From: Candidatus Latescibacterota bacterium
Lineage (GTDB): Bacteria > Latescibacterota > UBA2968 > UBA8231
Assembly: GCA_965197905.1 (NCBI GenBank)
Contig: CBDAOB010000004.1
Coordinates: 32,001 to 96,000 of the forward strand
DNA: 64,000 nt
Reading direction: 5' to 3'
A program made the position numbers and the translations under genes. Positions 1 to 64,000 of the stretch are shown here, one piece after another (positions within the stretch are counted from its first letter, which is position 1; each line of letters starts with the position of its first letter). Below the pieces are notes generated by a model, which did no database searches, was not told the origin of the DNA, and worked only from the letters and a program-made list of their open reading frames with translations.

Positions 1-1341
<1,341 letters not shown>

Positions 1342-1546
1342 GGTCTCTCCTCGTTTGTTGGCTGCGCCTTTCCACGGCGGTGATTTGACATCCGTCTCAA
1401 TTCTTTCGTTGGGTCTCACGCTGGGGCCAAGCCCCGGGCATAGCGGTTTTCTTTGTTGACGGGTCTATGGTTGATCGCCCGTCGGTAGCGTAGGACGGCT
1501 TGCCGTCCAGGACTTCACGAAGTAGGTAGCGCTGAAAACAGGTGAC

Positions 1547-1636
1547 ACGATATAATTTTATCGTTATATTTTAAACAATATCTACTTTATCTACTTTATC
1601 TACTTTCAACTACCATCCAAAAGATAATACGATATA
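1547..1636. promoter_or_regulatory. AT-rich divergent promoter region between the cas operon and the mini-array; contains the PAM and seed target of spacer 1
   Basis: Sharp AT-rich patch with the palindrome ACGATA-N6-TATCGT (1547-1564). The minus strand carries TTGAAA, TAAAAT and TTG-GATGGTAGTTG (1620-1607). Confidence 0.7.
1579..1605. repeat. 9-bp tandem repeat TATCTACTT x3
   Basis: Three perfect copies at 1579, 1588 and 1597. Confidence 0.95.
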
Positions 1637-1637
1637 T

Positions 1638-1818
1638 GTTTCCGATGCACAACACCTTTTCTCGGACCTCGTTGAAGCGATGGCAGTTGTCGTTTCCCGC
1701 ACGTAGTATGTGCATACTTTCCGGGGCCTCGTTGCCCCGGCCTCATTGAAGGCTGGGAGAAGACGCCGCCAAGGCAGTCACCCCGGCCCTCTTCCACGGG
1801 GCAGACATCCAGCGAAGC
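1638..1818 (+). CRISPR. Degenerate type I-G CRISPR mini-array (crRNA-like regulatory RNA candidate)
   Basis: Canonical-looking 36-nt repeat CTTTCCGGGGCCTCGTTGCCCCGGCCTCATTGAAGG (1717-1752) with a CCGGGGC/GCCCCGG stem. Divergent repeat GTTTCCGA...TCGGACCTCGTTGAAGC (1638-1678). 38-nt spacer at 1679-1716. Possible third remnant repeat CTTCCACGGGGC...GAAGC (about 1791-1818). Confidence 0.8.
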
Positions 1819-1829
1819 AGAGCCTAAAG

Positions 1830-2472
1830 GCGCCGCCCGCCCGTCGATTGGATACGGCCCACGGTGGCCCCCGTCCGCGCTCATTTCGTATCACGAGCTA
1901 CCATTCTATACCACACCATCACACCACCGCTCCACCGCACCGCAACTCCGCCAGCTTGTACCGCTGTCCAGCCGAGGGCCTGGCGCGCTCCGCCAGCTTG
2001 TACCGCCGTCCTGTTATCGTTACTGATTCCTTGCACAACCTCGTGGACAAAACCCTGATTCGCCATAACCACCGCGTCCCGCGCGGCAGAATCCCCTGAC
2101 TTGATCCTTTGAAAATGATCAACCTCTTCCTCCCCCGTCAGAGGAGTGGCCTGTTCCATAGTTGAACCCCCCGTTGGGATGGGCGAAAGCACTACCAAGT
2201 CGACAACTACCCCCATTACCCGACCTGAAAATCACAGAAACCCAAAGTAACTATAGACTTACCCCTAGTCGACAACCACATGCTGATTTTTTGGCGGATA
2301 TTACCTACAACCCACTGTGGGGCCCGGCGCTGACGCGCCGCCCGCCCGGCGCTTGGATGCGGCCCACGGTGGCGCCCGTCGACGCGCACTGCGTATCCCA
2401 CGCTACCATTATATACCGCGCTCCGCCAGCTGGCACCGCTGTCCAGCCGAGGGCCAGCTTGTGTCGGTGTCC
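1830..2472. repeat. Imperfect direct repeat, two copies (about 1830-2011 and 2335-2472), with four internal CCAGCTTGTACCGCTGTCC-like units
   Basis: The block GCGCCGCCCGCCCG...CGGCCCACGGTGGC...GCTACCATT(C/A)TATACC occurs twice. Each copy is followed by CTCCGCCAGCT.G.ACCGCTGTCCAGCCGAGGGCC. Confidence 0.85.
2012..2159 (-). pseudogene. N-terminal fragment of a sigma-70 family factor (region 1.2/2.1)
   Basis: PLTGEEEVDHFQRIKSGDSAARDAVVMANQGFV resembles the LTxEEExxLxxRxxxGDxxARxxLxxxNLxLV pattern. The similarity stops at the repeat. Confidence 0.6.
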
Positions 2473-2796
2473 AACGGCCCCCGCGGGGCCCTCGATAATC
2501 GGGTTCAGACTAACGATAATGCCCCTTATCGTTGGTATGAACCTGCCAAACCGCCATCGCGCCACAGGTGGTAGGGCGCGGCGAGAGCGGCAGAAATCGC
2601 GCGCGCGAACGCCTTCATGCCCCCGTGTCGCCCCTGAAAAAACCTTGACACCGCATCATCACACCACGCATGCCGGAGGCCGCCATGACATCCGCCCCGA
2701 GCCCCAGCCCAACAGCGGCATCTGTTTTTTCACATGCCACGCGGGGAGCCGCGGCGCTCCCCCCCCTCCACACACGCTTCGAGGAGGAGGGCTGCG

Positions 2797-3069
2797 GTGA
2801 AGAATAGGATCTGCGCCTACGTCTATGAGTCTGGAGCGGAGTGTGGCCGCATCTCGCCCGCGGCTATTGCGAATTGCCACTACCAGCGCTGGTTGCGCGG
2901 TTCAAGCATGGAGGCCGCCATAGAGGCGTACGTCCACCACACCGGGTGTTTATATTGCGCCAGGAAGCACCACGCCAACGGCCTCTGCAAGATCCATTAC
3001 ACCCGCGCACGGAGAGGCGGAAAAAATATGGACCGCCCTATCCAGAGAAGGCGAAGGACGAAGAAATGA
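2797..3069 (+). CDS. Small phage-type Cys/His zinc-binding protein
   Basis: GTG start behind GAGGAGG. Two C...CxxHYxR units (ANCHYQRWLRG; CLYC...GLCKIHYTRARRG), like the N-termini of phage HNH proteins. Confidence 0.55.
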   Translation: MKNRICAYVYESGAECGRISPAAIANCHYQRWLRGSSMEAAIEAYVHHTGCLYCARKHHANGLCKIHYTRARRGGKNMDRPIQRRRRTKK

Positions 3070-3269
3070 GCGGACCGCCCGATGCGCTCCAACGCCTGGC
3101 GGCCATCATCAACTTCTCCGGTGGCAGGTCGTCAGCGTTCATGCTCCACCACCTCCTCGAACACGACGACGGCCGCCTACAGGCGAAGCGCCCTTGGAGT
3201 CAAGCCACCTTGTGGCAGTCGGCCTTGGCAGCGATTTCTTGTAATCAAGCGAGAGAAGCCGCCGCATGA
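3066..3269 (+). pseudogene. Truncated phage PAPS-reductase-like (PP-loop) gene
   Basis: IINFSGGRSSAFMLHHLL PP-loop start, overlapping the previous stop (ATGA). Only 67 codons. Confidence 0.6.
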
Positions 3270-3462
3270 CAACCAGCGTGGCGGCTTTCCGCCACGCTGG
3301 CGGATGTTATCGACTCCGAGCGTCCGATAGATCGCCTTCCCCGGAAATCCGGCACGTCCACCCGCCGCCATTGACTAACGGCCACTCGCTCTCCACCGCC
3401 GATCTGCGCTCCACCAATGCCTTGACGAATCGAGACGCCGTGATCCGGGGCGCATCGAAGTA

Positions 3463-3946
3463 ATGACAGAATTGAGCCCGGATAAAGACGCCGCTATGGA
3501 GACAGACAAGCGCAATCCATTCCGCCCCCCAAAAGGGGGACGAGGAACGCGCAAGAACGCTGATATCGGCGCTGTGGAGCGTTCAGGGAAGGTTGTGGCC
3601 GAAGTCGCCGACGATCTCTCCGGCAAGGGGCGTACTCGCTTTTATCAAGCGCGCCATCGAACCTGACGTTTCGACGCTGGTCACGGACGAATACGGGGCC
3701 TACAACGTGGTGCGAAGAATCATGGATCACTGCGTGATTCAGCATTCTCAGCGCTATGTCGATGGCGAGCTCCACACCAACACGATAGAAGGCGTCTGGT
3801 CTCTGCTCAAGCGCGCCTGGTATGGCTCTCATCACCACTACACCAGGCGCTACACGCCGCTTTACGTGGCTGAAGCGTGCTAAAAGTACAACCACCGCAA
3901 GGACGATAACGCCTTCGGCTCGTTTATCAGGGAGTGCTTTGTATAG
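3463..3946 (+). pseudogene. IS1595-family DDE transposase remnant
   Basis: GRGT..IGAVERSGKV, LVTDEYGAY and HTNTIEGVWSLLKRAWYGSHH motifs. Frameshift near 3630, in-frame TAA at 3881, N-terminal Zn ribbon/HTH absent. Confidence 0.9.
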
Positions 3947-4090
3947 TGCCGCTGCGGTTTGGGGAAGTGCCTGAGATACTACGACTTGACCGCATGTCGC
4001 GCATGGCAGTGATTCTCATCTGCGCGTGCGCTAGCGGTGTGTGGGCGCCCCGAAAGCCATTGAGGACGCGCTTGTCCAAGGGCAGCCGGT

Positions 4091-4264
4091 TCACAATCTC
4101 CCGAGCATTCTCCTGTGCTTGCAAAAGATGCATAATTCTTGATACTTATGTGCCTGATCGTGCTCTTTGCCGCAGCCCGAGCACTTGAAGCCAAATTCAT
4201 TTCCTTCATAGTAGACAATTCGTTTGCCGAAAGGGTCCACGTGAATTATCTTTCGTCTTGGCAT
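4091..4264 (-). CDS. Small hypothetical protein with two CxxC motifs
   Basis: GGAG SD before the ATG; CSGC and CIFC in 57 aa. Confidence 0.4.
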   Translation of the reverse strand: MPRRKIIHVDPFGKRIVYYEGNEFGFKCSGCGKEHDQAHKYQELCIFCKHRRMLGRL

Positions 4265-4430
4265 GGGGTTCTCCATGTCTTTGGCCCTGAAAGCTGCTGT
4301 AACAGCTTCGGGCCGGGTTTGCCGTCAAAAAGGGACGGCGCCTGATATTGGTGAAAACAGGGGCGGTATTCACCGCATCCTCTCAGGAACTTTCTGGTCG
4401 TCTGCCTTTCCAGTTCCTGCCTGATTATGG

Positions 4431-4468
4431 AAAACGGGCCTGCGAGCTACAACTCGCGGCCCGTTTTT
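4431..4468. terminator. Bidirectional intrinsic terminator
   Basis: AAAACGGGCC-T-GCGAG-loop-CTCGC-GGCCCGTTTTT, downstream of the minus-strand peptidase gene. Confidence 0.65.
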
Positions 4469-4518
4469 CAATGTACGATCAAGGGCTGAAAATGGCTACA
4501 GCCTGAACCAACTCCCCC

Positions 4519-6251
4519 CTACCACCTGTCAGGCGGGCGAATGACCCGGCAGAAGGGCTGCTTGCTTGCGGCTGTCACCTTGGCGGCGGTGCGCGGCACG
4601 CTGTAGGGCTCGGCCTCACTCACGTCCACCTCGTAGCCCATATCGGCCATGGCCTGAATGGTGACCGAGGACATTGGCGAAACCTCATCGAACACTGAGG
4701 TCATGAGTTCTCCGTCCATGACGGACTCGCGCCAATGGCTGTCCCTGCCGTTGCCGCGATCGGGATCGTTTTCCAGCGGGACTCTATTTCCCCTATAGTA
4801 ATTGCCCCCGGAGAGACTGAAGGCGGTTACGGCCTTGATGCCGCTGAAGTAGCTGTCGGGGGCCGGAAGATGAGCCGGGTGATCCTCTGAGGGGCTGTGG
4901 AGAAGACCCCAATCCTCAAAGAGCCTGGGATGGTAATTCTGCCAATAATAATTGCGCGCCTCGATAGCCCCGCCGCGGCCCAAGGCGTCATCGTCGCGGA
5001 CCGGGCCGGCGACAAAGACCCGCACGTCGTCCACCACGTCGTCCACACGTATATCTCCATAGTGGGGGCGGTAATTGCTCCACTAGGCGTCCCACTCGCC
5101 AGTGAGATCCCTGGTGTCGAAGGGGGAATGGATGTAAGAGTAATCGGGAATGTCGCCGGTGATGACACGCTCCCAACGCTCTGCCGCCTGGCGGAAGAGG
5201 TCTTTCTGGTGTTCGGTGTAGGAGCTTTGGGGGACGAACAGCAGCTCGATGTTGAAGCTCGTTTCCGCGTCCCCTCCGAGCTCGACGGCGTACCTGTTCA
5301 GCTCATTGCCGTGTTCGTCTTCGAGGATGATGTCGACGGTCCCTTTCTGGGAGGCGAGCAGATATACGCTCCGGCTGTTGGAGGTCTCCCATTCATTGAT
5401 ATTGTCGTCGCATCCATAGAGGCTGGATCTGAATCCCCACACCTGAGTCTGGAGGGGTTGCCGGTGCGGACATTGACGCGGTCGCTGTAGCTGCCGGCAT
5501 ACGCCGCCGCCGTGGACACGCTCAAGGTGAACGGACGCCAGGTATCTCCGTCGGCAATGAAGGTTGTTTGCGTGGGATCGGGACTCAGAAAGGCTTGCAA
5601 CAGGGCATCTGCGGCGGCCATGGGCTCGCCGATGTGGTAGGTATTCGCTGGTTTCGGGTTCGTGTAGATCCAAGCGCCCAAGAGCGCCAGGTCGGTCCAG
5701 TCGATGATGCTGTCCGAGTTGATGTCCGCCAGCTCGAAATCGTATGAGCTGCCCAGGGCCGGCCAGCCGACGAGGTGGTAGAGCAGCAGCATCAGGTCCC
5801 AATGATTAACCTCGCCGGTGCCATTGATGTCGCCGCGCAGGTCGCCGCCGACGGCTTTCTTTTCGCTCGGCCCGTCAGGCGCCTCCATCCGGGAGGACTC
5901 CAAAGGGGGCGGCCTGGGCGCCGGCGACAGCACGTGGGTGGAAGATTGTGGGGTGAAGAGGAACGAGGTGTCGAGGTAGGTCTCGTGGGCGTCTCTCGCC
6001 AAAAGCCACCACGGAGCCTTGCCCGGGGCCACCTCGACTGAGAACCTGCCCTTTGCATCGGAGGTGGTTCGAGCTTCGAGGGTGAAGGATCCACGGTGCA
6101 AAAGAATGACGCTGGCAAAGGCCACGGGCTCGCCGTCTTTAGCCTGGATGCGCGCCTGGAAAGTGGGCGGACTGGCGGTGGTGGGTGGGGTGGTGTCCGG
6201 TTGACAGGACCAAATGACAAGCATTAGAATTACTGTTGAATAGAGGTACAT
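4519..6251 (-). pseudogene. Disrupted lipoprotein with dockerin-like repeats and a leishmanolysin-like (M8) peptidase domain
   Basis: Signal peptide ending WSC. GDINGTGEVNHWDL and ADINSDSIIDWTDL pair. FRQAAERWERVITGD, VPLEN, SHWRESVMDGELMT and TIQAMADMGY. One frameshift near 5430-5470 and an in-frame TAG at 5083-5085. Confidence 0.8.
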
Positions 6252-6472
6252 GCAGCCCCCCTTCTCTCTCTTTGCAGGGAATGGCAGGGGGCGAGGGCGG
6301 CGCGGGAGTTCACAGCTCCGGCGCCGCTTACATCACGCCCCAAGAAGTGGGAACAATGCGTTCATTCAGGGCGGCGAAGGCGCAGATTGTATGAGTAGCC
6401 AGCGCCCGGGCCAGAATTAAAAGAAGGCCGGGCGCTATCAACTCACGCAGATGTGTGCGGGAATCCCTGCGG

Positions 6473-6616
6473 ATGAGCGTCAAGCATCTTCACCGCTACA
6501 TCGAGGAATTTGCCGGCCGGCACAATGTCCGCGACAAGGACACCCTGCCACAGATGTCATTGCTGGCCGTTGGCCTGGTCGGGAAGCGCCTGAGATACGA
6601 CGACTTGACCGCATAG
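6473..6616 (+). pseudogene. C-terminal remnant of a second IS1595-family transposase
   Basis: Manual translation gives MSVKHLHRYIEEFAGRHNVRDKDTLPQMSLLAVGLVGKRLRYDDLTA*. Its last 33 or so nt recur at about 3962-3993. Confidence 0.8.
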
Positions 6617-6682
6617 GGACACTTACTGAATTTTTGTCAGCCCAACTCTCAGATCCCCAGTAGAAGGGAATAATTCGGTAAA

Positions 6683-7378
6683 ATGAGAATTGAACCCGAA
6701 ATCGCGGGTGTCACGGTTGTCATGTGTGGCCAGTTCAATCCTGCGATTTTTACACCTGCGTGGTTCGGATGGCATGGGCTTCTTTCCGAAAAGCTGGTCG
6801 ACAGCGCAGATCTGAAAATCAACCATCCTCAGATTGCAGAATTTAATGCGGATTGGCTCAATATGCACGTCGTTCTCGGCCGCTTTTTGATTGGCACGGA
6901 CCAGTCACCCGTTGTTCGCCTGCGGGACCTAGCTATCCGAATTTTTCGAGAGCATCTTCCCCATACACCCCTTAACGCCATGGGGATCAACCGAGAAGTA
7001 CGCCTTCCTATGGAGAGCATTAGCGAGCGAGATCGGCTCGGCAGGTTACTGGCGCCTGTCGAGCCATGGGGAGATTGGGGAAAGAAACTGGAACCGGATG
7101 GGAATCATGGCGGCATGACCTCCCTCACTATGAGCCAAGTAAATCCGGAAGGCAGACCGCCGGGCGGGCAAATAAACGTGCAGGTGGAACCATACACCCA
7201 GATCGACCAAGGCCGTCTCGGCGTTATCGTTCGGGTCAATGACCACTATACCAATGAGAATGTAGAGAGCCGGATGGGAACCAGCAAAATCGTCGAGCTG
7301 CTAGAGGAGAATTTTGACGAATCTCTGCGGCGTGCGGACGAAATCATCAATCACATTATGTCCTTAACGGAGAAATAA
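6683..7378 (+). CDS. Hypothetical protein, TIGR04255-like (GxFNPxIFxPxW N-terminus)
   Basis: 231-aa ORF with VVMCGQFNPAIFTPAWF and AMGINREV motifs; first gene of a tight three-gene cassette. Confidence 0.7.
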   Translation: MRIEPEIAGVTVVMCGQFNPAIFTPAWFGWHGLLSEKLVDSADLKINHPQIAEFNADWLNMHVVLGRFLIGTDQSPVVRLRDLAIRIFREHLPHTPLNAMGINREVRLPMESISERDRLGRLLAPVEPWGDWGKKLEPDGNHGGMTSLTMSQVNPEGRPPGGQINVQVEPYTQIDQGRLGVIVRVNDHYTNENVESRMGTSKIVELLEENFDESLRRADEIINHIMSLTEK

Positions 7379-7380
7379 GA

Positions 7381-7992
7381 ATGTCGGAAGTTGCATTCGT
7401 CACTACAGACATCAGACTTCAGGATTCATCAGGCGTCAACGAGAATTCGAGCGCATTTAGAAACCCTGACCAACGACTTTGGGAAGGATATGCGGACCGG
7501 GTCGCGGCTGCACTACAACAACGCCGAGACTCGGCAATGCTCGACACTGAGATCGTGGCGACTGCTATTGAGGATCTCCCGGCATCAACTGGGATCGGGT
7601 CCGATGTTGGCGCAATCATTGATTTACCTGACCCGACTAAAGTTTCGCGGACTGTGCCCCAGGCCAGTTTTCATCCGCTTCAGGAGTGGGAAGGGTATGT
7701 CATAGAAATGGGAAGAGACGACTTCACGGCGCGGCTGTTGGATTTAACCGCCGGTTCCTCGCAGGAAGAGGAAGAAGCCGTCTTTCCTTTGGCCGAAATT
7801 TCAGAAGACGATCTCAAACGCCTGCGCCTCGGCAGCATTTTTCGCTGGGTTATCGGCTACGAGCGTTCCGCGAGCGGAACTAAGCGGCGTGTCTCCCAGA
7901 TCGTTTTCCGCGACCTTCCTGTCGTGACCAAACAGGATATAGCCGAGGCCGAGGAACGGGCAAGGAAGACCGCTCAGTTATGGGCGGACTAA
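7381..7992 (+). CDS. Hypothetical protein with a small C-terminal beta-rich domain
   Basis: 203-aa ORF starting 2 nt after the previous stop; LQEWEGYVIEMGRDDFTARLLDLT...GSIFRWVIGY. Confidence 0.7.
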   Translation: MSEVAFVTTDIRLQDSSGVNENSSAFRNPDQRLWEGYADRVAAALQQRRDSAMLDTEIVATAIEDLPASTGIGSDVGAIIDLPDPTKVSRTVPQASFHPLQEWEGYVIEMGRDDFTARLLDLTAGSSQEEEEAVFPLAEISEDDLKRLRLGSIFRWVIGYERSASGTKRRVSQIVFRDLPVVTKQDIAEAEERARKTAQLWAD

Positions 7993-9065
7993 CTACCCGC
8001 GGAGTTCCGCCTAAACACAATGTGATGGAAGTGACCCTTGTCGGCCCTGGTTACGGAGAGTGCATACTCCTTCATATAGGGAACGGAGGTTGGGTAATTG
8101 TCGATTCCTGTCTTGATGCAGAGTCTCGCCCGGCAGCGTTGACTTACTTCCATGACATGGGATTGAATCCTTCTGAAGTCGTTCGCTTCATAGTTGCCAC
8201 TCACTGGCATGACGACCATATACGCGGCATGGGAGAGTTGGTCGAGGTCTGCAACGATGCGACTTTCTGTTGTGCAAGTGCCTTTCGTAAACAGGAATTC
8301 CTCGCGATTATGGACGCTATAGCAAGTCGTCCTATGTCCCAAGTTGGCTCTGGAATTCAGGAACTCTACAAGGTCCGGTCGCTCCTTGAGGAGAAGTCTG
8401 CCAAGCCTGTATTTGCCATAGCCAATCGTAGAATATTTAGGCGGGATAGTTGCGAGATCTGGTCCCTCTCGCCTTTCGACAAGGAAGTTGAGAGGTTCTT
8501 ACAGGAAATAGACTGCCTCCGGCCACAGGAACGCGAAACAAAAAGGCGTACTCCTACCTTGACCCCTAACAAGGTTGCGGTCGTTTTATTAATCAAGGTC
8601 GGCTATACGGCGATTCTCCTCGGTTCCGATCTTGAGGGGCGCGGCTGGTTGGAAATACTCGCTGCCCACGAACGGCCGAATTGCAAAGCCTCAGTTTTCA
8701 AGGTTCCACATCATGGTTCCCAAAATGCTCATGAGGATCGAGTATGGAGAGAGATGCTGCATAGTCAACCAATAGTGACACTAACTCCGTGGAAAAAAGG
8801 TGGACGGAGTTTGCCGACGGAGAGCGATGTAAGACGTATTTTCTCGTTTACCCGAAAGGCTTACGCGACTGCAGCGCTCGATATTTCCAGTCGCAAACCC
8901 GCTCGGAGCAGGAATAGAACAGTAGAGAAGACTATCCGGGAAACTAGCAAAAGGATCAGGCACGTAGCTCCGCCTCCCGGAATGATCCGTCTGCGCCGGC
9001 AGTTCGGTTCACAACCCGATTGGGATATTGAGACGTTTACACCGGCATGTCAATTGACGGATTAG
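7980..9065 (+). CDS. MBL-fold metallo-hydrolase (ComEC/Rec2-like nuclease domain)
   Basis: GPGYGECILL, VIVDSC, THWHDDHIRG (HxHxDH), LLGSDLE and KVPHHGS. Confidence 0.88.
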   Translation: MGGLTTRGVPPKHNVMEVTLVGPGYGECILLHIGNGGWVIVDSCLDAESRPAALTYFHDMGLNPSEVVRFIVATHWHDDHIRGMGELVEVCNDATFCCASAFRKQEFLAIMDAIASRPMSQVGSGIQELYKVRSLLEEKSAKPVFAIANRRIFRRDSCEIWSLSPFDKEVERFLQEIDCLRPQERETKRRTPTLTPNKVAVVLLIKVGYTAILLGSDLEGRGWLEILAAHERPNCKASVFKVPHHGSQNAHEDRVWREMLHSQPIVTLTPWKKGGRSLPTESDVRRIFSFTRKAYATAALDISSRKPARSRNRTVEKTIRETSKRIRHVAPPPGMIRLRRQFGSQPDWDIETFTPACQLTD

Positions 9066-9324
9066 CGAATGATCTACGTTCAAAATTGTCAGCAGAAAGG
9101 CTCCATTGTGGGAGGAACCAACCGGTCGGCGGAGAGGTCGCGCCCTTTCGTATCGTATGTGAGGGGGTCAGAACACTCTTCAGTCTATAACCGCGGGGCT
9201 AAGTTAGAGCAGATTCGGAACGTTCTGGCGGTCGAACTCCGTGATGCGCTCCTCAAAAATCTGCCGGATGCACAAAAAGACGTGTGGGGCGAATAGAGGG
9301 CCTGCTCGAAAAGGAGATGAGACA

Positions 9325-9489
9325 ATGAAGCAAGAGGAAAAGAGTACTCAACCGCCCAAAAGGGGACGTCCGCCAACGCGGATAATCAAGCTGGATGCCA
9401 CCCCGGAGGAAGTAGCCCGCGCCATCTTTGCCGGGGCCAAAAAGCCCGACCCCGCCAAGCGCAAGCAGCCTTCCCCGCAAACACCCTGA
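9325..9489 (+). CDS. Small basic protein with an AT-hook-like KRGRPP motif
   Basis: AAGGAG SD; 54 aa, MKQEEKSTQPPKRGRPPTRIIKLDATPEEVARAIF; lies next to a putative IS end. Confidence 0.55.
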   Translation: MKQEEKSTQPPKRGRPPTRIIKLDATPEEVARAIFAGAKKPDPAKRKQPSPQTP

Positions 9490-9503
9490 TTTTGATTCAG
9501 GGT

Positions 9504-9527
9504 GGCAACTAATCTTTATAATTCCCC
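9504..9527 (-). mobile_element. Putative right terminal inverted repeat of an IS1595-family element
   Basis: Minus strand reads GGGAATTATAAAGATTAGTTGCC, fitting the ggnnatTAT end pattern I recall for the ISNwi1 group. The convergent ORF stops inside it. No partner left end was found. Confidence 0.45.
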
Positions 9528-9797
9528 TATTTTTCCCTCCTCCTGGGCCATTTGACAGTACTTGTCGAGAATGGGCTTAGCTTTCTTCTTTCGCCTATTG
9601 GTGAGCTGTCCGCTTCTCTGATCAATCCGCTCTGCGAAGTCATTCATAACGCGCTCCATGGCCTGCTGCTCCGGGGCGTTGTCGAGAGCGTCAACAGGTG
9701 GGAAATTGCTTTTGAGTACATCGTCGATCTCGTCAGCCAAGTACTGGCGGGTGTCGTCGTCGGTGTTGGCTATGCAATCGGCCAAGACTCTCAGCAT
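9516..9797 (-). pseudogene. Hypothetical protein fragment, apparently truncated by the IS end
   Basis: Natural-looking helical 93-aa sequence whose stop codon lies within the putative TIR. Confidence 0.4.
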
Positions 9798-10149
9798 CCG
9801 CCGACAGGCTACAGAATTGGGATTCGAAAAGGATTTGCTCGTAGAGCTCCCAGCGGTCGAGCACCAACTTCCGTACGGTCAGCGTGACCGGCTGCTTGCC
9901 TACGCGACATCGCCAACGGGCAATGCAAACTCGCCACTTGGTGCGCCCTGCCGCATGTCACGTGCAAACTCTCATTTTCGCCCTATCCGAATCTCCGACC
10001 GCAGATCCTTGACGGCCTCGCCCATTTTTCCGCTCTTTGCAAAAGTCCAGTTATTAAAGACGTTCCTAGTTGAAAATTTTGAACTTGGTTGTCCAGCATC
10101 ATTGATAGGTCCAGAGGGAGGCTTTGAATTTGCCCGCGTGTATCGTGTG

Positions 10150-10283
10150 GAATGTTGGCTTGCTCTGCCTGCCTCAGTTTCCACAGTTTTCGGCGGAGAT
10201 AGTCTGGTGTCCAGAATTCCGACGATTTCCATCAGTGCGCGCCGCCCGTCAGGGTGTGCAAAACTGAAATCTGGGATAAACAC
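10150..10283 (-). pseudogene. C-terminal remnant of a DUF790 (Bax1-like) endonuclease
   Basis: VFIPDFSFAHPDGRRALMEIVG; removing one base continues as FWTPDYLRRKLWKLRQA, the DUF790 PD-(D/E)xK segment. Confidence 0.7.
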
Positions 10284-10339
10284 CGGTGGCCGTCATCGCG
10301 TGGCCCCCGGCGCTGTCGTCCGGTTTTTGCCGAGCTGGA

Positions 10340-12118
10340 TTAAACGGACGGATTTGCGTCCGCAGAGCCGCTGACCGTCCGCCGAGGTACCCCGGCGGAC
10401 GCTGCGGACGGTATGGACGGTTGCGCCCCGCCCTCCTCTGGACCTGGGAAGGCCCCTTCGGCGGAGGTGATGTGAATGGTTCTGGTGCGCCCCCGGCCTT
10501 CCCTGGTGTAATGGATCTCGATGCCGGTCTTGCGCAGGAAGGCAGCGGCCCGCCGCAGGCGGTCGGAGAGCGCGCGTGGGCTGCCGGGCCAAGTCCTGGA
10601 CTTGGCGGCCCGCTCGCCAGCCGCTTGTGCCAGGATATCCAGAAGCTGCGTTGCCGTGCCCGTCCACTGCGTCCGTCGCACCATCACGGCGCGCACGGCG
10701 GCGGCCACCGGGTCGGCCTCAATGACGTTTTCGACCACCTTGTCGCGATTGCCGCCGTAGGCCGACCAGAAGGTGCCGGCGGGCCAGAGAGCCCGTTCAC
10801 AGGCCGTTGCCCACAGCCCGAAATCCGCCATGCGGGGCAGCCCTTCCAGCTGGGTCTGTGGCAACCTCCTCAGGCCTTGCACCACGGCGTCGAGCAGCCC
10901 ACCCAGGATACGGGGCCGCTCGGCGTCGAAGGCGGCCCACAGTTCCGCCTCGGGCCGGCGGCATGCCTCGGGGATGGCCTCCAGGGTCAGGAACACGGCC
11001 CGGTCGGCCAGATCCGGCCGCCCGACGATGTCCTCGATGCCGTTGAGGATCACCGGCCGGGTGGCGTCGAACAGCACTTCGTCCTGGTCGGTGTAGAGCT
11101 GTCGCACGGCGAAGCCGCCGCCGGTCGCCAGACGGCAGAGCGTGTCGGAGATCCACGACGGCAGGGCTGAGACGTTGTCGAAGGCCAGCACATGCCCGTT
11201 AGTGGCGGCGATGAACAGGTCGCGGTCTTGGCGCGGCAAGGCCCGTAAGGGCGCGGTGTTGGGATCAAGCAGGGCGCGGAGGATCGCTGCGAAGGTGGAT
11301 TTCGCCGAACCCTGCTCCCCCGACAGGACGATCACCGGATAGGGGCCGCGAGGGCGCAAGACCGCCAGCGCCCAGGCGATCACCAGTACGAAATCGGCGT
11401 CGGACCGGAGGTTGAGGAAGGAACGCAGCGTCTCGACGGATCCACCCGGTACCGGCATCGGCAAGGGCTGCATCCCGGCGGCGCGGCGGAAGCGCACCGG
11501 CGGATCGTCGATCACGCGCCAGCCGGCGGCGTCGATTTCGACCGCGCGCCAAGCGTCATCCCCGAGGTCGAGATAAAGCCGCCCGCCCAGACCGCCGACA
11601 CGGATGCAGACCGACCGTTCCGGTCCGTCGAAATGCGCCTTGGCCTCCGCCACGTTGAGCGTGGCTTGCAGCGCCTCCGAACTGGGCGCGCCGCCCGTGG
11701 TCTCGAAGAACTGCCGCGCCAGCCAGCGGCGGAAGCCTTTGGTCCGGACCGGCCAAGTCTCGCGATGGCCGTTGATGTTGATATCGGCGACGGCCGCCCC
11801 GTCCGCCGAATGGAAGAGGTCGGCCGCGCCCAAGAGGTTGATTAGGACATCGGCCTGTGTCGGTCTCCGGCCCCTAGCGCCCGTTTCCTCGGCGATGGCC
11901 TCGTCGAGGGCCGTCACCCGGCAGCCCGCTTGCTTGAGACGCGCGCGCAACGCCTCGAAGGCGGCGCGGTCCTTCTTGCTCAGCGCCGCGAGCCGCTCCA
12001 GCACGTCCGCCTCGAAGGCCGCGCCAGGATCGGTCGCCGCCTTTTCGACCAGACCGTCCAGCGGGTCGGGGAAGTCCTCGGCGGCATCGATCGCAGCGGC
12101 TATCGGGGTCTCGGACAC
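10340..12118 (-). CDS. P-loop ATPase / replicative helicase of a mobile element
   Basis: Walker A GEQGSAKST, Walker B VLAFDN, RQLYTDQDE and DLADR; directly downstream of the primase. Confidence 0.8.
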   Translation of the reverse strand: MSETPIAAAIDAAEDFPDPLDGLVEKAATDPGAAFEADVLERLAALSKKDRAAFEALRARLKQAGCRVTALDEAIAEETGARGRRPTQADVLINLLGAADLFHSADGAAVADININGHRETWPVRTKGFRRWLARQFFETTGGAPSSEALQATLNVAEAKAHFDGPERSVCIRVGGLGGRLYLDLGDDAWRAVEIDAAGWRVIDDPPVRFRRAAGMQPLPMPVPGGSVETLRSFLNLRSDADFVLVIAWALAVLRPRGPYPVIVLSGEQGSAKSTFAAILRALLDPNTAPLRALPRQDRDLFIAATNGHVLAFDNVSALPSWISDTLCRLATGGGFAVRQLYTDQDEVLFDATRPVILNGIEDIVGRPDLADRAVFLTLEAIPEACRRPEAELWAAFDAERPRILGGLLDAVVQGLRRLPQTQLEGLPRMADFGLWATACERALWPAGTFWSAYGGNRDKVVENVIEADPVAAAVRAVMVRRTQWTGTATQLLDILAQAAGERAAKSRTWPGSPRALSDRLRRAAAFLRKTGIEIHYTREGRGRTRTIHITSAEGAFPGPEEGGAQPSIPSAASAGVPRRTVSGSADANPSV

Positions 12119-12134
12119 GTCTCATAATCCCCGT

Positions 12135-13028
12135 TCATTCCGCGCCCTCCGGGAGGTGGCGGGCGCAGCCGGTCAGGAGGTCGTTGAAGTCCATGCCGCG
12201 CGGCGGGCGCGCGATGCGCACGCGGTGGCCGTCTCGTGTCCAGTGCCTGGCACCCTCCCGCGCCGCCGCTTCGCCGGCATCGTCGCCATCGGCCAGCACG
12301 ATCACCTCGCGGCATGTGCGGGGAAGATCGAGGGCCCGCAGGCCGGTGGTCGAAAGGGCCGCCCAGGCCGGTCGGCCCGTTGCCTGCATGGCGGCGAGGC
12401 AGGTCTCGATGCCTTCGCCGACCATGAGCACGTCGCCGGGCGCGGCAAGCCGGACGGCGCCCCCAGCGCACGGGCCGAGCATCATCTTTGACGGATCGAC
12501 CGGTGCCTTGCCGGCGCCGGTCCGGCCCAGGAAGGTTCGGTGGATGGCCAGCGGCTGGTCGTCGCTCCCGCGCGTCACCAGTGCGACCATCGCCGGCCAG
12601 ACGGTGCCCGAGGGATGCTTCAGCCCGGCATGAAAGCGCAGCGTCGGCGGGGGTGCGGCATTCAGGCCGCGCGTGGCGAGATAGGTCTCGACCGGCGTTC
12701 CGTCCGCCGGCCTCGCAGACTGCCAGATCGAGAGCGCGGCTTCGGTTCGCCTGGCGGGATCACGATCCAGGCGTTCCGTGACCACGGCCCGCCCCGCAGG
12801 GCGATGGGAACGGTGCGGCGCGCCCGCCGGCCAGAGGCCGTGCGTGCGCAGGGCTGCGATAACCTGGCGTTGACTGCAGCCAGCATGGCAGCGGACCAGC
12901 ACTTGGCCGTTGGCCCCGTCACGGATCGATAGGCTGGGGTCCCGATCGTCGTGGGCTGGGCAGCGGGCCATCCAACCCCCGCCTGCGCGCCGGCCGCCGA
13001 GGGCCTTCGCCAGGGTATCAGCCGTCAC
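12135..13028 (-). CDS. DNA primase (Zn finger + TOPRIM)
   Basis: ARCPAHDDRDPSLSI..VRCHAGC, VGEGIETCLA, VLADGDDAGE and DFNDLL. GTG start behind GAGGAGG. Confidence 0.88.
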   Translation of the reverse strand: MTADTLAKALGGRRAGGGWMARCPAHDDRDPSLSIRDGANGQVLVRCHAGCSQRQVIAALRTHGLWPAGAPHRSHRPAGRAVVTERLDRDPARRTEAALSIWQSARPADGTPVETYLATRGLNAAPPPTLRFHAGLKHPSGTVWPAMVALVTRGSDDQPLAIHRTFLGRTGAGKAPVDPSKMMLGPCAGGAVRLAAPGDVLMVGEGIETCLAAMQATGRPAWAALSTTGLRALDLPRTCREVIVLADGDDAGEAAAREGARHWTRDGHRVRIARPPRGMDFNDLLTGCARHLPEGAE

Positions 13029-13358
13029 CGCGTCGCCTCCTCTTCGAAGCCGCTCGGGCCGTGCCCGCACATGGGCTGCCGTTCCAGCGCCGGTAAGATC
13101 CGGCAAAAATGTTGTTCCGTCGGTCCTCGCGGCGATGTTTCTCCACAATGGACCTGAGGGCGTACTCGATGCAAGCAAGGGTCGGCCGGTTTTGCCGGAG
13201 GGCCGCGTTGCATCGCGTATGACCGTCCCGGATCAGTCCCTCCCTCGTACTCAACACCGGTGCAGCGCAAGGTGCTGCGTGTGAAAAGGTCTGGCGAACC
13301 TTCGAGGCCGCGACGGGACCGCAGATTTCGCGGTCAGCGGGACGGTCTGGCGTGGTGG

Positions 13359-13580
13359 TCACGACGGCTGGCCGGTCAACTTTTGGCGCGGCGCCTCGCG
13401 GCTGGCCTCGATCTGCCTTGTCAGCCACGCATCCACTTCCGCCTCGATCCAGCCGACGGCGCGGCCGCCGAGGGATACGGGCCGGGGGAAGCGGCCTTCG
13501 GAAATGCGCAGATAGATCGTGCTGCGGGAAAGGCCGGTGCGGGCCTTGACGGCGGGAAGTCGGAGTATGCGGTGTGTCAT
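13359..13580 (-). CDS. alpA: AlpA family transcriptional regulator / excisionase
   Basis: ILRLPAVKARTGLSRSTIYLRISEGRFPRPVSLGGRAVGWIEAEVDAWL. Confidence 0.95.
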   Translation of the reverse strand: MTHRILRLPAVKARTGLSRSTIYLRISEGRFPRPVSLGGRAVGWIEAEVDAWLTRQIEASREAPRQKLTGQPS

Positions 13581-13790
13581 TCTTCATCCCTCGCGAAATG
13601 ATTGGGGGCACGTCGAGCAACAAGGTAGGTGGGCGCTTTGGGCACGAAAAGCGCCCGTCAGGCCCGCGCCCGGTGTGAGCAACTCGAAGCAGCCCAGCGG
13701 GTTACCACGTCGAGGGCGTGATTTTCAAGGCGGAAACCTTCGCGCGCATACGGACGAACTCTTGAAAAATCAACGGCTTACAGGCGGGTG

Positions 13791-13821
13791 AGTTGGGCGA
13801 AAAAATTCCGCCCAACTTTTT
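13791..13821. terminator. Hairpin (terminator or operator) between the 262-aa gene and alpA
   Basis: AGTTGGGCG-N9-CGCCCAACT followed by a T run on the plus strand. Confidence 0.5.
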
Positions 13822-14608
13822 ATGGCTGCAGCTGCTTGCGGATAGTTTCGGCGGCCCGGCCGCGGGCGACTTCCATGTTGGCAATTCGTCGTGAATACCA
13901 GACATCGGACATGTGCGGGCGCGTCTTTTTCAGTGCCCGATACGCCTTGCGCCAGCTCTGGCGCCGGGCCGCGGTCTCCAGCTTCCGCACCTCGCGCCGG
14001 GCCTGGCCGGGGGTGTAGCGGGCATCCCCCGTGGTGGAAGCGTCCACCAGTTGCCGGATCAGCCCGGCGTCGAGGGTATAGCGCCCGTCGGCGAATTGGA
14101 AGGCCTCCGCCAGTGGAATGCGGCTCGATCCCGCCACCAGCGCCAGTTCACCGTCACACCGAAGACCTAGCATCTGGGTGCGCTTGTTCCCGGTCGCCAT
14201 GCCGATCTCCAGCAGGCGTTCGTTGTCCTGCCTTTTGCCGCTGAATCGCAGAGACAGACTGTCGGCGATGAATCGGGCGACGGCAGGGGTGCTGGCCTGC
14301 CATTGCGTCAACCGGGCGGGCGGGATGTCCACGCGGTTTATGTCGCTGCGTTTGTCGCACACCACGAACAGCGCCGGATCGCCCGGGGGGGCGGGAATCG
14401 TGTGCACCGGCATCACACATTGCTGCTCGCAGCCTGGACACACCGTGCTGGAAGCAGGCCGCGCCGTGCGGATGATCTTTTGCGCCTTCAGCGCCGCTAC
14501 CGCCTCATCCGACCAGTGAGCCAGTGCGTGCGAGTCGATCCGGACAGCGTGGCTCGGGGAGGCGCCCACGCCGTCAAGGAGTTCGAACAGGGCGGCTTTC
14601 AGCGTCAT
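13820..14608 (-). CDS. Hypothetical protein with a Cys cluster and a C-terminal HTH-like segment
   Basis: 262 aa with CPGCEQQC...VVC and a basic helical C-terminus; starts 3 nt after the upstream gene. Confidence 0.7.
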   Translation of the reverse strand: MTLKAALFELLDGVGASPSHAVRIDSHALAHWSDEAVAALKAQKIIRTARPASSTVCPGCEQQCVMPVHTIPAPPGDPALFVVCDKRSDINRVDIPPARLTQWQASTPAVARFIADSLSLRFSGKRQDNERLLEIGMATGNKRTQMLGLRCDGELALVAGSSRIPLAEAFQFADGRYTLDAGLIRQLVDASTTGDARYTPGQARREVRKLETAARRQSWRKAYRALKKTRPHMSDVWYSRRIANMEVARGRAAETIRKQLQP

Positions 14609-14611
14609 GCC

Positions 14612-15805
14612 TCAGCCTCTTTGCGACGGTTCCTTGAGTTCGATGCCCGAGGCTTCCAGCATCGCCCGCAGCTTCAGATCCTGCGCGTCGTACTTGAGCG
14701 AGCAGGAATTGGGGTAGGTCAGGCGAACCGGCACCTTCCGGGCCGGGTTCCCCGCATCCATCGCCACCACAGCCGCCAGCTCCACCTGAGTGACGCTGTA
14801 GCGGTGCAGAGGGGTGGACTCGCCGACCTTCTCCAGCAGGTCGTAGACCGCATCGGGATGGGTGGAGGCATCCGCTTCCACCGTGATCCGGTCTCCCCTT
14901 CTCACCCGCGAAGACAACCGCAGTTTCCTCACCGCCACTTCTTCGATCCCGCTGCCCACGTCGTAAACGAACTCGAATTCCCTCTGGCGTAGCGGATTGA
15001 GATCGTAGACCCGCTGGTCCGTGGGAGCGGGCGGCAGTCGCAGTTTCAGAATCGCCGTCGCGAACATCTCCTGCAACGGTTCCACGGCCCGGTAGGGACC
15101 GCGAAAGTTCACGTCAAGCGAGCCTTCCTGCTGCGAGTAGACGAAGATCACCTCGAAGGCGGGATTGTGCGGCCGCCGGTCGAACGCTCCATTCACCCAT
15201 TCGATCTGTTGCTGCGAGTAGTCTTCGGGATAGGCGAAGAAGTAATCCAGCTCGTTTCGGCGAAAGGCTTCCACCACACAGTTGTTGCCCCGGCCTTCGG
15301 TGTGGTGGAAGTAGGCGCGGATCAGAGTGGCAAGCTGCTCGAGGCTGGCCGTGTCCACTGCCGCCGGTTGGTGGCCCAGATGCTTGCGCTTGCGCCAGTA
15401 GGGCAGCACATCGGCGTGATAGAACCGCGTAGCGCCCCGCCAGAAGTCCGGGTAATCCATGGAGGTGACCATGGCCCGATGGTAGTGGTTGGGCAGCGCC
15501 GACAACGTTTCGACGAAAGCGGTCAACGCATCGAGGGCATCCCGCCACTGCCAGCGCGCTTCGTCGAGAATGGCCCAGACGCCCTTCTCGCAGCTCATCT
15601 CGAAGATCTCTCGAAACTCGGCGTCCATCGCGTTGCGTTGCTCCTCGGGCAGCTCCAGCCAAGCCCTGAACAACTCGTCCGGTCGGGTTTCCTTCATGGT
15701 CGCGAAGTCCAGCTCGCCAAACAGCGCCTGGCCCTCGAAGTAGCGGGCCAGCAGATCATTCGGAATCTGCCGGAAGAAGCTCCGAGTCGAGTAGTGACGG
15801 GCCAT
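14612..15805 (-). CDS. Hypothetical protein of the mobile element
   Basis: About 397-aa ORF with natural composition; GGAG SD before ATG 15805. Confidence 0.75.
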   Translation of the reverse strand: MARHYSTRSFFRQIPNDLLARYFEGQALFGELDFATMKETRPDELFRAWLELPEEQRNAMDAEFREIFEMSCEKGVWAILDEARWQWRDALDALTAFVETLSALPNHYHRAMVTSMDYPDFWRGATRFYHADVLPYWRKRKHLGHQPAAVDTASLEQLATLIRAYFHHTEGRGNNCVVEAFRRNELDYFFAYPEDYSQQQIEWVNGAFDRRPHNPAFEVIFVYSQQEGSLDVNFRGPYRAVEPLQEMFATAILKLRLPPAPTDQRVYDLNPLRQREFEFVYDVGSGIEEVAVRKLRLSSRVRRGDRITVEADASTHPDAVYDLLEKVGESTPLHRYSVTQVELAAVVAMDAGNPARKVPVRLTYPNSCSLKYDAQDLKLRAMLEASGIELKEPSQRG

Positions 15806-16519
15806 CGCTCTATGCTCCAACCGTTTCGTTCTGAAATCCCCAAGAGGGTGTAGGAGGTTTTACGGTCTTCCAACACCACTGAACGGGTTCAGAACAACAG
15901 GCCGGAGACCATTGCCTGACGCGGCGCGCAACGGAGAAACCCGGTTTAATGGGTTCGGGGAAATGCGCCGAAAGGCGGTGGGGGAGAGCCGCCGGGCTCG
16001 ATCTTGTAAAGGGCTAACCTGGCCCTTCTCGTCCAACACATCGAGCCCGCCCCCAAGCAGATTTGCGGTATTCCAGAGTTCCGTGGCAGCATCTCCTCGT
16101 AGACGGCAGAGATTGGATGTGGCAGCGGCAAGATGATACGTGGTGGTGATGGCGACGTAGGGCTCGAAAAGCCAAGCGCAAGTTAAGGTTACTCCAGTAT
16201 GCCTCTGAAACCCGTCGCCGTAGTTCCGCCGTCACCGTCGAAGAACCAAGGACGGCCCATTTCCACTAATGTCAAGCGATGGCTCGTCGTCTCTATACCG
16301 ACGTGTCGACGCCGGACGCAGCGAGGCCGGTCAAGCGGGCTCCTATGCTGAGATCCTCAATTCGAGCCCTCAGTATTCCCGGGTATACGGGTGGGCGTCC
16401 TGCTCGCCTCGGACGCGATCCAAGCATGCCGCTCTCCATACGGAACCGCACCTTGAGCACGCAGGACTCGGCACTGGCCGTCATCCGTGACCACCGGTTC
16501 CGGTCTCATCCATGACGGG

Positions 16520-17758
16520 TCATCCATGACGGCGCTCCATCGGCGCGCCCTGACCGCCTTCCGCGCTCAGGTAGGCCGCCCACTCTTCCATGAGCTTGCG
16601 CCGCCGCTCGAACAGGTCCGAACGCGCGTAGGCCGCCTCGGTCTTGTCCTTGATCACATGCGCCAGCGCCGCTTCCATCACGGCGCGCGGCGCCTGGGTG
16701 CGTTCTGCCGCCCAGTCCCGGAAGCTCGACCGGAACCCGTGCGGCACGGCTTGGATGCCCAGGTCCCGCAGGAGCTTGGAAAGCGTGGCATCCGACAGCG
16801 GTTTGTCGTATCTTATACCGGGAAACACGAGGCCGCTGCCGGCGGCGATCGCCTTCGCCTCGTTCAGGGTTTCCAGTGCCCGCCCGGACAACGGCACTCG
16901 GTGGGGACGCTTCGCTTTCATGCGCTCGCCGGGGATGATCCACTCGGATGTGTCCAAGTCGATTTCGTCCCATGTCGCCAGGCGAACTTCGCCCGAACGG
17001 CACGCGGTCAGCACCAAGAACTCGAAGGCCAGCTTGGAAGATAGGGATGCTTGCGAAGCCCGCACCGCCTGTATCACGCCGGTGACCTCGCCATGGGGCG
17101 TCGCCAAGTGATGGCGCCGGACGCCGTTGTGCCGGGGCAGGGCTGCGCCCAGCGCGTCGCCGGCGGGGTTGTCTGGTCGCAAGCCTTGTGCCACGGCCCA
17201 CTTCATCACCGCGCCGATACGCTGGCGCACCCGCCGTGCGGTTTCCGGCTTCTCGTGCCAAATCGGCGTCAACACCGCCATTACGTCCGCCGTGGTCACG
17301 TCCGAAACCGAACGCCGGCCCAAGCGCGGGAACACGTACTCGCGAAGCGACGATGCCCATTGCGCCGCGCTCTTGCCGCCCTTCTTCCAGGAAGGCCGGT
17401 GAATTTCTATCACCCGGGCGGCGGCGTCCTCGAACGTGGGCATGCCTTGATCCTTGCGCTTCTCCGCCAGCGGGTCGCCGCCCGCGCGCGCGCGCTGGCG
17501 CTGGGCAAGCGCCTGCTCGCGGGCTTCGGCCAACGACACCAGCGGAAAGCCGCCCAGGCCCAGCTCGCGCCGCCGCCCGTGAATCGTCAGCCGCTGCACC
17601 CAGCAGCGCGCGCCGGTGTCCGTGACCAGCAGATAGAGCCCGTGCCCGTCGCAGTACCGACCCGGCTTTGTCACCGTTCGGACAAACGCCGCGCTCAGCG
17701 CCTTCTCGGGATGCCGGCCCCGCTTGCGCCCGGCCTTCAAGGGGGTTGCGTCTGTCAT
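16520..17758 (-). CDS. P4-like tyrosine integrase with arm-DNA-binding domain
   Basis: DGHGLYLLV..RRELGLGGFPLVSLAEARE arm domain. Catalytic residues in LTACRSGE, HGFRSSFRDW, LAH and AAYARSD. Confidence 0.96.
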   Translation of the reverse strand: MTDATPLKAGRKRGRHPEKALSAAFVRTVTKPGRYCDGHGLYLLVTDTGARCWVQRLTIHGRRRELGLGGFPLVSLAEAREQALAQRQRARAGGDPLAEKRKDQGMPTFEDAAARVIEIHRPSWKKGGKSAAQWASSLREYVFPRLGRRSVSDVTTADVMAVLTPIWHEKPETARRVRQRIGAVMKWAVAQGLRPDNPAGDALGAALPRHNGVRRHHLATPHGEVTGVIQAVRASQASLSSKLAFEFLVLTACRSGEVRLATWDEIDLDTSEWIIPGERMKAKRPHRVPLSGRALETLNEAKAIAAGSGLVFPGIRYDKPLSDATLSKLLRDLGIQAVPHGFRSSFRDWAAERTQAPRAVMEAALAHVIKDKTEAAYARSDLFERRRKLMEEWAAYLSAEGGQGAPMERRHG

Positions 17759-17760
17759 TT

Positions 17761-17797
17761 TATTCCCCTTTTTTTCCCCTCAATTATAAGGGGAATA
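17761..17797. promoter_or_regulatory. Probable integrase arm-type binding sites
   Basis: TTCCCCT twice in direct orientation and AGGGGAA inverted, between the integrase start and att. Confidence 0.45.
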
Positions 17798-17892
17798 TAT
17801 CGGAACTCGCGGGAAGAATCAAGCCCTGTTTTGTGCAATAGCTCTTTGTTATACAAATACTTATTGGTAATCATAGGAAGATGACGGAATTG

Positions 17893-17921
17893 AAAATGGC
17901 GGACACTCTCTCCGCCATTTT
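17893..17921 (+). other. Putative attachment site (duplicated tRNA-Ser 3' end) within an inverted repeat
   Basis: CTCTCTCCGCCA (17906-17917) looks like a tRNA-Ser acceptor end with G73-CCA. It sits in AAAATGGCGGA-N7-TCCGCCATTTT, 11 nt before tRNA-Ala. Confidence 0.7.
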
Positions 17922-17928
17922 TTGAAGT

Positions 17929-18004
<76 letters not shown>

Positions 18005-18018
18005 TTTCTCTGTTTTTT

Positions 18019-18292
18019 AAGGTCGTGCTAGATGGGGAGATAGCGGTTCCCTGTACCCGCAATCCGCTATAGCGGGATCGAATTCCCACCAAGAGGTTTT
18101 GCGTTGCCGACGGGAACGGCGAAAAGTGGCGTCGAAGGTTGGATTCTGCGCAACGGAAGGCGTCTGAACCCCGTCAGGACCGGAAGGTAGCAGCGGTAAG
18201 AATGTTCCTCCGTGTGCCGCAGGGTGATCTGGCCGGAGCCAACTGGCGTCGGAAACGCTGGCGACCAGAATCGAAGGTGGGTGCACGACCTT
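18019..18292 (+). ncRNA. ffs: Signal recognition particle RNA, long (Alu-domain) bacterial form
   Basis: Domain IV GTCAGGACCGGAAGGTAGCAGC; terminal pairing AAGGTCGTGC/GCACGACCTT; about 274 nt; upstream of dnaX. Confidence 0.93.
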
Positions 18293-18366
18293 ACACTTCT
18301 CGGCGCGTTGCAAGCGATTTGGCTCGCAGCGCCCAGACACACTATCAAAACTAATCGGACCACCCA

Positions 18367-19986
18367 GTGACTTTTCTCGTTACCGCTCGCAAGTGGCGAC
18401 CTCGACGTTTTAACGAAGTAGTCGCCCAAGACCATATAACCGAAATACTGGAAAACGCGGTCCAATCCGGTCGGATCGCCCAGTCCTATCTGTTTTGTGG
18501 TCCCCGCGGTGTCGGCAAAACGACCATGGCGCGCATTCTCGCGAAAGCTCTCAACTGCGCCCAGCGGGAAGAGGCAAATCCCTGTGATCGATGTGCATCG
18601 TGCGAGAGTATCGCTGCGGGCACCAGCCTCAACGTTCTCGAGATCGACGGGGCTTCAAACAACAGCGTTGACGACGTGCGCGAGCTGCGGGAGGTGGTGC
18701 GTTATGTGCCCACCGAAGGCAGCTACAAAATCTACATAATCGATGAAGTGCACATGCTGTCCACCGCGGCGTTCAATGCTTTGCTCAAGACCCTGGAGGA
18801 GCCACCGGCACACGTGGTGTTCATCTTTGCAACGACCGAAGTCAGGCAGGTGCCCGAGACGATTCTGTCGCGCTGCCAGAGATTCAACTTTCGGCGCATA
18901 CCAACCGCCGAAATCGTCGCGCATTTACAGACTATCACCGAATCCGAAGGGATCAAGACCGAAGACGAGGCTTTGTACCTGCTTGCCAGCCGGGCCGACG
19001 GAGCGTTGCGCGACGCCGAAAGTCTGTTGGATCAGATGGCCGCCTTCGACCAGGAGGTCGTTACCGCCGCTACGGTCGAAAAGATCTTGGGTTTGGTCGA
19101 TCACAATGTCTACTTCAACCTGCTCAATGCCGTACGCGAAGGCGATACGAAACAGGTGCTGGATCTGGTGGAAGAAGTTGTTGGCGCCGGCTTCGACCTG
19201 GATGAGTTCGCCCGTGGATTGGTTGAAAATCTGCGTTCGTTGTTGTTTGCCGCCGTGCAGGGCAACGCGAAGGAGCTCGACATTCCCGATTCGGAACGCG
19301 CCAAACTCGAGGAACTGGCTGTAGATTTCGTCGCGGAAGATGTCCTCCGCATGTTGCAAATGCTCATGGATTTGGAAGTGCGCTTGAGACAGTCCGTACA
19401 ACCGCGTTTCCTGTTGGAGATGGCGTTGGTCCGCATGGCTTCCATGCCGCGCGCGGTGGACGTAGGCGAGCTCTTGACGCGCCTGCAAGAGATGAGAGCT
19501 GCCGAACATACCGCCTCCGCACCCCCGGTCACCCGGTCCACGCCGGCGCCAGCTCGCGCCGAAAAGGCGAATCCGGTTCAAGAGGAACAATCGATTGAGA
19601 AGCCGGCGCTAGAAGCCGCCGAGGCCCCTGCAGAAGAACTGACGATCGAGGTGATCGGAGGGCAGTGGAACGACCTGATTGCCAAGGTCCAGGCGGCGCA
19701 ACCGACCCTGGGCATATTTCTCAAATCTGCCAAACTGATCGGCTTCGAGGGCAGCGTTCTCCACATCGCCTTTTCCAGCGCTGACCGATTTCCAATGGCC
19801 CAGGTTGCGGACAACCGCGAGGCGGTGGAGAGATTCTGCGCCGAGCTGTGGGGGCAGTCCATACGTCTGCAATGCAAGGAGGAGCAGGCTGACGCCGAAT
19901 CGGTGCCGAAGAAAGAGACCAGTGCGAACCCGGCCGATCCCACTGTAAAATCCGTCCTCGATACCTTCGACGGCGAACTCGTCTAA
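18367..19986 (+). CDS. dnaX: DNA polymerase III subunit gamma/tau
   Basis: ARKWRP, GPRGVGKTT, EIDGASNNSVDD, IIDEVHML and SRCQRF. Confidence 0.97.
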   Translation: MTFLVTARKWRPRRFNEVVAQDHITEILENAVQSGRIAQSYLFCGPRGVGKTTMARILAKALNCAQREEANPCDRCASCESIAAGTSLNVLEIDGASNNSVDDVRELREVVRYVPTEGSYKIYIIDEVHMLSTAAFNALLKTLEEPPAHVVFIFATTEVRQVPETILSRCQRFNFRRIPTAEIVAHLQTITESEGIKTEDEALYLLASRADGALRDAESLLDQMAAFDQEVVTAATVEKILGLVDHNVYFNLLNAVREGDTKQVLDLVEEVVGAGFDLDEFARGLVENLRSLLFAAVQGNAKELDIPDSERAKLEELAVDFVAEDVLRMLQMLMDLEVRLRQSVQPRFLLEMALVRMASMPRAVDVGELLTRLQEMRAAEHTASAPPVTRSTPAPARAEKANPVQEEQSIEKPALEAAEAPAEELTIEVIGGQWNDLIAKVQAAQPTLGIFLKSAKLIGFEGSVLHIAFSSADRFPMAQVADNREAVERFCAELWGQSIRLQCKEEQADAESVPKKETSANPADPTVKSVLDTFDGELV

Positions 19987-19992
19987 GCTGTC

Positions 19993-20589
19993 ATGGGACC
20001 CCTGCCGCTGGAGGAACTGGTCAAATCGCTGGGCCGGCTACCGGGCATAGGACCGAAAACCGCTCAGCGACTGGCCTATTACATCGTCAAACGGCCGCGC
20101 GACGAGGCCGAGACGCTTGCCAAAGCGGTCCTCGACGCCAAGGACAAAATCACCTACTGCACGGTCTGCTACAACTTTACCGACACCGATCACGAACGAT
20201 GTCAGGTTTGTCTCGATGACCGCCGCGACGTGCAGACCATCTGCGTGGTCGAAGATGCAAACGACGTCCTCGTGTTGGAACACAATCGTCTTATCAACGG
20301 CGTCTACCACGTCTTGGGCGGGAAGCTCTCGCCTCTCGACGGGGTGGGACCGTCCGACCTGCGCATCGACGAGCTGGTCCAACGCGTGCAAGCCGGGGGT
20401 GTGCAGGAGGTAATTCTGGCATTGAATGCCAGCACTGAGGGCGAGGCCACGGCTGAATTCATCCAGCGACAACTTGGACCTCAAACCAAGGTCACTCGCC
20501 TCGCTCGCGGTCTGCCGGTTGGGGCGGACCTCGATCTCGCCGACAAAGTCACCCTGGCTCATGCACTAGAGGGGCGGCAATCGTTCTGA
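19993..20589 (+). CDS. recR: Recombination protein RecR
   Basis: LPGIGPKTAQRLA, C4 Zn finger, YHVLGGKLSPLDG and TRLARGLPVG. Confidence 0.97.
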   Translation: MGPLPLEELVKSLGRLPGIGPKTAQRLAYYIVKRPRDEAETLAKAVLDAKDKITYCTVCYNFTDTDHERCQVCLDDRRDVQTICVVEDANDVLVLEHNRLINGVYHVLGGKLSPLDGVGPSDLRIDELVQRVQAGGVQEVILALNASTEGEATAEFIQRQLGPQTKVTRLARGLPVGADLDLADKVTLAHALEGRQSF

Positions 20590-20605
20590 GCAGCGAGATG
20601 TGCAG

Positions 20606-21202
20606 ATGAACTACCGCGCATTGATCAACTGGCCGAATGTCTTGACGGCTATGAGGATCGGTCTGACTCCGCTGTTCGTGTTTATGCTCCTGGCCGAGGC
20701 CTGGTACTGGAAATCCTTGGCGTTCGTCGTCTTCGGCGCGGCGTCGCTGACCGATTTCTACGATGGAAAACTTGCGCGGTCGGGAAATCGTGAGACCTCC
20801 GTTGGCAAGTTCCTCGATCCACTGGCAGACAAGATTCTCGTCACTTCGGCATTGCTTGCACTGGTTTTCGGCCAGATGGTAAGTATTTGGTTGGTCGTTC
20901 CCATCGTCGTCAGAGATGTTTTGATTACGGGTCTGCGCTTGTACGGCATTTATCACGGACGCCAGATGATCACCTCCCGGTTGGCGAAATGGAAAACCGC
21001 CGTACAGTTGTTTACCGTTGTCTTCCTGCTCTTCGTTATCGGATTGCAGGAGATCCTCGCCCGCTTCTATCACGAGGACATCTTCCCGTTTGACGATGGC
21101 GAGTTCCAGCTTCTCGCCAACGGTCTGATGTCGGCGGTGCTGCTACTCACCTTGCTGTCGGGATTCCACTACCTCGTTCGCCGCCAGTTCTACCTTCGCT
21201 AG
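20606..21202 (+). CDS. pgsA: CDP-diacylglycerol--glycerol-3-phosphate 3-phosphatidyltransferase
   Basis: PNVLTAMRI and the CDP-alcohol phosphotransferase motif DFYDGKLAR..GKFLDPLADK. Confidence 0.92.
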   Translation: MNYRALINWPNVLTAMRIGLTPLFVFMLLAEAWYWKSLAFVVFGAASLTDFYDGKLARSGNRETSVGKFLDPLADKILVTSALLALVFGQMVSIWLVVPIVVRDVLITGLRLYGIYHGRQMITSRLAKWKTAVQLFTVVFLLFVIGLQEILARFYHEDIFPFDDGEFQLLANGLMSAVLLLTLLSGFHYLVRRQFYLR

Positions 21203-21226
21203 CCTGGTAAAAGGAAAATAGCCAGT

Positions 21227-21670
21227 CTGACCAAGCTGATCGCTACGCTTCTGTGTACCGGGTATGCTCCCGTCGCACCCGGGACGGCAGGTAGTGCACT
21301 GATTGCAGTAGTTTACTATTTTTTCTTCGCCTCAACCGGGGTGGTCGATTGGTTTGTCATCCTTGCGGTCACCTTTGTCGTGGGGGTGTATACGGCGGAC
21401 AGGATGTCCAGAGAGTGGGGACCGGACCCCGGCCGGGTGGTCATCGATGAAGGAGTCGGTTATCTGGTGACTGTCGCCTTCCTGCCTCACGGCATCTGGA
21501 GCGCCGCCCTGGGGTTTCTGGTTTTCAGAATCCTGGACATTTGGAAGCCCTTTCCGGCACGGCAGCTCGAACGGTTGTCGGGCGGATGGGGTATCGTCGC
21601 CGACGACGTGATGGCCGGGATATACGGCAATCTTCTCCTGCGCCTGCTTTTTGCAGCGTTGGAAATCTGA
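21227..21670 (+). CDS. pgpA: Phosphatidylglycerophosphatase A (start codon uncertain)
   Basis: GYAPVAPGTAGS lies upstream of the ORF-track start; DPGRVVIDEGVG, FRILDIWKPFP and GGWGIVADD. Confidence 0.9.
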   Translation: MTKLIATLLCTGYAPVAPGTAGSALIAVVYYFFFASTGVVDWFVILAVTFVVGVYTADRMSREWGPDPGRVVIDEGVGYLVTVAFLPHGIWSAALGFLVFRILDIWKPFPARQLERLSGGWGIVADDVMAGIYGNLLLRLLFAALEI

Positions 21671-21700
21671 GTTCCCGCTACCCTTATCAGCAGGTTCATC

Positions 21701-22741
21701 ATGGGAAAGTCCAGCAACGGAAAAGACGAGAAATCCGACAAGGCGCAATCCCTGGAACTGGCTATCAGTCAAATCGAGCGCCAGTACGGCAAGGGCTCGA
21801 TTATGCGCCTCGGCGATCAGGGCGGCATCGTTCCGGTCGAGTCTATCCCGACGGGCTCGATCTCGCTGGACGCCGCGCTGGGCATAGGGGGTCTGCCGAA
21901 AGGACGAATCGTCGAAATCTATGGTCCCGAGGGGGCCGGCAAGACGATGCTCTCGCTGCACGCTATCCGGGAAGCTCAACAGAAGGGGGGAACGGCGGCG
22001 TTCGTCGATGCAGAACATGCGCTGGACGTAAGCTTTGCCCGTCGTATCGGCGTCGACGTCGAGAACCTCATTATCTCGCAGCCCGATAGCGGTGAGCAGG
22101 CGCTGGAAATCGTCGAGACGCTCGTCCGCAGCGGCGCCTTCGACGTCATTGTCATTGATTCAGTGGCTGCCCTCGTGCCGCAGGCGGAACTCGACGGGGA
22201 AATGGGCGATTCTCACATGGGATTGCACGCGCGTTTGATGTCCCAGGCGCTGCGCAAACTTGCGGGTTCGATCAACCGCTCGAAAACGTGTGTGATTTTC
22301 CTCAATCAGCTGCGCACCAAGATCGGTGTGATGTTCGGGAATCCGGAGACGACGACGGGGGGACGCGCGCTGCCATTCTATTCTTCGGTTCGATTGGATA
22401 TCCGCCGCATCGCGCGCATCAAAGACGGCGAGAATGATATCGGCAGCCGTACCCGGGTCAAGGTCGTGAAAAACAAGCTTGCTCCGCCGTTTCGAGAGGC
22501 TGAATTCGACATCATCTATACGGGTGCCCGAATCGGCGTCTCCCGGGAGGGTGACCTTCTTGATATTGGGGTGGAGAAGGGTTTGGTCGAGAAGAGTGGA
22601 TCCTGGTTCTCCTATGACGGCGAGCGGCTGGGCCAGGGCCGCGAGCAGGCCAAATCGTTTCTCTTGGAGCGCCAGGAGATTGCCACTGGTCTCGAACAGC
22701 GACTGCGCGGCGAGCTCGGGCTCGCCGATCAAGATCCGTAA
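21701..22741 (+). CDS. recA: Recombinase RecA
   Basis: [24 protein letters not shown] and [24 protein letters not shown]. Confidence 0.99.
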
Positions 22742-22826
22742 TCGCGCGTTTTCGCGACGGCTGGTTTCGTTGTCCAATCCGCTCCAATCGATCCACTACT
22801 GACGATTTTACCACTTTCGACGGGAT

Positions 22827-23306
22827 ATGCCGCTTTCAGAGGTTCACGAAGCCCGCGAAAAAGCGCTGACGCTGATCGCCAAAAAGGATCGAACGGTGGC
22901 GGAGGTCAGGAGCCATCTCGATCGTGAGAAGGTGGATCAGGCTACCATCGAGCTCGTGATCACCGATCTTCAGCGCATGAAGCTGGTGGATGACAGAGCC
23001 TTCGCCCGGCGCTGGATCGAGATGCGACTCGATTATCCCGCGGGGAAAGAGAAGTTTGCGGAGGACTTGGCGAACAAAGGGGTCGAGGAACCGATAATTA
23101 CGGACATATTGGATGAATTCGGCGAACAGTTGCAGTCAGACCGGGCTGCGGTCGACCTGCTGCGGAAGCAGGCACACAGGTATGCCAATCTGGAAGAGCG
23201 GAAAGCCCGACAACGGATGTACGGTCTGTTGGCGCGGCGTGGTTTCGACGGCGAAACCGCCGCCGAGGCTGTAGATCAGGTGCTGAGGGAAATACATCAG
23301 AAATGA
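22827..23306 (+). CDS. recX: Regulatory protein RecX
   Basis: VDDRAFARRW and LARRGF; follows recA. Confidence 0.9.
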   Translation: MPLSEVHEAREKALTLIAKKDRTVAEVRSHLDREKVDQATIELVITDLQRMKLVDDRAFARRWIEMRLDYPAGKEKFAEDLANKGVEEPIITDILDEFGEQLQSDRAAVDLLRKQAHRYANLEERKARQRMYGLLARRGFDGETAAEAVDQVLREIHQK

Positions 23307-25921
23307 AGTCCAGCGAGATTAGAGAAAGCTTCCTGCGCTTTTTTGAGGAACGGGGTCATCAGCGGGTGCCAAGTGCTCCGGTCGTTCCCCACGATGACCC
23401 GACCCTCTACTTCACGAATGCCGGAATGAACCAGTTCAAGGACGTTTTCCTGGGAATGGGCAAACGCGACTACACGCGAGCGGTCGACTCGCAAAAGTGC
23501 ATTCGGGTCTCAGGGAAACACAACGATCTGGAAGAAGTAGGCGTGAGCCCGGGGCATCACACCTTCTTCGAGATGCTGGGCAACTGGTCCTTTGGAGACT
23601 ACTTCAAGAAGGAAGCAATCGAATGGGCATGGACCCTGGTCACGGAGCACTGGGGGCTGGAAAAGGAACGACTGTGGAGCACCGTCTTCGAGGGCGACGA
23701 GAGTGATGGCCTCGAACCCGACGAAGAGGCAGAGAATCTGTGGCTCGATATGACGGATCAGGTCCAGGAGCGGATCGTACGTCTGCCGGCTCAGGATGTC
23801 TTTTGGGAAATGGGTGCTACCGGGCCCTGCGGCCCTTCATCAGAGCTGCACTATTACCTGGGCGACGACCTCAGCAAACAGACGGCTGGCGGGCTTCGCG
23901 ACGCAGACAGCGGTTTCCTCGAGATCTGGAACCTGGTGTTCATCCAGTTCAACCGCGACGACCAGGGTCAACTGCATGCGCTCCCGGCCAAACACGTCGA
24001 TACCGGCCTGGGTTTCGAGCGGATCTGTCGAATCCTGCAAAAGGCTGAAACCAACTACGACACCGATATCTTCCAACCTCTCATCGCACGGGTCGCCGAT
24101 CTCACCGACAGCGCATACGAGGGTGAACACGTGGTGCCGATGCGGGTGATTGCCGACCACGTTCGCGCTCTTACGTTTGCCATCGCGGACGGCGCCTTGC
24201 CTGCCAACGATGGTGCCGGGTATGTCTTGCGGCGCATTCTGCGCCGGGCGGCGCGGTACGGACGCCAAATGAACCAACACGAACCGTTCATATTCAAGTT
24301 GACCTCGACCATCGCTGACCTGCTGGGGTCGGCCTATCCGGAGATCGTGGCAAAGAGTGCGCACATCTCGATGGTTATCGAGTCGGAGGAGGAGAGTTTC
24401 GGTAGGACCCTGGACCGGGGTCTGGACATCTTCGAGCGGCTGAGCCAAAAGAACGAAATCTCCGGTGCCGACGCGTTTCGCCTCTACGATACATTCGGTT
24501 TTCCACTGGATCTGACCGAGCTGATGGCTCGTGAACGCGGCTTAAACGTCGACGTCGACGGATTTCAGGTGGAGTTGGAGAAGCAACGCCAGCGTGCGCG
24601 GAAGGCGGGCCGCACGCAGTTTTCCGCCACCGAAGGTGTGGCTGACGTACTCGAAGCCGATCATTCCGACTTCGTTGGATACGAAGAGTTGGAAACCGAG
24701 AGCGAGGTCGTTTTCTCCGGATCCGGTGCCGAGGGCAACCTGCAGATTTTTCTGGACCGAACTCCGTTTTACGCGGAGTCGGGGGGCCAAGTGGGCGACC
24801 AGGGGGCTATTGAAGGTTCTGATTTTTCAGTTGAGGTCCTCGATACCGTCAGGGGCCGGGGCGGAATCATGCACGTCGGACGTCTCCTTTCCGGCGATGT
24901 GGCATCGATAAGAGGCTCTGTCAGGGCTCGCGTGGATGCCGGTAGGCGTTTGGACGGTGCTCGCCATCACACCTCAACGCATCTGCTGCACGAAGCTTTG
25001 CGCCGGATTCTCGGTACCCACGTCGCCCAGATGGGTTCGCTGGTCGCCCCAGATCGACTTCGATTCGACTTCTCCCACTTCAATCCGATCGACGCCGCGC
25101 AACTTGAAGAGATCGAATCTTTGGTCAACGCGGAGATTCGCGCCGACCGCGAGGTCTCTACTTTTGAGGAGGACCTTGAAAAGGCAAAATCGATGGGGGC
25201 CCAGGCCCTCTTTGGGGAAAAATACGCAGACCGGGTTCGCGTTGTTCGCATCGACGATTTCGGCCTTGAACTGTGCGGCGGGACCCACGTGAGAACTACA
25301 GGGGAGATCGGACGTTTCGACCTGATCTCCGAAAGGGGCATCGCGGCGGGTACTCGGCGCGCCGAGGCGCTGGCCGGGACGGCCGCCGAGAGCGCCGCCC
25401 GCCAGCAGCGGGAAACCTTGAGCCGGCTGGGGGCTATGTTAAACAGCCCAGAATACGGGCAGCTGCCGGGCAAGATCGATGACCTGCTGCAGCGCCAGCG
25501 CGACACGGAACGCCAGCTGAGCGAGCTGCAGCAGCAAGTAGCAGGGCAGCGGGGGGTGCAGCTGGCCGACAACGCGATTGAGGTCGACGGCATCAAGGTG
25601 GTCACCGGCCGTGTGGACAATACCGATGTTTCCAACCTGCGTTTGCTGGCTGATGGCTTGCGTCAGGAAATGGGCTCGGGGCTCGGGGTGATCGGCACCG
25701 CGCTGGAGGGCAAGGTGGCGCTGGTAGCGGTGGTAACCGAGGATCTGATCGCGGAGCAAGGATTGCGGGCAGGCGACATCGTCAAAGCCGTAGCACAGTG
25801 TGTGGGCGGCTCCGGCGGCGGCAAAGCCCACCTAGCCCAGGCCGGAGGAAAGTATGTGGAAAAGCTGGACGAGGCCTTGGCATCGGTTCCCGAAATCGTC
25901 CGTCAACATGTGCGCAAGTAA
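23303..25921 (+). CDS. alaS: Alanine--tRNA ligase
   Basis: FTNAGMNQFK, HHTFFEMLGNWSFGDYFK, TPFYAESGGQVGD, ELCGGTHV and GGSGGGK. Confidence 0.99.
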   Translation: MKSSEIRESFLRFFEERGHQRVPSAPVVPHDDPTLYFTNAGMNQFKDVFLGMGKRDYTRAVDSQKCIRVSGKHNDLEEVGVSPGHHTFFEMLGNWSFGDYFKKEAIEWAWTLVTEHWGLEKERLWSTVFEGDESDGLEPDEEAENLWLDMTDQVQERIVRLPAQDVFWEMGATGPCGPSSELHYYLGDDLSKQTAGGLRDADSGFLEIWNLVFIQFNRDDQGQLHALPAKHVDTGLGFERICRILQKAETNYDTDIFQPLIARVADLTDSAYEGEHVVPMRVIADHVRALTFAIADGALPANDGAGYVLRRILRRAARYGRQMNQHEPFIFKLTSTIADLLGSAYPEIVAKSAHISMVIESEEESFGRTLDRGLDIFERLSQKNEISGADAFRLYDTFGFPLDLTELMARERGLNVDVDGFQVELEKQRQRARKAGRTQFSATEGVADVLEADHSDFVGYEELETESEVVFSGSGAEGNLQIFLDRTPFYAESGGQVGDQGAIEGSDFSVEVLDTVRGRGGIMHVGRLLSGDVASIRGSVRARVDAGRRLDGARHHTSTHLLHEALRRILGTHVAQMGSLVAPDRLRFDFSHFNPIDAAQLEEIESLVNAEIRADREVSTFEEDLEKAKSMGAQALFGEKYADRVRVVRIDDFGLELCGGTHVRTTGEIGRFDLISERGIAAGTRRAEALAGTAAESAARQQRETLSRLGAMLNSPEYGQLPGKIDDLLQRQRDTERQLSELQQQVAGQRGVQLADNAIEVDGIKVVTGRVDNTDVSNLRLLADGLRQEMGSGLGVIGTALEGKVALVAVVTEDLIAEQGLRAGDIVKAVAQCVGGSGGGKAHLAQAGGKYVEKLDEALASVPEIVRQHVRK

Positions 25922-26667
25922 TGGCCCCTCCAAGCACGCTCAACTACCTTCTGGAGATCTGCAAACGGCGTGGGGCCGGCTATCTGACCCTCCTCGATCC
26001 CGATCGCCTGCCACCGGGTGAGTTGGAAGAAAGAGCCAAAGCGTGCGCCGATGCCGATGCCGATGCCATTCTGGTCGGAACGAGCCTTATGCTGTCGGAC
26101 CATTCCACCGTTTTCCAGCGCATAAAAGGAACGGTGGACATACCGGTCATCATTTTTCCGGGCAGCGTTGGCCAAATCGTTCCCACGGCGGACGCGATTC
26201 TGTTTCTGTCCCTCATCAGCGGTCGCAATCCTGAACTGCTCATAGGTCAGCACGTGAAAGCGGCCCCGTTGCTCAAGGAATATGGTGTAGAGGCGATTCC
26301 CACCGGCTACGTCCTGATCGAATCCGGAGTGTTCACCTCCGTTGAATTCATGAGCAATACCCGCCCGATCCCGCGTGCCAAAAACGATATCGCGATGGCT
26401 CACGCCCTGGCTGCCGAATACCTGGGTATGCGTTTGGTCTATCTAGAGGCTGGCAGTGGCGCCCGGGATCCGGTCCCTGACGAAATGATAGAAGCCGTCG
26501 TTAATTACGTGTCGTTGCCAGTCATGGTCGGCGGCGGGATTCGCGATCCCCAGACCGCCCGTACAAAGGTTGAAATGGGCGCCCGTTTCGTGGTAACTGG
26601 CACAGCCGTTGAAAACGACCCGGGCCGTTTGCGCGAATTGGGAGAGGCGGTGCATACCAATGGGTGA
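25921..26667 (+). CDS. Geranylgeranylglyceryl/heptaprenylglyceryl phosphate synthase
   Basis: LLDPD, FLSLISGRNPELLIG, YLEAGSGA and VGGGIR; ATG overlaps the alaS stop (TAATG). Confidence 0.92.
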   Translation: MAPPSTLNYLLEICKRRGAGYLTLLDPDRLPPGELEERAKACADADADAILVGTSLMLSDHSTVFQRIKGTVDIPVIIFPGSVGQIVPTADAILFLSLISGRNPELLIGQHVKAAPLLKEYGVEAIPTGYVLIESGVFTSVEFMSNTRPIPRAKNDIAMAHALAAEYLGMRLVYLEAGSGARDPVPDEMIEAVVNYVSLPVMVGGGIRDPQTARTKVEMGARFVVTGTAVENDPGRLRELGEAVHTNG

Positions 26668-27487
26668 AGCGAGGTCACGCGCGGACGCTCCCATGGTGGA
26701 TATCCACAGCCACGCCCTACCCGGAGTAGACGACGGGGCCACATCGATGGAACAGGCGTTGGCCATGTTGCGGGGAGCGTGGGATGACCGCATCGGCACA
26801 GTCGTGCTTACGCCCCATTTTCGGCCGGAGGACGGACCCGAGCAGGCTGCCCTGCACGAACAGCGATTCACCGAGTTGCGTACGGCGGTCAGCACCGCCG
26901 GGCTGCCGATCGAGATTCACCTCGGGGCGGAAATCGGGTTCCGCTTCAAAATGGCCGAGGCCGCAAGCTTGCCCGCCTGTCGTATCTCCTCAGCCGGGCG
27001 GTACGTGTTGGTTGACTTACCCCATGGACCGCTACCCACCGGCATCGAGCAGGGGTTCTTCGAGCTCCGGTTGGCAGGTGTAAAACCGATTTTAGCTCAC
27101 CCGGAACGCCATCGACAACTCTCGCGGGCACCGGAGTGGTACGATCGTCTGCGCGAGCAAGACCTGCTCTTCCAAGTGACAGCTGGAAGCATTACGGGCA
27201 GGTTTGGCTCGCGGGCCCAGCAGGCCTCCGAATATCTGTTAGACCGGGGATGGGCCGATCTCGCTGCCAGCGACGCCCACGATCTGGAACACCGCCCCTT
27301 TGGTCTGTCGGCGGCGCGGGAACGGGTCGAGGAGCTTTGGGGCGAAGAAGAGGGTGTGCGACTGTTCGAAACCAATCCCAACTGCGTCGTGCTTGGAGAG
27401 GAATTCGAGATGCAAGACTACATGCCCCAGCCGACTGAATCAACATCGTTTCTCCGCCGGCTCGTGGATGTCTTCACAGGCTCATAG
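26660..27487 (+). CDS. CpsB/CapC family PHP tyrosine-protein phosphatase
   Basis: DIHSHALPGVDDG, LTPH, ILAHPER and ASDAH. Confidence 0.9.
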   Translation: MGEARSRADAPMVDIHSHALPGVDDGATSMEQALAMLRGAWDDRIGTVVLTPHFRPEDGPEQAALHEQRFTELRTAVSTAGLPIEIHLGAEIGFRFKMAEAASLPACRISSAGRYVLVDLPHGPLPTGIEQGFFELRLAGVKPILAHPERHRQLSRAPEWYDRLREQDLLFQVTAGSITGRFGSRAQQASEYLLDRGWADLAASDAHDLEHRPFGLSAARERVEELWGEEEGVRLFETNPNCVVLGEEFEMQDYMPQPTESTSFLRRLVDVFTGS

Positions 27488-27494
27488 TGTACAG

Positions 27495-27767
27495 ATGATT
27501 ACCGAAACGATCACCATAAAGAACCCCTTGGGAATACACGCGAGACCGGCTGCTCTGCTCGTCCAGAAGGCCGCCAAGTTCAAGTCGGAGATTTTTCTTT
27601 CGAAGGGCGAGGTGCACCGCATCAACGGCAAAAGTGTCATGGGTGTGATGATGCTGGCGGCGGAGCAGGGTTCCGAGGTCGTGGTCGAAGCCGACGGCGA
27701 AGACGAGGCCGAAGCCATCGCCGTGCTTGCCGAACTGCTGGGCAGCGACTTCGAGGTGCAGGCCTGA
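27495..27767 (+). CDS. ptsH: Phosphocarrier protein HPr
   Basis: GIHARPAA and INGKSVMGVMML. Confidence 0.95.
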   Translation: MITETITIKNPLGIHARPAALLVQKAAKFKSEIFLSKGEVHRINGKSVMGVMMLAAEQGSEVVVEADGEDEAEAIAVLAELLGSDFEVQA

Positions 27768-29545
27768 TGTACACGCGTCTGGAGGGTATCGCCGCCTCCC
27801 CCGGGGTCGGGATCGGCCGCGCCTTCATCTTCAACAAGGAGATGCCGCGGATTTCGGAGCGACGGATCCCCGCGAACCAGGTGGAGGTCGAGGTAGAGCG
27901 GTTCCGCAATACCCTGCGCCAAGCCGGGGACGAGATTCGTCGAACCCGGCGTATGGTGGAGATGGAACATGGCGCTGAGCTGGCGCAGATCTTCGACGCA
28001 CAGCTTTTGATGCTGCAGGACTCCCACGTTCTACGCCACACCATCTCCCTGATCCGCGATCAGCGCTATTCCGCCCAACGGGCGTTCTCACAATCCTTAG
28101 AACAGATGAAGAACACCTTCGAAGGTATCGAGAACGAATACCTGCGCGCTCGCCTGAGCGATGTACTGGATATCGAAAGCCAAGTCCTCATTCGGTTGGG
28201 AGGGGGCGAGTTGCAGGCACTGCGAGCCGTGCGGGCAAACACCGTGGTTGTCATTCACGAGCTCCTGCCGTCCGAATCGGTGCAGTTGGGCGGAAGGCTA
28301 GTAAAGGGCCTCGTCACCGAGGTGGGCGGCGCGACTTCGCATGCCAGCATCATTACCCGATCCATGCTATTGCCGGCTGTGGTCGGCACCAAGAGCGGGT
28401 GCTCCGAGATAAAATCAGGTGACCTGGTGATCGTAGATGGGACCCAGGGTGTCGTCCACGTGAACCCCGAAGCCGACATCGTGCGTTATTACCGCGGCGA
28501 GCTGCGACGGCAGCTTCGCCGCGAGCGCGATCTCAGCTCCAGGCGTGAGCTTCCGGCGGTCACGCGGGACGAGTGTGAGATCGTGTTGATGGCCAATATC
28601 GACGTCCCCAATGAGATTCAATTAGCCATCGACAACGGCGCCCGTGGAGTGGGCATGTACCGGACCGAGTTTCTGTATCAAGGGTATAGGCTCCCCACCG
28701 AAGAGGAGCAACTGGAGGCGTACAGCGAGATCGTCGAAGCCCTGGCGCCGAATCCTGTTATCATTCGCACTATCGATCTTGGGGGCGACAAGCTAGCGCA
28801 CGCGCTGGATGTCGTACCCGAGGCGAATCCCTTCCTCGGTTGGAGGGGAATTCGGATATGTCTAGATACGCCCGACCTGTTCAGTTGTCAGCTACGGGCT
28901 TTGTTGCGGGCGGGCGTTCACGGCGAGGTACAGATCCTGTTCCCCATGATTTCTGGCTTTGACGAGCTGCAACGGGCTCGCGCTGCGCTGGAAGCCGTCA
29001 AGTACGAGCTTCGAGCCGAAGGCCTTCCCTTCCAAGAAGAGGTAAAGGTTGGAGTCATGATCGAGGTGCCGTCGGTTGCCCTGATGGCGGACCGATTCGC
29101 CCGCGAAGTCGATTTTTTCAGTCTCGGAACCAACGATCTTACGCAGTACGCGCTGGCGGTGGATCGCGGTACTGCGAGGGTGGCGGACCTTTACGATCCT
29201 TTCCATCCCGCCGTTCTAAAGCTCATGAAAATGGTCGCGGATACGGGTGCCGAGCATAAAACCCCGGTCAGTATCTGCGGTGAGCTGGCGGGAGATCCCC
29301 GCGCGGTTCTCCTCCTCGTCGGGTTGGGGCTGGAAATCCTAAGCATAAGTCCCGGCTTGATCCCGGAGGTAAAAGAGGTGATACGTGCGGGCAGTCAGGA
29401 AGAAGCCAAACAGTTGGCGGAGGAATGTCTGGCAATGGAAACGGGTAAAAAAGTGCGCCGCTTCCTCGACGAAGAGATGGCGAAATACCTCGAGAACGTC
29501 CCCTTTTCGAAGTCGCCGAACGACACCGAATCCGAGCTCAACTGA
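27767..29545 (+). CDS. ptsI: PEP-protein phosphotransferase (PTS enzyme I)
   Basis: GGATSHASI, GVGMYRTEFL, NPFLGWRGIR, GTNDLTQY and ICGELAGD. Confidence 0.97.
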   Translation: MYTRLEGIAASPGVGIGRAFIFNKEMPRISERRIPANQVEVEVERFRNTLRQAGDEIRRTRRMVEMEHGAELAQIFDAQLLMLQDSHVLRHTISLIRDQRYSAQRAFSQSLEQMKNTFEGIENEYLRARLSDVLDIESQVLIRLGGGELQALRAVRANTVVVIHELLPSESVQLGGRLVKGLVTEVGGATSHASIITRSMLLPAVVGTKSGCSEIKSGDLVIVDGTQGVVHVNPEADIVRYYRGELRRQLRRERDLSSRRELPAVTRDECEIVLMANIDVPNEIQLAIDNGARGVGMYRTEFLYQGYRLPTEEEQLEAYSEIVEALAPNPVIIRTIDLGGDKLAHALDVVPEANPFLGWRGIRICLDTPDLFSCQLRALLRAGVHGEVQILFPMISGFDELQRARAALEAVKYELRAEGLPFQEEVKVGVMIEVPSVALMADRFAREVDFFSLGTNDLTQYALAVDRGTARVADLYDPFHPAVLKLMKMVADTGAEHKTPVSICGELAGDPRAVLLLVGLGLEILSISPGLIPEVKEVIRAGSQEEAKQLAEECLAMETGKKVRRFLDEEMAKYLENVPFSKSPNDTESELN

Positions 29546-30543
29546 TGGCAGCTGGCACAGATCGGATTTGGGCTGTGATACCGGTTGCGGGCTCGGGTAA
29601 ACGCCTGCGTCCCCATACCTACACACGTCCCAAGCCGCTACTGCACGTTGCAGGTCAGCCAATCATTGGGCATATTTTGGACCAACTTGCGCGATTGGGC
29701 GTGAGCAAAATCGTGCTCGTTGTAGGGTACATGGGCGAGCTGATCGTGGATTACGTCCGCGCGCGTGACGACTTCGAGGTCGTCGAGAGCGTGCCGCAGC
29801 CAGAGCAACTAGGGCTGGGCCACGCCACACTGCTTACTCGACCCGTCGTCGGCGGCGATCCGATGATGATCGTCTACGGTGATACCATCTTCGAATGCGA
29901 TCTGTCAGCGGTCCTCGAGCGCAGCGAAGACGCGACCATCGGCGTGAAACAGGTGGAAGATCCAAGCCGTTTCGGGGTTGTCGTCGAACAGGCTGGCAAG
30001 GTCACCAAGCTGGTGGAAAAACCGGAAACCTTCGTTTCCGACCTGGCGATCGTCGGGGTGAACATGATTGCGCGGAGTGATCTGCTGTTCGACTGTCTGC
30101 AGCAGATGGTCGATAACGACCTTCGCACCCGAGGGGAATATCAGCTGACAGACGGGTTTCAACGAATGGTGGAGAGAGGCGCAGATCTCGGCTGTTTCAG
30201 CATCGACCATTGGTTCGACTGCGGCACGCAAGAAGCGCTACTGGCCACCAATCGCCACATGCTCCAGGGAAGTACAGCGCCGGACTTCTCCGGTGAGACG
30301 GTGATTTTGCCTCCAGTGCATATCGACTCTTCGGCCGAAATAGCCGGCTCTGTGATCGGTCCATATGTTTCGGTAGGGGCCGGTTCGAAAGTGGCGTCCG
30401 CCATTATTCGCAATTCGATTCTCGGCGAGCAGGCCACGGTAAAAGACGTCATCTTGGAAAACTCGATCGTTGGATTCCAAGCGGCGGTCGTTGGTTCGGC
30501 AAGCAGCCTGAACGTCGGCGATCTGTCGGAGATTCGCCATTGA
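29545..30543 (+). CDS. Sugar-phosphate nucleotidyltransferase (long glucose-1-phosphate thymidylyltransferase type)
   Basis: AGSGKRLRPHTYTRPKPLL, LVEKP, RGEYQLTD and a C-terminal hexapeptide region. Confidence 0.88.
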   Translation: MAAGTDRIWAVIPVAGSGKRLRPHTYTRPKPLLHVAGQPIIGHILDQLARLGVSKIVLVVGYMGELIVDYVRARDDFEVVESVPQPEQLGLGHATLLTRPVVGGDPMMIVYGDTIFECDLSAVLERSEDATIGVKQVEDPSRFGVVVEQAGKVTKLVEKPETFVSDLAIVGVNMIARSDLLFDCLQQMVDNDLRTRGEYQLTDGFQRMVERGADLGCFSIDHWFDCGTQEALLATNRHMLQGSTAPDFSGETVILPPVHIDSSAEIAGSVIGPYVSVGAGSKVASAIIRNSILGEQATVKDVILENSIVGFQAAVVGSASSLNVGDLSEIRH

Positions 30544-30584
30544 CCTCAATACTATTCGCAACACTACACTAGCAAGGAGCACTA

Positions 30585-31754
30585 ATGTCGAGATTTCTGT
30601 TTACCTCTGAATCGGTATCGGAGGGTCACCCCGACAAGGTTGCCGACAAGATTTCGGATGCCATCCTGGATGCGATGTTGGTGCAGGACGTCCAATCGAG
30701 GGTCGCCTGCGAAACCCTTGTAACGACCGGACAGGTGGTGGTGGCGGGAGAGGTTACGACCCGCGCCCGAGTCGACATTCAAAAGATCGTCCGCGATACC
30801 ATAAAAGAGATCGGCTACAGCAAACCGGAGTACGGCTTCGACTACCGTTCGTGCGGCATCATGATCGCGTTGGACCAGCAATCCCCCGATATCGCGCAGG
30901 GCGTCGACGAGAGTTCGGGTCTGCACGATGAGCAGGGTGCGGGAGACCAGGGCATGATGTTCGGATACGCATGTCGCGAAACCCCGCAGCTGATGCCGTT
31001 GCCCATTGTGCTCGCTCATCGTTTGCTGCTGGAGCTGGCCCGACTACGCAAGAGAAACAAACTCAAATACCTGCGCCCCGACTCGAAGTCTCAGGTTACG
31101 GTGGAGTACGTCGACGGCAAACCGACGCGGGTTGACACGGTCGTAATCTCGACGCAGCACGACCCCGACGCCGCGCACAGCCGCATCACGCGGGATATTG
31201 TCAGCGGTCTTATCAAGAAAGTGATCCCATCAAGGTATCTCGACAGGGACACGATTTATCACGTTAACCCTACCGGTAGATTCGTCGTGGGCGGGCCGCA
31301 CGGGGATTGCGGTCTAACAGGTCGCAAGATTATCGTGGACACCTATGGGGGCATGTGCCCACATGGTGGGGGCGCGTTCTCCGGAAAAGACCCGTCAAAG
31401 GTGGATCGTAGCGCCCACTACATGGCGCGATATATGGCCAAGAATATCGTGGCGGCACAACTTGCTTCACGATGCCAGGTTCAATTGGCTTATGCGATCG
31501 GAGTGGCGCAGCCAGTTTCCATCCTGGTAGATACTTATGGAACGGGCAAGCTTGAGGATGAGAAGATCGCCGAGGTGGCCACCGAGGTCTTCGATTTGAC
31601 GCCGAAAGGCATCATCAAGACGCTCAAGCTTCGTCGCCCGATCTATGGGGAAACAGCTGCTTACGGACATTTCGGCCGCAGCGGTGACGGATTCACCTGG
31701 GAGCATACGAACAAAGCCAAAACCTTGAAACGGTTGGCCGCTGCCGCCCGGTAA
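30585..31754 (+). CDS. metK: S-adenosylmethionine synthase
   Basis: [33 protein letters not shown] and [16 protein letters not shown]. Confidence 0.99.
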
Positions 31755-31910
31755 TTTCGACGAATTGCGTGTTGCGTGCAGGCCAAGTCTGGCTCTTTCG
31801 CCGCCGGCGCCTTCGGACCGTAAGAAAGGTGTTCCGGCAGTGTCCACAAAATCATATATTATCCAGCCACATTCTCGGACTCACGATTAGTATCCGAAAG
31901 GAGACGCACC

Positions 31911-33944
31911 ATGGGCAGGGCGCTACGCTCCTGGGTTCCGCGGCTCTGGAAGACACTGGGCTCGGGAGGTTTAGGCCTCCTTGCCTGCTTGTTGATACAG
32001 TGCACGGTGAAACAACCCCAGGTGCCCAGTACGGAGTTTACCGTCAGCATTCCCGTTGCCGACGACCTCACCACCATAGAAGATGTCGCCGCTGATCGCT
32101 CCGAGTTCCTGAACATCACCGGCGACGGCCGCATGGCCCTCGATTTCAGCACGGACGAAGCACAGCGAGAAATAGTGGGTGAGCGGCTGACGATCAGAAC
32201 CACCGAAACCGCCTTCAGTAGCGAGATCCCAGATATCGACATCCAGCTACCGGCGATTCCAGGAGCATCCATTCCCATTCCGTTGCCTTCAACCGGAGGT
32301 CAGGCGGTGGAAGTGGAATCTCTGGAAATCGAAGGGTCAGAGACGATAGACACCGGAGTCGGGGACCCGCTGGTCGTTTCTCGAGGCTTGCTCGACGTTA
32401 CCGTAACTAACGGTCTCCCGCTGGGTATGGAGACCTTCGAGCTGACCTTGTTCGGAGGCACGGCGACCTTCACCAATCTGCCGGCGGGAGAAAGCGCTAC
32501 CGAGCAAATCCCGTTGGACAATACAACCATCGGCGATCAGATCGAGATCGGTTTCGAACTAGAAACTATCACGGAAACGGTGGCCATCTCTGGACCAGGC
32601 ACCATCGAAATCGATCTGCAATTCGTCGAGCTCTTCGTGCTTATTCCGCCACAAGACTTCGGAATACCCGAGTCTGCCATCGAGATTCCGACTGAGCAGA
32701 TTGCCGTCCAGACCGCCACCTTCTCCAAGGGCCGTCTCGATTTCGATATCACCAACAACACGAATCTGGGGATTGGCAAGCTCGATCTCACCATGCGCGA
32801 GCTGCGACGAGCCAACGGTGAAAGCGTGCGATTTGGCATCGACCAGCCACTGTCGGCAAGTGCTACGGCAATTGCTTCCACCGGGGATTTGACCAACGCC
32901 GAATTCCGACCCGACAATCCTTCGGCGTTGCTCATGTCGTTCGAGGGCGCAACGGACACGCTCGAGGTGGGGGTGCCGTTCGTTAGTCGCAACAACACGA
33001 TCGACGTCGTCGCCCGTACCGACAGCTTCATCTTCGGCCAGGTTACCGGCACTATCAACCGTATCCGCATGCCGATCGACTCGCTGGCCACCTCGGTTGA
33101 CTTCCCGGAGGGTTTGGACGAGGTGGCTATCGATCGGGCCACGGCCCAGGTTTTCCTGCAATCTGCGGTAAATCTGCAAAGCTCGATCAATATCAGGATC
33201 AGGGGAACCAATAAAGGCGGCAATACCGAGGTCGTGAACATCGACGCCGTGTTCGATCGCGGCACCCCGGATGCGCCCAACCCCGAGACGATCGAGATCG
33301 ATCCCGCTCAGCTGCGGACGTTCCTCAATAATCTACCTACGGACATCGCGGTTTTCCCCGAGGTATTTATCGGTAGTGGAGATCCCGGTGAGTCCATCGC
33401 GGCGGATCACTGGGTGCAAATCGATAGCGTCATATTCAACGCGCCGGCCCGCTTCGAAATTCAGAACGACACCCAGATTCAACCCGACCCCGAATTGCAA
33501 AATCTGGAGGATGAAGAAGCCCGGCAGCGCATTTGCGACAATCTCGTCAGCGCATCCGTGTTCACCAACATTGAAAACCATTTGCCTATCGGGATTCGAG
33601 TGCGGTTGATGGTGTCGCCCAACCGGGCAGAGGTCTACACCAATCCGGTCCTCACCATTCCCGGCGCCGGTCAGGAGCCGTTCAAGGTGCCGGCGGCTCC
33701 CGTCGACGAGAACGGTCGCGTTACCCGAAGCCAGTTCGAACCCGCCCAGGGTGAGCCTGCCCGCGACGTAACGCTTACCAAAGACGACGTTCTCGTCTTT
33801 CTGCAACCCGGTGGAGTTTGGACCGGTGTTTTGGTCGAACTAGACGCGACCGGCGGAACGGTCGAGCTCTTCGCCACCGACTTCGTCAAGGTGCAAGCTG
33901 CCGGACGAGTGATTATGGAACTCAATGAAGACCTGGTTAAGTAA
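31911..33944 (+). CDS. Hypothetical beta-rich acidic lipoprotein
   Basis: 677 aa; hydrophobic stretch ending LIQC; beta-strand periodicity. Confidence 0.75.
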   Translation: MGRALRSWVPRLWKTLGSGGLGLLACLLIQCTVKQPQVPSTEFTVSIPVADDLTTIEDVAADRSEFLNITGDGRMALDFSTDEAQREIVGERLTIRTTETAFSSEIPDIDIQLPAIPGASIPIPLPSTGGQAVEVESLEIEGSETIDTGVGDPLVVSRGLLDVTVTNGLPLGMETFELTLFGGTATFTNLPAGESATEQIPLDNTTIGDQIEIGFELETITETVAISGPGTIEIDLQFVELFVLIPPQDFGIPESAIEIPTEQIAVQTATFSKGRLDFDITNNTNLGIGKLDLTMRELRRANGESVRFGIDQPLSASATAIASTGDLTNAEFRPDNPSALLMSFEGATDTLEVGVPFVSRNNTIDVVARTDSFIFGQVTGTINRIRMPIDSLATSVDFPEGLDEVAIDRATAQVFLQSAVNLQSSINIRIRGTNKGGNTEVVNIDAVFDRGTPDAPNPETIEIDPAQLRTFLNNLPTDIAVFPEVFIGSGDPGESIAADHWVQIDSVIFNAPARFEIQNDTQIQPDPELQNLEDEEARQRICDNLVSASVFTNIENHLPIGIRVRLMVSPNRAEVYTNPVLTIPGAGQEPFKVPAAPVDENGRVTRSQFEPAQGEPARDVTLTKDDVLVFLQPGGVWTGVLVELDATGGTVELFATDFVKVQAAGRVIMELNEDLVK

Positions 33945-33960
33945 GGGACGAGGAAATATC

Positions 33961-35441
33961 ATGAAAACAGTTAGACATCTGGTCGTCGCCGCGCTCTTGC
34001 TGGCGAGCGTTCCATCTTTCGCTGTCATGCGCGACACCGATCCCAGAGCCATGGCCCTGGGCCAGGCTTACACGGCGTTAGCGCGAGGCCCCGAGGCCGT
34101 ATTCTGGAACCCGGCAAATCTCGCCCTTAGCGACAGTCCGAGCTTCTCTTGGAACCTGGTTGGAGTGGGTTTTTCGCTCATCACCGAGAACAACAGCTTC
34201 TCCATCTCCACTTACAACGACAACTTTACCGAATCGAACGACTCCGTATCTCCAACCAGAGGGACCCTGTATTACATCAGCGACCAAGACAAGGACGACA
34301 TTCTTGCCGATATCCCCAGCGAGGGTTTGAAGATGAACGTGGAGGTGGAGCCCTTTCTGGCCCTGGGGATTCCGATCAACGGCGGCGTAGCATTCCCCAT
34401 GCCCTGGGGTGTGAAGTCTGCGGTGGCCATCGGCTTCTCCACCGGATTCGAAGGGGAGATCCCTAAGGATGTGTTCGAGATCTTTCTTCGCGGCAACGAG
34501 TTCGATTTCGCCCGGGAGCAAGCCAACAGGTCGCCAAACTACGATATCGCTGACTGGGACGGTTCAGGCTGGGCGCTGGGCAGTTTGAACATCGCCGGCG
34601 CCAAGGCGTTGATGCCGGCCCAACTGAAGCCGTATCTGAGCGAGTTCACCGTAGGAGCGACGCTCAAGTTTGTAGGCGGTGCCTACGGTGAAGTGGTAAA
34701 GTCAGGAGGTACCGGGCTGATTTCGAGGCTGGAGGGTACCGACGTAGACATGTTCGTATTGACCCAGAACGGTGGAGGCGGTGGGGTAGGTCTGGATTTC
34801 GGGGTTGCCGGCGTTTCCAAGAATCGCAAGATAACGGGAAGCATCGGCGTGCTCAATCTGCTCGACGCCTATTCCTGGAGCACCAGCGTACGCCAAGATT
34901 CCATATTCGTTACTGCGCGAGACCTGCGGGTGCACGGTTCATGGATCCGGACCAACAGAACATCGAGGAGGCCCTCGACAACCCCAAGGAGTGCACCGGT
35001 CCCAATGACCCCACGGGCGTGGAATATTCGCAAGATTGTACCGGCGATGTCGTATTTCAGGATAAGCAGGGAGAAGAGAGCTTTTCCCGCTCGCTGCCGG
35101 CCATGCTGCGCATCGGCGGTGCTTACCGGTTGATGCCGAAGCTAACGCTCGTGGGGAACTACGACCAAGCGTTCACCGATGGTTTCGGAATAACATCGAC
35201 ACCGCGACTGTCCGCCGGAGCCGAATATCGGCTGGTGCAATGGTTTTCGTCCAGGGCTGGGATTTCGCTGGGCGGCCGCAGCAACGCCTCCTCGATCGGC
35301 ATTGCCTTCGGTCCGTTCAAGGTCTGGCACACGCAACTGGAGCTGATGGACCTGGCGTTGGTCACCAGAGGTGGATTCTTCCCGGGCATTTCGAAAGGCA
35401 CGGCGATCTCGCTCCAACTATTCAGATTTAGCTTGATATAG
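33961..35441 (+). CDS. Outer-membrane beta-barrel (DUF5723/PorV/FadL-like), frameshifted near 34930
   Basis: Signal peptide and RAMALGQAYTALARGPEAVFWNPANLA; continues in the 34941..35441 frame (LPAMLRIGGAY, GAEYR). Confidence 0.7.
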
Positions 35442-35511
35442 AGCCCGGCGCGTAGAGCCCGGCGTAGGTCTATTTTGTAGAGTTTAGCGCATAAAAATCG
35501 TCAAAACAGAG

Positions 35512-35541
35512 AGAGGTCGGCAAAGCCGGCCTCTTTTTTTT
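35512..35541 (+). terminator. Intrinsic terminator
   Basis: AGAGGTCGGC-AAA-GCCGGCCTCT followed by a T run. Confidence 0.85.
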
Positions 35542-35571
35542 GTCAGAACTCGAAATTCTCGAAAAAAACCG

Positions 35572-35599
35572 CTACAGAATATTAAGTCGGGGTCGATAA
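35572..35599 (+). promoter_or_regulatory. Putative sigma-28 (FliA/SigD) promoter
   Basis: CTACA-N15-GTCGATAA against the consensus (C)TAAA-N15-GCCGATAA. Confidence 0.55.
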
Positions 35600-35654
35600 G
35601 AGGGAGGAGGGGTACTTCATTCTTCCCAAAACCGCTCAACAAGGAGGAGCACTA

Positions 35655-36224
35655 ATGCAAGTCGGGACCACTCAGAGCCAGAGCCTGATTGCTTCAGTAA
35701 GCGTTTCATTCACCAGCATGACGGCAACTAAACAGGTGCAGACCGCGGGAGCCTCACCTGTTGCCGATATTCTGGAAGTAGGAGGAAAGGTCGAAGCCGA
35801 TTTCGCACAAACAGTTCTGCGCAATTCGGTCGAGGAGAGCATGACGGCTGCTTTCGAAGCAGCTGGGATCGACCTTTCCGTCGAAAGCTTGAAAGCTTCC
35901 GAGGCGGATCACTCCCCATCCGCCACCGCCAAGCTAATCGTCGATTTCGCCGTTGGATTTTTCGCTCAGTTCAAAGCAAACCACTCTGAGGAGCCTGGAA
36001 ACACTCAGATAGAGGGTTTTGCCGAACTCGTGAAGGGTGCCGTGGAAGCGGGCTTTAACAACGCCCGCGACATTTTAGGCAAGATTGGCGACATCTCCGG
36101 CGAGATTGAAGCGGATATCGACGAGACCTTCCAGCTAGCCATGAAAGGGATTGACGACTTCGCTGCGGAACAACGCGGAGTGTTGGCCAATCTTGAGGGA
36201 AATGATGAAGTTAGCGTAATATAG
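35655..36224 (+). CDS. DUF5610-like protein
   Basis: AAGGAGG SD; SPSATAKLIVDFAVGFF...VEAGFNNARDILG...IDETF. Confidence 0.7.
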   Translation: MQVGTTQSQSLIASVSVSFTSMTATKQVQTAGASPVADILEVGGKVEADFAQTVLRNSVEESMTAAFEAAGIDLSVESLKASEADHSPSATAKLIVDFAVGFFAQFKANHSEEPGNTQIEGFAELVKGAVEAGFNNARDILGKIGDISGEIEADIDETFQLAMKGIDDFAAEQRGVLANLEGNDEVSVI

Positions 36225-36259
36225 TCGCTTTTCTGGGAAGAACTGCCCCGACTAGACCT

Positions 36260-36289
36260 GGGAGCCGCTTTTGGCGGCTCCCTTTTTTT
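36260..36289 (+). terminator. Intrinsic terminator
   Basis: GGGAGCCGC-TTTTG-GCGGCTCCC-T7. Confidence 0.9.
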
Positions 36290-36468
36290 GTCTACGCTGT
36301 CTGCCAAAATGGCAGGAAACGCCATGTGTGGGCTGATAACCGGTTCGAAATACCCTGAAAAGCTGGTGGTACAGCAATTGCGCCTGTGCAGGACCAGAAG
36401 AGGCCGAGACGCCTACCTATCGGGGACGCCGTTTTCGTAAGGTCAAATCCACCAGCTGGATGCCAGAG

Positions 36469-36494
36469 GGAACCAATATCCAGTACCTTCGTCT
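36469..36494 (+). promoter_or_regulatory. Putative ECF (sigma-E type) promoter for degP
   Basis: GGAAC-N16-CGTCT about 85 nt upstream of an HtrA gene. Confidence 0.45.
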
Positions 36495-36578
36495 TTTTGT
36501 GGTGAACGACACGAAGGTCCCAAGCTTATAAATTCAAATTGAGGAATCACACTTCCAGAAGATCGAAAGGCGACCTCC

Positions 36579-38009
36579 ATGAATAGACCCCTTCTTCTCA
36601 CTCTACTGTCTGCCGCCACCATCTTGGCTGGTGGCATTCCCGCGCACGGTTCCGCCACGAGCAAGCTCGAGCAACTACAGGATCTCAGCGATGCGTTTTC
36701 CGAGTTGGCGGCCAAAGCGAAGCCGGGCGTTGTGGCCTTGATGACCGAACGGAAGGTGAGCGTGGACAATCCGTTTTCCGGCGCCCCTTTCAGATTCCAT
36801 TTCGACACCCCTCGGGGTCGTCAGCCAGGGGAGCGGGAATATCAGCAGGGACAGGGTTCGGGAGTGATCGTCAACTACAACCACGAGAGCTACATCCTCA
36901 CGAATAATCACGTGGTCAAGGGCGCCGAAAAGATCCGCGTCGAAATGACCGATGGCCGATCTTTCGAAGCGACGGTCGTCGGCACCGATCCTAAGACCGA
37001 CATCGCCGTATTGCGACCGAATATTGAGGACCTTCCCTCCGTTCCGCTGGGAGATTCAGATCAAGTCCGCGTCGGGGAATGGGTACTGGCCATCGGTAAT
37101 CCATTCGGCCTGGAGCATACCGTAACCTCGGGGATTATCAGTGCGCTCGGACGCCAGAACGGGCTGTTGCTGCGCCAAGAAGGGTACGAGGATTTTATCC
37201 AGACCGATGCGGCGATCAATCCTGGCAACAGTGGCGGTGCGCTAATCAACCTCAAAGGCGAGCTGGTGGGAATCAACACCGCCATCGTGAGCGGTACCGG
37301 CGGATACCAGGGCATCGGCTTCGCCGTTCCGACCAACATGGTCAGCCACGTCATGCAGAATCTGATCGACTACGGCGAGGTGCGTCGAGGTCTGCTCGGC
37401 GTAATGATCAGGGACCTGGACGACGAAATCGCCCAGGCCATGGGTGCCCGCAAGGGCAGCGGAGTCTTGATCGATATGGTCATTGAGGACGGACCCGCCG
37501 ATGATGCCCGGCTGGAGCACGGCGATATAATTCTGGAGGTCGATGAAAGATCGATGCCGAATGCCGCGACGCTGCGCAATCACATTTCTCAGACTAAACC
37601 GGGAACCGAGGTGGAGTTGTTGATTCTGCGGGATGGAAAAGAGCGCGCCTACCAGGTCGTCCTCGGACAGCTGGAATCGAAATCCGAGGTAGCTGCCGAC
37701 GAGCCCCCGACAAAACGCACGGCCAAGTTAGGGCTTGAGGTGCAAACTCTGAACCAGGAGCTGGCCGAAAGACTAGGTTACGAAAGCGAGCAAGGCGTGA
37801 TCGTGACGCAGGTTGAACGCGGAAGTCCGGCGGCGCGCAAGGGGTTGAGAGGGGGCGATCTCATCATCGAGATCAATCGAGCCACGGTCGCGAATCTGAC
37901 CGAATACGAAGAGGCGATCGACGAGGTGGGACCGGGTGAGGTCATTCTACTCCGGCGCCTGCGCTCGGGCCGAACCTCCTATATTGCTCTGCGGGTTCCA
38001 GACGAGTAG
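36579..38009 (+). CDS. degP: HtrA/DegP/DegQ serine protease with two PDZ domains
   Basis: GSGVI, LTNNHVV, TDIAVL and IQTDAAINPGNSGGAL. Confidence 0.95.
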   Translation: MNRPLLLTLLSAATILAGGIPAHGSATSKLEQLQDLSDAFSELAAKAKPGVVALMTERKVSVDNPFSGAPFRFHFDTPRGRQPGEREYQQGQGSGVIVNYNHESYILTNNHVVKGAEKIRVEMTDGRSFEATVVGTDPKTDIAVLRPNIEDLPSVPLGDSDQVRVGEWVLAIGNPFGLEHTVTSGIISALGRQNGLLLRQEGYEDFIQTDAAINPGNSGGALINLKGELVGINTAIVSGTGGYQGIGFAVPTNMVSHVMQNLIDYGEVRRGLLGVMIRDLDDEIAQAMGARKGSGVLIDMVIEDGPADDARLEHGDIILEVDERSMPNAATLRNHISQTKPGTEVELLILRDGKERAYQVVLGQLESKSEVAADEPPTKRTAKLGLEVQTLNQELAERLGYESEQGVIVTQVERGSPAARKGLRGGDLIIEINRATVANLTEYEEAIDEVGPGEVILLRRLRSGRTSYIALRVPDE

Positions 38010-38089
38010 GAGGAACATGAAGGTAGACCACCTGCTCCAGCACCGGTGCGGGACGGTCTGGAGGAGAGACAAATATTGCAACCACTAAA

Positions 38090-38130
38090 CCCCCGGTGCC
38101 GGCTGAGTTGAGTTCGGCACGGGGGCTTTT
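38090..38130 (+). terminator. Intrinsic terminator
   Basis: CCCCCGGTGCCG...CGGCACGGGGG-CTTTT. Confidence 0.7.
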
Positions 38131-38159
38131 ATGTTAGTGTTGGACGAAAGGTCTCTCAC

Positions 38160-39988
38160 ATGGCAGGAAAAGAGTTTTATTACCACTGGAAGTGGCGACT
38201 GGCCGCCAGCCCGGAGAAGCTGTGGCCGCTGATCGCGGACACAAATCGCTTCAATAAGGATACGGGGCTGCCGCCCGTCATCAAGGTGGATGCACAGGAC
38301 CGGTTGCCCAATGCCCGCCGGCGATTGAGCTTCTCGAAAATGGGGGTCACCGTGGCCTGGGAGGAAGAGCCGTTCCAGTGGATCGAACCACGGCGTTTCA
38401 GCGTCGTGCGGAGATACACCAGCGGGCCTATTGCCGAGATGCGCGTGCTCGCCGAGCTGGAATCGCAGGACGGAGAGGGAACCGACCTGAGTTATCAGGT
38501 CTGGGCGCGCGGCCGCGAAACCTGTTGGGATCGTTGGCGATACCGATTCAAATCGGCATGGTGAGCGCCCGAAGCTTCGCCAAGGTGTTCGAGAGCTACG
38601 ACGAGGTTGCAACCAGCGACCAGCCGACCTACGAGTTGCCGGCCGCACCGGTTGAATTCACCTCCGGCGGACAGGAGAGACTAGCCGGGCTGAGGGAGAG
38701 CCTGTTGGCGGAGGACGCGGATCCACAGCTGGTCCAACGTCTCACCACGGCTATTGAAGAGTTCGACGATATGTCGGCCAGCCGCATGCGTGCCTACGCG
38801 CTGGCCGACACCTGGGATGCACCGCGACGCAAGGTTCTGGAGCTGTGTCTGTATGCCACCCGAGTCGGGTTGCTGGAATTCGAGTGGGACCTGCTCTGCC
38901 CCCTCTGCCGTGGAACCAAAGCTCGCAACAGCTCGCTGGGAGGGATCGAGCCCGAGGTGCATTGCGATACCTGCAACATCGATTTTGACGTCAACTTCGA
39001 GCGCTCCGTCGAGCTGACCTTCCACCCCAATCCCTCGATTCGCTCGATCGAAAGTGGCGAGTTCTGTGTCGCCGGTCCGCGGGTTACGCCCCACGTCGTT
39101 ATGCAACAGCTGATGACACCGGGCGAGACGCGCGAGGTGACGCCGCATCTGGAACAGGGACGTTACCGCCTGCGCGCATTCGAGATTTCGGGTGGTCAAT
39201 TTGTTCGGGTCACCGACGGCGCGGTGCAATCCCACCATACAATCATCGATGGAAATTGGTCCGACGGGGAAGTCTCCCTGGGAATCGGCTCGAGTTTGAA
39301 GCTTGAGAACCGGACGGAAGACGAACAATTGATTGTTCTGGAACGGCTGGCGTGGACCGACGACGCCACGACCGCTGCGGAGGTTACCGCTCTGCAACGG
39401 TTTCGCGACCTGTTTGCCGGGGAAGCGCTGCGTCCGGGGGAACGCATCTCCGTAGGAAGTCTGGCCGTCTTATTCACCGACCTCTGCGGATCTACCCGAC
39501 TCTACAACGAGATTGGAGACGCCTCGGCATTTGGCTTGGTAATGAATCACTTCGATGTGTTGATGGAAGCGATTGACGCGGAAGAGGGAGCGATCGTGAA
39601 AACGATCGGCGACGCCATAATGGCGGTGTTCAGGCGTCCCGTTTCCGCCATTCGCGCTATTCTCGCCGCCAACGAACGCTTGACTGAGGCGTCGGAAGGA
39701 CTGAGCAAACTGCGTCTGAAGGCGGGCATGCACTACGGGCCGTGCATCGCCGTTACCCTCAACGACCGGCTCGATTATTTCGGATCCACCGTGAATATCG
39801 CCTCGCGCCTCGAACATCTGTCAGAGGGCGCCGACCTGGTGATGTCGGCGACGGTGCACGACGATCCGGAGGTGCGACGATTCCTCGACGAGGCGTCTCA
39901 GTCGTTCAACATCGATCCCACTGCGACCACCCTGAAGGGGTTCGACGAAGCTCAGTTCGATCTGTGGCGCATGAATCTCGAAGTTTGA
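38160..39988 (+). CDS. Class III adenylate/guanylate cyclase with SRPBCC-like and DUF5939-like domains, frameshifted near 38510
   Basis: LWPLIADTNRFN N-terminus in one frame; CPLC/HCDTC, LFTDLCGST, KTIGDAIMA and DYFGSTVNIASRL in another. Confidence 0.85.
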
Positions 39989-40048
39989 GGTAGAAACCGG
40001 GCGATCCGAATTGACGGTTCCGAACAACGCCACTTCTCGGTTCCCTGG

Positions 40049-41734
40049 TCACAAACCTCGCTTCAGCGCTCGAAGATTCTGGCGCGCCCTGTCGAAGGCG
40101 GGGTCGGATTCAAGAGCGCGCTCGAAACGCGATTGAGCCTGCTCCCGCTGCCCCGTTTCCAACAGAATCACACCCAGGTTGTAGTGGGCGGCCGCGTAGC
40201 ACGGATTCAACTCCACTGCTCTGCGTAAAAAACCCAGCGCGGCCCCGTATTCCCGCCGTTTGTACTCCGCCAATCCGAGGTTGAACCAGGCCGGCGGATA
40301 GCTCGGGGAGAGCTGCAGGCAAGATCGCAAGAAACCGATCGCTTTCGTGACTTCGCCGGTTTCGACGTAGCTTCCGCCCAAATCATTGAATACTTCATAG
40401 TAGTCCGGATAAATCTCCAACGCTCGCTGCCAGGCTTCCCGCGCGCCACTCCGGTCTCCGAGTTCGAGCTTCGCGCCCCCCAGAGCGCGCCAGACGCGGG
40501 CGCTGTTGGGATAATTTTCGGCAGCTGCGACAAAAAGGGTGAGGTTGTTTCGCCACTCCTGAATACGCCCTACCGTGAAGAGGGAGAGGGCGAACAGGTA
40601 GGAGAGAGCTACCACCACTGAAACTCGTGGGGAAAGCTGCGCCGAGGCGGCTCGAAACGCCGCTGCGACAGCCATTGAAAATCCGAAAGCGGGAAGATAG
40701 AGGAACCTCTCCGCCATCATGGCGCCGATGGGGACGAGCAGGTTGGAGACTGGAAGCAGGGCGATCGCAGTCCAAGCCCCACCCACAAAGAGCCAGGGCA
40801 ACCGCTGCCAGCTGATAATTCCCAACAAGACGATGGCGGCGGCAGCTGCGACCACGAAGAATGTCGCCTTCGACCACAAGCTCATCTGAAGGGTCAGGGC
40901 GGCGAATGAATAGTCAGCCGACAACCCGATCGGAAGTACCAGCAGGTTCAGGTACCTGCTCATCACAAGTGATGCGTTGAGCAGGCGAAGACCAGGTTCC
41001 AAAGCGATCAAGGGGTTGTCGAGCTCGCTGATGCCTGGAACCGTCAATCCACCAAGAACGTACCAGCGCCAGACCAGGTAGATCGCTGTCAGGGCACTGT
41101 ATTGCAGACAGACCGACAAATGGCATCGGTGAAAAAATGCGCGATATTGTTGGCAATTGAACAGCAGAAACAATGCGGGAAGTACGATTGCGCTCTCTTT
41201 ACACATCAGAGCGGCAACAAACGCCAATCCAGCACCCCAAGGTAACCGGCCGCGCGAGCGGATCTGAAGCTCCGTTGCCAACAGGCCGAACAGGGTCGCT
41301 AACAGGTCGGCACGCCCCACGACTCCCGCCACTGCTTCGGTTTGCACCGGATGGGTGGCGAAGATCAGGGCGCCCAGAGCCGCCAATCGGTGCTCCATCG
41401 TTGCAAGAGCGATGACACGAAAGACCAACAGTACGACCAATCCGTGTAGAATAGCGTTGGTCAAGTGATAGGAGAACGGATCTTGTCCCCCGACCGCGTA
41501 GTTGACGGCGAAGGTCAAGACGGTCAGAGGGCGGTAGAGTCCCGAGCGGTCCCCATGGTACCCCGCCCAATAGTCCGAAGTGAAGATTTCGACCGGGTCG
41601 AATCGGTGTACGATCGGGTTGTCACGGACCGCGGTTTCGTCGTCGAGGACGAACTGGTTGCGCACGGTACTGATGTAGAGCAACGTTCCCAGCAGGGCCA
41701 ACGTAGATGCAGTGGAGAGTAGCTTTGTCATCAT
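40049..41734 (-). CDS. TMTC-like GT-C membrane glycosyltransferase with C-terminal TPRs
   Basis: FVLDD, LYRPLT, FATHPVQTEAVAGVVGRADLL, KESAI, LSADYS, AERFLYLP and TPR repeats. Confidence 0.85.
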   Translation of the reverse strand: MMTKLLSTASTLALLGTLLYISTVRNQFVLDDETAVRDNPIVHRFDPVEIFTSDYWAGYHGDRSGLYRPLTVLTFAVNYAVGGQDPFSYHLTNAILHGLVVLLVFRVIALATMEHRLAALGALIFATHPVQTEAVAGVVGRADLLATLFGLLATELQIRSRGRLPWGAGLAFVAALMCKESAIVLPALFLLFNCQQYRAFFHRCHLSVCLQYSALTAIYLVWRWYVLGGLTVPGISELDNPLIALEPGLRLLNASLVMSRYLNLLVLPIGLSADYSFAALTLQMSLWSKATFFVVAAAAAIVLLGIISWQRLPWLFVGGAWTAIALLPVSNLLVPIGAMMAERFLYLPAFGFSMAVAAAFRAASAQLSPRVSVVVALSYLFALSLFTVGRIQEWRNNLTLFVAAAENYPNSARVWRALGGAKLELGDRSGAREAWQRALEIYPDYYEVFNDLGGSYVETGEVTKAIGFLRSCLQLSPSYPPAWFNLGLAEYKRREYGAALGFLRRAVELNPCYAAAHYNLGVILLETGQREQAQSRFERALESDPAFDRARQNLRALKRGL

Positions 41735-41774
41735 CAAGCAAGTATAGCAAAATCGCCCGGCCGCAGCGGGAGCC

Positions 41775-43958
41775 ATGAGTCCCAAACCCGTCTGGCTGAA
41801 CGACCCATCCGATCCTCCGTTTGTGTACGCCAGATGCTGTTTCCACCTCTCTGGATCGGTAACCGCGGCTCATCTTCGTTGTGCATCAACGGGAGAGTAC
41901 CTGTTGTACGTCAATGGGACAGAGAGCGCCCGGGGGCTTCGCAACACCCTCTCTCCGGACCCGGTCTGGCAGGAGGCTAAGATCGCAGAGAGCCTGGTTC
42001 CCGGCGACAACGAACTCTTGCTGCTGCTGGGAAACGGCGAGCGCGGCCAAACCTCCTGGTTTATGGCGGAGGGAACGGTTGTCACTGACGCTGGAAAACG
42101 GGTGGCGATCGGTCGGCGTTGGAAAATGCAACCTGCAGCCGCCTGGTCCAAATCTGACGTGCACCCAGGAATCCTGGTGTACGAGGCACAGCAAGACAGA
42201 GTGCCTGGCGGCCCCATCCAAATGGATGCTTCCGCCTGGTCCGACGCAGTGGTCGTGACCGCAAGCGGGCCACCTCGTGAATGGCACCCTCACAGGTTCG
42301 AGTTGAGCGAGGTGTTCGCGAGGACGATACACTGCGCTGGGGAGGTCCCGGCTAACAAGGCCTTGGATTTTGTCGAGCAACCGGACTCTTTCGAGCAGTG
42401 CAAGTTTGTGCAACGACAGGATTTGCTCAAACCTACAGGAGCGTTGACCCGCATCGCAACTGGTGATAGCGACAGAGCCGTTTTCCTGGTGCTCGACTTC
42501 GGTCGAGTTCTGCGGGGATACCCGCGGTTGCGAATGAGCGCCGAAACCGGGAATGTCATCGACCTGGGTTGGGCTCAAATAACCGACGGACTGTGCCGCT
42601 GGATCAGCTACCGGTGCACTTCGGAATATCGAGATTGGTGCAGCCCGATGCTGGCCCGATTCAGGTACCTGGTTCTACGCTTCAGCCATTGCAAAATGGC
42701 GATGTTTATCAACTGCATATCCGTCATGGAACGAAGACGCCCGCCGCTGCACGAAGGCCGCTTCGACTCCAGCGGAGTTGGGGTCGGGGTGTGGAACGTC
42801 GGCATTGCATCGCTGGAGGTGTCTCGGTCGGAGGTATACGAATTTGCCGACTCGGCTAGCGATGGGTCTGGCGTCTACGCCCATGCCCTGAACGACTTCT
42901 ATCAAACTGGGGATACCCGTACCGCTCGTGCAACGCTGGAATGCTCAGCCAAACCAACCAGCGAACGGCAGTTGGCCTGGCTGATTCTCGTTGCTCAGAT
43001 TCACGCTTGGTATTCGGGCGAGATCGACACAGCCCGGACATTCCTGTCCACCTTGGAGAAGCCGTTGCTCGAAGCAAGCGAGCGGCTGCTGGCGGCAAGT
43101 CACTCTGCAAAGGTCGAAGGGATGGATCCGACCAGCCTGGCGATGTTGGCCGCCGCCTGCAGAGCGGCCGCATCCATACACCGATGCACGGGATCCGCCG
43201 AACAGGGGGCGCATTGGTCGACACGCGTCGTTGCACTCCAGAAAATATTGGAGAGATTCTGGTCGGAAGAAGAAAACCTATACCGTTCCTTCCGTAACCC
43301 CGAAGACAATCAGTTGTTGAACGCTTTAATCCTTTTCTTTGATCTCGCCGACGATCTCAGAAAAGCGGCCCTGATCGTCGGGATGCGAGGTATCGACTCG
43401 AACGGAACCACCCCATTGCTGACCCGTTTTTTCGAGATCGGCGGATTTTTCGAGGCGGGTGCCATCGCGTCGGCGATGAGCGGTCTCGAGCAACACTGGT
43501 CCCGTCTCCAGGACCAAAACGGTGCGACTTGGGCCGAGAAAAGAAATGAGGATCCGGGCGCCTGTCCGGGGGCTGACTACTTTCTCGGTTCACGAATCCT
43601 GGGTATCGCGCCCAAATCCCCAGGTTACGAGATCATGTCGATCCGACCGGATGCGGTCGGTCTGGACTTCGCCGCCGGGTTGATCAACACGGTTCGGGGT
43701 CCCGTCGAAGTGGAATGGCGTCACCGGCGCGAGGTCCATCGGTTCGAACTAGACCTTCGGTTGGATTCGGATGGGGAGACCCACATTTGCCTGCCACGTG
43801 GTGAGCTTCGCTTCCCCACCGTGATTCTCAATGGAGAAACCGTCTGGCAGAACGAAAAGGTGCGCCCCAATACCCTCGTGCGCGAGCTGATTAGCGAACC
43901 GAACAGAATTACGTTGGTGTTGGCACAATCAGGTAGGTTCCAGGTCGAGCTGCAGTGA
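41775..43958 (+). CDS. Alpha-L-rhamnosidase-like (GH78) protein, divergent
   Basis: YLLYVNG, VLDFGR, FRYL, GATWAE, ILGIAPKSPGY..IRP and TVRGPVEVEW. Confidence 0.65.
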   Translation: MSPKPVWLNDPSDPPFVYARCCFHLSGSVTAAHLRCASTGEYLLYVNGTESARGLRNTLSPDPVWQEAKIAESLVPGDNELLLLLGNGERGQTSWFMAEGTVVTDAGKRVAIGRRWKMQPAAAWSKSDVHPGILVYEAQQDRVPGGPIQMDASAWSDAVVVTASGPPREWHPHRFELSEVFARTIHCAGEVPANKALDFVEQPDSFEQCKFVQRQDLLKPTGALTRIATGDSDRAVFLVLDFGRVLRGYPRLRMSAETGNVIDLGWAQITDGLCRWISYRCTSEYRDWCSPMLARFRYLVLRFSHCKMAMFINCISVMERRRPPLHEGRFDSSGVGVGVWNVGIASLEVSRSEVYEFADSASDGSGVYAHALNDFYQTGDTRTARATLECSAKPTSERQLAWLILVAQIHAWYSGEIDTARTFLSTLEKPLLEASERLLAASHSAKVEGMDPTSLAMLAAACRAAASIHRCTGSAEQGAHWSTRVVALQKILERFWSEEENLYRSFRNPEDNQLLNALILFFDLADDLRKAALIVGMRGIDSNGTTPLLTRFFEIGGFFEAGAIASAMSGLEQHWSRLQDQNGATWAEKRNEDPGACPGADYFLGSRILGIAPKSPGYEIMSIRPDAVGLDFAAGLINTVRGPVEVEWRHRREVHRFELDLRLDSDGETHICLPRGELRFPTVILNGETVWQNEKVRPNTLVRELISEPNRITLVLAQSGRFQVELQ

Positions 43959-44004
43959 CGCCTAGATGTCGGCCTAGCTCTAGGAAAATGACCCGGGAGG
44001 AGGA

Positions 44005-44703
44005 ATGAACGAAAACCCGTCGGCTCTGCACTATATCGTGCGGGAACCGTCAGTGGAGAATGCGGCGAAGACACCTTTGCTCATGTTGCTACACGGGTAC
44101 GGCAGTAACGAGCAGGACTTTGATGGGGTTGGCTCCTTACCTCGACCCCAGGTGCCTGATCGTCAGCATCCGCGCGCCTCATGCCCTAGACTTCGGGGGA
44201 TACGGGTGGTTTCCGATCGAGATAACGGAGAAGGGGATCCGTTGCTGCACTTCGCCGAAGCGTTGGTTGCCTGCGAGAACGTTTCGAAGGTCGCAAAGAA
44301 AGTCGCTGGCGGAAGAACGCTCCACTGACCCGGCGTGTACCATCCTTGCTTGGCTTCAGTCAGGGTGCCAGCATCTCCGTAGCCGTCGCTCTGAAGGAAC
44401 CGAGTAAAGTTCGCCGCTGTGGCTGCTCTGAGTGGTCGGTGTGTACCGGAGATGATCCCAGCGGACAAAGACGCGGTCCAAGGATTGCCCATCTTGATGA
44501 CTCACGGAGAGTTCGATCAAGTCATTCCCATCGCTCAGGGTAGGGAAGGGCACGAACTGATAAAGCAACTGCCCGTGGATCTGACCTACACCGAATATCC
44601 AATGGGACACGAAATCAATCAGGCGTGTCTGGAGGATGTGCGGCGCTGGCTCTCCGACCGGATCGACCAGTCTCAGCAATCCGCTACCGAACCGTCATCG
44701 TGA
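44005..44703 (+). pseudogene. Phospholipase/carboxylesterase (alpha/beta hydrolase) with several frameshifts
   Basis: LLHGYGSNEQD, SIRAP, GFSQG, HGEFDQVIP and YPMGHEI spread over four ORF fragments; may be assembly error. Confidence 0.85.
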
Positions 44704-45821
44704 AAGACGACATAGGTTTTGGATTTGCCTGCATAGTCTGGCTTTCTGCGGGCACACGCGGACTCGTCCACCTCGACGCCGATACCCGGCTTTTCGGGGG
44801 GTAGGATATGGCCGTCTATGACCGGGAGAGGATCGACTACCAGCTCCTGTGCTTCGGGCGTTGTCGCCGGGTCCAGCATCTCCTGGATGACGAAATTGGG
44901 TGACGTCAAATCCACCTGTACACAAGCGGCTGTGGCCAGTGGACCGTAGGGATTGTGCGGCGCGATGCCGGCATAATAAACTTCGGCCATGGCGGCGATG
45001 CGGCGCATTTCGCTGATGCCTCCCGCGTGGCAGGTATCCGCCTGCAACAGGCTGGCCGCCTGACTCTCGAGGATCTCTCGGAATCCCCACCTCGTAAACA
45101 ACCGTTCGCCGGTGGCAACGGGGATGGAAACGGCCCGTGCCACGGGCGCCATGGCTTGCGGATTTTCCGCCTGACAGGGCTCTTCTATGAAAAGCGGCTT
45201 GTACGGCTCGAATACCTTGCCGTATTGAATAGCCATCTGGGGCGTCGGCCGACCGTGGAGATCCAACAGGATATCGACCTCATCACCAACCGCCTCCCGC
45301 GTCGCCCGTAGGTTCGCCTCCGCTTCTGCCAGTACCAAAGGTCCATCAACCGGCAACGTCAGCGGGATCGGCACCGTCTTGATGGCGGTCCAACCCGCTT
45401 CCTTTTTGGACAGGGCGTCCGCTGCCAACTGCTGCGGCGAATTGCCGTGAAAGTGGGTGTACACCCGCACCTTGTCACGCACGCGGCCACCGAGCAGTTC
45501 GTGGACTGGCCGACCCAACTCTTTTCCTTTGATATCCCACAGCGCTTGGTCGATACCTGACAAGGCGGACAATCCGATGACTCCGAGGCGCCAAAAGCCG
45601 CCGCGATACATCAGTTGCCAGCAATGCTCTACCCGGCGGGGATCTTCGTCCAGAATGAGCGGTTCCAGGTCCTCGATGCAACCGGCCACCGATCTTGGCT
45701 TCGCTTCGAGGGTTGCTTCTCCCCAGCCAACGAGACCGGGTTGGTCGGTTTCGACCTTGGCAAAAACAATGATGCGGTGACCCCCGTCGGCGACGATCGG
45801 CTTAACGCCGGTGATTTTCAT
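44673..45821 (-). CDS. dgoD: Galactonate dehydratase-like enolase-superfamily protein
   Basis: GWGEATLE, SGIDQALWDIKGK, DLHGR, FIEEP, ATGERL and APHNPYGP. Confidence 0.85.
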   Translation of the reverse strand: MKITGVKPIVADGGHRIIVFAKVETDQPGLVGWGEATLEAKPRSVAGCIEDLEPLILDEDPRRVEHCWQLMYRGGFWRLGVIGLSALSGIDQALWDIKGKELGRPVHELLGGRVRDKVRVYTHFHGNSPQQLAADALSKKEAGWTAIKTVPIPLTLPVDGPLVLAEAEANLRATREAVGDEVDILLDLHGRPTPQMAIQYGKVFEPYKPLFIEEPCQAENPQAMAPVARAVSIPVATGERLFTRWGFREILESQAASLLQADTCHAGGISEMRRIAAMAEVYYAGIAPHNPYGPLATAACVQVDLTSPNFVIQEMLDPATTPEAQELVVDPLPVIDGHILPPEKPGIGVEVDESACARRKPDYAGKSKTYVVFHDDGSVADC

Positions 45822-45885
45822 GGTACGACCCCTTCGTAGTTTTTCTTGGAATGCACAGACCGCGGTCGCTCACTGCGCCCTGCCC

Positions 45886-46986
45886 CTACGCCAGCATGTC
45901 GAGATAATAGTCGGCGGCGACGGACGCTCCGTCTTTCCTGGGTGGCTCTGATCTGTCCATGGTGATCACGGCTTGAAATTTTTCCAGCCACACTTCGCTT
46001 TCTAGATCCACGGTTTTCAATGGCGCGCTTGGAACAAGACGTAGGGTATGCTCGCCGAGCGCGTCGTCTTCGGGGTATCCGTCCCGTGCAAAAAATAGAA
46101 AGGGCACCTGGAAGGCGTGTGCTTCGGCGCACGTGCAATAGCCCAGCTTGCCGATCAAACCGTCCAGGGCACTGAAAATCTCGGAAGTATTGAAACGCGG
46201 GTCGATCCTGCGAAAGCGGGGATGGTCGGTTTTAAACGCGGCGTAACTGACCAAATGCCAGTCCGGCAATGCTTGCAGCAGGATGTCGAAGTCTGGCATG
46301 GTTCCCGGATGGCCTCCGACATTCCACATGAGAACCCGGGCGTCGGGCGGAAGACCCATCTCCTGCCGGATAAGGTTCGGGTCTCGGCCGGAGCGACCGA
46401 CCATCAACGGAATGTCCTTGAGGTCGGAAAACGTCTCCTCCAAACCCACGGCGAACGGCAGGCGCAACACGAGGACGCTCTTTTGGTACCAGTCGCGTGC
46501 CTCCAACGCCATCGGCCTGAGCTCCGGGTGGGGGCCGGACAACCTCAGGTAGAGCCAGTGCCAGTCGAAGTTGGCGTTGACGACGCCGGGTATCTCAGCT
46601 CGCTCGGCGATCTCTAAACCCAGCGGGGCGGTTTCGGAAACCACGAGGGAAGCGCCAAGATCTCGCAGGAAGGCGACCTCTCTGGAGATCAAATCGTCCA
46701 GATTGCGGTAGAGCTGCCGATGGCGGCTTACGGTTCCGGGAACATCGAGGTTGAGCCAGTCCGACTGCCGCAATCCCGGATCAATCTGACGTCGATGTAG
46801 AACAAAGGAATCGGCGGGCAGCCGGCTGAAAAGCCAGTCCGGACGATCGCAGACGAAATGACAAAACGCACCTCTGCGAATCAGCTCTTCCGCGAGAAAG
46901 ATGGCTCGCATTGCGTGACCGAATCCGTGGTCGCTGGTGTAGAAAACGATCTCCAAACGGCTCCTTCGGCAAAAGTGGTGACACAA
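45886..46986 (-). CDS. GT-B fold protein resembling the L-arabinokinase N-terminal domain
   Basis: FYTSDHGFGHAMR, NFDWHWLY, IGKLGYCTCAE and RDGYPED. Confidence 0.75.
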   Translation of the reverse strand: MCHHFCRRSRLEIVFYTSDHGFGHAMRAIFLAEELIRRGAFCHFVCDRPDWLFSRLPADSFVLHRRQIDPGLRQSDWLNLDVPGTVSRHRQLYRNLDDLISREVAFLRDLGASLVVSETAPLGLEIAERAEIPGVVNANFDWHWLYLRLSGPHPELRPMALEARDWYQKSVLVLRLPFAVGLEETFSDLKDIPLMVGRSGRDPNLIRQEMGLPPDARVLMWNVGGHPGTMPDFDILLQALPDWHLVSYAAFKTDHPRFRRIDPRFNTSEIFSALDGLIGKLGYCTCAEAHAFQVPFLFFARDGYPEDDALGEHTLRLVPSAPLKTVDLESEVWLEKFQAVITMDRSEPPRKDGASVAADYYLDMLA

Positions 46987-47022
46987 CAGATAAAGGGAAA
47001 GACTCTGTAGCCTCAGGCGGTA

Positions 47023-48039
47023 TTACTCGCTCCAACCAGCGGATTCTTCACGTGTGATCTCGGCCATGGCGTCGAGCCAGGAGGGGTGTTCGTTGAGGCA
47101 AGGGCTCAAGTGCAGCTGTTTCCCTCCGCCCTCGGCAAACAAGCGAGTGCCTTCATTGCCGATCTCATCCAATGTCTCCAAGCAATCGGCGGTGAAGCCA
47201 GGGCAGGCGGCGACCAGAAGTTCCAACCCCTGCTTTCCCAATTCGCCTAGGATATCCTCCGTATATGGTTGCAGCCACGGCTCCTTTCCGAACCGAGACT
47301 GGAAGCCGAGCACCCATTCGCTATCTCCGAGCCCCAGGGTCTGAGCCAACAAATTAGCGGTGGTCTCGCATTGCTCACGATACGGATCTCCTTCCTGGAC
47401 GTATCGATTCGGGATACCATGGAAGGTCAGCAGGACGCGGTCTGGCTTGGAGCTTAGCCCCGACAGCTCCTGCTGCAACACGCTCTTTAGTGCTCCGATG
47501 TAGGCCGGATGCCCAAAATAGGGAGGGACGAAACGAAGGGTCGGCATCACCCGTCGTCGTTCGAAGAACAGGAAACATCGCCGCCCCATCGCGGCTCGCG
47601 TGACGGCGTCGTAGATAGACCCGGTCGTGCTGGCAGAAAACTGGGGAAACATCGGAAACACCAGAATGCGATCGATGCCCTCCTGCATCAGGCCTGCCAT
47701 GGCGGAGTCGATGGAAGGCTCGCCGTAGCGCATTCCCAACACTACCTTGAACCGATCGCTCAAACGCGCCTGCAACCCCTCTACCTGTGCCCGGGAGTGA
47801 ATCAGGAGGGGGGATCCATCTGCGGTCCAGATGCGACGATAGAGCCGAGCGGAGCGTGCGGGTCGCCTGGTCAGCACGAACAGGTACAAGATGGGAAGCC
47901 ATTTCCATCGCGGCAGATCAATAACCCGTGGGTCCGAAAGAAACTGTTTTAGGTACCGTCTCAACGCCGCTGAAGTCGGTGCTGCAGGAGTTCCTAGCTG
48001 CGCAATGAGAACGCCGATTCTGCTCTGGGATTCACCCAC
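47023..48039 (-). CDS. hemH: Ferrochelatase
   Basis: QLGTP, FLSDPRVI, GMRYGEP, FHGIP, FQSRFGKEPWLQPYT and FTADCLETLDEI. Confidence 0.97.
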   Translation of the reverse strand: MGESQSRIGVLIAQLGTPAAPTSAALRRYLKQFLSDPRVIDLPRWKWLPILYLFVLTRRPARSARLYRRIWTADGSPLLIHSRAQVEGLQARLSDRFKVVLGMRYGEPSIDSAMAGLMQEGIDRILVFPMFPQFSASTTGSIYDAVTRAAMGRRCFLFFERRRVMPTLRFVPPYFGHPAYIGALKSVLQQELSGLSSKPDRVLLTFHGIPNRYVQEGDPYREQCETTANLLAQTLGLGDSEWVLGFQSRFGKEPWLQPYTEDILGELGKQGLELLVAACPGFTADCLETLDEIGNEGTRLFAEGGGKQLHLSPCLNEHPSWLDAMAEITREESAGWSE

Positions 48040-48175
48040 GAAGGTAGCTTCTTATAACCCTGGTGACAGGAATGCTAAATAGCCGTGCGCCTGCCCAATG
48101 CCCTGATTTTGTCGAGATTCTCGATTGCATTTTAATATATGGGAAGGTCAACTACGAGCCAGCGAGCGAGACGGC

Positions 48176-48922
48176 ATGAGAGATCTATCAACAACCTTCG
48201 CCAAAGACCGGCCCGGACACATCGTCTTGATGCTCATCGCTCTTATTTCCACAAATGCTAGCGCCTTCGGAGCGGAAGACGGGCCACTCCTGCGGCGCGA
48301 CCTGATGAACCTGACGCACCCGCAAAATCTCGTTATCTCGACATTGGGATTAGGTGTTGCCGGAATCGCGCACAGGTGGGATGACGATCTTGCCGGTGAG
48401 GTCGGCGACATCAGGGTATTACATGAGGTGTTGGACCTGGGGAACCTGTACGGCTCAAGCACTCTCAGCCTGACGTTTACCGCCGGAATGTGGGGGTTGG
48501 CAAAAATCACAGGTGTTTCCAGGGGGGAGGCTATTTTCTCGGATCTGGTCCGTGCCATTCTGTTGGCAAACGTAGTGGTAACACCGATCAAGTTCCTCGC
48601 TCAGCGCGAGCGACCCGACGGCAGCAACAGGCTCTCTTTTCCTTCTGGACATTCTGCGAACGCCTTCGCCATGACAACGGTGCTGGCGCGGCGATACGGT
48701 CCGAAGCTAGCGATGCCCCTCTACGCTCTTACCGCTGTGGTTCCAGCGGCCCGAATCGATCGCAACCGCCATTTCTTTTCCGATGTGGTTGCCGGTTCGA
48801 TTCTCGGAGTAGTGGCGGGATACGCGGTTACCCTGCGGACCTCGGATGACGAAACGCCGCTCATGATCCGACCCTCATACGGCGGTAGGTCGCTGTCGGT
48901 CGAAGCATCGTTGCGTTATTGA
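48176..48922 (+). CDS. PAP2 family phosphatase
   Basis: KFLAQRERP, SFPSGHS and RIDRNRHFFSDVVAG. Confidence 0.9.
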   Translation: MRDLSTTFAKDRPGHIVLMLIALISTNASAFGAEDGPLLRRDLMNLTHPQNLVISTLGLGVAGIAHRWDDDLAGEVGDIRVLHEVLDLGNLYGSSTLSLTFTAGMWGLAKITGVSRGEAIFSDLVRAILLANVVVTPIKFLAQRERPDGSNRLSFPSGHSANAFAMTTVLARRYGPKLAMPLYALTAVVPAARIDRNRHFFSDVVAGSILGVVAGYAVTLRTSDDETPLMIRPSYGGRSLSVEASLRY

Positions 48923-48984
48923 CATTCGACGGCCCTCCGGGTAGATTGCAAATGAGAGCCGACGCATTCGAAACACTGAACATC

Positions 48985-49374
48985 ATGCGAAAATCACTCT
49001 GCGGTACCTCCATCCTTGCCCTTGTACTGGTGGTCGCCATCCAGGCCCCTGGTCTGTACTCTGTCTGCGTTATGTGCAACGACGCGCCGGCGGAGGTGAT
49101 GCGCTGCCACGCCGAGTCCGCATTGCCTTCGGGGGAGAAGGTCGTTCTCCATGCTTCCTGTTGTTGCGAAATAGGTGCCGTGCCAGAGCAGACCGCTGCA
49201 CTGGACCTGCTTGCCGAGCTACCAACCGCTCAGAGCAACCATCTATGGCATGCAGCTGTTTCGCTTCGTCTGGCTTCTCGTGAGACTCCGAGCACGGAAA
49301 AACGACGGCCGGACTCGTCGTTTCGTTATACGAACACCCCTCTTTTTGTGCTGAATAGCTCCTTTCTTATCTGA
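48985..49374 (+). CDS. Small exported Cys-rich protein upstream of the efflux operon
   Basis: Signal-like N-terminus; CVMC, CH and CCC; ends PLFVLNSSFLI. Confidence 0.6.
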   Translation: MRKSLCGTSILALVLVVAIQAPGLYSVCVMCNDAPAEVMRCHAESALPSGEKVVLHASCCCEIGAVPEQTAALDLLAELPTAQSNHLWHAAVSLRLASRETPSTEKRRPDSSFRYTNTPLFVLNSSFLI

Positions 49375-49543
49375 TTACACCCCTCTGATCCGCCCCTAGT
49401 AACTCGCTGGGCAGCAGTCTGCTCGGGTACGTCCGTCTTAACCGCGGCGGGATGCCCGCTAGAAGACCGCGGTCTTACACGCGCACTTCCGGCCCCGTGC
49501 CGTCCACGCCGCCGGTTGTTGCCAAGATCATTTGGAGATCGAC

Positions 49544-50800
49544 ATGAAGGCTGCAGTGTATCCGCTGTTGCTGATGATGGCTGCAGAAACGCTAGCGTCG
49601 GGGCCAGCGATGGACATGGATCGATTGATCGACGAGGCGCTCACCAACAACCGGGGGCTGCAGGCGCTGCGCTACGAAACCGAGGCGCAGGCGGCCCGGA
49701 TTCCGCCGGCGAGGGCACTTTCCGATCCAATCTTCAAGATCGAGCTAAGCAACGTGCCATTCAGCAACCTCGATTTCGAGAGCACCCCCATGAGCGGCAA
49801 GCAATTCATGCTGAGTCAACGGATTCCGTATTGGGGTAAACGAGCAACCCGAGCCGCGATCGAGGACCATGCTACGAAGGCGTCGCAGGCGGCCTTTGAA
49901 GATCACTCCGCAATCATTACTAACGAGGTCAAACAAACTTATTACGATCTCGCATTTCTCGACAGGGCGATCGCCATCACACAGAAGAATCGCAACCTGC
50001 TGAAAGATTTCGTCCGCATTGCCCAGGCCAAATACTCCGTCGGGACTGGGTTGCAGCAAGACGTGCTGAAAGCCCAGGTATCCCTGTCCGAGCTGCGGGA
50101 TCGACTGATTGTCCTGAGGCAAGAACGGCGACGCACGGAAGCCCGATTGAACGCCGTGCTCAACCGGATGACGCAGGCCCCTGTAGGCAGGCCGGAGATC
50201 GTCAAACAAACGCCGTATCCATATGACCTCGCTGAACTGCAGCAGATGGCGGTCGCGGGGTCGTCGCACCTACGAGGTCTGGAGCAGACGACCCGAAAGT
50301 GGCAAACCGCAGAACGCCTCGCGCGGCTGTCGCATCGACCCGACTTCAACCTGAATCTGGGATATCGCCAGCGGGACTTTACCGCCGATCCGGTAGAAGG
50401 AAGCGATTTTCTCACCGTCGGCGTCGCGATCAATCTTCCAATATATCGAGGGGGCAAGCAAGACCAGCAGGTCCGCGAGGCGCTTGCAACACGCAAGGCA
50501 TCCGAAGCTCGATACGACGCCGCCAAACGGCAGGTTTTCCTACGAATCGAACAGGCGCATATCGATATCCAAACCCACCGCGAGGAATCAGTCCTATACG
50601 AATCGTCGATCCTGCCTCAGGCGGAGCAAGCTCTTGCCGTCTCTGTCGCGGCGTACCAGGTGGGTAAGGTCGACTTCATGACCCTGCTCAACAGTCAGGT
50701 AACACTATTGAATTTCGAAATCAAACAGTACCACCATCTGACCGAAGGTGAGAAAGCACTGGCACGGATGGAGGTTGCGGTGGGCAAGCGCCTTTTCTGA
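49544..50800 (+). CDS. TolC-family outer-membrane factor (CusC-like)
   Basis: EALTNN, SQRIPYWGKR, GTGLQQDVLKAQV and AAYQVGKVDFMTLL. Confidence 0.9.
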   Translation: MKAAVYPLLLMMAAETLASGPAMDMDRLIDEALTNNRGLQALRYETEAQAARIPPARALSDPIFKIELSNVPFSNLDFESTPMSGKQFMLSQRIPYWGKRATRAAIEDHATKASQAAFEDHSAIITNEVKQTYYDLAFLDRAIAITQKNRNLLKDFVRIAQAKYSVGTGLQQDVLKAQVSLSELRDRLIVLRQERRRTEARLNAVLNRMTQAPVGRPEIVKQTPYPYDLAELQQMAVAGSSHLRGLEQTTRKWQTAERLARLSHRPDFNLNLGYRQRDFTADPVEGSDFLTVGVAINLPIYRGGKQDQQVREALATRKASEARYDAAKRQVFLRIEQAHIDIQTHREESVLYESSILPQAEQALAVSVAAYQVGKVDFMTLLNSQVTLLNFEIKQYHHLTEGEKALARMEVAVGKRLF

Positions 50801-50827
50801 CGCACAACAAAACGAGAGGGGTCCGCA

Positions 50828-52255
50828 ATGTACAAATCAGCCGCACTGACACTGATAATGCTCGCGGTGGGCACTCTTCTGGGCATCTGGCTAGCAGACA
50901 GCCAAGCACCGGAAGCTGCTGAGGAAGCCAACACGTTTCGCTGCCCCATGCATCCTACCGTGGTTTCCGATCGGCCCGGATCCTGTCCCGTCTGCGGCAT
51001 GGATCTCGTCGCGGATCAACCGGCTGGTAACCTGACGCCCATGGGCGAACGCAAAATCGCCCATTGGCGGGCACCCATGGACCCGAGCTATACCTCGGAA
51101 TCGCCAGGAAAGTCACCCATGGGGATGGATCTCATCCCGGTTTACGAAGATGAGCCTGAGATCAGAGGAATGGTTCAGATCGATCCGGTAACCGTGCAGA
51201 ATATGGGTGTCAAGACTTACTCCGCCGAGCGAAAGTTACTCACTCGAGAGATTCGAACCGTGGGCAGGGTGGACTACGACGAGACCCGGATGACAGACGT
51301 GAATACGAAGGTGGATGGCTGGGTCGAGCGCCTCTTTGTGGACCATACGGGCCAGTCGCTCAAGAAGGGTCAACCGCTCCTGGAGATATACAGCCCCGAG
51401 CTCGTAGCTGCCCAGGAAGAGTACCTCATCGCGTACGACTATCAACAGCGATTGGCGCGCAACCCCGACGACGAAGTGGTGCAAGGAGCCGAGGATCTGC
51501 TAACGGCGGCGGCCCAGAGACTGCACTATTGGGACATCACCGACCGGCAGATTACGGATCTGAGGCTAACCCGTGCAGCGAATCGAACCATGATCCTCTA
51601 CTCTCCCCAGCAGGGGATCGTGGTGCACAAAGCGGTTTTCGACGGCGCGTATATCAAATCGGGCCAACACCTGTATCGCATCGGAGATCTTTCGAAGGTC
51701 TGGGTATATGCCGACGTATACGAATACGAGTTTCCCTGGTTGCGCGTGGGCCAAGAAGCTGAAGTGGAGCTCTCCTACCTCCCCGGGCGGACATTCTACG
51801 GGAAGGTCACCCATGTGCATCCCTTCCTTGATTCTAAGACCCGTACGGTAAAGGTGCGGATAAGTTTTCCAAATCCGAATCTCGAGCTCAAGCCGGAGAT
51901 GTACGCCAATGTGCGTATAAAATCGATGGTGTCGCGGAAGGCGCTTGTAGTTCCGGCACAGGCAGTGATCCGCTCCGGCGAAAGGAATGTGCTGATCGTT
52001 GCCCTCGGCGAAGGCAGGTTTCAGCCACGGGATGTGAAGCTGGGTGTCGAAGCGGATGGGTTTCTGCAGATTCTCGATGGCCTGTCTGCTGGTGAGCAGG
52101 TCGTTTCTTCGGGACAGTTCTTGATCGACTCCGAAAGCAATCTGAAAGCGGCAATCAGTAGTCTTGGTGATGGCCGGGACCGCGAAGGTGCGCGGCCGGC
52201 CGTCGGCAACGGCGACCAGGTGGAGCGCGAATACGCCGAAGACGGGTCTCGTTAG
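50828..52255 (+). CDS. cusB: CusB-like RND periplasmic adaptor with heavy-metal-binding motifs
   Basis: CPMHP..CPVCGMDL, APMDP..PGKSPMGMDLIP, YSPELVAAQEEYL, LKPEMYA and FLIDSES. Confidence 0.92.
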   Translation: MYKSAALTLIMLAVGTLLGIWLADSQAPEAAEEANTFRCPMHPTVVSDRPGSCPVCGMDLVADQPAGNLTPMGERKIAHWRAPMDPSYTSESPGKSPMGMDLIPVYEDEPEIRGMVQIDPVTVQNMGVKTYSAERKLLTREIRTVGRVDYDETRMTDVNTKVDGWVERLFVDHTGQSLKKGQPLLEIYSPELVAAQEEYLIAYDYQQRLARNPDDEVVQGAEDLLTAAAQRLHYWDITDRQITDLRLTRAANRTMILYSPQQGIVVHKAVFDGAYIKSGQHLYRIGDLSKVWVYADVYEYEFPWLRVGQEAEVELSYLPGRTFYGKVTHVHPFLDSKTRTVKVRISFPNPNLELKPEMYANVRIKSMVSRKALVVPAQAVIRSGERNVLIVALGEGRFQPRDVKLGVEADGFLQILDGLSAGEQVVSSGQFLIDSESNLKAAISSLGDGRDREGARPAVGNGDQVEREYAEDGSR

Positions 52256-52264
52256 GAGGATCAG

Positions 52265-55200
52265 ATGTTGAACCGCATCATCGAGGCGTGTTTGAACAAC
52301 AGGTTCATGACGATCATCGTGGGGTGCCTGGTGATCGGGGCGGGCTTCTTCGCTGTCTACAACACCCCGCTCGACGCCATTCCAGATCTGTCCGACGTAC
52401 AGGTGATCGTTTTGACGGAATACCCGGGTCAAGCTCCTCAGGTCGTTGAGGATCAGGTGACCTATCCCTTGACGACCGCCATGTTAGGGGTCCCGTTCGC
52501 GAAAGCGGTGCGGGGGTATTCCTTCTTCGGTTTGTCATTTGTCTACATCATCTTCGAGGATGGGACAGACATCTACTGGGCCCGGAGCCGGGTACTGGAA
52601 TATTTAAATTTTGTTACCGACAGATTGCCGCCTGGAGTGGCTCCCAAGCTCGGCCCGGACGCTACCGGGGTCGGATGGGTCTTCGAGTACGTGCTCGAAG
52701 ATACCAGTGGCCGCCACGACTTGTCCGAGCTGCGATCCATCCAGGACTGGTACCTGCGTTACGAATTGACCAGCGTCCCGGGTGTCTCGGAGGTGGCGAG
52801 TATCGGTGGTTTCGTCAAGCAGTATCAAGTAACCGTAGACCCCAACAAGCTTGCGGTTTTTGACGTACCGCTAAACAAGGTGCGCACAGCAATTCAACGT
52901 GGAAACAACGATGTCGGTGGTCGCCTGGTGGAGATGGGGGAGACCGAGTTCATGGTACGCGGTCTGGGATACGTCCGGTCGTTGGAGGATCTGCGCAGTA
53001 TCGCCATCGGCGTCGATGCCAACGGTACACCGATTCGGCTGCGGGATATCGCTACGGTCCAGCTGGGTCCCGAATTGCGCCGAGGTCTGGCCGAATGGAA
53101 CGGCGAGGGGGAGATCGTAGGGGGGATCGTGGTCATGCGTTACGGCGAGAACGCCCTTGCCGTCATCGAGCGTGTGAAAGCACGGCTAGAACAGCTGAAG
53201 TCGGGGCTGCCGCCCGAAATCGAGATTCACACCGCATACGACCGCTCCGGTTTGATCCTACGGGCCGTGGACAACCTGCGGGAAAAACTGACGGAAGAGT
53301 GTATCGTGGTGGCTCTGGTTTGCACCCTCTTCCTGCTCCATTTCCGCAGTGCATTCGTGGCGATATTCACGCTTCCAGTGGGCATTCTCGTGTCGTTTGC
53401 CATCATGTATAACCAGGGCATCAACGCGAACATCATGTCCCTGGGGGGAATCGCCATCGCCATCGGGGCCATGGTCGACGCGGCCATCGTAATGGTTGAG
53501 AACGCCCATCGCCATATCGAGCGCGACGGCGGCCGCAAGGACCACTGGCAAATCATTGCCGATGCTTCCAAGGAAGTGGGACCGGCCCTTTTCTATTCGT
53601 TACTGATCATTACTCTGTCCTTCTTGCCCGTGTTCAGCCTCGAAGCACAAGAGGGCCGGCTGTTCAAACCTCTGGCTTTTACGAAAACCTACGCTATGGC
53701 GGCGTCCGCAATTCTCGCGATTACGATCGTGCCGGTGCTCATGGGATTTCTCGTCCGCGGTCGCATCATGCCGGCGAGGAAAAACCCTCTTTCACGAGCT
53801 GCCATCTTCCTCTACCGGCCGGCACTGAGGTGGGTGCTCAGGCATCGGATCCTAGTGGTGGCTCTGGGGGGCGCCGCAGTTCTGGTTGCGGTTTTTCCAT
53901 TCAACCGCCTAGTCGCTGAGAGGTTCTCCGACGAACCTCGAAGCATTACCTACCGCGGACTGGTGAAACTCGGTCGCCTCTTTCCAATGGAAAAGCTCGG
54001 TTCCGAGTTCATGCCCCCACTCTATGAGGGTGACTTGCTGTACATGCCCACCACCCTGCCGGGCGTGTCCGTAACCAAAGCGCGTGAGCTGCTGCAGCAG
54101 ACCGACAAGATCATTCGCACCTTCCCCGAGGTACATCACGTTTTCGGCAAGATCGGTCGCGCTGAAACCGCGACCGATCCAGCGCCAATGTCGATGATTG
54201 AAACAACGATCACGCTCAAACCAGAGACCGAATGGCGCCCGGGCATGACCCCCGAAAAGCTGGTGGACGAACTCAACCAGGCGGTCAAGTTCCCCGGTCT
54301 GACCAACGCGTGGACCATGCCGATCAAAACTCGAATAGACATGTTATCCACGGGCATCAAGACGCCGGTGGGCATCAAAGTAGCCGGCGACGATCTGGAG
54401 ACCCTTCAGCGTATCGGTCAACAGATTGAAGAGGTCGTGCGCCGCATCCCCGGCACCTCAAGCGCTTACGCCGAACGGGTGGCCGGGGGCAATTACCTAG
54501 ATTTCGAGATCCGGCGGGAGGAAGCGGCGCGCTACGGCCTCAGCATCGGAGACATTCAGGATGTCATCATGTCCGCCATGGGAGGCATGAATATCACCCA
54601 CACCGTTGAGGGGCGTGAGCGGTACCCAGTTAATCTGCGCTACGGTCGTGAACTGCGAGACAATCTGCCTGCTCTGCGTCGGGTTCTCGTGCCCGCACCT
54701 ACCGGCGCGTCGATCCCCCTTGAACAGTTGGCCGAGATACGCATTAGCAAGGGTCCGCCCGGAATCAAAAGCGAGAATGCCCGGCTTAACGCCTGGATCT
54801 ATGTCGATATCAAAGATGTCGATGTGGGCACCTACGTGGACCGCGCGCAGCAGCTGGTTGCGGAGCAAGTCGAGCTCCCCGCGGGGTACAGTCTCGTCTG
54901 GAGCGGTCAATTCGAGTACATGCAACGTGCGGAGCAGCGCCTGCGCATCGTCGTGCCCGTCACTCTCTGCATCATTTTCTTGTTGTTGTTTCTGAATTTC
55001 CGCAACGTCGCCGAGTGCCTGATCGTTATGGCGTCCCTGCCCTTCGCCTTGGTGGGAGGCATCTGGCTGATGTATCTGCTGGACTACAACATGAGCGTCG
55101 CAGTGGGTGTCGGATTCATCGCGCTGGCGGGTGTCAGTGCCGAGATCGGAGTTGTAATGCTCACCTATTTGGACCAGGCGTACCAGGCGCGCAGGCAGGA

Positions 55201-55459
55201 GGGCGCATCGCTTTCTCGCGGCGACCTGCAGGAGGCAATCATCGAGGGAGCATCGCTTCGCGTGCGTCCCGTCTTGATGACCGTTGGGTCAACCTTTTTC
55301 GGGCTGTTGCCCATCATGTGGGGCCACGGCACCGGATCGGAGGTGATGCAGCGAATAGCAGCGCCCATGGTGGGCGGATTGGCCACCTCCTTGATCCTGG
55401 CCCTCTTCTGCATCCCGGCGATCTACAGCCTCTGGAGAGAATGGGACCTGGAGAAATGA
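52265..55459 (+). CDS. cusA: CusA/SilA Cu(I)/Ag(I) RND efflux permease
   Basis: DAIPDLSDVQVI, GPDATGVGW, AMVDAAIVMVEN, EFMPPL and DPAPMSMIET. Confidence 0.96.
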   Translation: MLNRIIEACLNNRFMTIIVGCLVIGAGFFAVYNTPLDAIPDLSDVQVIVLTEYPGQAPQVVEDQVTYPLTTAMLGVPFAKAVRGYSFFGLSFVYIIFEDGTDIYWARSRVLEYLNFVTDRLPPGVAPKLGPDATGVGWVFEYVLEDTSGRHDLSELRSIQDWYLRYELTSVPGVSEVASIGGFVKQYQVTVDPNKLAVFDVPLNKVRTAIQRGNNDVGGRLVEMGETEFMVRGLGYVRSLEDLRSIAIGVDANGTPIRLRDIATVQLGPELRRGLAEWNGEGEIVGGIVVMRYGENALAVIERVKARLEQLKSGLPPEIEIHTAYDRSGLILRAVDNLREKLTEECIVVALVCTLFLLHFRSAFVAIFTLPVGILVSFAIMYNQGINANIMSLGGIAIAIGAMVDAAIVMVENAHRHIERDGGRKDHWQIIADASKEVGPALFYSLLIITLSFLPVFSLEAQEGRLFKPLAFTKTYAMAASAILAITIVPVLMGFLVRGRIMPARKNPLSRAAIFLYRPALRWVLRHRILVVALGGAAVLVAVFPFNRLVAERFSDEPRSITYRGLVKLGRLFPMEKLGSEFMPPLYEGDLLYMPTTLPGVSVTKARELLQQTDKIIRTFPEVHHVFGKIGRAETATDPAPMSMIETTITLKPETEWRPGMTPEKLVDELNQAVKFPGLTNAWTMPIKTRIDMLSTGIKTPVGIKVAGDDLETLQRIGQQIEEVVRRIPGTSSAYAERVAGGNYLDFEIRREEAARYGLSIGDIQDVIMSAMGGMNITHTVEGRERYPVNLRYGRELRDNLPALRRVLVPAPTGASIPLEQLAEIRISKGPPGIKSENARLNAWIYVDIKDVDVGTYVDRAQQLVAEQVELPAGYSLVWSGQFEYMQRAEQRLRIVVPVTLCIIFLLLFLNFRNVAECLIVMASLPFALVGGIWLMYLLDYNMSVAVGVGFIALAGVSAEIGVVMLTYLDQAYQARRQEGASLSRGDLQEAIIEGASLRVRPVLMTVGSTFFGLLPIMWGHGTGSEVMQRIAAPMVGGLATSLILALFCIPAIYSLWREWDLEK

Positions 55460-55630
55460 TACGTGTAGGTATGCGTTTAGCCCCTATTATCGCTGTGGCA
55501 CCGTTTCATCTCCTCAATATGGTTGATCAGGACAGGCATTGCATCGACATTCTAATTCAGGTTAGCGCCGCGCTTACCAACTGATCATCGTGAAATGGGC
55601 AACCCGTTTCCTTATCGGCAGCAAGATCCA

Positions 55631-57892
55631 ATGAACGAAAAGCCTCCAACTGAAGAGCTAGCGACCCGGGAAGTTACCCTGGGCATCGAAGGCATGAACT
55701 GTGCCGCGTGCGCTAGCCGAGTAGAAAAACAGCTGGCTGGGGTTACCGGGGTGGAGCTGGCTGCGGTCAATCTCGGCACCGAAGCCGCCCACGTGGAATA
55801 CGACAGTGATCTGGCGGACATCCATCAGCTCAAGCAGGCGGTGGTGGACGCCGGTTACGCAGTCCGTGAAGACGCTGACAACGGAAAAGAGCGCCGGGAG
55901 CGAAAGCTGGCCGATATCAGGGGGCAACGGAGAACGATGGTGGCTGCCTTGGTTTTCTGGCTGCCTCTGTTTGCGCTGGAGATGAGTGGGATGGCCGGCA
56001 TCCGCCCGCCCGAATTTCTGTCATTCGAACAGCATCCGTCGCGAATCGGAATTCTGCATCTGGCCTTCGTTCTGCCAGTGCTCTGGATTGGTCGGCACAT
56101 CTACCGCGATGGTGTGCGCGCCCTGTGGCACGGGGGCCCCAACATGTTCACCCTCATCGCCCTTGGAACGACCGCTGCCTTTTTCTTCAGCGCGTGGGGC
56201 CTGACGAGGGTACTCTGGTTCGAGGCTTCTACGTTTCACACCTATTTCGCCGCGGTATCGACCATTGTCGCCCTCATGTTGCTTGGCCGTTACCTGGAAG
56301 CCAGGTCCAAGGACAGGGCCGGCGAAGCCATACGGGCTTTGATGGATCTTCAACCGCCCACAGCGGCATGGGTAACCGACGCCGGCGAGCAGCAAATTCC
56401 GATCTCCGAGGTTGCCGTCGGACAGGTTCTTCGCGTGCGTCCGGGTACAACCCTGCCCACTGATGGGGAGGTGGTCAGCGGAGTATCCGACGTTGATGAA
56501 TCGATGTTGACCGGCGAATCGATGCCGGTGCCGAAGACCGTTGGAGACCGAGTTGTCGGCGGTAGCATGAATGGACAGGGCATGATCGATGTGCGCGCTA
56601 CTCGTGTGGGACGCGACACGGTGTTGGCGCGCATCGTCAGAGTTGTTGAGGAAGCCCAGCAGGGCAGAGCACCGATAGCGCGTCTCGCGGATAGGGTGGC
56701 GGGGTACTTCGTACCCGTGGTAATCGGCATCGCGTTTGTCGCTGCCGGCTCCTGGCTGTTGGTGGGGGAGCCGTTGCCATTCGCGCTACAGGTTTTCGTG
56801 ACCATCTTGATCATAGCCTGCCCATGCAGTCTCGGTTTGGCAACGCCGGCAGCTATTATGGTGGGAACAGGCCGGGGCGCTCAGCTAGGTATCCTGGTAC
56901 GGAGTCCGGAAGCATTGGAACAAACACATCGTCTCGATACTATCGTGCTGGACAAGACCGGCACCATAACCAAAGGTAAGCCATCAGTGTCCGGGATAGA
57001 GGTTCTGGGACCGTGGTCCGAAACCGAGCTGTTGTCGTTGTGCGCCGCTGTGGAGCAGGCTTCCGAGCACATCGTTGCCTCGGCTATTGTCGATCGGGCG
57101 CGGGCTGCGGCAGTTCAATTGGAATCCGCTCTCGATTTCGAGGCGATCCCGGGTGTGGGAGCAAGGGCGCGTGTGGGTGAGCGCGTCGTTGCAGTGGGCA
57201 ATCGCAAGATGGTTGAAGACGTTGGCGGGAAGGAGCCGTACGCTGCCGCGGCGGACAGGCTGGCGGCGCAGGGGTCGACGGTCGTTTGGGTGGCTGTGGA
57301 CAACCTGGTCGCCGGGTTGATCGCCATCGCCGATATCCCCCGCGACGAGAGCACCTCCGATATAGCGACGCTGCGCAACGACGGGCTGCACGTGGTCATG
57401 CTGACAGGCGACCATGCAGCCGCAGCCCACGCCGTGGCCAAACAGGTGGGTATCGACGACGTGCGCGCAGAGGTACTGCCAGAGGACAAAGCAGACGTGG
57501 TCGAATCGCTGCGGCAGCAGGGGCGACGTGTGGGCATGGTGGGCGATGGTATCAACGATGCCCCCGCCCTGGCAAAGGCAGACGTGGGTATCGCTATTGG
57601 CGGTGGAACCGATGTGGCGCTGGAGGCAGCCGATATCGTTCTGCAAAACAACCGCCTCGCCGACGTGCGCCGTGCCATAGAGCTGAGCCGGGCGGTGTTG
57701 CGCACGATCAAACAGAATTTGTTCTGGGCGTTTTTCTACAATGTGATCGGAATTCCCGTGGCGGGTGGGGTTTTGTATATATTCGGGGGGCCGTTGCTCA
57801 ACCCGATGTTGGCCAGCGCCGCGATGGCTTTCAGCTCAGTTTCCGTGCTTGCCAATGCCCTGCGTTTGAAACGGTTCGCGCGAGATGGGTGA
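55631..57892 (+). CDS. copA: Cu(I)-translocating P1B-type ATPase
   Basis: [41 protein letters not shown] and MAFSS. Confidence 0.95.
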
Positions 57893-57956
57893 TTCGTACC
57901 TGCGGTAACGGGAAGGGGTGCGTTGAATCGAAAGGGGGGACTGACGTGCTGCGGGC

Positions 57957-58706
57957 TCAGCGAGCTTCGAGTTTGACCATACCCCAGGACAGGTCGTCCA
58001 CGGCTGTAAGATCGAAAACGATCGTCAACACCGGGCGGTTTGCTACGCTCTGGTGTTCGCGGCTATCGAACCGCTTGGCGGTGGCGCCGCCCGACTCATT
58101 GCCGATCAGTATCCAGCCGAAGTTGGTTGAAGGAGCGTCCAGCCAGCCCTGAACATCGTCAATCATATCCGCGGTAGACGTCCATGTGTAGTTGCCGACG
58201 CCGCCCACGCCCAGGTCGGCACTCGCGATGGATGCAAAGTCTCCACCTGGGTTTTCCCACATGGTGTCCGAGGAAAAGGAATGAATCCAGGTAGCGTCGC
58301 CACGAGTAGCGGGAGCGCCGCGACCTTCTTCTCCGCCAAGTGAATCGCCCTCTCCCCAGTCCGTCAGTAGCCTGTGCAGGTGCACATTTTCGGTGCCGGC
58401 TTGGCTGTTGGACACGTTCATCGTCAAGCTGACCCTCTCTATGGTGGATCCGTCCGGTATGCTTCCCGCGATGTCGAAGAAGACCAGGGCACGCTGAGAG
58501 AGACCGTTGCTTCTCCCCACAAATAGAAAGTCCCCGGAGCCATTGCTCTCGGCCCCATCTGGGTGTTCGTAGAGGGAATTATCCCGATCGGCGGTAAGGG
58601 TGCCCTCGACGGCGACAGTGGGCAACGGGAGCAGAAGCAGGAAACCCAGACAGAGCTGCAGGTGCCGAGGAGATGAAATCAAGATTTGCGAGGGTTTTGG
58701 CGGCAT
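57957..58706 (-). CDS. Secreted DNRLRE-domain (CBM96-like) protein
   Basis: DNSLYE, RALVFFDI, DWGEG, DVQGWLD..NFGWIL and FDSRE..RPVLTI. Confidence 0.75.
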   Translation of the reverse strand: MPPKPSQILISSPRHLQLCLGFLLLLPLPTVAVEGTLTADRDNSLYEHPDGAESNGSGDFLFVGRSNGLSQRALVFFDIAGSIPDGSTIERVSLTMNVSNSQAGTENVHLHRLLTDWGEGDSLGGEEGRGAPATRGDATWIHSFSSDTMWENPGGDFASIASADLGVGGVGNYTWTSTADMIDDVQGWLDAPSTNFGWILIGNESGGATAKRFDSREHQSVANRPVLTIVFDLTAVDDLSWGMVKLEAR

Positions 58707-58817
58707 TACGGAAACCGGTGTAACTAGCTAACAATATTATATATATACTATACAGGATGCTGGCATTTCGCACAAATTTTTTCTTATTCCCAGAGTGGCT
58801 CAAATTCCCATTTTTCC

Positions 58818-59306
58818 GTGGAGCGAACCTCTATGCGTGACGTGGAAAACCCGGAGCATGGATCCGAGCAGCTCAAATCTCGGCGGCTCGTCAATCGCCT
58901 CTTGGGTGTAGGGTTGGTTTCGTCAATGACCGGATTTATGGGCACCGCCCTGGGTTATCTATGGCCGGCGGCGTATCAGAACGCGTCTACCATGGTCCAG
59001 GGCATGGATGGTCCCATCGATCCCGATCGAATCGGCGAGAATGAAGGGGTCGTTGGTCGCAGCGTGGCGGGCAAGGTCCTGCTGGTGCGCAAGAACGGCG
59101 AGCTCATCGCATTGCAGGCAAGCTGTACCCATCTGGGGTGTACCGTTGCATGGAACGGTGCGACCGGGCGCGTGGAGTGTCCCTGCCACGGGGCTCGGTA
59201 TGACCTCAGCGGTCAGGTGCTAAGAGGCCCCGCCAGAGACCCTTTGGCGCGACTACAGCTGACAACACAGCAGCAGGGGATTCACGTCGTACCGACGGCT
59301 TCCTAG
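58818..59306 (+). CDS. Rieske 2Fe-2S subunit of a Rieske/cytochrome b complex
   Basis: CTHLGC, CPCHGARYD and GPA; SRR plus TM anchor. Confidence 0.93.
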   Translation: MERTSMRDVENPEHGSEQLKSRRLVNRLLGVGLVSSMTGFMGTALGYLWPAAYQNASTMVQGMDGPIDPDRIGENEGVVGRSVAGKVLLVRKNGELIALQASCTHLGCTVAWNGATGRVECPCHGARYDLSGQVLRGPARDPLARLQLTTQQQGIHVVPTAS

Positions 59307-59311
59307 CGCAA

Positions 59312-60475
59312 ATGGGAAAATTCATACTCAACTGGTTTTCCGAGCGGTTGGACCTCGCCCCCGCCTTCAAGCTTCTGGGGGAGAATCTGCGCAAGCCGGT
59401 TCCTACCCACGTCAACTGGCTCTTCACCCTTGGTGCTTCGATAGCGTGCCTGCTGGGACTGCAGATCTTCAGCGGCCTGCTGCTGATGGTTCACTACAAG
59501 CCAAGTGCTCGGGAAGCGTACGCCAGCATCGAGTTTATCATGGATCACGTGACCCTGGGATGGTTTGTGCGCGGGCTGCACAACTGGGGCGCCCATTTGA
59601 TCATGATTCTACTGTTGCTCCACATGATCAGGGTTTTCGTATACGGCGGGTACAAACGCCCTCGCGAGGTGACCTGGGTAATCGGCGTCTTGCTCTTCAC
59701 CGTCGTCGCTGGATTCGGATTTACGGGATACCTCCTCCCCTGGGATCAGATGGCTTACTGGGCCACGGTCGTCGCCACCGAAGCGCCTGCGACCCTTCCG
59801 CTTGCCGGCCCGCTCGTCAAGGAATTCATGGTGGGCGGTGTCGAGGTGGCCGACGGAACCATCGGCAGGTTCTACGTTCTGCACGTTTTTGTTCTGCCGC
59901 TGGCGCTGGTCGGTCTAGTGGGTTTGCACCTCTTTCTCATACGGTATCAGGGGGTTTCCTCGCTGCGGCGCACCGACGTTCCCGAGCCTGGGTCGCGGGA
60001 GCTCGGCGCTGCCGGGGGCAAGCCGTTCTGGCCCTATCACGTGCTCAAGGATCTTACCTCCTGCTACATCATCATCGCCGTCCTGGTGACCCTGGCACTG
60101 TTGTTTCCACCGCACCTGGGAGACCCAGCAAACCCGTTTCTCACACCGATCGGCATTAAACCCGAGTGGTACTTTCTGCCGGCTTATCAACTGCTGAAGT
60201 ACGTTCCCGAAGCGGTTGGCGTGCAGGTGCCGCCCTTGTTTCTGATTCTTCTTCTGCTACTCCCGTTCGTCATCGATCGCTCTCCCGAACGGCACCCACG
60301 GCAGCGCCTCCGAGTCATCACCGGTGGCGTGCTTGTCTTTGGACTGGTCGTTCTGCTTGGAGTTCTCGGTCATCTCTCCGAAACCAAACGCACGATTCTC
60401 GGCACGACCTTTCAGTTTGATATCCGCGGTTTCCCGCAACCGGCAGAGGTGGACTCATCGAAGGAGCATCCGTGA
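59312..60475 (+). CDS. Cytochrome b (unsplit)
   Basis: RGLHNWGAH, LHMIRVF, TGYLLPWDQMAYWA, HVFVLP..LHL and PEWY. Confidence 0.95.
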   Translation: MGKFILNWFSERLDLAPAFKLLGENLRKPVPTHVNWLFTLGASIACLLGLQIFSGLLLMVHYKPSAREAYASIEFIMDHVTLGWFVRGLHNWGAHLIMILLLLHMIRVFVYGGYKRPREVTWVIGVLLFTVVAGFGFTGYLLPWDQMAYWATVVATEAPATLPLAGPLVKEFMVGGVEVADGTIGRFYVLHVFVLPLALVGLVGLHLFLIRYQGVSSLRRTDVPEPGSRELGAAGGKPFWPYHVLKDLTSCYIIIAVLVTLALLFPPHLGDPANPFLTPIGIKPEWYFLPAYQLLKYVPEAVGVQVPPLFLILLLLLPFVIDRSPERHPRQRLRVITGGVLVFGLVVLLGVLGHLSETKRTILGTTFQFDIRGFPQPAEVDSSKEHP

Positions 60476-61266
60476 TTCTCGGTGTTGTCTGCATGCTTCT
60501 CCTCGCCGTCGGCGCAGCCGCCACCGAACCGATCGATCTGGACGAGGTGGCCTGCGCGCTCTGTCATTTCGAACAGGGAGACGAGTTCAGTGAAAGCGTT
60601 CACTATCAACGCGGATTAATCCTTTGCAACGACTGCCACGGCGGCTTGCCATTCGAAACCGACGACGCCATTGCAAAAGCGCAAGGGACCGGTTATATCG
60701 GCAAACCGTCCCGCGAACAGATCGCCGGAGTGTGCGCCTCGTGCCACACGGCGTCGGAGAATCATTTCGCCACCGGCCCCCACGGCAACTGGACGGTGCG
60801 GGACAATCCCACTTGCGTCACCTGCCATCACAACCACCGCGTGTTAGAAGCGTCCGCCGCACTTCTCGAATCCAAGTGCACCCTATGTCACACAACCGAC
60901 AGTGATGCGCTGGAACGCTGGCACCGCATGGTCGAAGCCCTGCAAGTGCAACGGCAAAGGGTTGCCTCCCTGCAGTCGCGGCTCGACACCCTGGCGCCTG
61001 AGGTGCGAGCGGTGCGACGTGCCCTACCAATGATCGGGATCGCTTACGCCTCACTGCGGGACGCCGAACCTGCTACCCACGCCATGAACGCCTATCTGAT
61101 TGAGGAAAAGGTCGAGGAGTCACAACGGGAGTTGCAGAAGGCGGAACAACACATCGCCGACCACGTTGCGGATCTACGTCAACGAGAGTGGATCGTGGGG
61201 GGCGTGTGGCTTTTCGTCGCGATCAACGTGGCGCTGTTGTGGATTCGTCGTAGGTCGGGGAAGTAG
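60472..61266 (+). CDS. Membrane-anchored pentaheme cytochrome c
   Basis: Five CxxCH motifs (CALCH, CNDCH, CASCH, CVTCH, CTLCH), signal peptide and C-terminal TM helix. Confidence 0.9.
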   Translation: MILGVVCMLLLAVGAAATEPIDLDEVACALCHFEQGDEFSESVHYQRGLILCNDCHGGLPFETDDAIAKAQGTGYIGKPSREQIAGVCASCHTASENHFATGPHGNWTVRDNPTCVTCHHNHRVLEASAALLESKCTLCHTTDSDALERWHRMVEALQVQRQRVASLQSRLDTLAPEVRAVRRALPMIGIAYASLRDAEPATHAMNAYLIEEKVEESQRELQKAEQHIADHVADLRQREWIVGGVWLFVAINVALLWIRRRSGK

Positions 61267-61271
61267 CCGGC

Positions 61272-62030
61272 TTACGACGGTTGGTCCCAAGCCGCCGTTA
61301 CGAGCCTGGGTAAGATCACCCCTGCCGGTCCTGTCAGGACGTGGTCTGCCGCGGCAGAGAGGGGGGTTGGTTCCAGGTTTACCTCGACGACCTTCGCGTC
61401 ATTGCGTTTTGCCTCATAGGGCAACGCTGCTGCAGGTTGCACCAACGAGGAGGTGCCAACGCTGAACAGCAGGTCGCATCTGCGGGCCGCATCGAAAGCT
61501 GCCTGAAGAATATCTTCAGGCAGAGACTCGCCGAACCAGACCACGTCGGGCCGAAGCGGTCCTCCGCACCTAGGGCACGGTGGCGGCATCTCTTCGCCTT
61601 CCTTCCAGTCGCTCACGATTTCGTTTTCACGGAAACATTTGACCCGACCGATGTTTCCGTGTAGTTCCAGCACGTGCTCGTTGCCGGCGCGGGTGTGCAG
61701 TCCGTCGACGTTCTGGGTGATCAGGGTGAAAGCGGCCGATCGACGCTCCATTTGGGCGAGTGCTCGATGGCCGGCATTTGGTGCTGCTTTTGAAAGCAAC
61801 TCTCGACGCCAGGCGTACCAGTTCCAGACCAGCTCGGGCTCGCGCTCGAACGCAGCCGTTGTAGCCAGGTCCTCGGGATCGTACTGCTGCCACAGCCCTG
61901 ATTGCGCGTCGCGAAAGGTGGGAATCCCGCTTTCGGCTGAGATCCCGGCCCCGGTGAGGACTACGACCCGATCGGCGTCGCACAAGAGACGCCCGAGGGC
62001 GGGTGGGATTTCAGCAGCTGGATCACGCAT
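61272..62030 (-). CDS. cobB: NAD-dependent protein deacylase (sirtuin)
   Basis: GAGISAESGIPTFR, TQNVDGLH, ELHGN, RPDVVWFGE and GTS. Confidence 0.96.
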   Translation of the reverse strand: MRDPAAEIPPALGRLLCDADRVVVLTGAGISAESGIPTFRDAQSGLWQQYDPEDLATTAAFEREPELVWNWYAWRRELLSKAAPNAGHRALAQMERRSAAFTLITQNVDGLHTRAGNEHVLELHGNIGRVKCFRENEIVSDWKEGEEMPPPCPRCGGPLRPDVVWFGESLPEDILQAAFDAARRCDLLFSVGTSSLVQPAAALPYEAKRNDAKVVEVNLEPTPLSAAADHVLTGPAGVILPRLVTAAWDQPS

Positions 62031-62130
62031 GGTCAGCCGAGCTTGTTCGTTGAATTTTCCATGAGTATACTACGCTCTCCGAAGCATTCATCCGCCGCGC
62101 TGGCGGAAACACCGCGTTCGCCGTTCAACG

Positions 62131-62676
62131 ATGATCCCCCTGCGAAAAGTTGAGATAAGGCGTCTCTACAAAGAAGCGATCCAGAAGTACCGACTTCAAG
62201 CCAAGATCGCTTTTTTGCTGCAAAGCCTGGATGATCCGTTGAACGTCGGTTCCATGTTCCGCATTGCCGATGCCTGCGGTGCGTCTGAGCTCATCCTCGC
62301 CGGCCGTACCCCGGCGCCGCCGCACGAAGAGATCGATCGCACTTCGCGGGGCCATGAACGGCGCGTCCCTTGGCGACATATCCCACAGATAGCCGAGGCT
62401 GCGGCCATTGCTAAAGACGATGGTTATCACCTGGTGGCGTTGGAGACGGCACAGGGCGCGAAATGCTATCTGGAGTATGAGTTTCCCAGGAAGATATGCC
62501 TGGTTCTCGGCAACGAGAGCAAAGGGGTCTATCCCTCAACCCTCACCCACTGCGACGGCGCGGTGTTCATTCCCATGTACGGCAAGGGTCCCTCACTGAA
62601 TGTTCACGTCGCAGCCGCTCTGGTCGCGTATCAGGCGGCGCTGGGCGGTGGGTGCGGGGGAAGTGTCGATCGATGA
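62131..62676 (+). CDS. TrmH/SpoU family RNA methyltransferase
   Basis: DPLNVGSMFR, LVLGNESKGV and IPMYGKGPSLNV. Confidence 0.9.
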   Translation: MIPLRKVEIRRLYKEAIQKYRLQAKIAFLLQSLDDPLNVGSMFRIADACGASELILAGRTPAPPHEEIDRTSRGHERRVPWRHIPQIAEAAAIAKDDGYHLVALETAQGAKCYLEYEFPRKICLVLGNESKGVYPSTLTHCDGAVFIPMYGKGPSLNVHVAAALVAYQAALGGGCGGSVDR

Positions 62677-64000
62677 ATGTCTCACAGCTGCTGACGAAGT
62701 CGGCTCGAGCCTACCCCGATCGAGACGCCCTGATTTTCGGTTCTCAGCGCTGGAGCTATGTGGAATTCGAAGCGCGAGTGAACCAGCTGGCCAACGGATT
62801 GATCGGGCTGGGTCTGCAACCCGGGTCCCACGTCGCCTTGCTCATGTACAACTGTCCGCAGATGATGGAAGCCCTCTTTGCCTGCTTCAAAGCAGGATGT
62901 GCCGCGGTGCCGATCAATTTTCGGCTCCACCCCAATGAGTACGCCTACGTCATCGATCATTCGGAAGCTGAGGTCTTGGTGACGTCGCCGGAGTTTTCCG
63001 CGGTGATCGCTGAGATGGCGGCTGATATTCCCCGCTGTCGCCACCTCGTGTCCCTGGATCCAGCGGTAAAGGGACATCTCTTTTTCGACGAGCTTGTAGA
63101 CCGGCAGCCAACCTCCTTCGCGGATTACGAGGCGATGCCCGACGATGTGGCCTGGCTGTTCTACACCTCGGGAACCACCGGCCGCTCAAAAGGTGCCATG
63201 CTGACCCAACGCAACCTGATGGCTATGACCATGAGTTTCTACACCGGCATGTGTCCGGGCTTTTCCAATCGCGAGGCGGTACTTCATGCTGCGCCTCTCT
63301 CCCATGGCAGCGGTTTGTACGCGCTCCCGAACGTGGGCATGGCCGCCACCAATGTGATTCTCGAGCAAAGGTCGTTTGCTGCGTCTGTCGTTCTGCGATC
63401 GATAGAAGAGCATGCCATTACCAACATGTTTGTCGCCCCCACCATGCTGAAGCTGTTGGTGGATGATCCGCAGCTGAGTGCTTGCGACTTGACCAGCATG
63501 CGATCGTTTATCTACGGGGGTGGGCCGATGATGGTGGACGATCTGGTCAAAGCGATGGAACGACTCGGTAACCGCTTGGTGCAACTATACGGCCAGGGAG
63601 AATCCCCGATGACCATCACCTTTCTTTCCCACGATGATCACGTGTTAAACGGTGACGAAAAACAGACGCGGAGATTGGCGTCTGCGGGCAAGCCACATCC
63701 GAATCTAGAGATACGGATCGTGGACGAGGATGACAACGGACTCGCGTCCGGTGCCATGGGGGAAATTGTGACGCGGTCAGATCTGGTCATGAAGGGATAC
63801 TGGCGCGACGAGGAGGCGACCAGCGCCAGTCTCAAGAACGGCTGGCTGCATACCGGGGATATGGGGTACCTGGACGACCGTGGATATCTCTTCATTATGG
63901 ATCGCTCGAAGGACATGATCATCAGCGGCGGAGAAAACATTTACCCGCGGGAAATAGAAGAGGTAATCAGCACCATGCCAGGAGTGCGTGAGGTTGCGGT
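62673..64000 (+). CDS. AMP-dependent acyl-CoA synthetase, runs off the window
   Basis: Not in the ORF track. Manual translation gives MNVSQLLTKS..., FYTSGTTGRSKG, YGQGE, GWLHTGD and DRSKDMIISGGENIYPREIE. Confidence 0.93.
   Translation, partial: MNVSQLLTKSARAYPDRDALIFGSQRWSYVEFEARVNQLANGLIGLGLQPGSHVALLMYNCPQMMEALFACFKAGCAAVPINFRLHPNEYAYVIDHSEAEVLVTSPEFSAVIAEMAADIPRCRHLVSLDPAVKGHLFFDELVDRQPTSFADYEAMPDDVAWLFYTSGTTGRSKGAMLTQRNLMAMTMSFYTGMCPGFSNREAVLHAAPLSHGSGLYALPNVGMAATNVILEQRSFAASVVLRSIEEHAITNMFVAPTMLKLLVDDPQLSACDLTSMRSFIYGGGPMMVDDLVKAMERLGNRLVQLYGQGESPMTITFLSHDDHVLNGDEKQTRRLASAGKPHPNLEIRIVDEDDNGLASGAMGEIVTRSDLVMKGYWRDEEATSASLKNGWLHTGDMGYLDDRGYLFIMDRSKDMIISGGENIYPREIEEVISTMPGVREVA

Follow-up and report, generated by a model that had tools for sequence, protein, structure and literature searches.

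The single-spacer mini-array found upstream of csb1 in the window (the whole stretch of 64,000 nt analyzed here, G000:C4:32001-96000, from the genome of a Latescibacterota bacterium) is probably a crRNA-like, CreR-type repressor of its own operon, a type I-G operon with a nested III-B cassette, a reading to which we give a probability of roughly 0.78 on the basis of sequence comparisons. The anatomy of the element, its conservation and covariation in related loci, its PAM and its promoter geometry are established here. Together with the strand of the target, they support the proposal of the initial annotation that Cascade represses its own cas operon, and it is from them that we infer this function.

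Anatomy of the Mini-Array

The mini-array is divergent from csb1. Its three parts, a first repeat of degenerate sequence (1638-1678), the spacer (1679-1716), and a second repeat that is near-canonical (1717-1752), were read directly from the sequence exactly where the initial annotation had placed a degenerate repeat, a 38-nt spacer and a second repeat. The features discussed below are the following:

139..1341, minus strand: csb1 (cas7g), first gene of the cas string (TIGR02570, 70.6 bits vs. a cut-off of 38)
1342..1617, minus strand: predicted cas 5' leader, ~275 nt (alignment A1)
1542..1570, plus strand: predicted mini-array promoter (GTGACA, 17 nt, TATATT; predicted start ~1577)
1579..1606, no strand assigned: a 9-nt unit present three times in tandem, right behind seed position 11 (repeat family D7)
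1607..1620, minus strand: target site, PAM TTG (1620-1618) and 11-nt seed match (1617-1607), from the sequence and its genome-wide uniqueness
1624..1652, minus strand: predicted cas promoter (-35 TTGTGC at 1652-1647, 17 nt, -10 TATTAT at 1629-1624)
1638..1678, plus strand: psiR1, degenerate first repeat, source of the guide's 5' handle, read directly from the sequence
1679..1716, plus strand: spacer-like guide segment, 38 nt, with the seed at 1679-1689 and the 5' start GATGGCAGTTG
1717..1752, plus strand: R2, near-canonical second repeat, 36 nt, 3' hairpin for Csb2 binding

The start of the 41-nt psiR1 resembles the canonical repeat. It is followed by a weak 5-bp stem (TCCGA/TCGGA) closing a 16-nt loop, then by CCTC and by the 8-nt handle GTTGAAGC, the counterpart of which in the canonical main-array repeat is ATTGAAGC. 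As described for type I-G, Csb2 cuts 4 nt 3' of the hairpin base and leaves an 8-nt handle (PMC9638904); the psiR1 stem, the 4 nt CCTC and the 8-nt handle fit this rule, as the initial annotation had supposed. The main array, which contains 17 exact copies of a 36-nt repeat ending with ATTGAAGC (C4:12331-13732, opposite strand), lies ~20 kb from the mini-array, and its periods of 73-79 nt correspond to spacers of 37-43 nt. The initial annotation had suggested comparing the two: R2 differs from the main-array repeat at 4 of 36 positions, with two mismatches over a 31-nt core. Rfam recognized 1721-1751 (plus strand) as CRISPR-DR16 with 31.1 bits and an E-value of 5e-5, under the gathering score of 35, and returned no match to psiR1 and none in the cas leader. 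The psiR1 stem is present in the minimum-energy fold. However, the fold of 1630-1760 is not more stable than those of shuffled sequences (z of -1.19), so that our structural claims are limited to the repeat stems.

A search for sequencing runs matching the locus returned no RNA run, and contigs of four contig-only runs were compared with it. Those of run X1, which is probably the source sample, cover 1346-1850 with 0 differences; 1390-1666 is missing from one X1 contig, as could be expected if this sample also contained a relative.

A small palindrome (GCAC...GTGC, 1697-1714) is found in the 3' half of the spacer, which does not pair. A GC palindrome is also common in this half of the spacer elsewhere (L025, L024, L032, L049, L036, and L035), in the form CGCG...CGCG or GCGCG...CGCGC, the stem varying while complementarity is kept; the Caldilineaceae copies of the mini-array are devoid of it. 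To the right of the mini-array, an 83-nt segment (copies 84% identical) followed by 35-nt and 21-nt repeats is found twice, 505 nt apart (1830-2022 and 2335-2473), and an ORF with its start near 2734 is preceded by an 18-nt inverted repeat (2502-2543, 89% complementarity, gap of 6 nt).

The Target Site

On the minus strand, 1620-1607 reads TTG then GATGGTAGTTG. Spacer positions 1-5 and 7-11 match and position 6 does not, which confirms the seed match, its mismatch and its TTG PAM as initially annotated. Past position 11, only position 16 matches among positions 12-17. In a scan of the intergenic region with the seed, this site was the best match (10/10), the runner-up scoring 7. Searched on both strands, the 6,689,607-base genome contains TTN-GATGG-N-AGTTG a single time, at the target site, and the reversed control pattern not at all. 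For 12 fixed bases, ~0.8 occurrences are expected genome-wide and the odds within the 297-nt intergenic region are roughly 4e-5, in agreement with the 1e-4 or less that had been estimated in the initial annotation. On a stricter score over 15 positions (1-5, 7-11, and 13-17), the window reaches 11/15, as do a few non-cognate spacer/target pairs. Because 2 of 300 shuffled spacers also reach this score, the window's match taken alone is good but not overwhelming. Two further 11-12-nt inverted matches to the spacer (I5 and I6) lie within 1.3 kb, neither of them noted as PAM-flanked.

The tandem 9-mers, 28 nt in all, lie where the guides of relatives pair through positions 13-17. In the closest relative, G017 (Csb1 82% identical), pairing continues at positions 14-17, and in the window a TTGTTT located 28 nt further on (1576-1571) would restore a G017-like pairing. 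We infer, and only infer because the AT-rich alignment is ambiguous, that the 9-mers are a 28-nt insertion into an ancestral 17-nt target.

Conservation of the Mini-Array and Its Target Upstream of csb1

We surveyed one genome per species with Csb1, which gave 80 loci with 61-85% identity (81 counting the window) from Latescibacterota, Binatia, Caldilineaceae, Nitrospirales, Acidobacteriota, several proteobacterial groups, and others. Single-spacer mini-arrays were searched upstream of csb1 as a handle followed by a GC hairpin; a second scan, for TTG in the handle position and a TTN-flanked match of at least 12 over the 15 positions, added L049, L050, L078, and L081. A mini-array with a TTN-flanked target on the csb1 sense strand was found in 20 of the 81 loci, including the window. 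Thus, 19 other csb1 loci have, upstream of csb1, a TTN-flanked site matching the spacer 5' end, and the match is kept in homologous loci; the initial annotation would have taken its absence there as an argument against regulation. One of the 20, L036, was counted on the basis of a TTT PAM that appears only after a 3-nt register shift. In addition, L061 has a lone repeat, L035 a mini-array 1.5 kb away for which the target was not found, and no mini-array was found upstream of csb1 in G022, whose Csb1 is 54% identical. The 20 loci represent about 12 seed groups and are therefore not 20 independent cases.

All 20 mini-arrays with a target belong to the 45 loci in which csb1 appears to head the operon. 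In the 36 others, an ORF of 200 aa or more on the same strand ends at most 200 nt upstream of csb1, and no mini-array was found. Among the 29 of these 36 ORFs that were scanned, 19 encode Cas3-extension proteins, so csb1 is internal in those 19 loci; this suggests that the usual order is cas3g, extension, csb1, csb2. The gap between the Cas3-extension gene and csb1 is ~30-56 nt (L052-L055, L059, L060, L067, L072-L074, L077, L080, and L086-L090; ~1300-2470 in each).

The mini-array is divergent from csb1 in 18 loci and co-oriented in two (L078 and L081), and the target is always on the csb1 sense strand. This constancy of the target strand, whatever the orientation of the mini-array, suggests that the csb1 promoter is the object of control. 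In the two co-oriented loci, the mini-array lies between the target and the csb1 start, in the direction of csb1 (L081, 2250-2480; L078, 2290-2500). Judging from this layout, their regulatory RNA would be excised at the 5' end of the very cas transcript that it controls.

Pairing Pattern and Covariation

Without any PAM rule, both strands between csb1 and the mini-array were scanned for the site that best matches the spacer at positions 1-5 and 7-11. In 14 of the 16 loci, this site was sense relative to csb1 and flanked by TTN, although the PAM had not been imposed. The exceptions are L036 and L058; in the latter, a tie ranked another site first, and the TTC-flanked site was found in other scans. 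The positions were then tallied by hand from the printed patterns of 19 loci, L036 being left out:

Positions 1-5, 7-11, and 13-17: 263 of 285 cells match (19 loci)
Positions 6 and 12: 8 of 38 cells match (19 loci)
Position 18: 1 of 14 cells match
Positions 19-24: 8 of 84 cells match

Usually, therefore, the guide pairs in three blocks, 1-5, 7-11, and 13-17, is mismatched at positions 6, 12, and 18, and hardly pairs further on. The rarity of matches at positions 6 and 12 bears out the initial claim that position 6 is free. In type I-G, as described in PMC9638904, the PAM is TTN and the sixth base is flipped out and unpaired; the 5+1 pattern is the periodicity described there for the I-G Cas7 backbone. 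Positions 13-17 played no part in the selection or scoring of 14 loci (13 picked by repeat structure and L042 by the seed scan, all scored on positions 1-11 only), and 63 of their 70 cells match. The window has 1/5 matches at these positions versus 4-5/5 in each of the other 13 loci. Hence, the initial description of a pairing that stops at 11 holds for the window, whereas its relatives usually pair to position 17.

Over the 15 positions, cognate spacer/target pairs score 13-15 in 14 of 16 loci, the remaining two being the window and L036 (8, in the unshifted register). Non-cognate scores of at least 12 are seen only between evidently related loci (window/L025/L024, L032/L084, L037/L058, L040/L063, and L044/L064), all others being 11 or less. 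The observed score was reached by none of 300 shuffled spacers in 13 loci, by 1/300 in L024, and by 201/300 in L036. The initial annotation had proposed to look for spacer/target covariation in related loci. Seeds do differ between loci and their changes are concordant with those of the targets, as seen in L040/L063 (position 9), L044/L064 (positions 10-13), and L032/L049 (positions 2, 9, and 16).

Predicted Promoters and Leader of the cas Operon

The predicted cas start (~1617) is the first base of the target, with only ctt between the -10 box and the PAM, and the -35 box sits inside the degenerate repeat. This layout is common to the window, G017 (TTGCGC-17-TATATT-cta-PAM), and L024. The initial annotation considered that a cas start far from the seed match would speak against it; the start predicted from the consensus falls at the target. 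More generally, 16 of the 20 loci have a sigma-70-like promoter whose end falls between -2 and 16 nt ahead of the PAM, versus 0.53 expected from the density of promoter-like matches in the same sequences, the rule (TTGnnn, 16-18 nt, TAnnnT) being a consensus match only, applied to loci from several phyla. Canonical examples, seen in the 60 nt preceding the PAM, are L044 (TTGACA-17-TAAGAT-agg-PAM) and L050 (TTGACA-17-TATTAT-caagc-PAM). No such layout was found before the PAM in the four others (L036, L038, L078, and L081).

On the other strand, the predicted mini-array promoter has a perfect counterpart in G017 (TTGACA-17-TATAAT), and in both loci the predicted mini-array transcript starts ~30-45 nt before the target and runs through it. 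The possibility, also raised in the initial annotation, that the mini-array represses itself fits this geometry. However, a mini-array promoter is recognizable in only 4 of the 17 divergent loci, and we therefore argue for self-repression solely in the window and G017.

Most of the cas leader is common to the window and L024 and deleted in G017 (alignment A1). We considered and rejected a 150-nt insertion in the window leader, because the segment is shared with L024 and missing from G017. Two strong small hairpins can be seen by eye in the part of the leader (1390-1545) that is shared with L024 and absent from G017: GGACGG-CAAG-CCGTCC near 1494-1509 and GGGGC-ttg-GCCCC near 1421-1433.

The cas Operon and Its Nested III-B Cassette

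The type I-G signature proteins score above their cut-offs: Cas7g/Csb1, 70.6 bits; Csb2, 290.7 bits; Cas3g, 600.9 bits; and Cas4g-Cas1g, 776.7 bits. Behind csb1, the same strand encodes, in this order, Csb2 (787 aa), a TM1812-family protein, Cmr1, an N-terminal piece of Cmr2, Cmr3, Cmr4, Cmr6, Cas3g, a Cas3-extension protein, an AAA/PD-(D/E)XK protein, and Cas4g-Cas1g, followed by the array. A III-B cassette (TM1812-like CARF protein and cmr1-6) is thus seen nested between csb1-csb2 and cas3g (G000:C4:14245-33341; L110 1-16000). The nested arrangement is on one strand, tightly packed, and in the same order in the window's genome and in G017. In the window's genome, cas3g is split in two frames and cmr2 is in two separated fragments (G000:C4:18709-21656 and 25746-27032), which may reflect either gene decay or assembly indels, whereas G017 has an intact 713-aa Cmr2, Cmr5, and a 982-aa Cas3g. 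Cas8g/Csx17 (TIGR04113) was not found in the 91%-complete genome, but this model matched none of 14 control genomes either; the Cas3-extension protein may be a stand-in for the large subunit.

If these genes form one transcription unit, the occupancy of I-G Cascade by ordinary crRNAs or anti-CRISPRs could gate the III-B cassette, and the targets could state a design rule for a Cas8g-less I-G variant, a proposal drawn from gene order and pairing patterns that we put forward tentatively and regard as somewhat less probable than its negation. It would be a case of cross-type supervision by a crRNA-like RNA, and the design rule would combine a TTN PAM with pairing in three blocks of 5 nt and with selection against matches past position 18.

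Proposed Mechanism and Alternative Explanations

In the mechanism that we propose, the mini-array would be transcribed rightward from the promoter near 1542-1570, and Csb2 would cut 4 nt after the stem in each repeat to release an RNA made of the handle GTTGAAGC, the 38-nt guide, and the R2 hairpin, which would then load into type I-G Cascade. Cascade would recognize the TTG PAM and pair with the plus strand over guide positions 1-5 and 7-11, position 6 being flipped out as in all type I Cascades. Because this pairing would be too short to license Cas3, the complex would stay bound without cutting; because the target lies 3 nt downstream of the predicted -10 box, at the start point, it would block RNA polymerase and lower the transcription of csb1-csb2 and of the genes behind. 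In the window's genome and in G017, the bound complex would also stand in the path of the mini-array's own transcript. By the logic of published CreR work, repression would ease when the crRNA load rises, since ordinary crRNAs would compete for the same proteins, or when Cascade is inactivated.

A first question is whether the window's copy still works. The element family could be a real regulator of which this copy is weakened or dead, which we regard as improbable, though well within reason: the window falls far short of 13 other loci at positions 13-17, its pairing past 11 is displaced by the tandem 9-mers with the TTGTTT left 28 nt further on, and its cas3g and cmr2 appear broken while both are intact in G017. 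Yet its PAM, handle, and R2 are preserved, as are all ten seed positions under constraint, and the frame breaks may stem from faulty assembly, the genome being metagenome-assembled. CreA of type I-B is functional with about 11 nt of pairing. Mutants of a single seed nucleotide (5th or 10th) of the CreA target are among those used to test repression in the CreR preprint (10.1101/2023.03.10.532045). Given the apparent breaks in cas3g and cmr2, the circuit may be weaker in the window's genome than in its relatives. That the match is fortuitous, next to the functionless remnant of a decayed array, is far harder to sustain. The other inverted spacer matches within 1.3 kb and the shuffled spacers that equal the window's 15-position score would allow it, but the full PAM and seed pattern is unique in the genome, and the comparative data contradict it: in relatives belonging to several phyla, the element is conserved, spacer and target covary, and both the strand and the promoter geometry are fixed, and their seeds are not identical, so that they are not copies of one recently transferred element. 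We consider its probability to be close to negligible.

The other alternative concerns what is repressed. As in a CreTA-type addiction module, the repressed promoter could drive a small toxic RNA or peptide located in the 275-nt leader, which is long, structured, and shared with L024; a six-codon ORF can be seen by eye from 1616, in the seed, and a 14-codon ORF further down, and CreA and CreR are, according to the CreR preprint, the same kind of RNA (10.1101/2023.03.10.532045). We saw, however, neither a Shine-Dalgarno-led ORF with rare codons nor any candidate with a ribosome-binding site in 1342-1617. Furthermore, G017 is without most of the leader, and the distance from the PAM to the csb1 start is only 104 nt in G017 and 48 nt in L050, which leaves no room for a separate toxin gene in these relatives although both have kept the mini-array and its target. 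A toxin module thus appears very improbable, and autorepression of the cas operon is the reading that we retain.

Relation to Known Systems

Self-repression of cas genes by crRNA-like RNAs has been reported for type I-F. The CreR preprint demonstrates autorepression experimentally in types I-B, I-E, and V-A, and lists creA-like elements obtained by manual search for I-D, I-C, I-E, I-F, and I-U (Liu et al., 10.1101/2023.03.10.532045). Since I-U is the old name of I-G, elements of this subtype had been mentioned in this preprint, without experiment. In the literature searched, we found no experimentally tested case of type I-G crRNA-like autorepression, and two later crlRNA preprints mention neither I-G nor I-U. 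The initial statement that no I-G example had been characterized thus stands as far as experiments are concerned, but the existence of such elements had already been pointed out. The present locus and its relatives provide natural I-G examples from several phyla, and because their seeds differ while the PAM and the position relative to the promoter start are consistent, the circuit is directly testable with a reporter. The set also constitutes an evolutionary read-out of the guide positions used for binding without cutting (1-5, 7-11, and 13-17, pairing being avoided further on), which is useful for the design of I-G transcriptional repressors. In addition, with a III-B cassette nested downstream of this promoter, one may ask whether one CRISPR type tunes another.

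The resemblance to CreR is close. As in CreR, the element is a degenerate two-repeat mini-CRISPR whose first repeat keeps the handle and the second the hairpin. At its 5' end, the spacer shows partial complementarity to a chromosomal site that bears the subtype PAM (TTG) and by prediction adjoins the effector promoter, 3 nt after the -10 box; the pairing is kept across related loci, with covariation, and no adjacent toxin is evident. The differences lie first in the subtype, here I-G, with a Csb2 that is a Cas5-Cas6 fusion and no Cas8g found (by a model silent in controls). In the Salmonella I-E system, as given for CreR, 15 consecutive nt are shared with an AAG-flanked site ~140 bp upstream of casA, whereas pairing here is made of three 5-nt blocks with free sixth positions and the target coincides with the predicted transcription start, directly behind the -10 box, the -35 box of the clade lying inside the first repeat. 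Finally, the gene string under control would here include a III-B cassette as well.

The element likewise resembles CreA of the CreTA module of Haloarcula hispanica (type I-B) and related modules, described as a crRNA-like guide with divergent repeats by which Cascade represses a promoter through seed pairing and without cleavage (PMC8501985, PMC9458426), but no toxin gene is evident here and the target of relatives is too close to csb1 to leave space for one. It belongs to the same class as the standalone repeats and mini-arrays inside cas loci cataloged by Shmakov et al. (PMC10120712), who report a mini-array in 4% of 235 I-G loci and whose passage on the I-G table gives no detailed I-G case; the frequency in the present Csb1 clade is far higher (20 of 45 loci with csb1 at the operon head). 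The tracr-L RNA of Streptococcus pyogenes (10.1101/2020.05.21.102756) offers a parallel outside class 1: a natural guide of limited complementarity also leads the effector to repress its own promoter, but this effector, Cas9, is a class 2 single protein and the guide derives from the tracrRNA, with no mini-array, whereas the guide considered here would come from a mini-array and act through a type I-G Cascade.
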